DNA of 64,000 nucleotides from an uncultured Actinomycetota bacterium (GCA_963771345.1 CAVYTH010000018.1:7335-71334); one strand, 5' to 3'. Counted from the stretch's first letter, positions 1-64,000 are shown. The notes: generated by a model not told the origin, from the letters alone. Numbers and translations: made by a program.

Positions 1-53
1 AGGCTCGGGGCTCTGGGCCCCCCGGCCAAAGAGCTGTGCACGGGGCCTGACGC

Positions 54-213
54 CTGGCAGGCCGCTGAAAAAGGGTCAGCCTGAAGGCAGAAGGCAAAAG
101 GCTCAAGGCACAACGCCGCAGATTGCTCAGGGATTGCTCGGGAAATACGCCTTCTGCCTTCTGCCTTCGTGCCTTGTGCCTTCAGGTTGCTGGCTCTTTC
201 AGCAGCCTGCTAG
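54..213. repeat. Palindromic MITE/REP-like element with internal GAAGGCA heptamer repeats
   Basis: Left arm CTGGCAGGCCGCTGAAAAAG...CCTGAAGGCAGAAGGCAAAAGGCTCAAGGCA mirrors right arm GCCTTCTGCCTTCTGCCTTCGTGCCTTGTGCCTTCAGG...CTTTCAGCAGCCTGCTAG; non-coding and lower GC than its flanks. Confidence 0.7.
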
Positions 214-1349
214 AGTCCCACGACCAGCAGCGTCTGATCGTCCTCGGCTTCGCGGCCGCCGACGAACGACTCCACGTCATCCACGAGCAGTTCCAGCAGC
301 ACCGCCGGCGCCCTATCGGCGTGGCGCGCCACGCTGGCGGACAGCCGCTCGACGTCGTAGAGCTGGCCGTCCGGGCCCTGCCGGTCGGTGACCCCGTCCG
401 TGTAGAGCACCAGCCGATCGCCGGCCGCAAGGGTCTGCTCGTGGGCGACCAGGTCTCCGAGCTCGCCGAACAGGAGCATCCGCGACTCGCCGGAGGCTGA
501 CGGGCGTGACCGGCCGGCCTGGCCCGACAACCAGCGGTGGCGGATGTCCGGCCCGGATCGATCGCCAGGTCCCGCGCCCGACGTCGAGGACGCCGTAGAC
601 CGCGGTCGCGAACATCGCCGTGTCCCACAGGAACTCGAAGTGTCGATTGAGGTGGTGGAGGACGGCGGCGGGGTCCGGCAGCATGTCGTCGCAGGTGTGG
701 AGCACGGCCCGGATCATGGCCATCACGATCGCCGCCGGGGCGCCGTGGCCGGAGACGTCGGCGACCACGACGGCGAAGCGGTCGGCGTCGAGCCGGATGA
801 CGTCATAGTAGTCGCCGCCCGCGTGACGGCTCGTCTGGTAGAACGCCGCGAACTCCACCGCCGGGTGCTCCGGCATCCGGCGCGGCAGCAGCCGCCGCTG
901 CATGTCGGCGGCATTGGCCAGCTCACGGTCGAGCCTGTCCCGGCTCCGGCGAAGCTCGCGCGAGAGATACTGCCTGGTCAGGTGGCTCGTGACCCGCGCC
1001 AGCACTTCTTCGGCCTGAATCGGCTTGGTGATGTAGTCCGCGGCCCCGATGCTCAGCCCCGAGACCTTCTCGGCGACTTCGCCCAGCGCCGAAAGGAAGA
1101 TCACACGGCGTCGCGCGTCTCCGGGCGCGCCTTCAGGGCCCGGCACACCTCGAAACCGTCCATCTCCGGCATCATCACGTCGAGCAGGACGAGATCCGGG
1201 CGCGCGCGCTCGGCGATCTCCAGCGCGGCACGCCCGCTCCGGGCGGCGAGGATGCGATGGCCGCTCGCCTGGAGCGTGCGGACCAGGACCTGCAGGTTGA
1301 CCGGGCTGTCGTCCACCACGAGGATGGTGGCGGTTTCTGGCAGCGTCAT
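210..1349 (-). CDS. Response regulator receiver + PP2C/SpoIIE (RsbU-like) phosphatase, frameshifted
   Basis: ILVVDDSPVNL...DLVLLDVMMPEMDG...GAADYITKP (REC); GGDYYD, VADVSGHG, AGHPPP, LYTDGV, DDQTL (PP2C); pieces in 3 frames; ATGA overlap with the upstream kinase. Confidence 0.9.
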
Positions 1350-3365
1350 CGCGACGTGTCGGTATTGCCGGCGAGCCGGCCGGCGAGCGCGCGGAGCTCT
1401 TCGAAATCGAACTGCCCCGCCAGGCGCGCAATCTGGCGTCCGAGCCTGGCTTCGCCGGGGTCGCCGACCGCCAGCTCCTGGGCCAGCGCCTCGAGATCGG
1501 TGACACTGCCGATGACCGCGGCGTCGTGCAGGCGGAGGGCCAGGGCCACGCGTCGAGAGTGATCCGAGAGCTCGGGCTCGGCGGCGGGCTCGGGAGCCGG
1601 CTCGGATTCGAACCGCACGCCCAGGTGGGTATGCAGGGCGGCGAACAGCGACTCGGCGCGCACCGGCTTGGACAGGTAGTCCACGCAACCCGCGGCGGAG
1701 GCCGCTTCACGCGTGTCGCCGAACGCGCTCGCGGTGACCGCAATCACGGGGATCGCCGCGCCAGCAGCGGGTCCGCCTTGATACGGCGCGTCGTCTCGAG
1801 CCCGTCGAGATCGCCCATCCGCAGGTCCATGAAGACGACGTCCGGCCGGTGCTCGCGTACCAGCCGCAGCGCCTCGGCCCCGCCCGCCGCCGTGATCACG
1901 CGGACGCCCGCGCTCTCGAGCAGCCGGGCGAGGATGCGCCGGTTCACGGTGCTGTCGTCCACGACCAGCGCCATCAGGTCCTGGCCCGGAGCGAGCCGCG
2001 CGTCGAGCGATGGCTCGGCGCTCGCGACGCCCTCGTCGGCGGCGCCCCGCTCATCGTCGGCGCAGACAGCGGCAGCGCGAAGTGGAAACGGCTCCCACGC
2101 CCGGGCGTGCTCTCCACCCTCAGCTCATCGCCCATCGTCTGGACGAGATGTCGGCTGATGGTCAGGCCGAGGCCGGTGCCGCCCGCAGCGGCGCCATCCC
2201 GGGTCTGGTTGAACGCCTCGAAGATGCGGGTGATGGCGTCGGGTTCGATGCCGATGCCGGTGTCGCTGACCTCGAAGTTGAGCCGGTCGTCGCCCACGGT
2301 CTCGATGGCGAGCCGCACTTCGCCCTGCGCCGTGAACTTGACGGCGTTGCCCAGGAGGTTCAGCAGCACCTGACGGAGGTGGCGCCCGTCGAGCACCACG
2401 CGTCGCGGCACGCCGGGCCCGATGGTCATCGAAAGCAGGAGCCCCTTCCGGCGGGCCGACTCGGCGACCACGTATTTCAGGTCGATGAGCAGCTGGGCGA
2501 GGTCGGTCGTGGTGGCCTCGATGTCCACCCGGCCGGCCTCGATGCGCGAGAGGTCGAGCACGTCGTTGATCAGCTCCAGCAGGTGCGTGCCGCACTGGCC
2601 GATCGCCTCCAGGGCCTCACGCTGGGCCGGCCGGAGCCCGCGGTCGCGCTGCAGGAGCTGCGTGTAGCCGAGCACGCCGTTCAGCGGGGTCCTCAGCTCG
2701 TGGCTCATGCTGGCGAGGAATTCGCTCTTGGCGCGCGTCGCGGCTTCGGCCGATTCCTTGGCCGCGCGCAGCTGTGACTCCTGCTCCAGCCGATCGGAGA
2801 TGTCTCGCAGGAACGCGCCGAAGAAGTAGCCCTGGCCGAGCGGCATCGGCGAGGTGATGGTGATCTCGATGGGCAGCTCGCGTCCGGTCCGGTGCAGCGC
2901 GGTGAGCTGGAGCCGGCGGTTCACGACCGGCGCTTCCCCGGACGCCAGGAAGCGCTGCATGCCGCGGTGATGGGCCTCGCGATACGCCGGAGGGACCACC
3001 AGCGTCGCCATGTCACGGCCGAGCGCCTCGTCTCGGGACCATCCGAGCGTGGCCTCGGCCTGTGCGTTCCACGTCACGATACGGCCGGCAGGGTCGATCC
3101 CGATGAAGGCGTCGTGCGCGGTATCGACGATGAGGCGGGACCGGGCCTCGCTGTCGGCGAGGCGCCCCAGCGCCTCGAGCCGATCCTGCTCGGTGAGCGC
3201 CATGACGACGAGGTTGGCGGTGGACACCGCGAAGTTCTGTTCGTCCACCGTCCAGGCGCGCGGGCCGCCGACGTGTTCCGCGCACAGGACGCCGCGGAGA
3301 CGCTCACCCGCCCGGAGCGGGATGTCGAGCATGGCGCCGATGCCACGCGGCGCGAGGTAACTCTG
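1346..3365 (-). CDS. Hybrid sensor histidine kinase (partial GAF-PAS-HisKA-HATPase-REC), 5'-truncated, frameshifted
   Basis: FLASMSHELRTPLN, LRQVLLNLLGNAVKFT, DTGIGI, GTGLGL, VVDDSTVNR...FMDLRM...YLSKP; the GAF domain starts abruptly at SYLAPRGIGAMLD. Confidence 0.88.
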
Positions 3366-3726
3366 CACGGGCATCGCTGGCAGGGCGCGACGGTCGTTGA
3401 CCTGACGGATCGCGGGCGGTCCAGGTCGCTGGTCAACGGCCGTCACCACGTACATGGTCGCCTCCTGGTCGGAGCCTACGTCGCCGACTCCAGCCCCGAC
3501 CGGGGTAGCCGCAAGCTGACCTTGACCCACCGGCTACCACGGCTGCCGGTGCGAGGCCTGCTACCAGGCGCAGTCCGAGGCGAACCGGCGTCGGCCGAGC
3601 CGGGCAAGACGTAGCGGCCCCGGGCCGGACCGCCGTAGACGCTTCGAGACCGAGTGCGTGCGGTGCGTAACTGGTGTTGTCGCGCGGCGTGGAACGCGTC
3701 TTACCTTCAGGCCCTGCAGTCGTGAA

Positions 3727-4065
3727 ATGGGGGGCCCGGTGACCGATCACGCGAAGGCACGAATCCAAGATTCCGTCCTTGCCGACAGGGGAGCCATGCA
3801 CAAGTACGCCGCACCCGGCGTGCCGGCCGACCATGCTCGCGAGGCCCTCCGGCTCGGCTTGGACCTGCAGACTGCGGCCGTCGAGCTAGACCACAGACAC
3901 GCCCAGGACTATCAGCAAGCCAAGAAGATCGATCGCCTGCGACACATCGCCTGGTGGCTCGTCCTGGTCGCTGCCGTGCTCGTCATCATCGCTGCGGCGC
4001 CGCTCGAGGAGTGGTGGCAGACCATCAGCGACGCGGCGGTCGATGATGCCGGAGCAGGGCACTGA
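3727..4065 (+). CDS. Hypothetical small membrane protein
   Basis: ORF with one hydrophobic segment (IAWWLVLVAAVLVIIAAA); start uncertain; no recognisable family. Confidence 0.4.
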   Translation: MGGPVTDHAKARIQDSVLADRGAMHKYAAPGVPADHAREALRLGLDLQTAAVELDHRHAQDYQQAKKIDRLRHIAWWLVLVAAVLVIIAAAPLEEWWQTISDAAVDDAGAGH

Positions 4066-4408
4066 CCACCCCATAACCCCGATGCTTGACCAGCAGCCGG
4101 TTGTAGTCCTGCACCTCGTACACCAGTTGCAGCGCATCGACGTACGGCCTGACGTGAGCCGCGGGTACCTCACGCCGAAAAGCTGCCGAAGCCGCTCGAC
4201 GACAGGGCGACGTTTGAGCATCGGCACGCCGGAGTCGCGGTACACGGCGAGCAGATAGGTCTACCTACTCGCCCCACGTGACGTAGTCGACATCCAGTGG
4301 TTTCCTCACGGACCACGGGTGGGTGGGCCTTGCCCCGCCCCCTAGCCGTCGATCCACCGGCGTGCGGTCCCAGGAGACAGGTGCAGCAGCAGGTCAGACG
4401 CGCGCGAA

Positions 4409-5833
4409 CTAGATGTCGTAGTACAGCTCGAACTCGTGGGGGTGCGGGCGCAGCCGGATCGGGTCGATCTCGTGGGTGCGCTTGTAGTCGATCCAGGTGT
4501 CGATCAGGTCCTCGGTGAAGACCCCGCCCTCCAGCAGGTAGCCGCTGTCCTCCTCGAGCGACTTCAGCACCTCGGGCAGCGACGACGGGACCTGGGCGAT
4601 CTCGGCGTGCTCGTCCGGCGGCAGCTCGTAGAGGTCCTTGTCGACCGGCTGCTCGGGCTCGATCTTGTTGCGGATGCCGTCGAGGCCGGCCATCAGCATC
4701 GCCGAGAACGCGAGGTACGGGTTCGACGACGGGTCCGGCACCCGGAACTCGATGCGCTTGGCCTTCGGGTTCGCGCCGGTGATCGGGATGCGGATGCACG
4801 CCGAGCGGTTGCGCTGCGAGTAGACCAGGTTGACGGGAGCCTCGAAGCCCGGCACGAGGCGGTGGTAGCTGTTCATCGTCGGGTTAGTGAAGGCGAGCAG
4901 CGACGGCGCGTGCTTGAGCAGGCCGCCGATGTAGTAGCGCGCCATGTCCGACAGCCCGGCGTACCCGAGCTCGTCGTAGAACAGCGGGTTGCCGTCCTTC
5001 CACAGCGACTGGTGGCAGTGCATGCCCGAGCCGTTGTCACCGAACAGCGGCTTCGGCATGAAGGTGGCCGTCTTGCCGGCCGCCCACGCGACGTTCTTGA
5101 TGATGTACTTGAACAGCATCAGCTGGTCGCCGGCGTGCAGCAGCGTGTCGAACTTGTAGTTGATCTCGGCCTGGCCGGCGGTGCCCACCTCGTGGTGCGC
5201 GCGCTCGACCTGGATGCCCGCGCGGCCCAGCTCGATCGACATCTTGTCGCGCAGGTCGGCGTAGTGGTCGACCGGCGGCACCGGGAAATAGCCGCCCTTG
5301 TAGCGCGTCTTGTAACCGCGGTTGCCGCCCTCCTCGACGCGCCCGGAGTTCCAGGCGCCCTCGATGGAGTCGATGTAGTAGTAGCCGGCGTTCGCCTTGG
5401 TCTCGAACCGGACGTCGTCGAAGACGTAGAACTCTGCCTCCGGGCCGAAGTACACGGTGTCGGCGATGCCCGAACCGGCGAGATAAGCCTCCGCCTTGGC
5501 CGCGATGTTGCGCGGGTCACGGCTGTAGGGCTCGTCGGTGAACGGGTCGACGATGGAGAAGTTGAGGGCGAGCGTCTTCTCTGCGCGGAACGGGTCCAGG
5601 TACGCCGTCTTCGGGTCGGGGATCAGCTTCATGTCCGACTCGTGGATGGCCTGGAAGCCGCGGATGGACGACCCGTCGAACATCTGCCCGTTGGTGAAGA
5701 AGTCCTCGTCCACCGACTGGGCAGGGACGTTGAAGTGCTGCATCACCCCCGGCAAGTCGCAGAACCGCACGTCCACGAACTGCACGTCCTCGTCCTTGAT
5801 GAACCGCAGGACCTCGTCCGCGTTGCTGAACAT
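4409..5833 (-). CDS. glnA: Type I glutamine synthetase
   Basis: Intact 474 aa; [19 protein letters not shown]...[24 protein letters not shown], adenylylation site DLYEL. Confidence 0.98.
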
Positions 5834-5892
5834 CCATCCTCCTCGTTACCGGGCGGCCGGCTGCCGTCTGCACGGGACGCTAGGGGGAGGGG

Positions 5893-5930
5893 ATTTCCCT
5901 GCCGTGACCCTCATGTTTCCGTCGTGTTAC
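5893..5930 (-). promoter_or_regulatory. GlnR box (a-b-a-b sites) upstream of glnA
   Basis: Minus strand GTAAC-n6-GAAAC-n6-GTCAC-n6-GAAAT fits the actinobacterial GlnR consensus; -10 TAGCGT at 5877-5882. Confidence 0.88.
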
Positions 5931-5973
5931 GGCTCCGCACATCCTCACCGCCCGGCCAACGTACGCTTGTCGC

Positions 5974-6420
5974 GTGGTGGAGAGAAAAGACGTCGCGACC
6001 TGGCTGGACGGCCCGGGCGGCGGGCGCAAGGACGGCCAGGGGGAGTACGCCGGGGCGCGGCTGGGCCTGCCCGAGCACGGGTCGGGCTCGGTGGCTGGAT
6101 TCGGCAGCCGGATCGTGGCCTACCTGATCGACTCGCTCGCCTGCGCGCTGATCGCGTTCGCCCTGCTGCGCAACCAGCAGCTGACCGTCCTGGTGTTCGC
6201 GGCGGAGGTCCTGGTGCTGACCTGGCTGGCCGCAGGCTCGGCCGGCCAGCTCGCCTACGGCCTGCGGATCGTCCGCCTCGACGGCAAGCCGATCGGCCTG
6301 CTGCGCGCAGCCCTGCGCACGCTCCTGCTCTGCCTGCTCATCCCCGCGCTGATCTGGGACCGCGACGGCCGCGGCCTGCATGACAGGGCCGCCGGCACCG
6401 TCGTGGTCCGGGCGCGCTGA
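5974..6420 (+). CDS. RDD family membrane protein
   Basis: RIVAYLID...DRDGRGLHDRAAGTVVV; conserved position divergent from glnA. Confidence 0.92.
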   Translation: MVERKDVATWLDGPGGGRKDGQGEYAGARLGLPEHGSGSVAGFGSRIVAYLIDSLACALIAFALLRNQQLTVLVFAAEVLVLTWLAAGSAGQLAYGLRIVRLDGKPIGLLRAALRTLLLCLLIPALIWDRDGRGLHDRAAGTVVVRAR

Positions 6421-6423
6421 GGC

Positions 6424-7872
6424 TCAGCGCCGGGTGGCCCCCTCCCGCAGCGAGGCCGAGGCCCGCGGGCCGGGCAGCGTGATGCTGCGGTCCGGCTCGA
6501 TGTTCTGGTTGACCTGGAAGAAGTTGGTCGGGTCGTAGGCGGCCTTGATCGCCGCGAGCCGCGGGTAGTGGTCGCGGTACGTCGCCTTCACCCGGTCCTG
6601 GCCCTCGGCCATCATGAAGTTCACGTAGGCACCACCGGCCGAGTACGGGTGCTGGGCGTCCCAGTAGTCGACGCACCAGTCCCGCAGCGCCGGCAGCGCG
6701 TCGGCCTCCGGGTCCACGCCGGCGATGACGGTGGAGTACGTGACGTCCCGGTAGGCGAACGCGGTCTCGTCCGGCCCGACGTCCTGCACCGCCCCGTCGA
6801 CCGAGTAGAGGTGCATCGTCGACTTCCAGGACGGCAGCCGCTCGCCGAACTGGGCGTGCACGTCGACGGCCTCGTCCGGGATCTCGCGGGCGAAGTCGCC
6901 GCGCCAGTACCACTGGTCACCCGGCCCGTAGAGGGCGTCGAAGGCGCCGTTCCACATCGGGTAGGGCATCTCGGCGACACCGTCGATGAGCGGGCCCAGC
7001 GCCCGGACCTCGGCCAGGTGCCGGTCGGCTCCGCCCTGCTCGCCGGCCCAGCACCAGGCCACGCCGCAGACCTTCTTGAAGTGCAGCTCCTCCGGGAACG
7101 GGTCCGCCGGCGGCACCGACATCGTGGCGAAGAAGGCGCCCATGTCCCGCGTCAGGGTCGGCAGGAACTCCCGGTACCAGGTGAGGATCTCCGCGGTCCG
7201 CTCGATCGGGAACAGCGTCGGCCCGGCGGCGACGATGCCGACCGGGTGCAGCCGGAAGGTGAACTGGGTGACGATGCCGAAGTTGCCGCCACCGCCGCGC
7301 AGCGCCCAGAACAGGTCCGGGTCGCGACCGATGTCCGTGGTCACGAACGAGCCGTCCGCCAGCACGACGTCAGCCGAGGTCAGGCTGTCGATCGTCAGCC
7401 CGTACTTCCGGGTCAGGTGGCCGTGGCCGCCGCCCAGGGTCAGCCCGCCGATGCCGGTCGTGCCGATGATGCCGCCGGGTAGGCCGAGCCCGAATGCGTG
7501 CGCAGCGTGGTCGAGGTCCCCGACGGTCGCGCCGCCGCCGACGTACGCCAGGCGGGCTGCGGGGTCGATCCGGATGCCGGAGATCAGGTTGAGGTCGATG
7601 ACGAGCCCGTCACAGCTGCCCAGACCGGCGCCGTTGTGCCCACCGCCCCGGACCGCGACCGCGACGCCGTCCAGGCCGCGGGCGATCGCCACGGCGGCCA
7701 TCACGTCGGCCGTGTCGACGCAGCGGGCGATCAGCTGCGGGCGGGTCTGGATCGACCCGTTGTGGACGGGGGCCACCTCGTCGTACGACGGGTCGCCCGG
7801 CGCCAGCACCGGACCACGGAGAGCATCGCGGAACTCGGCTACCGCGGTGGGAGAGATGGCTGCGCTCGTCAT
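6424..7872 (-). CDS. FAD-binding oxidoreductase (BBE-like)
   Basis: VRGGGHN covalent-FAD motif, DLFWALRGGGGNFG, YVNF...IKAAYDPTNFF; GGAGG RBS. Confidence 0.92.
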   Translation of the reverse strand: MTSAAISPTAVAEFRDALRGPVLAPGDPSYDEVAPVHNGSIQTRPQLIARCVDTADVMAAVAIARGLDGVAVAVRGGGHNGAGLGSCDGLVIDLNLISGIRIDPAARLAYVGGGATVGDLDHAAHAFGLGLPGGIIGTTGIGGLTLGGGHGHLTRKYGLTIDSLTSADVVLADGSFVTTDIGRDPDLFWALRGGGGNFGIVTQFTFRLHPVGIVAAGPTLFPIERTAEILTWYREFLPTLTRDMGAFFATMSVPPADPFPEELHFKKVCGVAWCWAGEQGGADRHLAEVRALGPLIDGVAEMPYPMWNGAFDALYGPGDQWYWRGDFAREIPDEAVDVHAQFGERLPSWKSTMHLYSVDGAVQDVGPDETAFAYRDVTYSTVIAGVDPEADALPALRDWCVDYWDAQHPYSAGGAYVNFMMAEGQDRVKATYRDHYPRLAAIKAAYDPTNFFQVNQNIEPDRSITLPGPRASASLREGATRR

Positions 7873-8010
7873 GGGATCGCCTCCGCCGCCCGCGGCGTCC
7901 ACCAGGGGGCCGGCCCGTCACCGGCGGTGTCACCTGAGACTGCTCCGAGCGAGGTCGTCCGTCACGCTAGACCGGTCGGCGGGGGCCGACCAGACGGATA
8001 AAACGGACAG

Positions 8011-8727
8011 TCAGCCGCGCGGGCCGCGAGGCATCCGCGCGTTGCGCGGCAGCGGGCCCTTGGGGATCGGCAGGTTCATCGTCCCGAGTGCCTTGAGGCG
8101 TTGGTTGACCTCGGTGACCTGGTACGGCTTGAGGTTGCGGGGCAGCTTCATCAGCCGGTTGTTGAGCTTGCGCAGCGGCACCTGGCCGTCCTCGTTGCCC
8201 GCCTGCAGGTCGTAGATCGGCACATCAGGCACGAACCGGGCGACCTTCTTCTTCTCGGCGATCAGCAGCGCGGTCACCCGGGTCTGCGAGGTGCCCTCGC
8301 CCACCAGCACCACACCGGCCCGGCCGACCGCCCGGTGCACGATGTCCTGCTGCCGCGTCACCGCGACGGCCGGCGTGACCGACCAGCCGCGTCGCAGCAT
8401 GTTCAGGGCGGCAGCCGCGGCCCCGGGCTGGCCCTCCACCTGGGAGAACGCGGCCTTCTCGGCGCGCTTCCCGAACACGATGGTGGCGGCCAGGATGGCG
8501 AGCATCAGCCCGATGATCCCCAGGTAGACGGGGTGGCCGATCAGGAAGCCGATCGCGACGGCCACGGCCAGCGTCACGAAGGCGGCTGCCGCGGTGACCC
8601 AGCCGACCATCGGGTCGACCTTGCGGGTCATCGTGTAGGCAGATCGGACCTGCGCGGCCCGGCCCGGCTTCTTCGGCGCCGTCGCCGTCTCGTCGGGGTT
8701 CTTCTTCTTGCGTCCGATGCGTGCCAT
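8011..8727 (-). CDS. DUF4191 family membrane protein
   Basis: Two TM helices, EGQPGAA, HRAVGRAGVVLVGEG, PIPKGP; conserved between lipA and glnA. Confidence 0.9.
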   Translation of the reverse strand: MARIGRKKKNPDETATAPKKPGRAAQVRSAYTMTRKVDPMVGWVTAAAAFVTLAVAVAIGFLIGHPVYLGIIGLMLAILAATIVFGKRAEKAAFSQVEGQPGAAAAALNMLRRGWSVTPAVAVTRQQDIVHRAVGRAGVVLVGEGTSQTRVTALLIAEKKKVARFVPDVPIYDLQAGNEDGQVPLRKLNNRLMKLPRNLKPYQVTEVNQRLKALGTMNLPIPKGPLPRNARMPRGPRG

Positions 8728-8766
8728 GGCCGGAAGGATACGTGGCCTCCCGGGAGGCAGTGACGG

Positions 8767-8988
8767 TCAGGCGCTGCGCCGCTGCCTCGGCGGCACCGCG
8801 AGGGTGGTGGCTGGCCGGACCGCCAGCCCGGACATCACCTCGCGGCTCTGCCGGGCGAGCTCGTAGCGCACCTCGAGAGCCTCGCGGGCGTTGCGCCGCG
8901 ACCCTTCGGCGAGGTGACCGGTGGCGGCTCGCAGGGCCGTGCCGACGAGCTCGGAGAAGGAAGCCATGGGGGGAAGGGCTGGTGTCAT
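8767..8988 (-). CDS. Small protein resembling the SCO2195 family (GlnR-regulated)
   Basis: 73 aa, TALRA...RRNA motif, same position as SCO2195 (between lipA and DUF4191); GlnR-like pentamers upstream. Confidence 0.55.
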   Translation of the reverse strand: MTPALPPMASFSELVGTALRAATGHLAEGSRRNAREALEVRYELARQSREVMSGLAVRPATTLAVPPRQRRSA

Positions 8989-9070
8989 GACCCCACTGCA
9001 GCCGAGCGCCGTTACATGCGTGTGTCGGTCAGGGAAAGACCGGAAAAACCTTCCCGGGGTGGACTAAGGC

Positions 9071-9986
9071 CCACTCGGTGTGCAGGGTGCGGTTGAGGCG
9101 CTCGACCTTGCCGTTCTGCCAGGGGCAGTGCGGCCGGATGAACGTCTGCCTGGCGCCGAGGTCGGCGAACGACCTCGCGCAGAGGAGTAGCGGTAGGCCC
9201 AGGCGTTGTCGGTCATCACCCGCTCGATGCGGGCGATGCCGTGAGCGGCGAAGTAGGCGGCGGCGCGCTCGAGGAACGCGGCGCAGGTCGGTGCCCTTCT
9301 CGTCGGGCAGGATCTCGGAGTAGGCCAGCCGGGAGTGATCGTCGACCAGCGAATGGACGTAGTCGTAGCCGATCGGCCTGCTTGTCCGCGGTCGCGTGGT
9401 CGCCATCGCGCGGCCGTGGGCGCGCCAGCCGCCGCCGTCGGGGATCCGCCCGAGCTTCTTGACGTCCATGTGCACCAGCTCGCCGGGACGCTCGCGTTCG
9501 TAGCGGACCGCGGTGCTGCTTGCGAGGCCCGGATCACCTCACCGGTGAGCGGGTCGCAGCTCGCGCAGCTGCGGCACCCCATGCCGGCGCAGGATCCGCG
9601 ACACCGTCCGTGCCGGCACCCCGAGCTTCGGCGCCGATCCACGTCCGGGCCCGCGACGCTGCTCGGCGCGTAGCGCGACGACCTGATGCCTCGACCGCCG
9701 CGGAGGTCCTTGACGGGGAACGTGTGCGGGCGCGAGGACCGGTCGTGCAGCCCGGCCTCGCCCTCGGCGGCGAACCGGTCGATCCACGTCTTCACGCACC
9801 GGCGGGAGATCACCCATCGCGGCCGCGATGTGCGCCTGGGGCCAGCGGCCTGGTGGCGCTACAACGATCAGCAGCCGGCCATGAACGGTGAGCCGGGCAT
9901 TACGGTGAGACACGAGAACCTCCGGGTGGATGAGGGCATAAACAAGCCACACCCAAACGGAGGTTCTCACTCATCAAGAAGGAAAG
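9071..9986 (-). mobile_element. IS481-family transposase fragment (GTG 9913; C-terminally truncated; no terminal repeats visible)
   Basis: VSHRNARLTVHGR start, HMDVKKLGRIPDGGGWR, VDDHSRLAY, VMTDNA, QNGKVERLNRTL (DDE triad); flanked by AGGC direct repeats at 9067-9070 and 9987-9990. Confidence 0.9.
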
Positions 9987-10933
9987 AGGCGGTGGTGGCC
10001 GCGGGCGCCGCCTCGCGGGCCTCGATCGCCTGCTGGTACAGCCGGCCGGCGCGGTACGACGAGCGCACCAGCGGGCCGGACATGACGCCGGCGAAGCCGA
10101 TCTCCTCGGCCTCGTCCTGCAGCTCGACGAACTCCTCGGGCTTGACCCAGCGCTCGACCGGGTGGTGGCGCTTCGAGGGCCGCAGGTACTGGGTGATCGT
10201 GATGAGCTCGCAGCCGGCGGCGTGCAGGTCGCGCAGCGCCTGGCTGACCTCGGCGCGCTCCTCGCCCATGCCGAGGATCAGGTTGGACTTGGTGACCAGG
10301 CCGAAGTCGCGGGCCTGGGTGATGACGTCCAGGGACCGCTCGTAGGTGAACGCCGGGCGGATCCGCCGGAAGATCCGCGGGACCGTCTCGACGTTGTGCG
10401 CCAGCACCTCGGGGCGGCGACTCGAACACCTCGGCCAGCAGGTCGGGCTCGCCGTTGAAGTCGGGGATCAGGTTCTCGACGCCGGTGCCGGGGTTGAGGG
10501 CGTGGATCTGCTTGACCGTCTCGGCGTACAGCCAGGCGCCGCCGTCGGGCAGGTCGTCGCGGGCGACGCCGGTGATGGTCGCGTAGCGCAGGCCCATCGC
10601 CTGCACCGACTCGGCGACCCGGCGCGGCTCGTCACGGTCCAGCGGCTCGGGCTTGCCGGTGTCGATCTGGCAGAAGTCGCAGCGCCGGGTGCACTGGTCG
10701 CCGCCGATGAGGAAGGTGGCCTCGCGGTCCTCCCAGCACTCGAAGATGTTGGGGCAGCCGGCCGCCTCGCACACCGTGTGCAGACCCTCGCGCTTCACCA
10801 GCGACTTGAGCTCGGTGTACTCCGGCCCCATCGTGGCGCGGGTCTTGATCCAGGACGGCTTCTTCTCGATCGGGGTCTCCGCGTTGCGGACCTCGAGTCG
10901 CAGCAGCTTGCGGCCCTCCGGAGCGATCGTCAC
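9967..10933 (-). CDS. lipA: Lipoyl synthase (one frameshift near 10415)
   Basis: [22 protein letters not shown] radical-SAM motif, LVRSSY. Confidence 0.96.
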
Positions 10934-10957
10934 GCCGTCCAGGGTACGTCGTCGTGC

Positions 10958-11589
10958 TCAGCCGGCGCGGAGCACCTCGGCCAGCCGCTTCTCGACGTAC
11001 GGCGTGGCCTCGGCGACCGTGACCTCGCGGCCGGTCTCCTTGCTAGCGAGGTGACGCTGGCGTCGGTGATGCCGCACGGCACGATCCGGTCGAACCAGGT
11101 GAGGTCGCAGTCGCAGTTCAGCGCGAAGCCGTGCATGGTGACGCCCTGCGAGACCCGGATGCCGATCGCGGCGACCTTGCGGTCCTGCCCGCCGTCGGTG
11201 CCCGGGACCCAGACCCCGGACCGGCCCTCGACCCGGGTCGCCTCGACGCCCAGGTCGGCGCAGGCGAGGATCAGCGCCGCCTCGACGCGGCGTACGTGGG
11301 CGACCACGTCGACCGGGTCGGGCAGGGCGAGGATCGGGTAGCCGACCAGCTGGCCGGGCCCGTGCCAGGTGATCTTCCCGCCGCGGTCGACGTCGATCAC
11401 CGGGGTGCCGTCGACGGGCCGCTCGAGGTCGAGGGTGCGCTTGCCGGCGGTGTAGACCGGCGGGTGCTCCAGCAGGAGCACGGTGTCGGGCTCGGTGCCG
11501 GCCACTACGCCGGCGTGGACGCGCCGCTGCTCGGCCCAGGCCTGCTCGTACGGCACCAGGCCCGCGTGGACCATCCGCAGCTCGCTCAC
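10958..11589 (-). CDS. lipB: Lipoyl(octanoyl) transferase (frameshift near 11043)
   Basis: [42 protein letters not shown]. Confidence 0.96.
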
Positions 11590-11617
11590 CTGGCCAGGGT
11601 ACGCAAGACTCCGGAGG

Positions 11618-12671
11618 ATGAGTGAGCTGCGCGTTGCCCTGGTCGGCTACGGCATGGCGGGCCAGGAGTTCCACGCCCCGCTGATCCGGCAGGTGGACGG
11701 GCTGCGGGTGAGCCACGTCGTCACCAGCAACGCCGAGCGGGCCGAGACCGCCCGGGCCGAGAACCCCGGTGTTCGGGTGGTCGCGACCGCCGACGAGCTG
11801 TGGCCGCTCACCGACGAGGTCGACCTCGTGGTGCTCGCGTCGCCGACCGGCGTGCACGCGGCGCAGGCGGCCGAGGCGGTACGCCGGGACACCGCCGTCG
11901 TGGTCGACAAGCCGTTCACCGTGACCGGCGCCGACGCCCGTGAGGTGGCTGCGCTGGCGGCGTCCCGGGGAGTGCTGCTCACGGTCTTCCAGAACCGGCG
12001 CTTCTACCCCGACCACACCACCGCGCGGGCGGTGCTGTCGTCCGGCGCGCTCGGCGAGGTCGTGCGGTACGAGGCCCGCTACGAGCGGTGGCGGCCGGTG
12101 CCGAAGGAGCGGTGGCGCGAGCAGTCGACCAGCGAGGAGGGCGGTGGCGTGCTGATGGACCTGCAGCCGCACGTCGTCGACGGCGCCCTCGACCTGTTCG
12201 GCCCGGCCGCGTCGGTCTACGCCGAGCTCGCGGCGCTCACCACCGTCGGTGACGACGTGACGTTCCTCGCCGCTGCACCACGTGTCCGGGGTCGTCAGCC
12301 ACCTGGGCGCGACCTCGCTCGCCGGGGCGCCGGGGCCGCGGACCCGGCTGCTGGGCCGGGAGGCGACCTACCTGGTCGCGGACGTCGACGGCGACCCCAC
12401 GGCGTACTCAGCGTGGCTGGACAAGGACGACGACCACCGCGGCTGGCTGGTGCGCGGCGAGGAGGCCGAGCCGGTGCCGAAGGCGCCGGGGGAGCCGGCC
12501 GACTTCTACGCCGGGGTGCGCGACGCGCTGCTCACCGGCGCGGCCCCGCCGGTGCTCGCCGAGGAGGCGGTGGCCGTCATCGAGGTGCTCGACGCCGCGC
12601 GCCGGTCGGCCCGCGACAATGTCGTCGTGAGTCTTAGTCGTCGTCACCCTGTCGGCGTCGTCAGCCGGTGA
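11618..12671 (+). CDS. Gfo/Idh/MocA oxidoreductase (frameshift near 12270)
   Basis: [38 protein letters not shown]. Confidence 0.9.
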
Positions 12672-13384
12672 GCAGGCGGGGCTCGATGCCGGGTCTCGAC
12701 GGCCGTGCCGTCCGGGCCGCGCTCGACGACGTACGCCGCGGCGTCCGGCCGGTCGGACACCGCCTCGACCAGCTCGCTGCCCTCGTAGACCAGCCCGACG
12801 CCGTCGTCGGTGGCGTGCGAGGTCGGCAGCGTCTGCTCGGCCACCAGCTTGTGCAGCAGCGGCCGGCGCTGCTCCTCGCTGTCGTAGTGGACGCCGTTGC
12901 CGTAGGGGAGCAGCGCGAGGCCGTCGAGCACCGGGCGCAGGTCGCGGCCGAAGCTGTCGGTCGGGCCGCCGACGTACCAGCAGATCGAGCCGGCTGACAC
13001 GCCGCCGAGGACGACGCCCTCCTCCCAGCACTCGCGCATGACCTCGTGCAGGCCGTGGGTGCGCCAGACCGCGAGCAGGTTGGCGACCGAGCCGCCACCG
13101 ACCCAGATCACGTCCTGCGCGAGCAGGTGGGCCCTGATGTCGGGCACGTTCGGCATCGAGAACAGCTCGAGGTGCGTGGCCCGCACGTCGGACCCGGCGA
13201 AGGCGCGGTAGACGCCGGCGGTGCCGAGGATGTTGTCGCCGCCCGCCGTGCCGAGGTAGCAGAACTTCGGGCGCTCGGGATTGCCGGCCAGCTCGAAGGC
13301 GTGCTCGATCAGCGGTCCGCGCTGCCACTGGTAGGGGCCGAGGTCGGTGGGCAGGAAGCCGCCTGAGGTCGCGAGGATCTTCAC
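12661..13384 (-). CDS. Peptidase E (S51 family)
   Basis: ILATSGGF, IWVGGGSVANLL, GVSAGSICW nucleophile, GVHYD. Confidence 0.9.
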
Positions 13385-13454
13385 GCAGCCGACCCTACGC
13401 GGGGCTGTGGACAACGGGCACGGTGGATCTCGGCGTCTGCGGCAGGCTCGTCCC

Positions 13455-14982
13455 ATGACCGAGATGCAGCTCCCCGGCTTCGACGTCGTCGAGCTGCTCG
13501 GCTTCGGCTCGAGCGGCGAGGTGTGGCTGGCGCGCGAGCGGGCCACCGGGGTGCCGGTCGCGCTCAAGCGGCTGCGGGCCGGCGCCGACCTGGCCGCCCG
13601 CGACCGGTTGCGCCGCGAGGCGGCCGTCCTCGCCGGGGTGGATCATCCGCACGTCGTGCGGCTGCGGGGGCTGCACGGCGACGGCGACGCCCTGGTGCTG
13701 GTGCTCGACCTCGCCGCGCGCGGCAGCCTGGCCCGGCTGCTGGCGACTCGTCGCCAGCTCTCCGCCGCCGAGGTGGTGACGATCGCGGTGCCGCTGGCCC
13801 AGGCGCTGGCAGCGGTGCACGCCCAGGGGCTGGTGCACGGCGACGTGACTCCGGCCAACGTCCTGTTCGCCGCTGACGGCCGCCCGATGCTCAGCGACCT
13901 GGGCATCGCCCGCCTGCTCGGCTCGCCGGCCGCGGAGGTCGGCGGCACCGGCGGCTTCCTCGACCCGGCCGGCGCCGGCACAGGGTCACCCGGCCCGGCG
14001 AGCGACGTGCACGGGCTGGCGGCGACCTGCCTGGCCGCCCTCGCCGGTCGACCGGCGTACGACGAGCTGGGCGCCCGGCTGCAGGTCCCGCCCGGCACGC
14101 CGCCGGCGCTGGCCGACGCCCTGGAGCGGGCCCTCGCGCCCGGCCCGTCCGACCGGCCGACCGCCGAGGAGTTCGCGCTGGCCGTCTTCGACAGCGGGCC
14201 GGCGGAGCCGGTCGGCTTCGACGCGTCGGTGTCCGGGGGGCCGGGTCTGGTGCCGGGTGCGGTGTCGGTGGCGGCGGTCGCGGTGCCGCCGACCCATCAG
14301 GCGGCTGTGCGGTCGGTGGTGGACGAACCGGCGTCGCCGGCAGCGGCGCGGTCGCGACGGTTGCCGCGGCGGCCCGGGCGGTTGCCGCGGGTGCCCGGAC
14401 GAGCGGTCGCCGGCGCGGCGGCAGCAGCCCTGGTGGTCGGCCTCGCGGTGCTGGCCGGGGTCACCTGGTCCGCGGCGGACAGGACGCCGGTTGCGGCCGG
14501 CAGGTCGTCCGACCGGGAGGTCCGGGCCGACTCCGCGCCGAGCACTCCGGCGCGGAGCGGCCGCCCGGCCGCACAGCCGGCAGCAGACCCGGCCGCTGCG
14601 CAGTCGGAGTGGGCCGGCACCCTCGCGGCGCTGGACGCCGACCGGTCCCGCGCATTCGCCGCCGGCGACCCGGAGCGGCTCCGCACGGTCTATGCCAGCG
14701 ATGCCCCGGCGCTGCACCGCGACACGGCCGTGCTGCGCCGGCTGACCGCTGCCGGGCTGCGGGCGGAGGGGCTGCGGCTGGCGGCGACCGAGGTCGTGGT
14801 GGCCGGGCGCTCCGCCGGCGCAGGTGCGGCTGGCCGTCACCGACGTGATGCCGGCGTACCGCATCGTCGACGAGGGGGGCACCGTCGTGGAGCGCCGGCC
14901 CGGCCGCGGGACCCGGTCGTGGACGGTCGTGCTGGCGCGCGACGGTGAGCGCTGGCGGGTCTACGACGTGGTGCGGGGGTGA
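13455..14982 (+). CDS. Ser/Thr protein kinase-like protein with TM helix and extracellular domain (frameshift near 14820)
   Basis: LGFGSSGEVW, VALK, HGDVTPANV, SDLG, SDVHGL; TM segment AAALVVGLAVLAGV. Confidence 0.85.
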
Positions 14983-15873
14983 GCCTGGGCGAGCACGTCA
15001 CGGAGGGCAGGCTCGAAGCTCGGATGGGCGAACGAGAACCCGGCGTCGAGCAGCCGTCGGGGCACGACCCGCTGGCCGCCGAGCAGGTCCTTGCCGAAGT
15101 CGCCGAAGGCCAGGCGCACGCCGAAGGCGGGAGCCACCATGATCGTGGGCCGGTGCAGCACGCGGCCCATGGCCGCCGTCATGTCTGCGTTGGTCAACGG
15201 CTCCGGGGCGCAGACGTTCACCGAGCCCGAGATGTCGTCGCGCTCGACGAGGAAGCGCACCGCCCGGACGTAGTCGTGACAGCGCCACCCAGCTGAACCA
15301 CTGGCGGCCGGACCCGATGCGCCCGCCGATGCCGCACCGGAAGATCGGCAGCAGCCGACGGCCGAAAGCACCGCCCTTGGCCGTCACCACGACACCGGTC
15401 CGCATCGGCACCACCCGCGCGCCGCCGTCGCGCGCCGGAGCCGGTCGACGCCTCCCATCGGCGCGCGACCTCGGCCATGAAGCCGGACCCTGCCGGGGCC
15501 GACTCGTCGAGCTCCGCGTCGCCCGGGTTGCCGTAGTACCCGGTTCCCGAGGCGGACAGCAGGCGCGGGACCCCGGCGTCGGTCACCGCGCGCGACGATC
15601 GTCGTGGTCCCGACACCCGGCTGTCCATGACGGCCCTCGCGTGGGCGGGGGTCCACGGCCGGGAGCCCGGGGTCTCGCCCGGCGAGATGGATCACCGAGG
15701 TCGCCCCCTTGCAGCGCCGCGCGGTCGACGGTGCCCTCCGGGTCCCACCGAGCCTCGTCGGGCGCCTTCGGGGTCCGGCGCACGAGCCGGACGATCTCGT
15801 GCCCGTCCGCGGTGAACGACCGCGCCAGGGCCTGACCGAGCGGACCGGAGGCACCGGTGAGGACGACCTTCAT
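14961..15873 (-). CDS. TIGR01777-family epimerase/oxidoreductase (multiple frameshifts)
   Basis: MKVVLTGASG, LLSASGTGYYG, MRTGVV, GSGRQWFSWV, GQRVVPRRLLDAGF; conserved downstream of sucB. Confidence 0.88.
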
Positions 15874-15913
15874 GTGGACGGGTTCCGTCGGGATCGGCCG
15901 ACCGGATGCGTGA

Positions 15914-17885
15914 TCAGAGGCCGAGGTCGGACTCGAACGCGCCTTCTTCGAGCCGCGCCTTGATCGTGGTGAGGAACCGGGCCGCGTCGGCGCCGTCGAC
16001 GATCCGGTGGTCGTAGGACAGGGCGAGGTAGCACATCGAGCGGATCGCGATCGTCTCGCCGAGGTCGTCGTCGTCGACCACGACGGCCCGCTTGACGACG
16101 GCGCCGGTGCCGAGGATGCCGACCTGCGGCTGGTTGATGATCGGGGTGTCGAACAGCGCGCCGCGGCTGCCGGTGTTGGTCAGCGTGAACGTGCCGCCGC
16201 CGAGCTCGTCCGGCGTGATCTTGTTGTTCCGGGTGCGCTCCGCCAGGTCGGCGATCTTGCGGGCCATGCCGGCGATGTTGAGGTCGCCGGCGTCCTTGAC
16301 GACCGGCACGAGCAGGCCGCGCTCGGTGTCGACGGCGACGCCGAGGTGCTCGGCGTCGTGGTAGGTGATCTCGCCCTTGTCGGTGTCGATGCTGGCGTTG
16401 ACCATCGGGTGCGCCTTGAGCGCCTCGACGGTCGCCTTGGCGAAGAACGGCAGGAACGACAGCTTGACGCCCTCGCGGGCCTCGAAGTCGGCCTTGGCCC
16501 GCTGGCGCAGCCGGGCGATCTTGGTGAGGTCGACCTCGACCACGGTCGTGAGCTGGGCCGACACCTGCAGCGACTCGACCATCCGCGCGGCGATGACCTT
16601 GCGCAGCCGGGACATCTTCTCGGTGGTGCCGCGCAGCGGCGACGCCGCGGGCGTCGTGGTGGCCGCGCCACCGGCGGCGGCTGGCGGCCGGCGCCTGCCT
16701 GCGCGGGGGCGGCCTTGGCCGCGGCCGCGGCCTCCAGCACGTCCTGCTTGCGGATGCGGCCGCCGACGCCGGTGCCGCGCAGCGTCGAGAGGTCGACGCC
16801 GTGCTCGGTCGGCCAGCTTGCGGACCAGCGGCGTGACGTACGCCGAGTCGCCGCCGCCCTGGTCGCCGGCCGGCCGCGGCACCTGCTCCTGGGCCGGGGT
16901 CGCCGACGCCGGCTGGGCCTTGGGTGCGACCTGCTGGGCGGGCGCCTGCTGCTGGGCCGGGGCTGCTGCTGGGCGGCGGCTGGGCGGCCTCCTGCTGGGG
17001 GGCAGCCTGCTGCTGGCGGTGCCGGCGCCTGCTGCGGTGCGGAGATCAGGGATGCCGGCGCGGCCTGCTCCTGCGGCGCGGCTCCTCCTGCTGCTGGGCT
17101 GCTCCTGCTGCTGCTGGCTGCGCTGGCTCCTGCTGCGGCTGCTGCCGGCTGCTCGCTGCTGGCCGCCGCCCGAGCCGCCGCCGATGACGGCCAGCTCGGC
17201 GCCGACCGCGACGGTCTCGTCCTCGCCGACGACGATCTTGGTGCAGCACGCCGGCGGCGGGGGACGGGATCTCGGTGTCGACCTTGTCGGTGGAGACCTC
17301 GAGCAGCGGCTCGTCGGCGTCGACCTGGTCGCCCTCCTGCTTGAGCCACCGGGTGACGGTGCCCTCGGTCACGCTCTCGCCCAGCGCCGGCATGGTCACC
17401 GACGTGCCGCCGCCGCCGCCGCCAGCCGCCGCTGTCGCCACCGGACTGCTGCCGGCGGGCTGCTCGGCTGCTGCTGCTGCGGGCTGCTGCCTGCGGCGCG
17501 GCCTGCTGCTGCTGCTGCTGCTCGGCTGCTCGGCGCTGCTGCTGGCCTGCTGCTGCTCCTGCGCGGGTGCCTGCTGCTGCTGCTCCTGCTGGGCCGGCTG
17601 CTGCTGCGTCCTGCTGCTGCGCCGCCGTCCGAGCCGCCGCCGTCGCCGTCGCCGCCGATGACGGCCAGCTCGGCGCCGACCGCGACGGTCTCGTCCTCGC
17701 CGACGACGATCTTGGTGCAGCACGCCGGAGGCGGGGGACGGGATCTCGGTGTCGACCTTGTCGGTGGAGACCTCGAGCAGCGGCTCGTCGGCGTTGACCT
17801 GGTCGCCCTCCTGCTTGAGCCACCGGGTGACGGTGCCCTCGGTCACGCTCTCGCCGAGCGCCGGCATGGTCACCGAGATCGACAT
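15914..17885 (-). CDS. sucB: 2-oxoacid dehydrogenase E2, two lipoyl domains (frameshifted)
   Basis: Two [12 protein letters not shown]...[13 protein letters not shown] domains, [10 protein letters not shown] binding domain, SYDHRIVDG active site. Confidence 0.95.
17177..17876. repeat. Near-identical 226-bp direct repeat (two lipoyl domains, 17177-17402 and 17651-17876) with CAG/Gln-rich linkers
   Basis: The copies align at an offset of 474 bp with few mismatches. Confidence 0.9.
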
Positions 17886-17928
17886 CTGCTCTCGTTCTCC
17901 TTCAGGTGGGCGGGGAGACGTGGGTGGG

Positions 17929-19326
17929 TCAGCCGTGCGCGTGCAGGGGCTTGCCGGCCAGCGCGAGGTGCGCCTCGCCGACGGCCTCGGTCTGGGTGGG
18001 GTGGGCGTGGATCAGGCTGGCGACGTCGTCCGGGTACGCCTCCCAGTTGTAGATCAGCTGGGCCTCGGCGACCAGCTCGCCGACCCGGCTGCCGACCATG
18101 TGGACGCCGACGACCGGGCCGTCCTTCTGGCGGACCAGCTTGACGAAGCCCGCGGTCTTGAGGATCTGGCTCTTGCCGTTGCCGGCGAGGTCGTAGGTGA
18201 CGCGTCTCGACGCCGTCGTCGCCGTACTTCTCCTTGGCCCGCGCCTCGGTGATGCCCGACCGAGGCGACCTCGGGCTCGGAGTAGGTGACCCGCGGGACG
18301 CCGTCGTAGTCGATCGGCGCCGGGTCGAGGCCGGCGAGCCGCTCGGCGACCAGGATGCCCTCGCCGAAGCCGACGTGCGCGAGCTGCAGGGTCGGGATGA
18401 GGTCGCCGACGGCGGAGATCGTCGGCGACGCTGGTCTGGCAGTGCTCGTCGACCTTGACGAAGCCGCGCTCCATCTCGACGCCGACCTGCTCGTAGCCGA
18501 GCTCCTGGGAGACCGGCCCGCGGCCGACGGCGACCAGCAGCAGGTCGGCCTCGATGGTCTTGCCGTTCTCCAGCGAGACCTTGACGCCGTTCTCGGTCTT
18601 CTCGACGCCGGCGAACCGCGCGCCCAGCTCGAAGCTGATCTTGCGCTTGCGGAACGCGCGCTCGAGCGGCTTGGACGCTGCCTCGTCCTCGAGCGGGCAC
18701 CAGGTGGGGCAGGGCCTCGACGATGGTGACCTCGGCGCCGAAGGACCGCCAGACGCTGGCGAACTCGCAGCCGATGACGCCGCCGCCGAGCACGACGACC
18801 GACGTCGGGACGCGAGTCCAGCTTGCAGCGCGTGGTCGCTGGTGATGATCACGCTCGCCGTCGATGCTCCAGGCCGGGCAGCGACTTGGGCACCGAGCCG
18901 GTGGCCAGCACGACGTGGCGGCCCTCGTAGCGCTGCCCGTCGACCTCGACCGTGGTCGGGCTGACCAGCCGGCCGATGCCCTCGACGTAGGTGATCTTGC
19001 GGCTCTTCACCAGGCCCTGCAGGCCCTTGTAGAGCCGGGCGACGACGCCGTCCTTGTACGCGTTGACGGCCGGCATGTCGATGCCCTCGAACGTGGCGCG
19101 GACGCCGAACTGCTCGCTCTCGCGGGACGGAGTCGGCGACCTCGGCGGCGTGCAGCAGCGCCTTGGTCGGGATGCAGCCGCGGTGCAGGCAGGTGCCGCC
19201 GAGCTTGCCCTTCTCGACCAGGGCCACCGTCAGGCCGAGCTGGGCGGCCCGCAGGGCGCAGGCGTAGCCGCCGCTGCCGCCGCCGAGGATGACGACGTCG
19301 TACACGGTGCCGGCGTTGTCCGCCAC
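17929..19326 (-). CDS. lpdA: Dihydrolipoyl dehydrogenase (frameshifted)
   Basis: [39 protein letters not shown]. Confidence 0.95.
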
Positions 19327-19499
19327 GGAGCACTCCTCGCGATCTGCGTAGCCGGGTCCGGGTAGGACCCTTCTGACAGGCTCATCCTGTCACCGCGGGG
19401 CGCCCTCGCGGGCAAGCGGGTCCGGGCGGACCCGGCGGAACCAACGGCTGGTGCCCTACCGTTACGGAGCGAAACGGCGACGAGGCGGCAGGAGGTCCA

Positions 19500-19872
19500 G
19501 TGCGACTGTTCCGCAGACGCACCCGGCCCGGCGTCCAGCGCCAGGCCGACAGCGCCGACACCGCGCACCTCGAGCCAGTTCGCCGGCAGCCACACCGGCG
19601 TCGAGGCCTTCGTCGAGCCGCCGACCGCCGTCTCGACCACGACCGTCGTGTTCGTCGCCAACACGGGGGAGTGGACCCGGCGCCGGGTCCGCGACGCCCG
19701 GGCCGCGCACGAGCTCGCCAACAGGCTGGGCATCCCGTCGTACGACGCGGCCGTGGTCGGCTACCCGCAGCGGATGCGGGACTGGAACGCACGACGCGCC
19801 GCCCGAGACGAGTCGGGCGGCGCGTCCGGCGTAGCTCGGACGGGCAGCGGGAGGCTGCCGCGTGCCGACTAG
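19500..19872 (+). CDS. Conserved actinobacterial small protein (often auto-annotated 'oxidoreductase'), frameshifted
   Basis: GVEAFVEP...GEWTRRRV...[17 protein letters not shown]; AGGAGG RBS; conserved between pepA and lpdA. Confidence 0.8.
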
Positions 19873-20491
19873 TTGCCTTCGTTCTTGCCGGCCTTGGTGG
19901 CGGCCGGCCGGTTGCCTTCCTTCTTCTTCGCGGTCGTGGTCGGCCTTTGCCTTCTTGTGGCTTCTTGCCTTCTTCGGCCTTCTCGGCTTGGCGGCTTCTC
20001 GGCCTCGTCGGCCTGGCCTTCTCGGCCTTCGCTGCCTTGCCGCAGTCGGAGTGGGCGGCCGCGCTGACCAGGGCGCCGTGGTCCGGCATCCCCTTGGTCG
20101 CGTGCGCGACGTAGGAGACGTAGGCACCGTGGTTGGCCGCAGCCGCGCACGCTGCCGGGTCGAACAGCACGGCCGGCAGCGCAGCCGGATCCGGTGGCCT
20201 CGTCGGGGCCTTGGCCTTCGGGGCCTTGACCTTCGTCGGCCTGGACCTTGGCGGCGTCCTTGTCCGTCGTCCTCGGCGGCCGTCGTCGTCCTCGGTCATC
20301 GTCGCCTCGCCCTGGTCGTCGCCGGGCTCGAGGGTCGAGGCGACCGACGCTCGGGTCGGCGGTGGGGGTCGAGTCGGCCACGGTGGCGACCGCGGCGACG
20401 GCGCCGCCGACCCCGAGCAGCGCAGCGGCGACCGCGATGGCAGGCCATCCGCAGGTGGCCGGCCAGCGGCGATGGCGAAAGTGGTGAGCAC
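19869..20491 (-). CDS. Secreted hypothetical protein with duplicated (N/D)HGxxVS motif and Lys-rich tail (frameshifted)
   Basis: GGAGG RBS + GTG, hydrophobic N-terminus, [16 protein letters not shown]...[16 protein letters not shown]. Confidence 0.65.
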
Positions 20492-20643
20492 GAGGATCCT
20501 CCGGGTACGGCGACGGGCGCGCGGCCGGCCGGGCGGCCGTGCACACCTGCCCATCGCCACCGGTCGAGGCTCCGTTACCGTCTGCGACCGCCTGGTCACC
20601 CGTTCGGCGGCACGCCGTGCCCGATCTGCCGCCGTGGTCCGGC

Positions 20644-22187
20644 TCAGGCCTTGAGCCCCCGGCGGCGAGGTCCTCGGCGAGCCGCACCAGGGTGCGCACC
20701 GCGTGACCGGTGCCGCCCTTGGACGTGTAGCCGTGCGGCGTCGCGTCGTTGTACGCCGGCCCGGCGATGTCCAGGTGCGCCCAGCGGAGGCCCTCGGCGA
20801 CGAACTCCTTGAGGAACAGCCCGGCCACCAGCATGCCGCCGTACTTGTCGCCCATGTTCGCGATGTCGGCCACCGTCGACTCCATCGAGGCGCGCAGCTC
20901 GACCGGCAGCGGCATCGGCCACATCTGCTCGCCCGCGGCGCCCGCGGCGGCCAGCGATCGCCGCCCGCAGGTCGTCGTCGTTCGACATCACGGCCGACGT
21001 CCGGCTGCCGAGCGCCACCAGCTGCGCGCCGGTCAGCGTGGCGACGTCGATCGAGCACGTCGGGCTTGTCCTCGCTGGCCCGCACGATGCCGTCGGCGAG
21101 CACCAGCCGGCCCTCGGCGTCGGTGTTGAGCACCTCGACGGTCTTGCCGCCGTAGATCGTGAGCACGTCGGACGGGCGCTGGGCGGTGCCCGGACGGCAT
21201 GTTCTCGGCCATCGGCGCCCAGCGCGGTGACGTTGACGTCCAGCCCGAGCCGGGCGATCGCGGTGATCGCCGCGATGATCGCCGCGGCGCCGCCCATGTC
21301 GGACTTCATCCACTCCATCGCCGCCGACGGCTTGAGCGACAGGCCGCCGGAGTCGAACGTGATGCCCTTGCCGACCAGCGCCAGGTGCGCTCGCGCCGCG
21401 GCCGCCCTTGTAGGTCAGCTTGCACCAGGCGCGGCGGCCGGGACGAGCCCTGCCCGACGCCGAGGATGCCGCCGTACCCGCCCTTCTTCAGCGCCTTCTC
21501 GTCGAGCACCTCGACCGTGACCCCGGCCGCCTTGGCCGCGGCGACCGCCTCGGTCGCGAACGTCGGCCGGCGGCAGGTCGGCGGGCGGGATGTTGACCCA
21601 GTCCCGGGCGAGGTGCACGGCCTCGACCACGGTGTGCGCGCGGGCGACGGCGGCCTTGACGGCCTTGTCCCGGCCGGAGCCGCTGACCAGGCGTGAACGA
21701 CTCGACCGGCGGCTTGATGCGCTCCGTGCTCGTGACGCGGTAGCGCCGGAACGCGTAGGCCCCGAGCAGCGCGCCCTCGACGACCGCCGCGGCGTCCTCG
21801 CGGCGTCTCCGGCGGGCAGCGCGAGCCCGACCTTGCCGTGGCCGGCCAGCGCGCGGGCGGCGGCGCCGGCCGCGCGGCGGAGCACCTCGTGCGTCGTACG
21901 TCGGCGCTGCCCTTGCGGCCGCGACTCGACGGCCTTGCCCACGCACGACCGCGAGGACCACCGGCGCGGTGGTCGCGCCGAGGGAGGACAGCTTGGTGAC
22001 CTCGTTGGGCTGCCCGGTGTTGCCGAGCGCCGCGACGGTCGCCGGCGAGGCGGCCCTTGAACGCCTTGTCGACCTCCTCCGCGCCGGGGAGCAGCACGAA
22101 GCCGGAGCCCTTCTTGGCGACGCCGACGACGAGGGCGTCGACCTTGAGGGTGGCGGGCTTGCTGGTGCTGAGTGTGACCGTGGCCAA
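20644..22187 (-). CDS. pepA: Leucyl aminopeptidase (M17), frameshifted
   Basis: [45 protein letters not shown]; TTG start. Confidence 0.95.
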
Positions 22188-22299
22188 GGTGTTGCCGTCC
22201 TGTTCGCAAGAGGTCGGGCTCGGATGGGTCGAAACGCGGGCATCGGCTCGACGGTCGCGACCGATGACGCGACGCAGTCGCGATGCTAGCGTCCGCCCG

Positions 22300-23419
22300 A
22301 TGAGCGACCAGACCGCCCTGAGGCGTTCCCCGCTGCACGACCGGCACCTCGCGCTGGGCGCGAAGATGGCCGACTTCGGCGGCTGGGAGATGCCGATCGA
22401 GTACCCCGGCGGCGGCGTCGTCAAGGAGCACACGGCCGTCCGGGAGGCGGTGGGGCTCTTCGACGTCAGCCACCTGGGCAAGGCCGTCGTGCGCGGGCCG
22501 GGCGCCGCGGAGTACGTCAACGCGACCCTGACCAACGACCTCGAACCGGGTCGGGCCGGGCAAGGCGCAGTACACGCTGTGCTGCGACGACGCGACCGGC
22601 GGCGTGGTCGACGACCTGATCGCCTACTACCGCGCCGACGACCAGGTCTTCCTGATCCCCAACGCCGCGAACACCGCGGAGGTGGTCCGCCGGCTGGCGG
22701 AGTCGGCGCCGGAGGGCGTCGAGGTCGTCGACCTGCACGAGCGGCACGGGGTGCTCGCCGTGCAGGGGCCGCGGAGCGGCGAGGTGCTCGACGCGATGGG
22801 GCTGCCGTCCGAGCCACGACTACATGTCCTTCGTCGCGCTCGACTGGCAGCGGCATGCCGGTCGTCGTGTGCCGCACCGGCTACACCGGCGAGCGCGGCT
22901 ACGAGCTGGTGCCGCGCTGGGAGGACACCGGCACGTTCTGGGACGCCGTGCTCGCAGCCGGCGAGCCGTTCGGCATCCGGCCGGCCGGGCTGGGCGCCCG
23001 CGACACGCTGCGGACCGAGATGGGCTACCCGCTGCACGGGCAGGACCTCTCGCTGGACATCACGCCGGTGCAGGCGCGCTGCGGCTGGGCGGTCGGCTGG
23101 AAGAAGCCGGCGTTCTGGGGCCGGGACGCGCTGCTCGCGGAGAAGGAGTCCGGCGCGCCGCGGCTGCTGTGGGGCCTGGAGGGCCTGGAGCGGGGCATCC
23201 CGCGGTCGCACATGGCGGTGTCGACGGCGGACGGCGCCGCGGTCGGTGAGGTCACCAGCGGGACGTTCTCGCCGACCCGGAAGATCGGCATCGCGCTGGC
23301 CCTGCTGGACCGCGGCGGTGTCCGAGGGCGACGAGGTGGTGGTCGACGTCCGCGGCCGGCCGGCCCGGTTCCGGGTCGTCAAGCCGCCGTTCGTCACCCC
23401 GTCGACGCGCGCGACATGA
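22300..23419 (+). CDS. gcvT: Glycine cleavage system T protein (frameshifted)
   Basis: [60 protein letters not shown]. Confidence 0.95.
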
Positions 23420-23955
23420 CCGTCGAGAAGATCCTGCTGCGTCGGGATGATGGGCGCGGGCAAGACCTCGGTCGGCCGGGCCCTGACCGCGCGGACCGGC
23501 TGGCCCTACCGCGACAACGACGAGGCGGTCGCGCTGCTCACCGGGCTGCCGACCCGCGAGCTGCTCGAGCGTCGCGGCACCGGACGCGCTGCGCACCGCC
23601 GAGTCGCAGGCGCTGCGCTCCGCGCTGGCCGAGGACCCGCCGCTGGTGGCCGGGGTGGCCGGCGGCGTGGTCGAGTCGGCCGAGGACCTGGCCGCGCTGC
23701 GCGGCACCGACGCCTTCGTCGTCTACCTGCACACGCCCGTCGACGTGCTGGTGGAGCGCGTGGGCGACGGCGCCGGCCGGCCGTGGCTGCAGCCCGACCC
23801 GGAGACCGCGCTGCGCACGCTGTTCGCCGGCCGGGAGCCGCTGTACCGGGAGGTCGCCGACGTGGTGGTCGACACCTCCACCGGCGACGCCGACGCGCAC
23901 GCCGACCAGGTGGTGCAGGCGATGCAGGGGCGCTCGTGCCGGGCGTCAGCTGTAG
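23416..23955 (+). CDS. Shikimate kinase-like P-loop kinase (frameshifted; 3' end uncertain)
   Basis: [29 protein letters not shown]; ATGA overlap with gcvT. Confidence 0.78.
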
Positions 23956-25893
23956 ACGCGAAGGTCGGCGACCGACCACCAGGACGAGGCGGTGGCAGTC
24001 TGGTCGATGCGCAGGTAGCGCGCTCGGGTGCGCGGGAGGTCCAGCACGGTGAGCTGGCCGGACCCGGCGACGGACCGTCGCCGGCCGCCAGGTGACGCCG
24101 TCGGTGCTGGTCGACAGGGCGACGCCGCGCGGGTAGTCGCCGAGGTCCGCGCCGGTGTCGAGGACGACCCGGCGTACGTCGCGCACCGAACCGAGGTCGA
24201 CCTGCAGGCGCTGACCCGGCTGCTGGGCCGCGCCGGTCGTCCACCGGGTGGTGGCGTCGTCGTCGACGACGTTCGCGGCGTCAGCGGACGCCGGGACCGA
24301 GGTGGCACTGCGCCGTGCAGGTCCAGCAGGCGGTAGCCGTCGTCCAGCGCCTTGCTCTTCGGCCAGACGAACGTCGCGAGCGAGCCGCCCGGCAGCGTGT
24401 AGTCGAACGACTGACCGCCCTGGGCGACCGCGAACGACCGCGGGTCGTCGTTCTCGTTGTGCACCACCAGGACCGTCGACCCGTCAGGGTTGCGGAACGC
24501 GACGTCCATCACCTGGCCGTTCCAGCCGGTGGTGCCGAACGACGTGCTGGCGATGCGGTGCGCGCCGGGCCGGACGAACCGCGCCAGGTGCCCGAGCGTG
24601 TAGTACTCCGCGTTGCGGGTGACCGTGTGCCCCGGGCCGACGGTGACGACGCCGGTGCAGGTGTCGCAGCCACCGTTGTGCGGGCCGCCGCTCGGGTCGA
24701 GCGCGAGGTTCCAGTTGACGACGGTCGAGCCCCAGTTGCGGGTGACTCCCAGCACCAGGTTGCGGCTGTGCCACTTCAGGGTGTCGGAGAACACCTGCGC
24801 CGGCGGGTCGGTCGGGCCGTGCGAGCCGGAGCACTCGGTGAACCAGAGCTCGGTGTCGGGGAACGCGTGGTGCAGCTTGGTCTGGTCGGCCGGCTCGCCG
24901 GCGTAGCAGTGGTACGCGATCCCGTCGAACCACTTCTTCTGCGGGGAGCGCAGCAGCCGGTAGGGGTAGTCGGTCTCGGGGTCCTCGCCGGGCGGGGTCG
25001 TGGCGATGTCGTTGGGGTGCTCGGACCAGTTGTGGTCGTAGCCGAGGATCAACGTGTCCAGCCGGGCGGCGTCGAAGGCCGCGCCGACGACGGCCGCCAG
25101 CTTCACCTGCTGCCACGCCGGCATGTCGGCGCCGGGGTAGCCGCTGGGGTTGCGGTTCTGCGGCTCGTTCTGCAGCGTCACGGCGTGCACCGGGACGCCG
25201 GCCTCGCGGTAGGCCTGCACGAACTTCACGAAGTAGCGGGCGTAGGCCCGGTAGATCTCCGGGTCGTCGATCAGCCGGCCGCCGATCAGCGAGCCGTTCG
25301 TCTTCATCCAGGCCGGCGGGCTCCACGGCGTGGCGACCACCGTGAGGTCGCGGTTGAGCCGCAGGGCCTGCCGCAGCAGCGGCAGGATCTGCTTCCGGTC
25401 GTGGGCGATGCTGAAGTGCTTCATCGCGTAGTCGGTCTGGCCGGCCGGTACGTCGTCGTACGTGTAGAAGTCGCCGGCCACGAAGTCCGAGGCGCCCATC
25501 GGCTGGCGCAGCACATTCAGGCTGTCGCCCTTGCGCGGGTCGAACAGGTCGGCCATCACGGCGTCGCGGGTGTGCGGTGGCAGCCGGTACAGGACCACGG
25601 CTGAGGAGTCGGTGATCGAGGCGCCGAAGCCGCGCATCGTCTGGTAGCGGCGGGACGGGTCGACCGTGATCGTCAGCTGGTCGGAGCCGCCGGGCCGGAA
25701 GGTCGCACCGGTCGCGGGAGCGAGGCGCTGGGTCCCGTCCGGCGTGGTGACCCAGACCTTCGCGGTCGGCGCCTTGTCCGCGGCGGCTGCGCGACTGGCC
25801 GGCGGCCGGGCCGCTGACGACCAGCCCGGCCAGGACGGCGGTGGCCAGCGCGGCGGTGAGAAGTGGGGCGGTGCGGCTACGGATCGAGAGCAC
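23946..25893 (-). CDS. Secreted GH30 glycoside hydrolase with C-terminal F5/8 (CBM32-like) domain (frameshifted)
   Basis: GFGASITDS, MGASDF, PWSPPAWMK, QNEP acid/base, YDHNW, WFTEC nucleophile, WWSVADLRV. Confidence 0.9.
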
Positions 25894-25963
25894 GGCAGGA
25901 CCTCCAGGTCCTTCGCATCGTGCCCAGTCTGTTCCGGTTTGTCACCCGGCAGCGCACGCCGTC

Positions 25964-26805
25964 TCACCCGACGGCGGCTCGCAGCACGGGCACGGCGAGC
26001 AGCGCGCCGGTCCCGTCGTCGCCGCGCAGCCCGAGGTCCAGCACCGGCTCCAGCGACAGCCGGGCCAGCGCCAGCGAGTGCGCGGGGTCGGGGGACAGGT
26101 TCCCGGCCAGCCACCAGTCGGCGGCCCGGAAGGCCAGCCGGGCCGCGACGAGGGCGGCAGCGGCGGCGGCCGGACCGTCGAGCACGACCGGCGTACGGCG
26201 GGCAGCGGCCTGCAGCAGGACGCCGGTCGCGACCGCCAGGTCGCCGGTCCCCACGGTCGCCAGCAGGTCGACGTGGTCGGCCATCGTCGGGCGGCCCCGG
26301 CGCATCGTGTCCCTGGTCGCCGCGCAGGCCACCATCCAGGCCGCGTCGTCCTGGCCGGTGGCCGTCACCGCCGACGCGTCCGCCTTGGTGAGCAGCCCGA
26401 CGAGGCTGGCGACGGGCACGGCGAGGTCGGGGTCGGGCAGCGCGAGCACCAGCAGGTCGGCGCCGCCGTCGACCTCCTCGTCGGCCAGCGCCACGCCGGC
26501 GAGCACCGCGGCCAGCGCCTCGTCGCGGTTCCCGGTCGCCATCTCCCGCGTGCCGACGACCCGCAGGTCGACGCCGGTGTCGACGGCCACCGCACCGTCC
26601 GGGCCGGTGCGGTGTCGGCGAGCACCAGCAGCCGCGGCCGGGCCGGCGGCACTGCGGGCACCTGGCTCTGCGCACCCGCGAGCCAGACGGCGAGGTCGAC
26701 CAGCCGGCCACCGGTGCCGTCCGGGCCCAGCAGGTCGCGGGCCTCGCGGCGGGCGCCGTCGTCCGGCCGCCCGACGGCAGCAGCGAGCTCGTCCAGGTCG
26801 GTCAC
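25964..26805 (-). CDS. cobT: CobT-like (nicotinate-nucleotide-DMB phosphoribosyltransferase fold), degenerate; one frameshift
   Basis: GRLVDLAVWLAGAQ, GVALADEEVDGGADLL, AAARRTPVVLDG, LEPVLDLGLR.DGTGA; in the usual cobT position. Confidence 0.75.
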
Positions 26806-27648
26806 CGGGCCATCGTGCCGTGCGGCTCGACCGGCTCGAACGTCGCCACCGCCTCGAACTCCGCCCGGCGGGCGGCCCGTCGCAGGGCGAGCAGCACCGG
26901 GCGGGCGGCGATCGCCACCAGCGCGGCGGTCGTCAGCGCCCGCGGGATGTCGAAGCCCAGCGACGTGATCAGGGTGAACGCGATGAACCGGGCCAGGTTC
27001 TCGGTGAGCGGGGCGCCGGCGACGTACGAGATCTCGCTGTCCAGGCCGACGGTGAACGGCCAGAGCCACAGGTTCATCAGCAGGCCGTAGGCGAGCCCGG
27101 CGACCGCGCCGTACGCCGTCAGCAGCACCACCTCGGCCCGTCCGGTGGCCCGCGGCAGGCAGCCGGCGAGGAAGCCCACCCAGCCGGCGGCCAGCATCTG
27201 GAACGGCAGCCACGGGCCGACCCCGGCGGTGAGCAGCGCCGACGCGAACAGCGTCACCGCGCCGAGCACGAAGCCGAAGCCGCGTCCGAGCACCCGCCCG
27301 GCCAGCACCAGCAGGAAGAACACCGGCTCGAACCCGGCGACGCCGCCGCCGAGCGGGCGCAGCGCGGCGCCCACCGCCGCCAGCACGCCGAGCAGCGCGA
27401 CCGCCTTGGCGTCCATCCCGCCGTCGGCGATCTCGGCGAGGACGACCGCGAGCAGCAGCGGCAGCAGCAGCGACGAACAGCCAGGGCGCGTCGGACCGGC
27501 CGGCCAGGTCCGGAGCCCGGCTGCACGAACAGCGGCCAGCTGAACGCCAGCAGCCCGACCGCGCTGACCAGCGAGCAGGGCCAGCGACGGCGCGCGGCCG
27601 GATCCGCACCGCGCGGACCCGCGACGTCACCGCCGCCGAGACGCTCAT
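26802..27648 (-). CDS. ECF transporter S component (CbrT-like, predicted cobalamin)
   Basis: MDAKAVALLGVLAA, EPVFFLL, GPWLPFQM, SLGFDIPRA; multi-TM. Confidence 0.85.
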
Positions 27649-29257
27649 CCGGCCTTCAGCGAGGCAGCGACCTCGGCCACGGTCAGCCACGGCAGCGGCG
27701 CGAGCACCTTGGCGACCTGCGGGGCGAACGCGGGGGAGGAGACGACCACGTCGCGGGACGGCCCGTCGCTGACGACCTCGCCGTCGGCGAGCACGACCGT
27801 CCGGTCGGCGACCGTGGCGGCGAGCTCGACGTCGTGGGTGGCGAGCACCACGGCGTGCCCGTCGGCCGCGAGCTCGCGCAGCACCCGACCAGCGCGGCCT
27901 TGCCGGGGTAGTCGAGGCCGCGGGTCGGCTCGTCGAGCAGCACGACGGGCGGCCGGCCGGCGAGGACGACGGCCAGCGCGAGCGCGAGCCGCTGCCCCTC
28001 GGACAGGTCGCGCGGGTGCTGGTCCGGGGTCGCGCCGGTGACCAGCCCGGCGAACACCGCGTAGGCCGTCCCGGCCGGTACGCCGGCGTCCCGGTCGGCC
28101 TCGGCGCACTCCTGCCCGACGGTGTCGGCGTACAGCAGGTCGCCCGGCTCCTGCGGCACCATGCCGACCCGCCGGACCAGCTCGCGCGACGGCAGCGTCG
28201 CCGGGTCCTCGCCGGCCACCCGCACCGTGCCGGCGTCCGGACTGCGCAGGCCGACCAGCGCCGACAGCAGGGTCGACTTGCCCGCGCCGTTGCGGCCCAT
28301 CAGGGCGACGACCTCGCCGGCGCGCAGCTGCAGGTCGACGCCGCGCAGCGCCGGCCGGCCGTCGTACCGCACGATCGGCGCCGCGCACCTCGGCCACCAG
28401 GTCGCCGGTCGCCGGCGGCGGCGAGCACCGGGACGGGCGCCGCGCCGAGCCGCGCGGCCAGCTCGCCGGCCCGCCGGCGGGCGTCGCGCACCGACAGCGG
28501 CAGCGGCGACCAGCCGGCCAGCCGGCCGAGCTCGACCACCGGCGGCGCCACCGGCGCGGTCGCCAGCACGTCGGCCGGTGCGCCGACCACCAGCGGGCGG
28601 CCGCCGCCGGGGACGAGCACCAGCCGGTCGGCGTACTGCACGACGCGCTCGAGCCGGTGCTCGGCCATCAGCACCGTCATGCCGAGGTCGTGCACCAGCC
28701 GCTGCAGCAGCGGCGAGCACCTCCTCGGCGGCCGACGGGTCGAGCGCCGAGGTCGGCTCGTCGAGCACGAGCACCCGCGGGTGCGGGGTGAGCACCGAGC
28801 CGATCGCGACCCGCTGCTGCTGGCCGGCCGAGAGCGTCACCAGCGGCCGGTCCCGCTGCGCGGCCAGGCCGAGCAGGTCGAGCGTCTCCTCGACCCGGCG
28901 GCGCATCACCTCGGGCGGCACGCCGAGCGACTCCATGCCGTAGGCGAGCTCCTCCTCGACCGTGTCGGTGACGAAGCCGGCCAGCGGGTCCTGCCCGACG
29001 TAGCCGACGACGTCGGCGAGGTCGCGCGGCCGGTGCTCGCGGGTGTCGCGGCCGGCGACGGTCACCCGGCCGGACAGCAGCCCGCCGGTGAAGTGCGGCA
29101 CCAGCCCGTTGACGGCGCGCAGCAGGGTCGACTTGCCGGAGCCGGTGCGCCCGACGACCAGGACCAGCTCGCCCTCGGGGACGTGCAGGTCGACGCCGGA
29201 CAGCACGGGTGCGTCGCTGCCGGTGTAGCGGACCCCGACGTGCTCGAAGGGGATCAC
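27645..29257 (-). CDS. ECF transporter duplicated ATPase (frameshifted)
   Basis: Two Walker A motifs (GRTGSGKST, GRNGAGKST), LSAGQQQR/LSEGQR, two LDEPT. Confidence 0.92.
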
Positions 29258-30416
29258 ACGACCTCCTCGACCCGGGCCGGTGCCGGCGCGCTCTCGGGCT
29301 CGACAGCGTCGACGTGGCGTTCCGGTGGCGGCGCGACCCAGGCGGGCAGCAGGGCGACCAGCAGGGCGAGAGTCGGTACGACGGGCAGCGTCGGCGCGAC
29401 CAGCGGCGAGGTCGACGGCGCGCAGCGCACGCCGGGTCGAGCGCGGCGCCGATCAGCACGCCCAGCGCCGCGACCAGCCCGCTGCAGGACACGACCCACT
29501 CCTGGGCGCGCCACAGGTCCGGCCGGTAGCGGCTGCGCGTCGACCGGCGGCTGCCGAGGGTGAGACCAGCAGCGGCGACGGCGGCACCGACGACGAGCAA
29601 CGGCAGCCCGAGAGCCGTCGGCGACGTCGCGTCGATCAGGCCGTAGAGGCCGACGCAGACGCCGAGCAGCCCGACCAGGGTGAGCGCCCCGGAGCGCCGG
29701 CGCGCGCCGGGCTCGGCGGCGCCGCGACCGTAGCCGCGCGCGTCCATCGCCGCGGCGAGGTCGACCGAGCGCTCCAGCGCGCCCTCGAGCACCGGCATCG
29801 CGACGCCGCGCAACCCGCGCATCCCGGTGTGCACGCGGCCGCGCAGCCGGCGGGCGGCGCGCACCCGGGTGACGCCCTCGACCAGCTGCGGCGCGAAGGT
29901 CAGCGCCACGACGACGGCGACGCCGACCTCGTACAGCGCGCCCGGCACGGCACGCAGCAGCCGCCGCGGGTTGGCCAGTGCGTTCGCGGCGCCGACGCAG
30001 GCGAGCATGGTGGCGAGCTGCAGCCCGGCGTACACCGCGCCGAGCAGTCCCTCGAGGGTGACGTCGCCGCCGAGCCGCACACCCGCCGCCCAGTCGGGCA
30101 GCGTGACCTCCGGCAGGTGCACCAGGACGTGGCCCGGCACGGGGGCGCCGACCACGATCGCGAACACCACCCGGATCGCGACGACGACCAGGCCCATCCG
30201 CAGGTAGAAGCCGTACGCGCGGGCCCACGGCGCGTCGGTCCGGCGCGCGGCGACGACGTAGCCGGCGACGGCGAGGATCAGCCCGAGCAGCAGCGGGTTC
30301 GTGGTGCGGCTCGCGGCCGTCGCCAGCCCGGTGGCCCACAGCCACCAGGCGCCGGGGTGCAGCGGCGCAGGTGGCGCAGGCCGGCAGGTGCGAGTCGCCG
30401 GCAGGTGCCACGTCAC
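29254..30416 (-). CDS. ECF transporter T component (CbiQ-like), frameshifted
   Basis: LHPGAWWLWA, AARRLRG, LAAAMDARGYG. Confidence 0.9.
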
Positions 30417-31273
30417 GGCGAGCCGCCGGTACGCCGGGAGCGGGCCAGCGCCGCGCCGCCCAGCACGGCGACCAGGACGGTGCCGATCGCGAGCCCGGCC
30501 AGCGGTGGCCCGCCGCCTTCGTCGCCCTCGGCCGCCGCGTTCGACGTCGACGGCGCCGGTGCGGTCGTGGCCGGGTCGGTCGTCGGCTCGGTGCTCGGCT
30601 CGGGATCGCTCGAGGTGGCTGACGTGGGCGGCTTCGACGTCGCCGACGTGGCCGACGTCTTCGACGTACTCGGCTTCGTCGACGTGCTCGCCGGGGCCGG
30701 GTTGGTCAGCTTCTCGGACTGGGTCGGGTCGGGTCTCGGCTCCGGCTCGGCGGTCCGGGTCGGTGCGGGGGTGGCCTTCGTCGCCTGCGGGCAGAGGGTG
30801 CCGAACGCGATGTCCGGCGGCTCCTGCCGGCCGCCCTCCTGCCACACCCAGGCCTCGATGGCGCCGGGCGCCGGGTCGTGGCTGCCCGCGCCCTCGGTGG
30901 CGTAGACCCACCGGCTGGATCCGGGCGCCCGCCACCAGTAGGACCAGTAGGTGTCCGCGGAGTTGCGCGAGCACTCGGGGAGCCCGTCGAGCTGGCAGAT
31001 CTGGCCGGGCTGGCGCGGCACGAACGCGTAGCTGACGCCGGCCTTGGTCAGCGCCTCGAGGCCGCTGTCGGGGTCGCCCTCCGCGCAGCCGGTGCGCAGG
31101 CCACCGCCGGCCAGCCGGCCGTCGACGATGACGCCGACGCACGGCTTGCTGGCCGCCGACGCCGGTGCGGCCGGTCCGAGGAGCGCAAGCCCGACCACTC
31201 CTGCGCCCCCGAGCAGCGCAGGAGCGAGCAGGGCCGAGACGAACCGTCGGACCGTCCGCACCGGAGTCAGCAC
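30413..31273 (-). CDS. Exported Cys-containing DUF4430/SCO2322-like protein with Thr/Ser/Pro stalk and C-terminal TM anchor
   Basis: Signal peptide ...APASA; VIVD...C...ICQLDGLP.C...YWSYWW...WVYATEGAG..PAPGAIEAW; TM LAGLAIGTVLVAVLGGAAL followed by RSRR. Confidence 0.8.
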   Translation of the reverse strand: MLTPVRTVRRFVSALLAPALLGGAGVVGLALLGPAAPASAASKPCVGVIVDGRLAGGGLRTGCAEGDPDSGLEALTKAGVSYAFVPRQPGQICQLDGLPECSRNSADTYWSYWWRAPGSSRWVYATEGAGSHDPAPGAIEAWVWQEGGRQEPPDIAFGTLCPQATKATPAPTRTAEPEPRPDPTQSEKLTNPAPASTSTKPSTSKTSATSATSKPPTSATSSDPEPSTEPTTDPATTAPAPSTSNAAAEGDEGGGPPLAGLAIGTVLVAVLGGAALARSRRTGGSP

Positions 31274-31277
31274 CCTG

Positions 31278-32371
31278 CTAGCAGGCCAGCTTGGGCAGAC
31301 CGCGGCTTGCGCCGTCCCGGCTGATGTCGGCCAGGGTGGCCTGCGCCAGCGCGGGGATGGCCTGGCTGGTGGCGCGGACCGAGTCGCCCTCGCCGCTCCG
31401 GGCGTACCGGACCATGCCGCGGTTGGCGGCCTTGCCGGCGCAGCCGACCTGCAGGTCGCGCAGGAAGCCGCGGGCGTCGGCGGCGGCGTTGTCCCGGCCG
31501 ACGCGCGGTGAGTGCCTGCGCGGCGAGCGCCGTGCTGTTGGCGTTGCGGGCACCGTTGCCGGTGAACGACCCGTTGCCGTGCTGCTGCCGCTTGAGCCAG
31601 CGACCGGCGTCGGCTGCCGCGGCCAGGGCGGCCTTGCCGCCGACCGTCGTCAGGGCCTGCACGGCGAAGCCGGTGGCGTCGACGGTGGCCACGCAGGGCG
31701 TGGCGCCGAAGGTCTCCGGGAAGCCGCCGTTGCCGCACTGCTGCTCGACCAGGAACGACACCGCAGCGTGCGAGGCGCCACGGTTGGTCGCCCGCTCCAG
31801 CCCGATCAGGGCCAGCGACTGCGAGAACGCGTTGCTGAAGTCGCCGTACTGCGAGACGTCGGCGAACCGGCCCTTGTCGCGCCGCGGCACAGGACTGGGC
31901 CTTGCCGCACTCGAGGGCGCGCAGCCCCGCCACCAGGTTCTTGCGCGGCCCGCCGCCGAACGCGGTGGCGTCGGCGTTCTGCGCGGCGGCGACCAGCACG
32001 AGCTTGGCGTAGGCGCCGGCGTAGTGCTCCTTCGAGTCGCTGCCGCCGGTGTAGTCGAGCACGTTGTGGCGCAGCGCGCCGGTGGCCTGCCGGGCCGCCT
32101 TGCGGCCGACCTTCGCGGAGTCCAGGGCGAGGACGACGTCGGCGGTGAGCCCGTAGTCCGGGAACGACTGGCCGCCGAACGAGGTCGTCATCAGGTGGCT
32201 GTCGTGGTCGAGCTGACGGCCGAGCCAGCCGGCGCCGGCGTCGGCCCGGTTGCGGGTCTCGGCCGCGTCAGCGGTGCCGGGGGTGGCGAGGATGACGGCC
32301 GGGGCCGTCAGGAGCGCCGCGACGGCAAGCAGGTGCTTGCGCAGTCGCGGGTGGGACTTGGTGTGGAGCAC
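31278..32371 (-). CDS. Secreted prenyltransferase/squalene-oxidase-repeat (alpha/alpha barrel) protein (frameshifted)
   Basis: Signal peptide ...TADA; repeats FLVEQQCGNGGF, WLKRQQHGNGSF, NANSTALAAQAL, RATSQAIPAL; GAAAGGA RBS. Confidence 0.82.
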
Positions 32372-32544
32372 GGGTGACGTCCTTTCACGGGAGCGATCCG
32401 CGACGGTCCCCGGGCGAGTCCGACGGCCGCACACGACAACGCCCCCGACGCGACAAGTCGCGCGGGGGGCGGAAGGTGCGGACGCTGGTGCGTCCGGGCT
32501 CCGCCCCGCATACCTCGACGGAATGAGTGGAGCCGCTCACGTCC

Positions 32545-32690
32545 ACGCAGGTGCTCCGACTCGCCGCACGGCCCGGGGACACCGGGTGCGGCCTACGGTT
32601 GCGGGTCAGTGCCGGATTCCGACCGGTCTTCCCCTGCATGAACGTGTATGCAGTTGTGGCGCCGGGTCTCCCCGGCATGCGGAGCACACC
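32545..32690 (-). ncRNA. Cobalamin (B12) riboswitch
   Basis: Minus strand GCAGGGGAAGACCGGTCGGAATCCGGCACTGACCCGCAACCGTAGG ... GAGTCGGAGCACCTGC (B12 box), upstream of the ECF operon; 5' boundary approximate. Confidence 0.92.
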
Positions 32691-32746
32691 ACGCGCGGTA
32701 GGTTCGCGTCAAAAGCAGTGTCCGGTTCGCGAAGGAGGTCCCGACG

Positions 32747-32950
32747 GTGACGTGGTCCTGGCGGATGGAGTCCGGCGACGGCTCCACGATCGAGGGCGTG
32801 ACCGGCGAGCGGTTCCCCAGCCAGGCCGACGCCGAGTCGTGGGTCGGGGAGGCCTGGCAGGACCTGCTCGGGCAGGGCGTCGACCAGGTCAGCCTGCTCG
32901 AGGGCGACCGGGTCGTCTACGGGCCGATGAGCCTGCACCCGGCCGAGTAG
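32747..32950 (+). CDS. Conserved actinobacterial small protein
   Basis: AGGAGG RBS; W.WR.E...FPSQADAESWVGE.W..L...GV..VSL.EG...VYGPMSL. Confidence 0.8.
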   Translation: MTWSWRMESGDGSTIEGVTGERFPSQADAESWVGEAWQDLLGQGVDQVSLLEGDRVVYGPMSLHPAE

Positions 32951-33019
32951 CGCGCAGCCCCGGCGACTTGGCGACACCCGGCGGCAGCGCCGGCGTACGG
33001 CGAACCTAGGCTCGTGGCC

Positions 33020-34030
33020 ATGGACTTCCGACACCTCGGCCGCAGCGGCCTCAAGATCTCCGAGATCACCTACGGCAACTGGCTCACCCACGGCTCCCAG
33101 GTGGAGAACGAGGTGGCGACCCAGTGCGTGCGCGCTGCCCTCGACGCCGGGATCTCGACGTTCGACACCGCCGACGTCTACGCCAACACCAAGGCCGAGA
33201 CCGTGCTGGGTGCGGCCCTGAAGGGCGAGCGCCGCGAGTCGCTGGAGATCTTCACCAAGGTCTACTGGCCGACCGGACCCGGCGGGAAGAACGACGTCGG
33301 CCTGTCCCGCAAGCACATCATGGAGTCGATCAACGGGTCGCTGACCCGGCTGCAGACCGACTACGTCGACCTCTACCAGGCGCACCGGTTCGACCACGAG
33401 ACGCCGCTCGAGGAGACGATGCAGGCCTTCGCCGACGTCGTCCGCGCCGGCAAGGCGCTGTACATCGGCGTCAGCGAGTGGACCGCGGCGCAGATCCGGG
33501 CCGGCCACGCGCTGGCCGAGGAGCTCGGTGTGCACCTCGTGTCGTCGCAGCCGCAGTACTCCATGCTCTGGCGCGTCATCGAGGCCGAGGTCGTGCCGAC
33601 CAGCCGCGAGCTGGGGATCGGGCAGATCGTCTGGTCGCCGATCGCGCAGGGCGTGCTCACCGGCAAGTACAAGCCCGGCGAGGCACCGCCGGCCGGCTCG
33701 CGCGCCACCGACGAGAAGGGTGGCGCCGACATGATCAAGCGGTTCATGAACGACGACATCCTCGGCCGGGTGCAGAAGCTGTCGCCGGTCGCCGACGAGC
33801 TCGGCCTGACGATGGCGCAGCTCGCGGTGGCCTGGGTGCTGCAGAACGACAACGTCTCGGCGGCGATCGTCGGCGCCTCGCGGCCCGAGCAGGTCGTCGA
33901 GAACGTCAAGGCCGCCGGGGTGCAGATCCCGGCCGAGCTGATGAAGCGGATCGACGACGTCCTCGGCGACACCGTGGAGCGCGACCCCGGCAAGACCACG
34001 GCGAACGCACCGGCGTCCCGCCCGGCCTGA
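33020..34030 (+). CDS. Aldo/keto reductase (Kv-beta-like)
   Basis: FDTADVY, IFTKV, LQTDYVDLYQAH, YIGVSEW, WSPIAQG; intact. Confidence 0.95.
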   Translation: MDFRHLGRSGLKISEITYGNWLTHGSQVENEVATQCVRAALDAGISTFDTADVYANTKAETVLGAALKGERRESLEIFTKVYWPTGPGGKNDVGLSRKHIMESINGSLTRLQTDYVDLYQAHRFDHETPLEETMQAFADVVRAGKALYIGVSEWTAAQIRAGHALAEELGVHLVSSQPQYSMLWRVIEAEVVPTSRELGIGQIVWSPIAQGVLTGKYKPGEAPPAGSRATDEKGGADMIKRFMNDDILGRVQKLSPVADELGLTMAQLAVAWVLQNDNVSAAIVGASRPEQVVENVKAAGVQIPAELMKRIDDVLGDTVERDPGKTTANAPASRPA

Positions 34031-34045
34031 CGGGAGCGGGGCGGC

Positions 34046-34633
34046 TCACTTGCCGCTGCGGCGCCGTCCCTTGAGCCGCGGGGGCGGCAGCCGGAACCGG
34101 CGGATCTGCATGCTGCGCATCAGGGCGTAGGGAACGGCGCCCTTGCGCGGCTGGTCGGGGAAGTTGCGGCTGATGCCGCGGCGCAGCCGCATGATCAGCA
34201 CCGTCGAGTCGAGAATGATCAGGACGACCAGGACGACCCACAGCGCGCTGCCGGCGAGCCGCAGCTGGTCGCTCGAGGTGAACGACAGCACCAGGATGAC
34301 CAGCGCGAACGGCAGGAAGAACTCCGCGACCGAGCGGCGGGCGTCGACGACGTCGCGGACGTACCGGCGTACCGGGCCGCGGTCCCGCGGCGGCAGGTTG
34401 CGCTCGTCGCCCGTCCGCAGCGCCGCCATCTGGTGGGTCCGCTCCTCGCGCTGCTTCTCGCGCATCGAGCGGTAGGCCTCCTTGCGGGTCTTCGGCGCGG
34501 TCGTCGCGCGGCGCCGCCCCTTCTCGGCCTCGCGGCGCTTCGGGGTCGGCCGGCCCTTGCCGCCGGTCTTGGCCTCGCTGGCCTCGACGGCGGTCGCCTC
34601 CTCAGCGGCGGGCGCCTTGCTTCGTCCGAACAC
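34046..34633 (-). CDS. DUF3043 family membrane protein
   Basis: GKGRPTPKRREAE, LPPRDRGPVRRYVRDVVDARR, YALMRSMQIRRFRLP. Confidence 0.92.
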   Translation of the reverse strand: MFGRSKAPAAEEATAVEASEAKTGGKGRPTPKRREAEKGRRRATTAPKTRKEAYRSMREKQREERTHQMAALRTGDERNLPPRDRGPVRRYVRDVVDARRSVAEFFLPFALVILVLSFTSSDQLRLAGSALWVVLVVLIILDSTVLIMRLRRGISRNFPDQPRKGAVPYALMRSMQIRRFRLPPPRLKGRRRSGK

Positions 34634-34685
34634 GGGCGTCAGCGTACCTGCGGGGTCGGTGCCGGGCAGGCGCCCGGGGAAGGTG

Positions 34686-34712
34686 GGAACTTCCTCGCCG
34701 GTGCGGGCGTCC
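34686..34712 (+). promoter_or_regulatory. Putative ECF (sigmaE-type) promoter of the pspA operon
   Basis: GGAACT-N16-CGTCC. Confidence 0.55.
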
Positions 34713-34790
34713 CCAGGAGGTGCAGCCGGTTCTAGGGTGGGTGCGAGGGCCCGGTACGGGCCGCCACGACGAAGGGGGCCCCCGAGTCCG

Positions 34791-35584
34791 ATGAGCGTCA
34801 TGAAGCGACTCAAGCTGATCTTCAGTGCCAAGGCGAACAAGGCTCTCGACCGCGCCGAGGACCCGCGCGAGGTACTGGACTACTCCTACGAGCGCCAGCT
34901 CGAGATGCTGCAGAAGGTACGCCGGGGCGTCGCCGACGTGGCGACCTCGCGCAAGCGCCTCGAGCTGCAGATGCAGCAGCTCGAGCAGCAGTCGACGAAG
35001 CTCGAGGGGCAGGGCCGCCAGGCGCTCGCCGCCGGCCGCGAGGACCTCGCCCGCGAGGCGCTGACCCGCCGGTCCGGCGCTGCAGCAGCAGATCGCCGAC
35101 CTCGCCACCCAGCACGCCGCGCTGCAGGGGGAGGAGGAGAAGCTCGTCCTCGCCTCGCAGCGGCTGCAGGCCAAGGTCGACGCGTTCCGCACCCGCAAGG
35201 AGACCATCAAGGCCACCTACACCGCGGCCGAGGCGCAGAGCAAGATCGGCGAGGCGTTCTCCGGCATCTCCGAGGAGATGGGCGACGTCGGCCTCGCGGT
35301 CCAGCGGGCCGAGGACAAGACGCAGGCCATGCAGGCGCGGGCCGGTGCCATCGACGAGCTGCTCGCCAGCGGCGCGCTCGACGACGCGTCGGGCACCGCC
35401 AAGGACGACATCACCGCCGAGCTCGAGCGGATGGGCAGCCAGGGCGAGGTCGAGCTCGAGCTGGCCAGGCTGAAGGGCGAGCTCGGCGCCGGCAAGGCGC
35501 CCGAGGCCATCGAGGGTGGCCGCTCCGCCCGCCGCAGGCACCGCCGCGACCGAGCCGCAGAGCGCGGAGGGGGAGCGGCCGTGA
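34791..35584 (+). CDS. pspA: PspA/IM30 family protein (frameshifted)
   Basis: KANKALDRAEDPRE.LDYSY.RQLE, GREDLAREAL, FRTRKETIKATY, AMQARAGAIDEL. Confidence 0.93.
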
Positions 35585-35867
35585 TCGTCCGGGTGCTCGG
35601 GCGAGGGGCAGTACGACGTCGACGACGCGCACGCCGAGCTGCTCAACGGGCTGGACAGCGGCCTCGAGCGGGCCGTCGAGTCCGGCGACGAGGCAGCCTT
35701 CCGGTCCGCGCTCGGCCGAGCTGCTCAGCCAGGTGCGCACCATCGGCGAGCGGCTGCCGGACGAGTCGCTGGAGCCCTCCGACGCTGCGATCCCGGACGA
35801 GAGCAGCTCGCTCGAGGAGGTCCGGGCGATGCTGGCCGGCTCGAGCGAGGGTCTGATCCCCGGATAG
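35581..35867 (+). CDS. PspA-associated protein PspAA (frameshifted)
   Basis: MIVRVLGEGQY...LN.LD...L.PSD..IP...SLEEVRAML...EGLIPG. Confidence 0.85.
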
Positions 35868-35870
35868 CCG

Positions 35871-36773
35871 ATGGCCCACTCCCGCTACCGCCCCGACCGC
35901 GGCCTCTCCGCCCGGATGGGCTTCACCGTGTTCCTGCTCGGTGCCCTGTTCGTCGTCCTCGGCGCCGTCCTCGTCTACTACTTCGGCGCGCTCGGGCTGA
36001 TCTTCATCGCCGGCTTCCTCGCCGTGCAGTGGTTCTTCTCCGACCGCATCGCGCTGTTCGCGATGGGCGGCCGCGAGGTCACGCCGGAGGAGGCCCCGCA
36101 GCTGCACGCGATCGTCGACCGGCTGTGCGCGCTGGCCGACATGCCCAAGCCGAAGGTCGCGATCGCCGACAGCGACGTGCCCAACGCGTTCGCCACCGGA
36201 CGGTCGCCGCAACGCGCCGTGGTGTGCGCGACGACCGGCATCATGCGGCGGCTCGACGAGCGCGAGCTCGAGGGCGTGCTCGCGCACGAGCTCTCGCACG
36301 TCGCCCACCGCGACGTCACGGTCATGACGCTCGCGTCGTTCGTCGGCGTCCTGGCCGGCTTCCTCACCCGGATGGCGTTCTACAGCGGCATGTTCGGCGG
36401 CCGCCGCAACGACAACGGCGGAGCGCCGGTCGTGCTCGTCATCACGCTGGTCAGCCTCGTCGTCTACGCGTTGTCGTTCCTGCTGACCCGCGTCCTGTCG
36501 CGCTACCGCGAGCTGGCCGCCGACCGGGCCGGCGCCTTCCTCACCGGTCAGCCGTCCGCCCTGGCGTCGGCTCTCACCAAGATCAGCGGCGAGATGGGCC
36601 GCATCCCCACCAGGGACCTGCGCCAGGCGGAGCCGTTCAACGCGTTCTTCTTCACTCCCGCCGTCGCCCCCGGCTTCAGCATCTCCTCGCTGTTCTCCAC
36701 CCACCCGCCGCTGGAGAAGCGGCTCGACCAGCTCGCCCGCATCTCGGCCGACCTCAACCGCCCCTCGGCGTGA
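35871..36773 (+). CDS. htpX: HtpX-like M48 zinc metalloprotease
   Basis: PNAFATG, LAHELSH, SRYRELAAD, FSTHPP. Confidence 0.95.
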   Translation: MAHSRYRPDRGLSARMGFTVFLLGALFVVLGAVLVYYFGALGLIFIAGFLAVQWFFSDRIALFAMGGREVTPEEAPQLHAIVDRLCALADMPKPKVAIADSDVPNAFATGRSPQRAVVCATTGIMRRLDERELEGVLAHELSHVAHRDVTVMTLASFVGVLAGFLTRMAFYSGMFGGRRNDNGGAPVVLVITLVSLVVYALSFLLTRVLSRYRELAADRAGAFLTGQPSALASALTKISGEMGRIPTRDLRQAEPFNAFFFTPAVAPGFSISSLFSTHPPLEKRLDQLARISADLNRPSA

Positions 36774-36786
36774 GGCGTACGTCGAC

Positions 36787-37357
36787 GTGAAGTGGCTCGA
36801 TGCCGTCATGGGCCGCACCAAGCAGGTGCGGCCCGACCTCGACAGCCTCTTCGCCATCCCCGAGGCCGCGATCACGCTGGAGGTCGCGATGGGCCTGCGG
36901 CCGACCGGGCTCGGCTCGGTCTGCTTCCGGGCGGTCGAGGGCAGCACGTTCTCGACGGTGCAGGGCGACATCCAGCAGCTGCTGGACGCCGACGGCGGGC
37001 CGAAGGTGGAGGCGTCGACCGACTCGTTCGGCTTCACCTGGCTGCTCGTGCGGCACGACGCCGCTCGAGCTGTCGGCCCTGGTCACCGAGCTGCACGCGG
37101 TGAACTCGACGCTGCAGGACCACGGCTTCGCGCCGACGCTGCTCTGCTCGCTGGTCGGGTTCGAGGCGCAGGGCGACCGGCCGGTCGGGCTGGTCTACCT
37201 CTACAAGCGCGGCACCTTCTACCCGTTCGCGCCCAGCGGCCCGGACCAGCGGGACACCGCCCTGGAGCTGCAGGTCCGCAGTGCCGTCGGCGCCGACCTG
37301 CCGGTGGAGGCGGACCTGGCCCGCTGGTTCCCGGTGTGGGGCGCGCCGGGGCTCTGA
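36787..37357 (+). CDS. PspA-associated protein PspAB (frameshifted)
   Basis: LDSLFAIPEAAITL, D.FGFTW, LHAVNSTL...GF...LLC, LVYLYKRGTFYPFAP, WFPVWGAP. Confidence 0.85.
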
Positions 37358-37366
37358 GGCTGTCGC

Positions 37367-37755
37367 TCAGGCCGTGCGAGCCGATGCGCACCACGGTGCC
37401 GTCGGGGTCGGTGAGCCAGGCCTCCCGCAGCCCCCACGGCTGCAGGGTCGGGGCTGCCGATCGACCCCGGGCCGTCGGCGGGCAGCCCGAGCGCGGCCCA
37501 CTCCGCGTGCACCGCGGTGGCGTCGCCGACGTGCAGGTAGCAGGCGGTTCGGTTGGCCGCGGGGTCGAGGTCCGGCCGGTGCGCGAAGTGCAGCTCGGCT
37601 CCCTCCCGGACGGCGATCAGGTACGGGTCGTCGTCCGGCGTGGCATCGACCACCCGGAAGCCCAGCCGCTGCCAGAACTCCGTGGTCACCGCCGCGTCCC
37701 GCGACGGCAGGATCGGCACCGGCCGCCAGTCGTGACTGTGGTCGTGCTCCGCCAT
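37367..37755 (-). CDS. VOC/glyoxalase-bleomycin-resistance family protein (frameshifted)
   Basis: PILPSRD...FWQRLGF...YL...GAELHF...ACYLHV...PWGLREA.LTDPDGT. Confidence 0.8.
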
Positions 37756-37840
37756 CGAGACCTCCCGCTCGTCCGCCAGACCACTCTGGTCATGGCCGCA
37801 CCCGGTGATCGTGCCACTCGGGGTGCGCGAGGATGCGGGG

Positions 37841-38860
37841 ATGAAGGTCCTGGTGGCGCCCGACCGGTTCGGGGTCGAGCTGGCCGCCGCCGAGGCAGCC
37901 GACGCGTTGGCGCTCGGCTGGGCTCGCTCGGCGCCGTACGACGAGCTGGACCTGCTGCCGCTGTCCGACGGGGGACCCGGCTTCCTCGACGTGCTGCACA
38001 GCGCCCTCGGCGGCGAGATCGGCGTCGTCACGGTGCGCGGACCGCTCGGCGACCCGGTGCCGGCCCGGCTGCTGCGGGTGGCCGACACCGCGTACGTCGA
38101 GGCCGCCGAGGCCGTTGGCCTGCACCTGGTCGACCCCGGCCGGCGCGACCCGGTCGGCGCGTCGTCGTACGGCGTCGGCGAGCTGGTGGTCGCGGCGGCG
38201 GGCAGCGGCGCCGGGCGGGTGGTCGTCGGGGTCGGTGGCACCGCCACCACCGACGGCGGCCGCGGCCTGATCGCGGCCCTTGACGGCCACCGCGACGACC
38301 TGGCGGACGTCGAGCTGGTGGCCGCGACAGCGACCGACGCCCCGCTGATGGGTCACTCCGGCGCGGCGCACGGCTTCGCCGCCGGCAAAGGCGCCGACCG
38401 GGCCGCCCGCGAGCAGCTCGAGACGGCTCTGCGCGAGTGGGCGACCCAGACCGACGGCGGTCTGGCGGTGCGCCCGGGTGCCGGTGCCGGCGGCGGCATC
38501 GGGTTCGGGCTGCTGCTCCTGGGCGCCGAGCGGGTCAACGGCACCGCCCTCGTCACGGAGGCGACCGGCCTGGACCAGCGGGTGCGGGCCGCCGACCTGG
38601 CCGTCACCGCCCTCGGCATCTTCGACTGGGAGTCGCTGCGCGGCCGGGTAGTGGTCGGTGTGACCCGAGCGGCCCAGCAGGCGGGCCGGCCGACGGTGGT
38701 GCTGGCCGACCGGGTCGACATCGGGCGGCGTGAGCTCTCGTCGGCCGGCGTGGACGCGGCGTACGCGGCGGACGACGTGCCGTTGGGTGACGAGCTTCAC
38801 AGTGCGGCGGACCGGCTGGCCGTGCTGGCCGCCCGGGTCGCGCGGACCTGGTCGCGCTAA
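37841..38860 (+). CDS. Glycerate kinase family protein (divergent motifs)
   Basis: VLVAPD, PLSDGGPG, ASSYGVGE, GVGGTATTDGG, GAGAGGGIG. Confidence 0.85.
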   Translation: MKVLVAPDRFGVELAAAEAADALALGWARSAPYDELDLLPLSDGGPGFLDVLHSALGGEIGVVTVRGPLGDPVPARLLRVADTAYVEAAEAVGLHLVDPGRRDPVGASSYGVGELVVAAAGSGAGRVVVGVGGTATTDGGRGLIAALDGHRDDLADVELVAATATDAPLMGHSGAAHGFAAGKGADRAAREQLETALREWATQTDGGLAVRPGAGAGGGIGFGLLLLGAERVNGTALVTEATGLDQRVRAADLAVTALGIFDWESLRGRVVVGVTRAAQQAGRPTVVLADRVDIGRRELSSAGVDAAYAADDVPLGDELHSAADRLAVLAARVARTWSR

Positions 38861-38933
38861 GTCCTGGCATCCGCCCGACCCTGTGCAACCATGGTGGGCG
38901 AAGGATCAGGACCTCGTACCCAGGAGCACCCAC

Positions 38934-39302
38934 ATGACCGTTCAGGACCAGTCCACCGAGCAGGCCGCAGAGCAGGCCCCCGGCGTGCTGCTGACCGACA
39001 CGGCCGCGTCGAAGGTCAAGAGCCTGCTGGAGCAGGAAGGCCGCGACGACCTCGCCCTCCGGGTGGCCGTGCAGCCGGGCGGCTGCAGCGGCCTGCGCTA
39101 CCAGCTCTTCTTCGACGAGCGCACCCTCGACGGTGACGTGGTCACCGACTTCGGCGGCGTCGGTGTCGTCGTCGACCGGATGAGCGCGCCCTACCTCAGC
39201 GGGGCGTCGATCGACTTCGTCGACACCATCGAGAAGCAGGGGTTCACGATCGACAACCCGAACGCCGGCGGCTCGTGCGCCTGCGGCGACTCCTTCCACT
39301 GA
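38934..39302 (+). CDS. HesB/IscA A-type Fe-S carrier
   Basis: PGGCSGLRY, FTIDNPNAGGSCACGDSF. Confidence 0.96.
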   Translation: MTVQDQSTEQAAEQAPGVLLTDTAASKVKSLLEQEGRDDLALRVAVQPGGCSGLRYQLFFDERTLDGDVVTDFGGVGVVVDRMSAPYLSGASIDFVDTIEKQGFTIDNPNAGGSCACGDSFH

Positions 39303-39318
39303 CCCACTGACCTTCGGT

Positions 39319-39357
39319 ACTCCGGCCCGGCCCGCCTCGTGCGGTCCGGGCCGGAGT
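39319..39357. terminator. GC-rich hairpin, probable bidirectional terminator
   Basis: ACTCCGGCCCGGCCCGC-CTCGT-GCGGTCCGGGCCGGAGT between convergent genes. Confidence 0.7.
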
Positions 39358-39368
39358 GCGGTCCGGCG

Positions 39369-40781
39369 CTACTTCGCCGGGCCGAGCAGGGTCTCGCCGG
39401 TGTCGGCGTCCACCACCTGGCGCTTGTCCAGCGGGGCGTCCAGCGGCACCGTCTTCTTCACCTCGACCGCGAGCTCGATGCACACCTGGGCGCCGTCGTC
39501 CCGGCTCTCGACGACGCTGATGGCCACCTTGTCGCCGTCCTCGACGGCCCGCACCTTGTAGTCGTAGCACTCCGGCACGCCGCCCCAGAAGGTGACGTCG
39601 ATGGTCCGGTCGTCGGCGCCGCGGCTCACGGCGGTGAAGCGCGACTCGGGCTGCGCAGGGGCGGGGTCGGCCGAGGGCGTCTCCGGCGGCACGGCCGTCC
39701 CTGAGCTGCCGGGCACGCCGCCGCCGGAGCCCGCGGACGGCTCCAGCAGCTGCGGCTCGACGGCCACCTGCACGAGCGGGTGCATCGACTTCTCGACGGT
39801 GAACAGCCAGGACGGCACCAGCATCGGGCCGTCGTCGGTCTCCTGGAGGGACAGCCCGAGCTGCGCGCCGGTGACGGTGACCGGGCCGCCGCACGGCACC
39901 GGGTCGGTGCCCTCCGGCAGTGGCTGGTCGCAGGCGGTCAGCGGCATCGGCAGCGGGTTGCGGACGAGCGTGTCCCACGCCTCGCGGGCGGACACCAGCG
40001 GGTACTCGGCACCCGGCTGGGTCTCGGCCAACCAGCCGGCGCCGGACTCGACCGAGTCACCGGCGACGACCAGGGTCGTGCCGAAGCCGGTCGTGGGCAG
40101 GCCGTCGACCTCCGGGTCCACCTGCACCTCGACCCGCGGGCCGGCCGGGCCCACCGACGCGGCCCCGTCGTCCAGCCCGGCGTCGTCGAGGAACCGCTGG
40201 GCGGTCGCCTTCGCCTGGTCACCCGAGGTGGTCACGACGGGCTCCTTGTCGGCGCCGCCCTCCGGCCAGACCCGCTCGTCGGAGGACACCCGCTCGTCCA
40301 CCGTCCCGTCGCTGGACGAGACGGACCCGTCGTCCGAGGTGACGGCGCCCATGGACCGCCCGTAGTTCCACGGGCTGCCGGCGCTGTGCCGGACGCCGAG
40401 CCGCTGCTCCTCGTCCTGCCAGGTGGTCTCGACGCCGGCGTCGACCGGTTCGCCGGTGAGGCCGAGCGCGTCGGCGAGCCGCGCGGCCGCCTCGTCGTCC
40501 GGCGTCGCGTCGCGCACCCGGTGCACCGGCGCCGAGCCGGGCCCGTCGGGCAGGTCGGCGTCCGGCGCGAGCTGGTAGCGCGGGTCCGGCTCGCCGGCAG
40601 CAGGCGGCGACCAGCCGGCCAGCCGGAGCGGGGTCGCGTCGCCGCCGGAGCCCGAGCTGCTGCCGGCGCCCGAGCCGGTCGGGTTGTCGTCGCGCAGGGC
40701 GACCCAGACGACGGCGATCACGGACAGGACCAGCGCGGCGACGACGAGCGGCGCCACGCGGCGTGCGGTATCCGGTCTCAT
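39369..40781 (-). CDS. Membrane-anchored hypothetical protein with large extracellular region
   Basis: 470 aa intact; N-terminal TM; YPLVSA.EA, LVPSWLF, C-terminal FWGGVPEC...CIELA...LDAPL..RQVVD. Confidence 0.8.
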   Translation of the reverse strand: MRPDTARRVAPLVVAALVLSVIAVVWVALRDDNPTGSGAGSSSGSGGDATPLRLAGWSPPAAGEPDPRYQLAPDADLPDGPGSAPVHRVRDATPDDEAAARLADALGLTGEPVDAGVETTWQDEEQRLGVRHSAGSPWNYGRSMGAVTSDDGSVSSSDGTVDERVSSDERVWPEGGADKEPVVTTSGDQAKATAQRFLDDAGLDDGAASVGPAGPRVEVQVDPEVDGLPTTGFGTTLVVAGDSVESGAGWLAETQPGAEYPLVSAREAWDTLVRNPLPMPLTACDQPLPEGTDPVPCGGPVTVTGAQLGLSLQETDDGPMLVPSWLFTVEKSMHPLVQVAVEPQLLEPSAGSGGGVPGSSGTAVPPETPSADPAPAQPESRFTAVSRGADDRTIDVTFWGGVPECYDYKVRAVEDGDKVAISVVESRDDGAQVCIELAVEVKKTVPLDAPLDKRQVVDADTGETLLGPAK

Positions 40782-40789
40782 GCCGATCG

Positions 40790-40815
40790 GACGCGCCGTC
40801 GCGTCGCCCGGTTCC
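40790..40815 (-). promoter_or_regulatory. Putative ECF (sigmaE-type) promoter
   Basis: Minus strand GGAACC-N16-CGTCC directly upstream of ATG 40781. Confidence 0.55.
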
Positions 40816-40823
40816 TCCGGATC

Positions 40824-41027
40824 TCAGTCGCCGTAGGTGTCCAGGCCCGCGACGACGCCGACAGCGCGGTCCGGGATGGTCAGCGTGCGGCGCGGCGGGG
40901 GGACCTCGGCCAGGTGCCGGGTGACCTCGGCGCAGTCGGAGACGAGGTCGTCGAGGGAGCCCGCCTCGGCCGCGGCAGGCTGCTCGGGGACGATCTGCTG
41001 CGAAACCGGGTCGTGGGGGAGGGTCAC
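40824..41027 (-). CDS. Small hypothetical protein (67 aa), probably leaderless
   Basis: TACCCT-6nt-GTG; GC3-rich codons; fills the intergenic gap. Confidence 0.55.
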   Translation of the reverse strand: MTLPHDPVSQQIVPEQPAAAEAGSLDDLVSDCAEVTRHLAEVPPPRRTLTIPDRAVGVVAGLDTYGD

Positions 41028-41067
41028 GACCGAAGGGTAGGCACGCCGGAGATGTGAGGGGAATGCT

Positions 41068-41079
41068 TACCGATCGGTA
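41068..41079. promoter_or_regulatory. Perfect palindrome TACCGATCGGTA (TetR-like operator candidate)
   Basis: 12-bp palindrome in the divergent intergenic region upstream of adoK. Confidence 0.4.
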
Positions 41080-41080
41080 G

Positions 41081-42122
<1,042 letters not shown>

Positions 42123-42126
<4 letters not shown>

Positions 42127-42845
42127 CCCCTGCCGGGCGGCCGCCGGTCGAGCCGCCGCCGTCGCGCTACGGCTTCGGCGACGTGGCGGCGGCCGGCCCG
42201 GGCGAGGAGCTGCTCGGGGTCGGCGCCGACCTCGAGCCGGGCACGGTGCTCGCGGCGTACCGGGCCGGCCTGTTCCCGATGCCGGTCTCGCGCCGCGGCG
42301 CCGATCGGCTGGTGGTCGCCGGACCCGCGCGGCGTGCTGCCGCTGGGCGCGCTGCGGGTCAGCCGGTCGCTGCGGGTCGCCTGCCGGCGCTTCGAGATCA
42401 GGGTCGACACGGCGTACGACGAGGTGGTGCGGGCCTGCGCCGACCCGAAGCGGCCGGGCGGCTGGATCCGCAAGGACGTCGTCGCTGCCTACCGCCGGCT
42501 GCACGAGCTGGGCTGGGTGCACAGCGTCGAGGCCTGGACGGTCGGGGCGGACGGCCGGGACCGGCTGGCGGGCGGGCTGTACGGCGTCGCGGTCGGCGGC
42601 CTGTTCGCGGGGGAGTCGATGTTCCACCGGGACCGCGACGCGTCGAAGGTGGCGCTGGTGGGGCTGGTCGACCTGCTCGGTGCCGACGGCCACGAGCGGC
42701 TGCTCGACGTGCAGTGGGCGACCGGGCACCTGGTCTCGCTGGGCGCCGTCGAGGTGGCCCGGCCGGCGTACCTCGGCGATGCTCGCCGAAGCCCTGCCCC
42801 TCCCTCAGCCGACGATGGGTCTGGAGTAGGGTTCTGCCCGCGTAG
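42123..42845 (+). CDS. aat: Leucyl/phenylalanyl-tRNA-protein transferase (frameshifted; ends approximate)
   Basis: [53 protein letters not shown]. Confidence 0.9.
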
Positions 42846-42893
42846 ACGAACGCCGGGAATGGCCTCCGGCACGACCACATCGAAGGGGCAACG

Positions 42894-43685
42894 TTGGGTC
42901 CGTCCGGCTCCGCCCGAACACGGCGTGCAGGCCGAGCCGTCGCGCTCGCCGGCCCTGCTCCTCGTGGTGCTCACCGCCTGCTCGTCCGACGAGCTGCCGA
43001 CCTTCGCGATGCCGGAGCGGGACGCCACCGAGCAGGCGACCTGGATCCTGTCGCTCTGGCAGGGGTCCTGGATCGCCGCGCTCATCGTCGGCGCCATCAC
43101 CTGGGGCCTGATCCTGTGGCCGGTCATCGCGTTCCGGCGCAAGCGGGGTGCCACCGACCTGCCGCCGCAGACGCGCTACAACCTGCCGATCGAGGTCTTC
43201 TACACCGCCGTCCCGCTGATCATCATCGCGGTCTTCTTCTACTTCACCGCCCGCGACGAGGACCGCATCATGAAGGTCTCGGCGAACCCGGACCACAAGA
43301 TCACGGTCACCGGCATCCAGTGGTCCTGGCAGTTCACCTACACCAGCGACGGTGACGAGCAGACGACGGTCACGGGTACGCCGGCCAAGCCGCCGACGCT
43401 GGTCCTGCCCGAGGGCGAGAGCGTGCAGTTCCGCCTCGAGTCCGACGACGTCATCCACTCGTTCTACGTGCCGGCGTTCCTGTTCAAGATGGACGTCATC
43501 CCGGGGCGGACGAACACCTTCGAGATCACCCCGACCAAGACCGGGTCGTACAAGGGCAAGTGCGCCGAGCTCTGCGGACGGGACCACTCCCGGATGCTGT
43601 TCAACGTCGAGGTCGTGAGCCCGGGGAGTACGACGCCTACGTCAGCGACCTGCAGCAGCGACTCCTCGAAGGGAGTGCCCAGTGA
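42894..43685 (+). CDS. ctaC: Cytochrome c oxidase subunit II (frameshifted)
   Basis: Lipobox-like LTAC, QWSW.F, DVIHSF.VP, CAELCG.DHSRM CuA motif. Confidence 0.93.
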
Positions 43686-45413
43686 CGATCTCGGCCGCGC
43701 GGCCCGGCGCCACCGGTGCCCTGCGCACGCGCAACAAGGGCAACACCGTGGTCCGCTGGGTCACCAGCACCGACCACAAGGTGATCGGCCAGCTGTACCT
43801 CATCACCTCGTTCGTGTTCTTCCTCGTCGGCGGCCTGATGGCCATGGTGATGCGGGCCGAGCTGGCCCGGCCCGGCAACCAGATCGTCAGCAACGAGCAG
43901 TACAACCAGCTGTTCACCATGCACGGCACGATCATGCTGCTGCTGTTCGCGACGCCGCTGTTCGTCGGGTTCGCCAACGTGATCATGCCGCTGCAGATCG
44001 GCTCGCCGGACGTCGCGTTCCCGCGGCTGAACATGTTCAGCTACTGGCTGTTCCTGTTCGGCGGGCTGATCGCGATGGCCGGCTTCCTCACCCCGGCGGC
44101 GCGGCCGCCTTCGGCTGGTTCGCCTACGCGCCGCTGAACAGCGAGATCTACTCGCCCGGCGTCGGCGCCGACCTGTGGATCATGGGCCTGGCGCTGAGCG
44201 GCTTCGGCACGATCCTCGGTGGCGTCAACTTCATCACCACGATCTTCACCATGCGCGCGCCGGGCATGACCATGTTCCGGATGCCGATCTTCACCTGGAA
44301 CATCCTGCTCACCAGCGTGCTGGTGCTGATGGCGTTCCCGGTGCTGGCCGCCGCGCTGCTGGCGCTGGAGGCCGACCGCCAGTTCGGCGCGCACATCTTC
44401 GACCCCGCCAACGGCGGCGCGATCCTGTGGCAGCACCTGTTCTGGTTCTTCGGCCACCCCGAGGTCTACATCATCGCGCTGCCGTTCTTCGGCATCGTGT
44501 CCGAGGTCCTGCCGGTGTTCAGCCGCAAGCCGATCTTCGGCTACAAGGGCCTGGTCTTCGCCACCATCGCGATCGCCGGCCTCTCGGTCACGGTCTGGGC
44601 GCACCACATGTTCGCCACCGGCGCGGTGCTGCTGCCGTTCTTCTCGTTCATGACGTTCCTCATCGCGGTGCCGACCGGTGTGAAGTTCTTCAACTGGATC
44701 GGCACGATGTGGCGCGGCTCGCTGACGTTCGAGACGCCGATGCTGTGGTCGATCGGCTTCCTGGTGACGTTCCTGTTCGGCGGCCTCACCGGCATGATCC
44801 TGGCCTCGCCGCCGCTGGACTGGCCGGTGTCCGACACCTACTTCGTGGTGGCCCACTTCCACTACGTCGTGTTCGGCACCGTGGTGTTCGCGATGTTCGC
44901 CGGCTTCTACTTCTGGTGGCCGAAGTTCACCGGCCGGATGCTCGACGAGCGGCTCGGCAAGATCCACTTCTGGACGCTGTTCATCGGGTTCCACATGACG
45001 TTCCTGATCCAGCACTGGCTGGGCGTGATCGGCATGCCCGCGGCGGTACGCCGACTACCTGCGCCAGCGACGGCTTCACCGGCGATGAACATGTTCTCGA
45101 CGATCGGGTCGTTCCTGCTCGGCGCGTCCACGCTGCCGTTCGTCTACAACGTCATCAAGTCGCATGAAGGGGCCGAAGGTCACGACCGACGACCCGTGGG
45201 GCTACGGCCGGTCGCTCGAGTGGGCGACGTCCTGCCCGCCGCCGCGGCACAACTTCACCGCGCTGCCCCGGATCCGCTCGGAGTCGCCCGGCGTTCGACC
45301 TGCACTACCCGCACGTCGCCGCGATGGACCAGCCGACGGAGAACAAGAACCTGCTCGACCAGGCGCTCGGTGAGCCCGACCTCGAGGGCGGCACCGGAGG
45401 TGAGCGTCGATGA
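43682..45413 (+). CDS. ctaD: Cytochrome c oxidase subunit I (frameshifted)
   Basis: [30 protein letters not shown]. Confidence 0.96.
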
Positions 45414-45807
45414 AGGTCGAGGGCTGGCTGTTCGCTGCCGGGTTCTTCTTCTTCGCGCTGGCCGGGGTCGTCTACTGGGTGCTCGTCCGAGGAGCCGGTC
45501 GGCACCGTCGCGCTGGGGTTCACGGCCGGGCTGGCCTTCCTGACCGGCTACTACCTGCTCTTCACCGCCCGGCGGATCGACCGGCGGCCCGAGGACATGG
45601 TCGACGCCGAGATCGCCGACGGCGCCGGTGAGCTCGGCTTCTACAGCCCGCACAGCTGGTGGCCGCTGCCGGTGGCGTTCTTCGCGGCGATGGCGTTCCT
45701 CGGCATCATCTTCGGCTGGTGGCTGTTCATCATCGGCGCCGTCGGCGGCGGGCTCGTCGGTGATCGGTTTCGTCTTCGAGTACTACCGGGGCGAGCCCGC
45801 CCACTGA
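45410..45807 (+). CDS. ctaF: Cytochrome c oxidase subunit 4 (frameshifted)
   Basis: [12 protein letters not shown]...[25 protein letters not shown]. Confidence 0.9.
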
Positions 45808-45903
45808 GGCGCCGGAACTGGTCCCCCTCCGGGGCTACAGGCCGACCCCCTGCCTTGCCGATTCGTTACCAAACGTCTCCGCGGACAATTGGACGGACGC
45901 GGG

Positions 45904-45930
45904 GCAACCGGTCAGACTGATGAGGCGTCT
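45904..45930 (+). promoter_or_regulatory. Putative sigmaE-type promoter of the L,D-transpeptidase
   Basis: GCAACC-N16-CGTCT. Confidence 0.65.
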
Positions 45931-45968
45931 TCCTCGTCAGGAGCGTCGGCGCCTGCGAGGAGGAGTCT

Positions 45969-47215
45969 GTGGGGGTTCGGGGCGACCTGCGGGTCGGGGG
46001 AGCGCGCGTGCGACGCCGTTCGCGCGTGCTGCTGTGCACCGTCGCGGCCGCGACGGCCGCTGGCGCTGGTCGCCGGCTGCAGCTCGTCGGGCAACCCCAA
46101 CGCCCCCGCGGCCCAGGCTGCCGACGCGACCGCCCCGGCCGTGTCCCGCGCGTCGATCGACCTCCAGCCCGCCAGCGCCTCGCTGGACGTGCCCGTGGAC
46201 CAGCCGGTCGTGGTCACCGCCACCGACGGACGCCTGTCGTCGGTCACGCTGACCGACGAGAAGGCCCGCGTGGTCGACGGCGAGCTCTCCGCGGACGGGA
46301 CCACCTGGACCTCCACCGACCCGCTGCGGGTCGCCGACCACTACCGCGTCGTCGCGGCCGCCGTCGACGCCGAGGGCGTCGGCGTCGAGCGCACCGGCTT
46401 CTTCGCCACGCTCGCGCCGCGCAAGGTGATCGAGACCTCCATCTCGCCGCTCGGCGGCCAGTCGGTCGGCGTCGGGATGCCGATCATCGTCCGGTTCAAC
46501 GCGAAGATCCGCGACCGGGCCGCCATCGAGAAGGCGCTGGTCGTCACCAGCTCGAAGCCGGCCGAGGGCGCCTGGAGCTGGGTCAGCGACGAAGAGGTGC
46601 ACTACCGGCCCAAGGCGTTCTGGCCGGCGTACTCCAACGTCAAGCTCGACGTCGACATCAAGAACGTGCACGCGGGTGGCGGCGTCTGGGGCATGGCCAA
46701 CCGCACCGTGAAGTTCCGCACCGGCTCGTCGATGATCAGCGTCGTCGACGTCGACCGCCACACCCTGACGGTGTGGCGCAACGGCAAGAAGGCCCGCGTG
46801 ATCCCGGTCAGCACCGGCAAGGACGGCTTCCTCACCCGCAACGGCACCAAGGTCATCCTGGAGAAGCACACGCTCAAGATCATGGACGCCAGCACGATCG
46901 GCATCTCGCAGAGCGACCCCGAGTACTACCGCATGGAGGTCCCCTACGCGATGCGGGTGACCTGGAGCGGCGAGTTCGTGCACGCCGCCCCGTGGTCGAC
47001 CGGCGAGCCAGGGCCGCGACAACGTCAGCCACGGCTGCGTCGGCATGAGCATGTCCAACGCGATCTGGCTGTTCAACCAGTCGACCGTCGGTGACGTCGT
47101 CAAGGTGAAGGGCTCGCCGCGCACGCTCGAGCCGGGCAACGGCTACACCGACTGGAACGTCTCCTGGAGCGACTGGCTGGCGGGCAGCGCCCTCCAGGGC
47201 TCGGCCGCCAGCTAG
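45969..47215 (+). CDS. L,D-transpeptidase lipoprotein with Ig-like domains (frameshifted)
   Basis: LVAGC lipobox, VGVGMPI, HYRP..FWP, PVSTGK, FVHAAPWS...NVSHGCV catalytic motif. Confidence 0.92.
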
Positions 47216-47262
47216 GCGGTCCCGCCTGCATCCACGGCCCTGCCGCGGGCAGTAGGGCCGGT

Positions 47263-48649
47263 GTGACACCCCGAACCCGTCCGTCGCCGTCGCCGTGCTC
47301 ACCCGCGACCTGCGGGTCCACGACAACCCGACCCTGGTCGGTGCCGTGGACGCAGCGGACACCGTGGTCCCGCTGTTCGTCCTGGACGACGCGATCCTCC
47401 GGTCCGGGTTCAACCGCCCCAACCGGGCGCGCTTCCTGCTCGAGTGCCTGCGCGACCTGGACGCCTCGCTGGCCGCCCGCGGGGCCGGCCTCGTGGTGCG
47501 CCGCGGTGACTGGGTGCGCGAGGTGCTCGCCGTCGTCGAGGCAGACCGGGGCCACCAGCGTGCACGTGGCCGGCGACGTGACCCGGTACGCCCGCGGCCG
47601 GGTCGAGCGGCTGGCTGCCCGGCTCGGTGCCGACGTCGAGCTCGTGGTGCACGACGGGACGCTGTTCGTCGTGCCGCCGGGGGACGTCACGGCCACCGGC
47701 AAGGACCACATGGCGGTCTTCACGCCGTACTTCCGCCGGTGGCAGCGCGAGCCGACCCGGGACCTCGCGCGGACGCCGCGGGCGCTGCGCCTGCCGGACG
47801 GGCTCGCCCGGGGCCGGCTGCCGGCCGTCGACGCGCTGGCGGCCGGTGAGCTCTCGCCGGACGTGGTGCCCGGCGGCGAGACCGAGGGCCGGGCCCGGAT
47901 GACCCGGTGGCTGCGGGCCGGGCTGCCGGCGTACGAGGACGACCACGACGCACTCGGCAACGACAACACCAGCCGGCTGTCGCCGTACCTGCATCTCGGC
48001 GCCCTGTCGCCGCTGGAGCTGGTGCGGCGGGCGGGGGAGCGGGACAGCGCCCGCCGCCGACGCGTTCGTCCGGCAGGTGGCCTGGCGCGACTTCTACGCC
48101 CAGGTGCTCGCCGCGCGGCCGCAGGTGACCACCGAGGACTACCGCTCGCGCGGCGACCGCTGGCACCGCAGCGCCGAGGAGCTCGAGGCCTGGAAGCAGG
48201 GCCGGACGGGCTACCCGATCGTGGACGCCGGCATGCGCCAGCTCGCCCGGGAGGGCTGGATGCACAACCGGGCGCGGCTGATCGTCGCGCACTTCCTGTG
48301 CAAGACGCTGTACATCGACTGGCGCGAGGGGGCGCAGCACTTCGTCGACCTGCTGGTCGACGGCGACGTCGCGAGCAACACGATGAACTGGCAGTGGGTG
48401 GCGGGCACCGGCACCGACTCGCGGTTCAACCGGGCGTACAACGTGGTGCTGCAGGCGCGCCGCCACGACCCGCGCGGCACGTACGTCCGGCGGTACGTCG
48501 AGGAGCTCGCCGGTCTCGACGACGGCTACGTGCACGAGCCGTGGCTGCTGCCCGAGGACGACCGCGAGAAGCTCGGCTACCCGGCCCCGATCGTCGACCA
48601 GGACGACGCTCGCGACCGGATGCGCAAGGTCCGCTCTCAGACCACCTGA
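47263..48649 (+). CDS. Cryptochrome/DNA photolyase family protein (frameshifted)
   Basis: RDLRVHDNP, TSRLSPYLHLG, WKQGRTGYPIVDAGMRQL, MHNRAR, DWREG, NWQWVAG. Confidence 0.92.
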
Positions 48650-50146
48650 CGCTGCGGCTGCTCGGCGGCGGGGGCGATGTTGCGGGCCATGCCGCCGAAG
48701 ACGATGCCGTGGAACGGGGCGACGGCCCACCAGTAGACGTGGCCGAGCAGGCCGCGCGGGTGGAACAGCGCCCGCTGCACGTACGTCGAGCGGCCGGCCG
48801 ACGTCGGGTCGGTCTCGACGCCGAGCTCGAGCCAGGCCAGGCCCGGCAGCCGCATCTCGGCCCGCAGCCGCAGCAGCCGCGCCGGGCTCGACGCTCCTCG
48901 ACCCGCCAGAAGTCGAGCGTCTCGCCGACGTAGACGTGGTCCGGGTCGCGGCGGCCGCGGCGCAGGCCGACGCCGCCGACCAGCCGGTCCAGCAAGCCGC
49001 GGACCCGCCAGGCGAGCGGGAACGAGTACCAGCCGTTGTCGCCGCCGATGCCCTCGACGACCCGCCACAGCGCCGTCGGGGGAGGCGTCGACGGTGCGGC
49101 GCCGGTCGGTCGTGGTAGAGGCTGCCGCCGGCCCAGTCCGGGTCGGTGGGCAGCGGGTCGCTGGGCGCGCCCGGCACCGACGCCGACGACCAGCGGGTGG
49201 CGACCTCGGCGTCGCGGATGCGCTGCAGCGCCAGCCGGACCGAGCTCGTCGAACCCGAGCAGGCCCTCGGGCGGGTCCGGGACGTAGCTCGGCGATGTCG
49301 TGCTCGCGGCAGACCACCTCGTTGCGCAGCGACTCGACCAGCGGCCGGGCGATGCGCGTTCGGCACCGGGGTGACCAGGCCGACCCAGTGGCTCGACAGC
49401 CTCGGCGTGAGCACCGGGACCGGGACGATCAGCCGCCGGCGCAGCCCGGCCACCCGCGGCGTAGCGCTGCATCATCTCGCGGTAGGTCAGGACGTCCGGG
49501 CCGCCGATGTCGAAGCTGCGGTTGACGTCGGCCGGGCAGCCCGGCGGCCGCCGACCAGGTAGCGCAGCACGTCGCGGACCGCGATCGGCTGGATCCGGGT
49601 GTCGACCCAGCGCGGCGTGACCATCACCGGCAGCCGCTCGGTGAGGTAGCGCAGCATCTCGAACGACGCCGACCCCGAGCCGATGATGACCGCGGCCCGC
49701 AGCACCGCCGTCGGCACGCCGGAGGCCAGCAGGATCTCGCCGACCTCGCTGCGCGCGAGCGCAGGTGCGAGCGACAGCTCGTCGGCCGGCCGTCGGGGGC
49801 CAGGCCGCCGAGGTAGACGAGGCGGCCGACGCCCGCCTCCTGCGCCGCGGCGCCGAAGGTGCGCGGCCGTCTCGCGGTCGGTGCGCTCGAAGCCCGGCCG
49901 TGCCGAGCGCGTGGATCAGGTAGTAGGCGACGTCGACGCCGGCCATCGCCGCGCGCAGCGACCCGGCGTCCGAGGCGTCGGCCTGCGACGATCTCGACGT
50001 CGACCGGCCCAGGGCTGGTCGCGCAGCTCGTCGCGGGTGCCGGGCCATGACCGCGGACCCGGTGCCCGGCGGCGAGCAGCTCGGGCACCAGCCGGCCGCC
50101 GATGTAGCCGGTGGCGCCGGTGACGAGGCAGAGCGGCCCCGGGTCA
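48637..50146 (-). CDS. NAD(P)-binding SDR-like protein with DUF2867 domain (frameshifted; start approximate)
   Basis: LVTGATGYIGGRL, IIGSGSASFEMLRYL, GIGGDNGWY, LRAEMRLPG.AWL, HGIVFGGM. Confidence 0.88.
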
Positions 50147-51744
50147 GTGGTGACCGCTGGACTCCAGCTCGTGGACCTCGGCGGGCGTCGGCGGCTCGAC
50201 CCGGTCCTCGAAGTAGAAGCGCGACACCCGGGCCCGGATCTTCGACGCGAGCAGCCGTCGGCGCGGTACGCCGTTGGCGTCCGTGGTCGGGCCGACCTCG
50301 TGCGGCGCCTGGACGTGGTGCTGGGTGAGCTCCCACTTCTTGGCGTCCGAGATCGGCTCGTGCACCTCGATCATCTCGCCGTGCGGCAGCCGGACGATGC
50401 GCCCGGTCTCGCGGCCGTGCAGGACCAGCTCGCGGTCGCGGCGCTGCAGCCCGAGGCAGATGCGCTTGGTGACGACGTACGCCAGCGGCGGGATCACGAA
50501 GATCCCGATCCGGAACGTCCAGGTGATCGCGTTGATGGACAGGTTGAACGTGTAGGCGATCACGTCGTTGGCGCCGACGCCCAGCAGGATCAGCCAGGTC
50601 GAGATCGCCAGCACACCGAGACCGGTGCGGGTCGGGGCGTTGCGCGGCCGGTCGAGGACGTGGTGCTCCTCGTTGTCGCCGGTGACCCAGCGTTCGATGA
50701 ACGGGTACAGCGCCAGCGGCGTGAACATCAGGCCGGGGATGATCAGCGCCGGGCCCGATGACGTTCCACGGGAGGGTGAAGCCGAACAGATGGGTCTCCC
50801 AGTTCGGGAACAACCGCAGCGCGCCCTCGAGGAAGCCCATGTACCAGTCCGGCTGCGAGCCGGCAGAGATCTCCCCAGGGTTGTAGGGCCCGAACAGCCA
50901 GACCGGGTTGATCGCCACGAACGCGGACAGCAGCGTCGTCACGCCGAACGTGATGAAGAAGAAGCCGCCCGCCTTGGCCGTGTAGACCGGGAAGAAGGGG
51001 TAGCCGACGGCGTTCTTCTCGGTCCGGCCGGGCAGCGGGTACTGGGTGTGCTTCTGGTACCAGACCAGCATCAGGTGCACGGTGATCAGCGCGAGGAAGA
51101 TGCCGGGGATGAGCAGCACGTGCACGGTGAACAGCCGCGGGATGATGTCCTCGCCCGGGAACTGACCGCCGAACAGGAAGTACGTCACGTAGGTGCCGAC
51201 CACCGGGAGCGACAGCAGCACGCCCTGCGGTGATCCGCAGCCCGGTGCCGGAGAGCAGGTCGTCGGGCAGCGAGTAGCCCGCCAGGCCCTCGATGAAGCT
51301 CAGCGTCAGCAGGATGACGCCGATGATCCAGTTCGTCTCGCGCGGCTTGCGGAACGCGCCGGTGAAGAACACCCGGGCCATGTGCACGACCATCGCGGCG
51401 ACGAAGATCAGCGCCGCCCAGTGGTGGATCTGCCGGATCAGCAGGCCGCCGCGGACGTCGAAGGAGATCTCCAGGGTCGAGGCGTAGGCCTCCGACATCT
51501 CCAGCCCCTGGAGCGGGACGTACGAGCCGTCGTACACGACGATGCCGCTGCTCGGCTTGAACCACAGCGTCAGGAAGACGCCGGTCAGCAGCAGGATGAT
51601 GAAGCTGTAGAGCGCGATCTCGCCCAGCATGAACGACCAGTGGTCCGGGAAGATCTTGCGCGCGCTGCGCTTGACGAAGTTGGCCGAGCCGTACCGCTCA
51701 TCGAGCTCGTTGGCGGTCTTGCCGGCGATCCGCTCGAGTGCCAT
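50144..51744 (-). CDS. qcrB: Cytochrome bc1 cytochrome b subunit (frameshifted)
   Basis: [39 protein letters not shown]. Confidence 0.96.
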
Positions 51745-52797
51745 CAGGCGTTCCCCCGTTCCCAGAAGCTGGGGCCGACCGGTTCCTGGAAGTCCTCGCT
51801 GGACACCAGGTAGCCCTCGTCGTCGACGCCGAGCGGCAGCTGCGGCAGGGGTCGCGACGCCGGACCGAAGATGACCTTGCAGTCCCGCGTCACGTCGAAG
51901 GTCGACTGGTGGCACGGGCACAGCAGGTGGTGGGTCTGCTGCTCGTAGAGCCCCACCGGGCAGCCCAGGTGCGTGCAGATCTTGGAGTAGGCCACGATCC
52001 CGTCGACCGCCCAGCCCCGCTCCTTCTCGTCGACGATCTCGTCGGGCTCCAGCCGGATCACGATCGTGGTCGCCTTGGCCCGCTCGTCCAGGTGGTGCGG
52101 CATCTCGTTGACGCCCTCGGGCTGCACGTGGATCACGCCGCCGATCGGCACGTCGGAGGCCTTGATCGGCCGGCCGGTCGGGTCGGTCACGAGCCGCTTG
52201 CCGGGCCGCCAGGCGGTGTTGGTGAGGCTGGCGCCGGGCAGCGGGCCGAGGTCGCGCAGCGGGATGATCGCGAGCAGCCCGAGCGGCGCCATGGCGCCGA
52301 GCAGGCTGTTGCGGATCAGCTTCCGGCGGCCCAGGCCGGCGCCGGCGGCACCCTCCTTCGATCGCGGCGACGGCCTCCGCGCGGTCGTCGTCGCTGGAGC
52401 GCATCGGCTTGCGCTCGCTCGACGATCTCGTCGTCGGGCATCAGGGTCTTGGCCCAGTGGATGGCCCCGACACCGATGCAGGAACAGCGCGATCCCGAGG
52501 CCGAGCGCCGAGCAGCTTGGTCGAGAGGCCGACCTGCTCGAGCATCTCGTCGCCCTCGGCGCCGGCCGGCTTGATCGCGAAGTACGCGACGATGAACAGC
52601 AGCGTGCCCAGCGTCGAGAGGCCGAAGAAGGTGGCCACCTCGCGCTCGCGGCGCTGCGCGGCCTTGGGGTCGATGTCGGAGCGCCGGTAGACGTGCGCCG
52701 GCAGGCCGGGGTTGCGGTAGCTGGTCGCCAGCTCGCCGCCGTGGCCGTCGGAGGTCGCGACGTCGGTGCCGGCCTCCGAGGTCCCCTCGGCACCCAT
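51744..52797 (-). CDS. qcrA: Rieske iron-sulfur subunit (frameshifted)
   Basis: [37 protein letters not shown]. Confidence 0.95.
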
Positions 52798-52894
52798 CAG
52801 GCCGAGTTCGACGAGTCGCTGGCAGCGTCAGCCGTTCCGCACCTTCCCTTCCCTCGGCTCGCCGGCTGGATGCGGCCCTGGTCCTGGTCCTGTG

Positions 52895-53729
52895 TCATCG
52901 GGCCTTCGCCCCCAGCCAGACGGCGCAGCCGATGAGCGCGCCGATGCCGACCAGCCAGCCGACGGCGCCCTCGGACACCGGCCCGATCTTGCCCAGGGCG
53001 AGCGCCGCCGGGCGACGGCTCGGCCGACGTGGTCTTGAGGAAGCCGATCACCGCGCGCTTCTCCTCGGGCGTCATCGTCTTGTCGCCGAAGACCGGCATC
53101 GACTGCGGCCCGGTGAGCATGGCCTCGTACATGTGCCGGGCAGTCGTGTCCTTCAGCGACGGTGCGAACTTGCCGCGGGTGAGCGCGCCGCCGGAGCCGG
53201 CGAAGTTGTGGCACATCGCGCAGTTGGTGCGGAAGATCTCGCCGCCCAGCGGCGATGTCGGCGTCGGAGTAGTCCAGGTCCTCGTCGGTGGGGACCGCGG
53301 GGCCGGGGCCGAGGGAGGCGACGTAGGCGGCCAGCGCCTCGATCTCCGCGTCGGTGAACTCGACCCGCTTGCGGCTCGACCTGGGCGCCGAGCTGGGCCG
53401 CGGGCATCCGCCCGGTGGCGACCTGGAAGTCGACCGAGGCGGCTCCGACGCCGACCAGGGACGGGCCGTCGCTGGTGCCCTCGGCGTTGAGGCCGTGGCA
53501 GCTGGAGCAGTTCCGCAGGAACAGCGCGCGCCCTTCCTCGACCGACTGCGCCGACGTCGTCACGGCCGCCTCCGCGTCGGTGGTCGGTGCCAGCGGCGGC
53601 GTAGGCGCCGCCCATGGTCCCGAGCGCCAGCAGCAGCAGGACCACCGGCGCGAGGCGGTGGCGACGGCGGCGCGACAGCGCGCCGAGCGCGGCCAGCGGC
53701 TTGCTGAGTCGGGTCACAGGCTCGCTCAC
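52895..53729 (-). CDS. qcrC: Diheme cytochrome c subunit (frameshifted)
   Basis: CSSCH and CAMCH heme motifs, [19 protein letters not shown]. Confidence 0.95.
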
Positions 53730-54339
53730 TTCAGCAGGTAGATGGTCGCGAACAGGCCGATCCACACGACGTCGACGAAGTGCCAGTAGTAGGACACGAC
53801 GATCGCACTGGTCGCGTGGCCGTGGGTGAAGCGCTTCGCCGCGTAGGTGCGGCCCAGCACCAGCAGGAAGGCGATCAGGCCGCCGGTGACGTGCAGGCCG
53901 TGGAAGCCGGTGGTCAGGTAGAAGACCGAGCCGTAGGCGTTGGACGAGAGCGTGAGCCCGTCGGCGCTGACCAGCGTGGCGTACTCGTAGACCTGGCCGC
54001 CGATGAAGAACGCGCCCATCAGGAACGTGATGATGAACCACATCCGCAGCCGGACGACGTCGCCCTTCTCCGCCGCGAACACCCCGAGCTGGCAGGTGAA
54101 CGAGGACAGCACCAGGACCGTGGTGTTGAGCGTCGAGAACGGGATGTTGAGCAGCTCGGGCTCGGTCTCCCACAGCTCGGGGCTGACCGAGCGGATCGTG
54201 AAGTACATCGCGAACAGGGCCGCGAAGAACATCAGCTCCGACGAGAGCCACACGATGGTGCCCACGGCAGTCGCGTCCGGCCGGTTGGCAGGGACGTGAC
54301 TGGGCCTGGTTGACGCTCCTGCGCTGCTGCTGTCGCCAC
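53726..54339 (-). CDS. ctaE: Cytochrome c oxidase subunit III
   Basis: [33 protein letters not shown]. Confidence 0.95.
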
Positions 54340-54426
54340 GGACGGCATTATTGCGGTCCGGGCGCCGGAGGGCACCCCCGACCCCCCGACCGGGCGCGGC
54401 GGGTTCCCCGACGTACTCTCGGAGAC

Positions 54427-55411
54427 GTGCTGACGACCCCTCGGCTGGGCCTGCTGGCCCACGGGGGGGCCGGCGAGGACCTCGCGCCCGCTGGGCCTCG
54501 GGCAGCTTCCTCACGGCCTGGGAGCTGGCGTGGCTCCCGATCGTCGGCGTGCTGGCCGTCGGGGGCCTCTACCTGTACGGCGTGCACCGGCTGCGAGCCC
54601 GCGGCGACCGCTGGCCGGTCGGCCGGGTCGTCGTGTTCGTGGGGCTCGGTCTGGGGCTCGTTCCTGTTCGCCACCACCTCCGCGCTGGCCGTCTACGACA
54701 CCACGCTGTTCTGGGCGCACATGGTCCAGCACATGGTGCTGGCGATGCTGGTGCCGGTGTTCCTGGCGCTCGGCGCGCCGATCACGCTGGCGCTCCGGAC
54801 GCTGCCGCCGCGCGGCCGCCAGCGGCTGCTGGCGGTGCTGCACAGCCGGGTGGCCCGGGTGCTGACGCTTCCCGGTCGTGGCCGGCGTCCTGTTCGTCAC
54901 CACGCCGTTCGCGCTGTACTTCTCCGGCTGGTACGAGGCGACCCTGCGCAACCCGGTGCTGCACGAGCTCAACCACGTGCACTTCGTGCTGGTCGGCTGC
55001 CTGTGGTTCTGGCCGATCCTGAGCGTGGACCCGCTGCCGAACCGGATGCCCTACCCGCTGCGGCTGCTCGCGGTGTTCGCGACCATGCCGCTGCACGCGT
55101 TCCTCGGCGTGGCGATCATGACGCTCGTCGACGGTCATCGCCGCGGACTGGTACCTCGCGGCTGGACCGGCACTGGGGCCCCAGCCCGCTCGACGACCAG
55201 CACCTGGGCGGCGGGCTGCTCTGGGCCAGCGGCGACCTCGTGTCGCTCGTCGTCCTCGGGGCGCTGTTCCTGCAGTGGGCGCGGGCGTCGGAGCGCGAGG
55301 CGGTCCGGGAGGACCGGCGCCTCGACCGGCTGGACCGCGAGCGCGACCGGGAGCGCGGAGCGGGAGCGGGACGCGCAGGCGGCGGCCGAGCCTCCCGCGC
55401 CGGGTCGGTAG
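54427..55411 (+). CDS. CtaG/Caa3-type cytochrome c oxidase assembly protein (frameshifted)
   Basis: [38 protein letters not shown]. Confidence 0.88.
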
Positions 55412-55421
55412 CATCGCGAGC

Positions 55422-55837
55422 GTGACCGAGCCCGCCGAGCCCACCATGACCGTCCTCGTCTACAGCGACGACGTCGACACCCGCGAGCGGGTCAAGCAGG
55501 CGATCGGCCGGCGGCCGGCGGCCGACGTACCCCGGGTGACCTGGCTCGAGTGCGCCACCGTCGGCGGCGGTCATCTCCGCGCTGGACAAGGGCGGCGTCG
55601 ACGTCGCGATCCTGGACGGCGAGGCCACCCCGTTCGGCGGGCATGGGGATCGCCCGGCAGGCCAAGGACGAGATCTTCCAGTGCCCGCCCATCGTGGTGC
55701 TCACCGGCCGCGTCACCGACAGCTGGCTGGCGAACTGGTCCCGGGCCGAGGCCGCGGTGCCGCACCCGCTCGACCCGATCGAGCTGGCGAAGGCGGTCGC
55801 CGACCTGATGCGCCGCCGCGCCGAGCTCACGGCCTAG
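55422..55837 (+). CDS. Stand-alone receiver-like protein (Rv3143 family), frameshifted
   Basis: VLVYSDD..TRE.V..AIGRRP, ILDGEATP.GMGIARQ.KDEI..CPP, WLA.WSRAEA. Confidence 0.85.
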
Positions 55838-55846
55838 GTCCCCGCG

Positions 55847-56902
55847 GTGGACACGGGGCCGGCCAGCCCGACCTGGCCCGGGCTGCTCACGACGCTGCTC
55901 GGCGGCACCGACCTGACCTCGGCCGACACGGCCTGGGCGATGGAGCAGGTCATGCTCGGCGAGGCCACGCCGGTGCAGGTCGCGGGCTTCGTGGTCGCGC
56001 TGCGCGCCAAGGGCGAGTCGCCCGAGGAGGTCACCGGGCTGGTGCGCGCGATGCTGTCGCTCGCCGCCCGGATCGAGGTGACCGGCCCGGCGGTCGACAC
56101 CTGCGGCACCGGCGGCGACCGCGCCAACACCGTCAACATCTCGACGATGTCCGCGATGGTGGTCGCCGGCACCGGGGCCCGGGTGGTCAAGCACGGCAAC
56201 CGCTCGGCGTCGTCGGCCTGCGGCTCGGCCGACCTGCTCGAGGAGCTCGGCGTGGTCGTCGACCTCGAGCCGGCCGCCGCCCTCGACTGCCTGGACCGCA
56301 CCGGCGTGACCTTCTGCTTCGCCCCGAAGTTCCACCCCGCACTGCGGCACGCGGCGGTCCCGCGCCGCGAGCTCGGCGTCCCGACGATCTTCAACGTGCT
56401 CGGGCCGCTGGCCAACCCGGCGCAGCCCTCGGCGCAGGCGGTGGGCTGCGCCGACCCGCGGCTGGCCGGCGTGATGGCCCAGGTGCTGGCCGACCGCGGC
56501 GCGTCGGCGCTGGTGTTCCGCGGCGACGACGGGCTGGACGAGCTCACGCCGACCACGACCTCGCAGGTCTGGGTCGTGCGCGACGGCGCGGTCAGCACCG
56601 AGCAGGTGGCGCCGGAGGACGTCGGGCTGGACCGGGCGGCTGCCGGATCGCTGCTCGGCGGCGACCGCGCCCACAACGCCGAGGTCACCCGGCGGTTCCT
56701 GGCCGGCGAGACCGGCCCGGTGCGCGACGCGGTGCTGCTCAATGCCGCGGCGGCCCTGGTCGCTCTGGAGCCCGGGTCGGGTCCGCTGGCCGAGCAGCTG
56801 CGCGACGGGCTGCGGCGGGCCGGCGAGTCGGTCGACAGCGGTGCGGCAGCGCGAGCGCTGGCCGGCTGGGTCGAGACCAGCCGGGCCGTCGCCGGCCGCT
56901 GA
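55847..56902 (+). CDS. trpD: Anthranilate phosphoribosyltransferase
   Basis: [45 protein letters not shown]. Confidence 0.97.
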
Positions 56903-56921
56903 CCGGCGTACCGGCTGGTGG

Positions 56922-57210
56922 TTAGTCGGACGCCTTCGACGCCGAGCGAGAAGGCCGCGTCGAGGTCGTGCTGCGAGTAGGTGCGGAACGCGATGTGCGT
57001 CTCGGTCGCGCGCACGCCGTCGACCTTGCTCAGGCGGTCGGCGATGACGTCGGCGAGCGCCTCGTGCTCGCGGACGCGCACCATCGCGATGAGGTCCGCG
57101 GCGCCGGTGACGGAGTAGACCTCGCTCACGCCCTCGAGTGCCGCGATGGCCTCGGCCACCTCGGGGATGCGGTCGGACTCCACGTGCACGAGCACGATCG
57201 CAGTGATCAC
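56922..57210 (-). CDS. Lrp/AsnC ligand-binding domain protein (stop shifted by an indel)
   Basis: MITAIVL...GVSEVYSVTG..DLIAMVRV...THIAFRTYSQHDL.AAFSLG. Confidence 0.9.
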
Positions 57211-57331
57211 CGAGAGCCTCCAGGGGCGGTACGCCGGGTCGCGGCGAGCCTATCGGTCGGGCGGGTAGACCTACGCCGAACGGGGTAGGCCCGCGATGCC
57301 GACCATCGTCGTGTCCGCGCAGGAGGCCCTC

Positions 57332-59535
57332 ATGTCCGTGCCCCGCCGTCCCATTGCCCGCCAGGCTCTCGCCGCACTCGCCGGGGCCGCGGTCACCGTG
57401 GCGCTGGTGGTCGCCCCGGGTGCCGGCCCGGGCGTGGCTGCCGCGCATGGTCGCGCCGGGCGCTCCGGGCACCGCGTCGGACTGGGTGCCCGGCGACAAG
57501 GACGCCTTCGGGACGGCTCACGGCACGGCCAGCAAGGTCTGGTACACCGCGTCCCGCGGCACCCTCAACGACGTCTACTACCCGCGGATCGACACCCCGA
57601 GCCTGCGGGACAGCCAGTTCGTCGTCACCGACGGCTCGACCTTCACCGACCGCGAGGACCGCGATGCCACCCACCAGGTCCAGCTGCTGTCGCCGGACAG
57701 CCTGACCTACCGGCTGGTCAACACAGCCAAGAGCGGCGCCTGGCGGATCACCAAGACGTTCGTGACCGACCCCGCGCGCTCCTCGGTGCTGGAGGACGTC
57801 AGGTTCGAGTCGCTGACCGGCAAGGAGTACCAGGTCTACCTCCTGCACGACGTGGCGCTGTCGATGACCGGCAACGACGACACCGGCCGCAGCGGATCCG
57901 GCGGCGCGCTGCTGTCGTCCGACGGCACCAACGCCAGTGCGGTCGTCACCAGCCCGGCGCTCGGCAAGACCTCGAGCGGCTACCTCGGCACCTCCGACGG
58001 GTGGACCGACCTGGCCACCGACCACGACATGGACTGGTCCTACGACGCGACCACGCCGGGCAACGTCGTGCAGACCGGGCGGGTCAAGGTGAACGGCCTG
58101 CAGAACCACCAGCGGTTCACCGTGTCGATCGGCTTCGGCTCGACCGAGAGCAGCGCGCTCTCGACGGCGCAGGCGTCCCTCGGCGCCGGCTTCACGGCCG
58201 CGCGGACGGCGTACGACACGGGCTGGGCCGGCTATCTCGGTTCCCTCGACCCGGTCCCGGCGTCGGCGTCCGGCTGGACGACCGAGTGGAAGGTCTCGGC
58301 GATGGTCCTGGCCGGCAGCGAGGACAAGACCGTGCGCGGCGGCTTCGTCGCTGCCCCGGGCCGGCCCTGGGCCTGGGCGAACTCGTTGCAGTCCCTGGCG
58401 GTCTACCACGCCGTCTGGTCCCGCGACCTCTACCAGATCGCGACCGGGCTGCTCGCCGTCGGCGACGACGCGGCGGCCAATCGGTCGCTGGACTTCCTGT
58501 GGAACGTGCAGCAGCGGCCGGACGGATCCTTCCCGCAGAACTCGAGGCTGGACGGCACGCCGGTGTTCGGTGACCTGCAGATGGACGAGGTGGCGTTCCC
58601 GATCGTGCTGGCGCACCAGCTCGGCCGGACCGGCGCGGCCGACTGGGACAACGTGAAGCTCTCGGCCGACTACGTGGTCGAGCACGGCCCGAGGACCCCT
58701 CAGGAGCGGTGGGAGAACGCCACCGGCTTCTCGCCGGCGACCATCGCCGCCGAGATCGCCGGCCTGGTCTGCGCTGCGGACATCGCGACGAAGAACGGCG
58801 ACGACGGCTCGGCCGCCGAGTACTTGGCGACGGCCGACGAGTGGCAGCAGACGCGTCGAGTCGATGACGGCCACGACGACCGGTCCGTACAGCAACGCGC
58901 CGTACTACCTGCGGATCAGCAAGAACGGCGACCCCGACTCCGGCGACGAGATGCAGGTCTCCGACGGCGGTCCGCTGATCGACGAGCGGTACGTCGTCGA
59001 TCCCAGCTTCCTCGACCTCGTTCGGCTCGGCGTCAAGCGGGCCGACGACCCGGTGATCCGCAACACCGTCGCGGTGGTCGACGACCAGCTGAGCTATCCG
59101 ACGGGGAACGGCCGCTTCTGGCACCGGGCGAGCTTCGACGGGTACGGCGAGCAGCGTGACGGCAGCCAGTGGGAGCCCAGCGACCCCGGATCAGGAAAGA
59201 CGATCGGCCGGGGCTGGCCACTGCTCGGCGGCGAGCGCGGGCAGTACGAGCTGCAGCTGGACGGGATGCAGGCGACTGCGGCGGGCCGGCTGGACACGAT
59301 GGGCGAGGCCGCCGACGACGCCAGTCACCTGATGGCCGAGCAGGTCTGGGACCTCAACCCGCCGGGCGGTACCCCTGGGTTCGTCCCGGGCGAGCCCACG
59401 CTTTCGGCAATGCCGCTTGCCTGGACGCACGCCCAGTTCTTGCGGCTCGGCCGCAACCTGGCGGCGGGACGCAACCTCGAAACGCCACAGGTGGTCGCCT
59501 GCCGGTACGGGAGCGAGGCCTGCCGGGCTGAGTAA
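57332..59535 (+). CDS. Secreted GH15 glucoamylase/glucodextranase (frameshifted)
   Basis: APGAPG..S.W..GDK..FGTA, YHAVWSRDLYQ, FPQNS, QMDE, QERWE, GRGWPLL.GERG, MPLAWTHAQF; AGGAGG RBS. Confidence 0.9.
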
Positions 59536-59586
59536 CCGTTCGGCGACAACTTAGGCGGAACGCCCACGGTCCGTCAGAGTGGGGGC

Positions 59587-61719
59587 GTGACCGTCCAGGA
59601 GGCTGCGACCGGCAGGCGGTCCGACTGGCTGCGCCGTGTGCGCAGCCTGCCGGTCCCGTCCGCCGGCCGGCGGCTGGTCGAGCTCCTCGTCCTCACCGGG
59701 TTCGTCGTCGCCCAGCCGGTGCTCGACGTCTACGGCAAGGCGAGCGAGGTCTTCGTCTTCCGCGACATCAGCGGGGTCGGCGTCCTCGCGTTCACCGCCA
59801 CCGTCGTCGTCGTACCGCCGCTGGCCCTGTGGTTGGTGGGCAGTGCCGCCGCTGCCGTGAACGACGTGGCGGGCCGGCTGGTGCACGGCGGCTGCATGCT
59901 CGTGCTCTGGGTCGCCCTGTGGGTCGAGGTGCTGGCCTACCTCGACGCCCCGCCGGCGGTCGCGCTCGCCGTCGGGGCGCTGCTCGGCGTCTGCTCGACG
60001 GCGTTGTTCACCCTGCGCCCCGCCTTCCGGATGTGGCTGTCGTACGCGTCGCCGGCGCCGTTGGTGTTCGCGCTGGTGTTCCTGCTCCTGACGCCGGTCA
60101 GCGGGCTGGTGCTCGCCGACGGCGGACCGGTGGCCCAGAAGGTGACGATCGGTCAGCCCGCGCCGGTGGTGATGGTGGTGCTCGACGAGTTCCCGCTCGC
60201 CTCGCTGCTCGGGGCCGACGACCAGATCGACGCCGATCTGTATCCCCACCTGGCGGCGCTGCAGGCGTCGTCGAACACCTACCTGAACGCGACCAGCAAC
60301 TCGCCACGAACGCCCTACTCGGTACCGAGCATGCTCACTGGTCAGCTGCCGGCCGAAGGTGACCTGCCGACCGCGGCGACCCGTCCGGACAACCTATTCG
60401 CCCTGCTCGGGCGGTCGCACGACCTGCGGGTGCACGAGCTGCTGAGCATGTGTCCGGACGAGCTCTGCTCGCGTGAACGCAGGAGTGCCTTCGACGGGTT
60501 CGGCTCGCTGCTGGGCAACGGCGTCGAGACGTTCGTCGAGATCGTGGACCCGCGCGGCGACCAGGTGACGCCGGGTGCGGACCGCGGCGAGGCCGTCGCT
60601 GCGATGCGGCGCCGGTCGGGCGACCCGTCGCGGTCGGGTGAGCCGTCGAACCGTGCCGAGGGCTCCGACCTCCTGCTGCCGGACCGGTTCTCCGCGTTCC
60701 TCGACGACCTGGACCGGCCCGGTCGCGGCGGCCGCCCGGTGTTCGGGTTCTTCCACATCCTGCTGCCGCACGCCCCGTGGCTGCTGACGCCGACCGGGCA
60801 GCGGTACGCCGCCTCGCCCGGCCTGCCTGGCGTCCTCGACATGGACGGCGAGATCGCCTGGGAGGCGGACGGCAGGTTCCTGGACCTGGCCCGACAGCGC
60901 CACCTGCTGCAGGTGCAGTACGTCGACCGGATGGTCGGCGAGCTGATGCGCCGGCTGACGGCCGCCGGCACCTGGGACGACGCACTTGTCGTGCTGACCG
61001 CAGACCACGGCGTGGCGTTCCGGGCCGGCCAGCCGCGACGGGCGCCGACTGCCGCCAACCTCAGCGAGCTCGCCTGGGTGCCGCTGTTCGTCAAGCAGCC
61101 CGGCCAGCGCACAGGGTCGACCTCGATGGCCAACGCGCAGCTGATCGACGTGGCGCCCACGGTCGCCGACGTCCTGGACGTGCCGCTGCCCTGGCAGGTC
61201 GACGGACGCTCGCTGCTCGGCACGGCGCGGCCGGCGGCGCAGCGGCGCCCGTTCCTTGACGACGGAGGTGAGGTGCTGCGGCTGGACGGGGTCCGGCTGC
61301 GGCCCGAGGTGTGGGCGCGCTCGGTGGCGACGTTCGCGCCGGCGGTGGGTGACCCGCTGCGGGTGTTCCGGGCCGGCCCGGGTGCCGATCTCGTCGGCCG
61401 CCCGGTCGCCGAGCTGGAGCCGGGTCCGCCGGTCGCCGGCCGGGTGCGGCTGAAGCTGCCGGACAGCTGGCGCTGGGTCCAGCCGGCGGCCGACCTGCTG
61501 CCGCTGTACCGCACCGGCACCGTGCGCGGCCTGCCGGCGGGCGTCAGCCGGGTCGCGGTGGCGGTCAACGGTGTCGTCGCCGGGGTGAGCGACCTGAGCC
61601 GCGGGCCGGGTGACCGCGCGTTCGCGGTGCTGGTGCCGCCGTCGATGCTGCGCGAGGGGACGAACGAGCTCGCCGTCTACGTGGTCGATGGTGCCGGCCG
61701 GCTGTCGCCCCTGCGCTGA
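59587..61719 (+). CDS. Membrane-anchored sulfatase-like (alkaline phosphatase superfamily) hydrolase/transferase
   Basis: About 5 N-terminal TMs; [40 protein letters not shown]. Confidence 0.85.
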
Positions 61720-61762
61720 TCGGCGCCGTGCTGATGGCCCGCGGTGATCGTGGCCGCGCTGA

Positions 61763-63560
61763 TCAGGCGATGCGGCTGACGGCGGCGCCGGGCTGGTGCA
61801 CCGGGCGCACGTCGCGCCGGTCGCCGAACGGGTCGAGCTGGTCGCGGCCCGCCGCGGCGGCGTCGGCCCAGAGCCGGACCCCACCCGCGCCGTACGCCGG
61901 GCAGGACCAGGAGCCGGTGAGCGCGACCAGCCGGGTGCCCGGCTGCTCGAGCCAGCGCAGCACGCACTCGGTCTCCTCTGCCGAGGCGGCGGGCGTCGGG
62001 CCGGGGCCGGCCACCACGACCTCGGCGGCGGCGACCAGGGAGGTGGCGACGACCCGCGGGTCCTCGGCGCGGCCGGCGACGGCTGTGGCCACCAGCCGGC
62101 CGTACCGGACGACGACGATCTCCCAGCCGCCGTCGTCGAGCTGGCGGGCGGCGACGACCTCGGCGCAGCCGGTGAGGGCGGACAGCCGCTGGAGCCGGGC
62201 GGCGACCCGGACGAAGGCGGCGACCCGGTCGCGGTGGACCGCGGCCTCCTCGTAGCGCTCGACCTCGGAGAGGCGGGCGACCTTGCGGCTCACGGCCTCG
62301 ACGACCGGGCGGGCGTCGCCGAGCATCGCCGAGCGCACGGCGGCCACGTGCTCGGCGTACGCATCGACCGACTCGGTGCCGTCGCACGGGGCGCCGCAGC
62401 GACCCATCTCGGCCAGCGCGCACGCGGCGGACGGCTTGCGCGGCGACAGCCGGCCCGAGCACTGGCGGATGCGGAACGCCTCGTGCAGGGCCGCGGTCGC
62501 GAGCTCGACCTGCCGGGTGCCGGAGAACGGGCCGAGGTAGGTGGCGCCGTCGTCGCGGACCTCGCGGACCCGGGACAGCCGGGGGAACGCCTCGACGGTG
62601 AGCTTGAGCCACAGGGCTCGCTCGGGGAAGCGGGAGCGGCGGTTGTAGCGCGGCTTGTGCGCCGCGATCAGGCGCAGCTCGCGCACCTCGGCCTCGAGCG
62701 GGGTCGCGCACACGATCGGCCGGACGAGCGGCAGCGAGCCCCACCATCTCGGCCATCCGGCCCCGGGTCTCGCCGGCCGTGAAGTAGCTGCGGACCCGGG
62801 AGCGCAGGTCCTTGCTCTTGCCGACGTACAGCACCTCGCCGCGCTCGTCGACGAACTGGTAGACGCCCGGCAGGTGGGGCAGCGCCTCGGCCAGGTGCCG
62901 CTTGGCGCGCTGGGCGGGGGAGACCCGCGAGGAGAACGTCGACAGCTCGTCGAGCGAGCGCACTCCGAGGTTGCCGAGCCGCTCGAGCATCCCGTGCAGC
63001 ACGTCGACGGTGGCGCGGGCGTCGGACAGCGCCCGGTGGTTGGGCGTGGTCTGCGCGCGGAACAGCCGGGCCAGGCTGGCGAGCTTGCAGTTGGGCGCCT
63101 CGTCGCGGGTGACGACCTGGCGGGCGAGCCGGGCGGTGTCGAGCACCCGGTTGCCGGGCCACTCGTGACCGGTGGCGGCGCAGGCGGCCTTGAGGAAGCC
63201 GATGTCGAACGGCGCGTTGTGCGCGACCAGCACGGACTCGGCCCCGGCGAACTCCAGGAAGGCCGGCAGCGCAGTGCCCAGCCGCGGGGCGCCGGCCACC
63301 ATCGAGTTGTTGATGCCGGTGAGCACGGCGATGAACGGCGGGATCGGCACGCCGGGGTTGACCAGGGTCTGGAACTCGCCCAGCCGCTCACCGCCGCGGA
63401 CCTTCACGGCGCCGATCTCGGTGATCTCGCAGCTCTGCGGCGACCCGCCGGTGGTCTCGAGGTCGACGACCACGAAGGTCACCTCGTGCAGCGGCGTGCC
63501 CAGCTCGTCGAAGCTCGCCTGGTCGTATCTCTGCCTGACGGCGACCGGGAGAGCGGGCAT
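61763..63560 (-). CDS. DEDD exonuclease + GIY-YIG/UvrC-like fusion (Rv2191 family), frameshift near 62735
   Basis: VDLETTG, AHNAPFD, HRALSDA; PGVY.F...[39 protein letters not shown]. Confidence 0.93.
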
Positions 63561-63638
63561 GGACCTGACGGTAGGCAGGACCGTGGACACAACGGCGGAG
63601 GCGCACCGCAGCCCCGCCTGTCGCCCGGCGTACGCCGG

Positions 63639-64000
63639 TCAGAGCAGGCCGGTGCCGCCGAGGCCGCGCCAGGCCAGCGCCGCGCCGAGGACCACGACAG
63701 CCGCCGCGGTGACGACGGGGGCGATCCGGAGGACCGGGGCGAACCGGGACCCCGGGTGGCGCGCCAGCCGCAGCTCGGCGCGCTCGCGCAGCCGCATCAC
63801 CAGCAGCCCGACGACCGCCAGGGTCGCGGCCATCCCGAGGCCGAACGCCACGACCAGGGCCACGCCGAACCACGGCTTGCCGAGCGCGACCGCTCCGAGC
63901 AGGACGAGCAGCGCGGACGGGCTGGGCAGCAGGCCGCCGGCCAGACCCATCGCGACCAGGCCGCGGCGGGACGGCGGTGCGACCTCGGCCGGTGCCTCGT
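63639..64000 (-). CDS. HoxN/NicO/RcnA-type nickel/cobalt transporter, C-terminal part (runs off the window)
   Basis: MGLAGGLLPSPSALLVLLGA...GVALVVAFGLGMAATL. Confidence 0.8.
   Translation of the reverse strand, partial: EAPAEVAPPSRRGLVAMGLAGGLLPSPSALLVLLGAVALGKPWFGVALVVAFGLGMAATLAVVGLLVMRLRERAELRLARHPGSRFAPVLRIAPVVTAAAVVVLGAALAWRGLGGTGLL

Follow-up and report, generated by a model that had tools for sequence, protein, structure and literature searches.

A candidate two-gene counterpart of transcobalamin in a riboswitch-associated ECF transporter operon of an uncultured actinobacterium

Organization of the operon and its leader RNA

The operon is located on the minus strand of a 64,000-nucleotide stretch of DNA from an uncultured Actinomycetota bacterium (GCA_963771345.1, CAVYTH010000018.1:7335-71334; the whole stretch is termed the window herein) and consists of a leader, gene A, gene B, EcfT, a fused EcfA-A', EcfS, and a CobT-like gene, in this order (Table 1). 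Every element listed in an initial annotation of this DNA was found on the minus strand in the position assigned to it. The genes are tightly packed, with 4-base overlaps: in the sequence GTGA at 30413-30416, the stop codon of B overlaps the GTG start codon of EcfT, and at 29254-29257, the stop codon of EcfT overlaps the start of EcfAA', which agrees with the translational coupling already proposed for the ECF genes.

Table 1. Coordinates of the operon's features in the window
Feature	Position	Strand	Basis or remark
Cobalamin (AdoCbl-type) riboswitch aptamer	32494..32659	-	RF01482, score below cut-off
Conserved G+C-rich hairpin	32440..32471	-	Between aptamer and start codon; alignment columns 235-272 pair
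Gene A, predicted exported (alpha/alpha)6 toroid, ~363 aa	31278..32371	-	Anchor absent; three frames in window
First frame break in A, one extra base	31879..31886	-	Frame switch and bridging contigs
Second frame break in A, one extra base	31500..31505	-	Frame switch at ~31503 and bridging contigs
Gene B, 286 aa, intact	30413..31273	-	ORF and translation
EcfT (CbiQ-like transmembrane component)	29254..30416	-	At least one frame break; GTGA overlap with B
Fused EcfA-A' double ATPase	27645..29257	-	Frame broken at least twice; ATPase motifs in several frames
EcfS substrate-capture component, unnamed family	26802..27648	-	PF12822, E 2e-8; N-terminal part frame-broken
CobT-like (DBI_PRT) gene	25964..26805	-	Overlaps end of ecfS; PF02277, E 3.3e-41 on 3' part; one frame break

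The downstream genes were characterized with the intact orthologues of genome G023. The EcfT of G023 (394 amino acids [aa]), found by tblastn in two frames of the window, matched no NCBIfam model; its name rests on homology across loci, and a CbiQ Pfam match occurs on a family member fused to B. The G023 EcfA-A' is a single 536-aa ORF matching ECF_ATPase_1/2 and is spread over three frames in the window. EcfS (279 aa in G023), also found in three frames, matched no NCBIfam model and, at E up to 1, no PDB sequence. Judged by homology, the operon encodes a predicted ECF transporter set: a T component, a pair of ATPase domains, and an S component. The CobT-like protein of G023 (289 aa) matched only profile positions ~120-330, below the NCBIfam cut-offs, and its gene is the sole DBI_PRT copy in each of five relatives.

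The initial annotation had placed a cobalamin riboswitch upstream of A. A scan of 901 bases (32200-33100) gave a full-length match (model positions 1-149) to the AdoCbl model RF01482 of the cobalamin riboswitch clan CL00101, which scored 43 bits (E 2.1e-6) where the cut-off is 50. Neither this region nor any of 10 loci, comprising the window's own and those of nine relatives, contained a match at the Rfam gathering score; 6 of 11 related loci had a sub-cut-off match in the corresponding position. Leader identity was 76 to 96% in all related loci compared (17 besides the window's own, some of which are the same region twice). An alignment of 13 sequences contained a long invariant core, and 8 of the 57 predicted leader pairs showed compensatory change on both sides. 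Homologous operons of other actinobacterial families have riboswitch matches above the Rfam cut-off. Although its score lies below the cut-off, the leader is conserved with covariation and resembles a cobalamin riboswitch. The hairpin that follows the aptamer pairs in all 11 of the 13 aligned sequences that span its columns and is a possible expression platform. A consensus scan detected no canonical terminator or promoter.

Gene A had also been flagged for frameshift repair. Tblastn placed it in frames -1, -2, and -3 of the window versus a single frame in nine relatives, and compared with G023, five of the six operon genes (A, EcfT, EcfAA', EcfS, and the CobT-like gene) occupy more than one frame, as would be expected if the breaks were real and the operon were a decaying pseudogene cluster in this organism. 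At the first break in A, however, bridging contigs of runs X5 and X2 were one base shorter (at 31879 and 31881, respectively), and at the second, so were those of X1 and X5 (at 31503); exactly one base is thus missing from 2 of 2 bridging contigs at each break. These contigs are only 90 to 99% alike, and other strains could be their source, a point in favor of decay. On the other hand, breaks of the same kind affect three other genes of the contig (gcvT, aroK, and an aminopeptidase gene), and the genome itself (G000) is 52.5% complete despite comprising 3.7 Mb in 27 contigs. Since housekeeping neighbors are also broken, the nine relatives are intact, and the bridging contigs lack the extra base, both breaks in A are almost certainly sequencing or assembly errors rather than biology. 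The other breaks in the window are attributed to errors of this kind as well, and we consider decay of the operon very improbable.

Predicted folds of the A and B proteins

The intact B ORF has the architecture first attributed to it. A signal-like segment at the N terminus precedes a domain of ~125 aa in which Cys residues are conserved; a stalk rich in Thr, Ser, and Pro comes next, and a hydrophobic segment with Arg residues behind it forms the C-terminal part. Its translation contains the pattern ICQLDG...YWSYWW...GAG...P.PG. The C-terminal hydrophobic stretch is present in 127 of 150 B-family members. Of 401 sampled genomes, 170 contained the domain family, very small genomes and large Streptomyces-sized ones among them.

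The suggestion that this domain has the fold of the transcobalamin beta domain and of DUF4430 was borne out by its model (pLDDT 87.4). VIA returned Z scores of 9.4 to 10.5 for 15 entries (14 of transcobalamin, intrinsic factor, or haptocorrin and the DUF4430-type 3u7z) versus 4.9 for the next unrelated fold, and Foldseek agreed: all 16 matches listed among the first 18 ranks were transcobalamin, intrinsic factor, haptocorrin, or 3u7z (E values of 8.6e-3 to 0.13). The beta domains of the animal carriers (2bb5, 2pmv, and 4kki) superimposed on B with Z scores of 9.4 to 10.4 and a root mean square deviation (rmsd) of 2.8 to 4.6 A over 95 to 100 residues, at 10 to 18% identity. In animal carriers of the transcobalamin type, a histidine coordinates the cobalt. 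The predicted B model has a helix (residues 34-40) followed by two strands forming a beta-hairpin (45-47 and 55-58) and by the next core strand (71-78). A beta-hairpin directly after the helix is given as the hallmark of the transcobalamin-like SLBB clade in the available part of Burroughs et al. (2007, PMC1796856), and the B model has this arrangement. The Pfam DUF4430 profile (PF14478) had no match among 49 B members even at E up to 10, nor, with a limit of 0.01, among the 150 members of the wider family. Genome G000 likewise yielded no match to it at E up to 10, and the window's B has none. By hhalign, the wide B family (150 sequences) aligned with 16 Pfam-positive DUF4430 sequences with a probability of 78% (E 1.8e-5; 90 columns), versus 7.6% (E 0.0046) for the narrow family of close B sequences. 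By its predicted structure, the B domain thus shares the DUF4430/SLBB fold of the transcobalamin beta domain but is too divergent for Pfam DUF4430.

The N terminus of A is basic and hydrophobic, a signal-like segment that, together with conserved Cys residues, is typical of exported proteins; a C-terminal hydrophobic stretch is absent. The motifs TVDATGFAVQAL, QHGNGSF...NANSTALAAQAL, and ATSQAIPAL are present in the window's translations. SVDATG...AL may resemble a signature of the animal transcobalamin family, and the motifs might, as the initial annotation suggested, correspond in order to the B12-contacting segments of transcobalamin. In the model of the G023 orthologue (pLDDT 91.9), 15 helices form an alpha6/alpha6 toroid; the model, Foldseek, VIA, and Pfam all agree with the prenyltransferase/squalene-cyclase-type toroid originally proposed. 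The best structural and sequence matches of A were squalene-hopene cyclase (SHC) and drimenyl diphosphate synthase. Foldseek ranked transcobalamin chains behind terpene cyclases (best rank, 15; E 4.8e-6 to 2e-5), with TM scores of 0.50 to 0.55 versus 0.54 to 0.59 for most better-ranked chains. VIA gave class II terpene cyclases Z scores of 25 to 26 (rmsd, 2.7 to 3.0 A over 263 to 272 residues; 19 to 22% identity) and many unrelated toroid enzymes scores of 21 to 24; transcobalamin was absent from its best 50 entries (Z from 25.9 down to 21.5). The Pfam profiles SQHop_cyclase_C and Prenyltrans matched 54 of 54 A members and Cobalamin_bind (PF01122) 4 of 54 (best E, 0.03); member P0001 had no Cobalamin_bind match. 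The expected kinship of A with transcobalamin thus held for the fold; in these comparisons, A does not appear nearer to transcobalamin than to many toroids of other kinds. In its model, A is nearest to class II terpene cyclases, and its likeness to transcobalamin is at the fold level only; the alpha domain of the animal carriers belongs to the same fold class (Foldseek E 4.8e-6) and is 13 to 15% identical to A.

With such matches, and with public names such as [quoted passage not shown] and "terpene cyclase/mutase family protein," A might be a working terpene cyclase or prenyltransferase in an incidental ECF neighborhood. Class II terpene cyclases use a DxDD motif as their catalytic acid. A profile search of PDB sequences matched SHC at E 2.4e-13, but the DVDDTA of SHC aligns with SVDATG in the A family consensus, in which one Asp is kept and DxDD is lost. 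A also has the export-type features described above, every Pfam match to P0001 falls below the curated cut-offs, and across families it remains linked to B, to ECF genes, and to riboswitches. We regard an enzymatic role of this kind as extremely improbable.

Conservation of the locus and B12 physiology of the lineage

The association of the A-B pair with ECF genes and cobalamin riboswitches extends far beyond its own genome. Among 20 distant loci sampled in other families of actinobacteria, 18 have an A-family ORF beside B or fused to it, all 20 have EcfT-EcfAA'-EcfS downstream, and 17 are directly preceded by a cobalamin riboswitch match on the same strand (12 at the Rfam cut-off and 5 below it). 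A and B are separate genes in the window and nine close relatives, and a word-based search returned no long fused A-B forms. Fused homologues were found elsewhere, as the initial annotation had proposed to survey: the actinobacterial protein P0249 (signal-A-B-B-CWB2) has the alpha-then-beta order of animal transcobalamin, and the ORFs L062 and L063 are arranged as B-A-A-anchor. A further fusion, P0378, joins B and an anchor to EcfT.

These loci bear on the possibility that B alone binds the ligand of a corrinoid importer and that A has another extracellular role; it might strip other carriers of their corrinoids, modify these compounds, or help their passage through the wall. One 1.4-Mb genome (L064) has a riboswitch-B-ECF locus without A, the proteins P0252 and P0310 have two B domains and no A, the isolated beta domain of human transcobalamin has cyanocobalamin bound in PDB 5np4, and the nearest matches of A are enzymes. 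Against these stand the 18 of 20 distant loci in which A adjoins or is fused to B, the single polypeptides that hold both (P0249, L062, and L063), and the SVDATG of A, which keeps one Asp where SHC has DVDDTA; a toroid of this kind also serves binding in transcobalamin, according to the available part of PMC1796856. On balance, we find ligand binding by B alone unlikely.

The B12 physiology of the lineage was assessed in five relatives that are 92 to 98% complete; the argument for auxotrophy rests on them because neither CobS nor NrdJ was found in genome G000 at its completeness of 52.5%. Among the synthesis genes sought, CbiC, CobS, and CbiB were found in none, and CobQ was over the cut-off in none, of the five, which all encode MetH (four over the cut-off), acyl-CoA mutases, NrdJ, and a PduO-type adenosyltransferase. 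Gene content thus indicates that the lineage is B12 dependent and lacks the synthesis genes sought.

Proposed function and relation to known systems

The folds of B and A, the linkage of the locus, the fusions, the physiology of the relatives, the packing of the operon, and a prediction in PMC1796856 lead us to favor, with moderate confidence and by analogy, an operon that is repressed by cobalamin and serves corrinoid uptake in a B12-dependent lineage unable to make the vitamin; A and B would form a surface corrinoid trap that feeds an ECF importer. Judging by its riboswitch class, the leader RNA would bind cobalamin and silence the operon at high B12 levels. B would present its SLBB domain on a flexible Thr/Ser/Pro stalk with a C-terminal membrane anchor, and A would be a free exported (alpha/alpha)6 toroid; by analogy with transcobalamin, the two would bind a corrinoid jointly at the cell surface and then pass it to EcfS. 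From their context, EcfT, the fused EcfA-A', and their own S component would carry it across the membrane. In transcobalamin, the toroid and the SLBB domain clamp one B12 between them, as described in the available text of PMC1796856. Points that count against corrinoid uptake are the proximity of A to terpene cyclases, the Cobalamin_bind matches in 4 of 54 A members, the unmatched DUF4430 profile and the hhalign probability of 7.6% for the narrow B family, the sub-cut-off riboswitch score, the reliance of the auxotrophy argument on relatives, the occurrence of the CobT-like gene in genomes without CobS, and, for the one operon of this design that has been studied, a deletion in Lactobacillus sakei that affected the uptake of heme rather than B12 (bioRxiv 10.1101/864751, as far as available).

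The initial annotation rightly remarked that operons of this type had been predicted, but its caveat was too weak: the part of Burroughs et al. (2007, PMC1796856) at hand predicts exactly this design, proposing that Gram-positive SLBB-toroid proteins scavenge B12 or its precursors. As in the window, the systems described there pair an exported or anchored transcobalamin-clade SLBB protein with an alpha/alpha toroid, have CbiO-like ATPase and CbiQ-like membrane genes in the operon, and occur in hosts that usually lack B12 synthesis. They include fusions with the toroid at the N or C terminus and paralogous SLBB pairs, whereas the toroid and SLBB domain are separate genes here. Examples of the transcobalamin clade in the available text come from Gram-positive bacteria of low GC content and from archaea; the clade is called a Gram-positive innovation, and the word "actinobacteria" appears there once, in another context. 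Differing from these examples as described, the present operon has a Pfam-DUF4430-negative SLBB protein that a C-terminal segment would anchor in the membrane, and it also comprises a cobalamin riboswitch and a gene resembling CobT. The combination of two exported proteins with an ECF transporter, predicted in 2007, is common in actinobacteria.

Separate alpha and beta proteins encoded beside ECF genes have also been described for L. sakei (Verplaetse et al. 2019, bioRxiv 10.1101/864751; statements here refer to the available part). As here, its five genes (lsa1836-1840) encode EcfS, EcfA-A', EcfT, and two exported proteins; Lsa1839 and Lsa1840 are reported to resemble the transcobalamin beta and alpha domains, respectively, and a similar hand-over to the S component is proposed. 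The S component comes first in the numbering in L. sakei, unlike the A-B-T-AA'-S order here; the heterodimer is a homology model with docking, and the likeness to the window's operon is by description. The A-B-ECF operon is thus a further case of an idea already in print (Burroughs 2007; L. sakei 2019). Deletion of lsa1836-1840 impaired heme accumulation, and complementation restored it (bioRxiv 10.1101/864751), so that heme or another tetrapyrrole might be the substrate here, too. Cobalamin is favored instead by the riboswitch matches, which directly precede 17 of the 20 distant loci and also occur in this lineage, by the B12 dependence of relatives without the synthesis genes sought, and by the CobT homologue within the operon, and we consider import of heme or another tetrapyrrole quite improbable.

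Animal carriers are single polypeptides taken up through an endocytic receptor, whereas here two polypeptides are proposed to deliver to an ECF S component. We know of no biochemical demonstration of B12 capture by a two-protein, split transcobalamin-like system with an ECF importer. ECF-CbrT of Lactobacillus delbrueckii, reportedly shown by Santos et al. in 2018 to be an ECF-type vitamin B12 importer, is the comparable ECF-type cobalamin importer (the EcfS here having no PDB sequence match at E up to 1); to our knowledge, extracytoplasmic binding proteins are not part of that transporter. We tentatively suggest, as a plausible extension of the corrinoid-uptake reading that we hold with less confidence, that A and B are a noncovalent, two-gene transcobalamin, a surface corrinoid clamp that feeds a dedicated EcfS, which would be the main B12 entry in many Actinomycetes and have the CobT-like protein as receiver or remodeler. 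If so, the cassette would be a binding-protein-dependent ECF importer and the main B12 entry route for a large share of Actinomycetes (given the 170 of 401 sampled genomes with the B domain), and the CobT-like protein, an orphan, would serve in the cytoplasm as a receiver or remodeling factor and not as a biosynthetic enzyme.

The only specific NCBIfam matches of A and B were to SCO2321_fam and SCO2322_fam, two families of neighboring genes, at scores far under the cut-offs (117.1 versus 300 bits for an intact A orthologue and 22.5 versus 85 bits for a B orthologue). The names of these families, "SCO2321 family membrane protein" and "SCO2322 family protein," carry no function. Loci of this type (L065-L070) have ECF genes downstream, as in the window, but their matches to the A and B profiles come in the opposite order, which points to a version of the pair that is permuted or differently registered.

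Layout, reading frames, and leader of the operon

The operon features all lie on the minus strand and are closely packed, and the arrangement claimed in the initial annotation, in which a riboswitch leader precedes an exported toroid gene (gene A), an anchored transcobalamin-beta-like gene (gene B), and coupled genes for an ECF importer (EcfT, the fused double ATPase EcfAA', and the S component EcfS), was borne out. In a relative with an intact operon (G023), six intact ORFs of 363, 282, 394, 536, 279, and 289 amino acids (aa) follow the window's gene order, and the overlaps between ecfAA', ecfS, and a CobT-like gene are the same as in the window. Divergent from the riboswitch, a 67-aa ORF that is conserved in G023 is followed by an aldo/keto-reductase-like gene. 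A secreted glycoside-hydrolase-like gene (family judged by eye), the C-terminal part of which is frame-broken, separates the CobT-like gene from the aroK/gcvT block; G023 has no counterpart there.

Positions of the operon features and their neighbours in the window (L013, fetched G023 region; G000, the window's own genome)
Feature	Coordinates	Strand	Remarks
67-aa ORF	32747-32950; L013:11326-11607	+	
Leader, RF01482 match	32494-32659	-	
G+C-rich hairpin	32440-32471		
Gene A	31278-32371	-	ORF reading; GTG at 32371 to TAG at 31278
Arg-Arg pair of B	31240-31273	-	alignment A2
Gene B	30413-31273	-	starts four bases past the end of A
GTGA	30413-30416	-	B stop overlapping GTG of EcfT
EcfAA' start	29254-29257	-	overlaps EcfT stop
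EcfS		-	downstream of EcfAA'; PF12822, E = 2e-8
CobT-like gene	25964-26805; L013:4620-5489 (-)	-	overlaps ecfS end; PF02277, E = 3.3e-41
Glycoside-hydrolase-like gene	about 24000-25700	-	
gcvT, aroK, and aminopeptidase genes	22300-23416 and neighbours (G000:C18:29634-31267)		

Gene A is spread over three frames in the window, versus one frame in 9 relatives, and each break has the appearance of a one-base insertion. The EcfT, EcfAA', EcfS, and CobT-like genes are likewise spread over several frames relative to G023, and at other places on the contig gcvT, aroK, and an aminopeptidase gene each occupy two to four frames compared with their G023 orthologues. The completeness of G000 is only 52.5%, despite its 3.7 Mb in 27 contigs. 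When contigs from four public metagenome runs (90 to 99% alike) were aligned to positions 30413 to 32690, the break at 31503 was bridged by two records, both one base shorter (one from run X1, with depth 2.1 out of a summed 11.4, and one from run X5, 4.76 out of 4.76), and the first break was also bridged by two records, each one base short (at 31879 in X5, 6.81/6.81, and at 31881 in run X2, 3.45/3.45); the remaining X1 contigs start or stop at 31501/31503 without bridging the break. We consider the frame breaks to be errors, a reading that the bridging contigs support without giving final proof, since they possibly come from other strains. Intact orthologues were therefore used for the analysis, and because indel errors occur throughout the assembly, any "pseudogene" in the window is to be distrusted.

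No riboswitch was found at Rfam gathering scores within positions 20000 to 42000, and a permissive scan of positions 32200 to 33100 returned a full-length match to RF01482 (AdoCbl) with 43 bits against a cutoff of 50 (E = 2.1e-6). A sub-threshold match of the same kind was present in 6 of 11 related loci, with none of the related loci reaching the gathering score. The leader is 76 to 96% identical across all related loci compared, an alignment of 13 leader sequences contains a long invariant core, and compensatory changes on both sides keep 8 of the 57 predicted pairs. On these grounds, we regard the leader element as real and class it among the cobalamin riboswitches, as a variant under-scored by the Rfam models. 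The same alignment shows the G+C-rich hairpin to be conserved; a consensus scan of the leader found neither a promoter nor a terminator.

Predicted folds of the two exported proteins

Protein B has a basic and hydrophobic N terminus, a roughly 125-residue domain in which several cysteines are invariant and which carries the block TYWSYW...W.Y..GA...P.PG..E.W, a Thr/Ser/Pro stalk of low complexity, and a C-terminal hydrophobic segment with Arg residues. No Pfam model matched B, and its sole NCBIfam match was a weak one to SCO2322_fam. The confidently predicted model of the domain (pLDDT 87.4, pTM 0.81) was compared with the PDB, and all 16 Foldseek matches listed in the first 18 ranks were transcobalamin, intrinsic factor, haptocorrin, or 3u7z, a protein of the DUF4430 type, with modest E values (8.6e-3 to 0.13). 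The structure aligner VIA gave the 15 such entries Z scores of 9.4 to 10.5 (root mean square deviation, 2.5 to 4.6 Å over 95 to 100 residues), whereas the next, unrelated fold reached only 4.9, so that the beta-domain fold claimed for B is upheld by both aligners. The model also has a beta-hairpin directly after the helix, the feature by which Burroughs et al. 2007 (PMC1796856) define the transcobalamin-like SLBB clade. We assign B to this clade as a divergent member.

The relationship of B to DUF4430 is weaker by sequence than by structure. The Pfam DUF4430 model matched none of 49 close and none of 150 wider B-family members, nor any protein of G000. In hhalign comparisons with 16 Pfam-positive DUF4430 sequences from the phylum, the narrow B family reached a probability of 7.6% and the 150-sequence family one of 78% (E = 1.8e-5 over 90 columns). 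Among PDB sequences, the only hit of the B family profile was an archaeal S-layer glycoprotein (E = 0.095), aligned through the low-complexity stalk. An Arg-Arg pair is conserved before the N-terminal hydrophobic segment of B (..RR..A.LLAPALLGGAG) and, read by eye, could be a twin-arginine export signal.

An intact A orthologue is predicted to form an (alpha/alpha)6 toroid after a disordered signal segment (pLDDT 91.9). Of the structural matches listed, class II terpene cyclases stand nearest to A, with a Foldseek E value of 8.5e-8 and VIA Z scores of 25 to 26 at 19 to 22% identity; other toroids, including cellobiose epimerases and GH76 mannanases, come next at VIA Z scores of 21 to 24. Transcobalamin stands at Foldseek rank 15 (E = 4.8e-6), with a TM score of 0.53 that is near those of the top rows, and is absent from the 50 entries that VIA listed, which leaves room for it lower down. 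SQHop_cyclase_C and Prenyltrans of Pfam matched all 54 A-family members and Cobalamin_bind matched 4 of the 54 (best E = 0.03), while in the ESM Atlas A fell only into prenyltransferase and squalene-oxidase-repeat clusters. In the profile alignment, the A family carries SVDATG at the position of the squalene-hopene cyclase DVDDTA; this replacement and the signal segment argue against A being an active cyclase. The predicted fold thus suits the alpha half of a transcobalamin, as first claimed, yet does not by itself single out transcobalamin, to which A appears no closer than to many other toroids. A complex prediction for A (residues 36 to 363) and the B domain (residues 4 to 130) scored 0.01 against a mark of 0.32, run without controls, and speaks neither for nor against binding.

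Fused forms and distribution of the cassette

Both fused and split homologues were found in the kind of survey that the initial annotation suggested. One family protein (P0249) consists of a signal, A, two B domains, and cell-wall-binding repeats, its alpha-then-beta order being that of transcobalamin, and ORFs at two fetched loci (L062 and L063) combine B with two toroids and a C-terminal anchor in a single frame. A predicted protein of 543 aa (P0378) joins the B domain and membrane anchor to EcfT; it is either a true fusion placing B at the transporter or the product of a stop codon lost at the GTGA overlap. A word-based search for proteins of 495 to 2000 aa with a B domain found none, which is weak evidence; fusions emerged later from the exhaustive profile search.

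The B-domain profile retrieved 3448 representative proteins at E values up to 0.001 from 1.84 billion searched, and among the sampled members of the class Actinomycetes the family occurs in 170 of 401 genomes, representing 77 of 175 genera (three genomes flagged as unpublished, G054, G038, and G383, are included in the 170/401 tally). Among 20 loci fetched from other families, the linkage to ECF genes and riboswitches was confirmed: EcfT, EcfAA', and EcfS lie directly downstream in all 20, an A-family ORF adjoins or is fused with B in 18 (the exceptions being L061, with a weak upstream match only, and L064, with no A match), and the operon is directly preceded by a same-strand cobalamin riboswitch match in 17. 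Of these 17 matches, 12 reach the Rfam cutoff and 5 fall short of it (E = 5e-4 to 5e-3). The match in L056 is on the opposite strand, and L066 and L070 have none. The cassette is therefore common in Actinomycetes, and a riboswitch match leads nearly every one; since the 20 loci share descent, these counts measure conservation and not independent events.

Proposed mechanism, precedent, and variant loci

In five relatives that are 92 to 98% complete, CbiC, CobS, and CbiB were found in none and CobQ exceeded the cutoff in none; MetH (over the cutoff in four), acyl-CoA mutases, NrdJ, and a PduO-type adenosyltransferase were each found in all five. These relatives use B12 and apparently can neither make it nor assemble its nucleotide loop, so that they have to import complete cobamides. 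In each of the five, the operon copy is the only DBI_PRT homologue. The CobT homologue (289 aa) is shortened and matches only profile positions of about 120 to 330. In G000, neither CobS nor NrdJ was found, a result that its poor assembly leaves uninformative.

When B12 is low, the riboswitch would permit expression of the operon; B would project from the membrane surface on its stalk, and A would be released into the wall space. Gripping a corrinoid jointly, with the toroid face on one side and the SLBB domain on the other, the two would hand it to EcfS, and the ECF module would drive import. The split transcobalamin first proposed is supported in part: the folds, gene order, coupling, linkage, fusions, and a lineage without synthesis genes are observed; the ligand, the contact between A and B, and the transfer to EcfS are what we infer.

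Capture pairs of a toroid and an SLBB domain that precede an ECF module are of an already known kind, predicted since 2007. Burroughs et al. (PMC1796856) describe bacterial transcobalamin-like SLBB proteins that are anchored or exported, many of them carrying a toroid on one side or the other, and SLBB genes beside CbiO- and CbiQ-like genes in hosts without B12 synthesis, for which B12 scavenging was proposed. ECF transporters are generally described as operating with no soluble binding proteins, according to Verplaetse et al. 2019 (10.1101/864751). For L. sakei, the same study reports separate beta and alpha proteins alongside EcfS, EcfA-A', and EcfT; deleting that operon impaired heme uptake, and the alpha/beta heterodimer is a homology model. 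Outside subscription journals and supplements, the literature yielded no biochemical study demonstrating that a bacterial toroid-SLBB pair binds B12. To this, the locus adds an actinobacterial split form led by a riboswitch and an SLBB domain missed by current Pfam models, and it ties the cassette to a B12-dependent lineage without the synthesis genes sought; the survey adds a measure of the cassette's frequency and constancy. The cassette is a concrete and readily testable candidate route of B12 acquisition for many soil and freshwater actinobacteria, and its natural split and fused forms offer a way to ask how the halves of a transcobalamin-type clamp cooperate.

Several loci depart from the common layout. 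In the SCO2321/SCO2322-type loci L064 to L070 (e.g., L064:6701-7279, minus strand), the profile matches of A and of B run in swapped order, with the C-terminal half first, which hints at circular permutation of each protein; for B, the matches of the second half are weak (E = 0.2 to 16). L056 (G195:C1:3645300-3659700), from a Streptomyces-sized genome, has the order B-EcfT-EcfAA'-EcfS-A, and a separate protein after A matches Pfam DUF4430 (E = 4.7e-8), so that two SLBB types occur in one cluster. L054 (G237:C1:669600-686300) contains four above-cutoff cobalamin riboswitch matches within 16.7 kb, surrounding two consecutive A-B pairs and a single ECF module.
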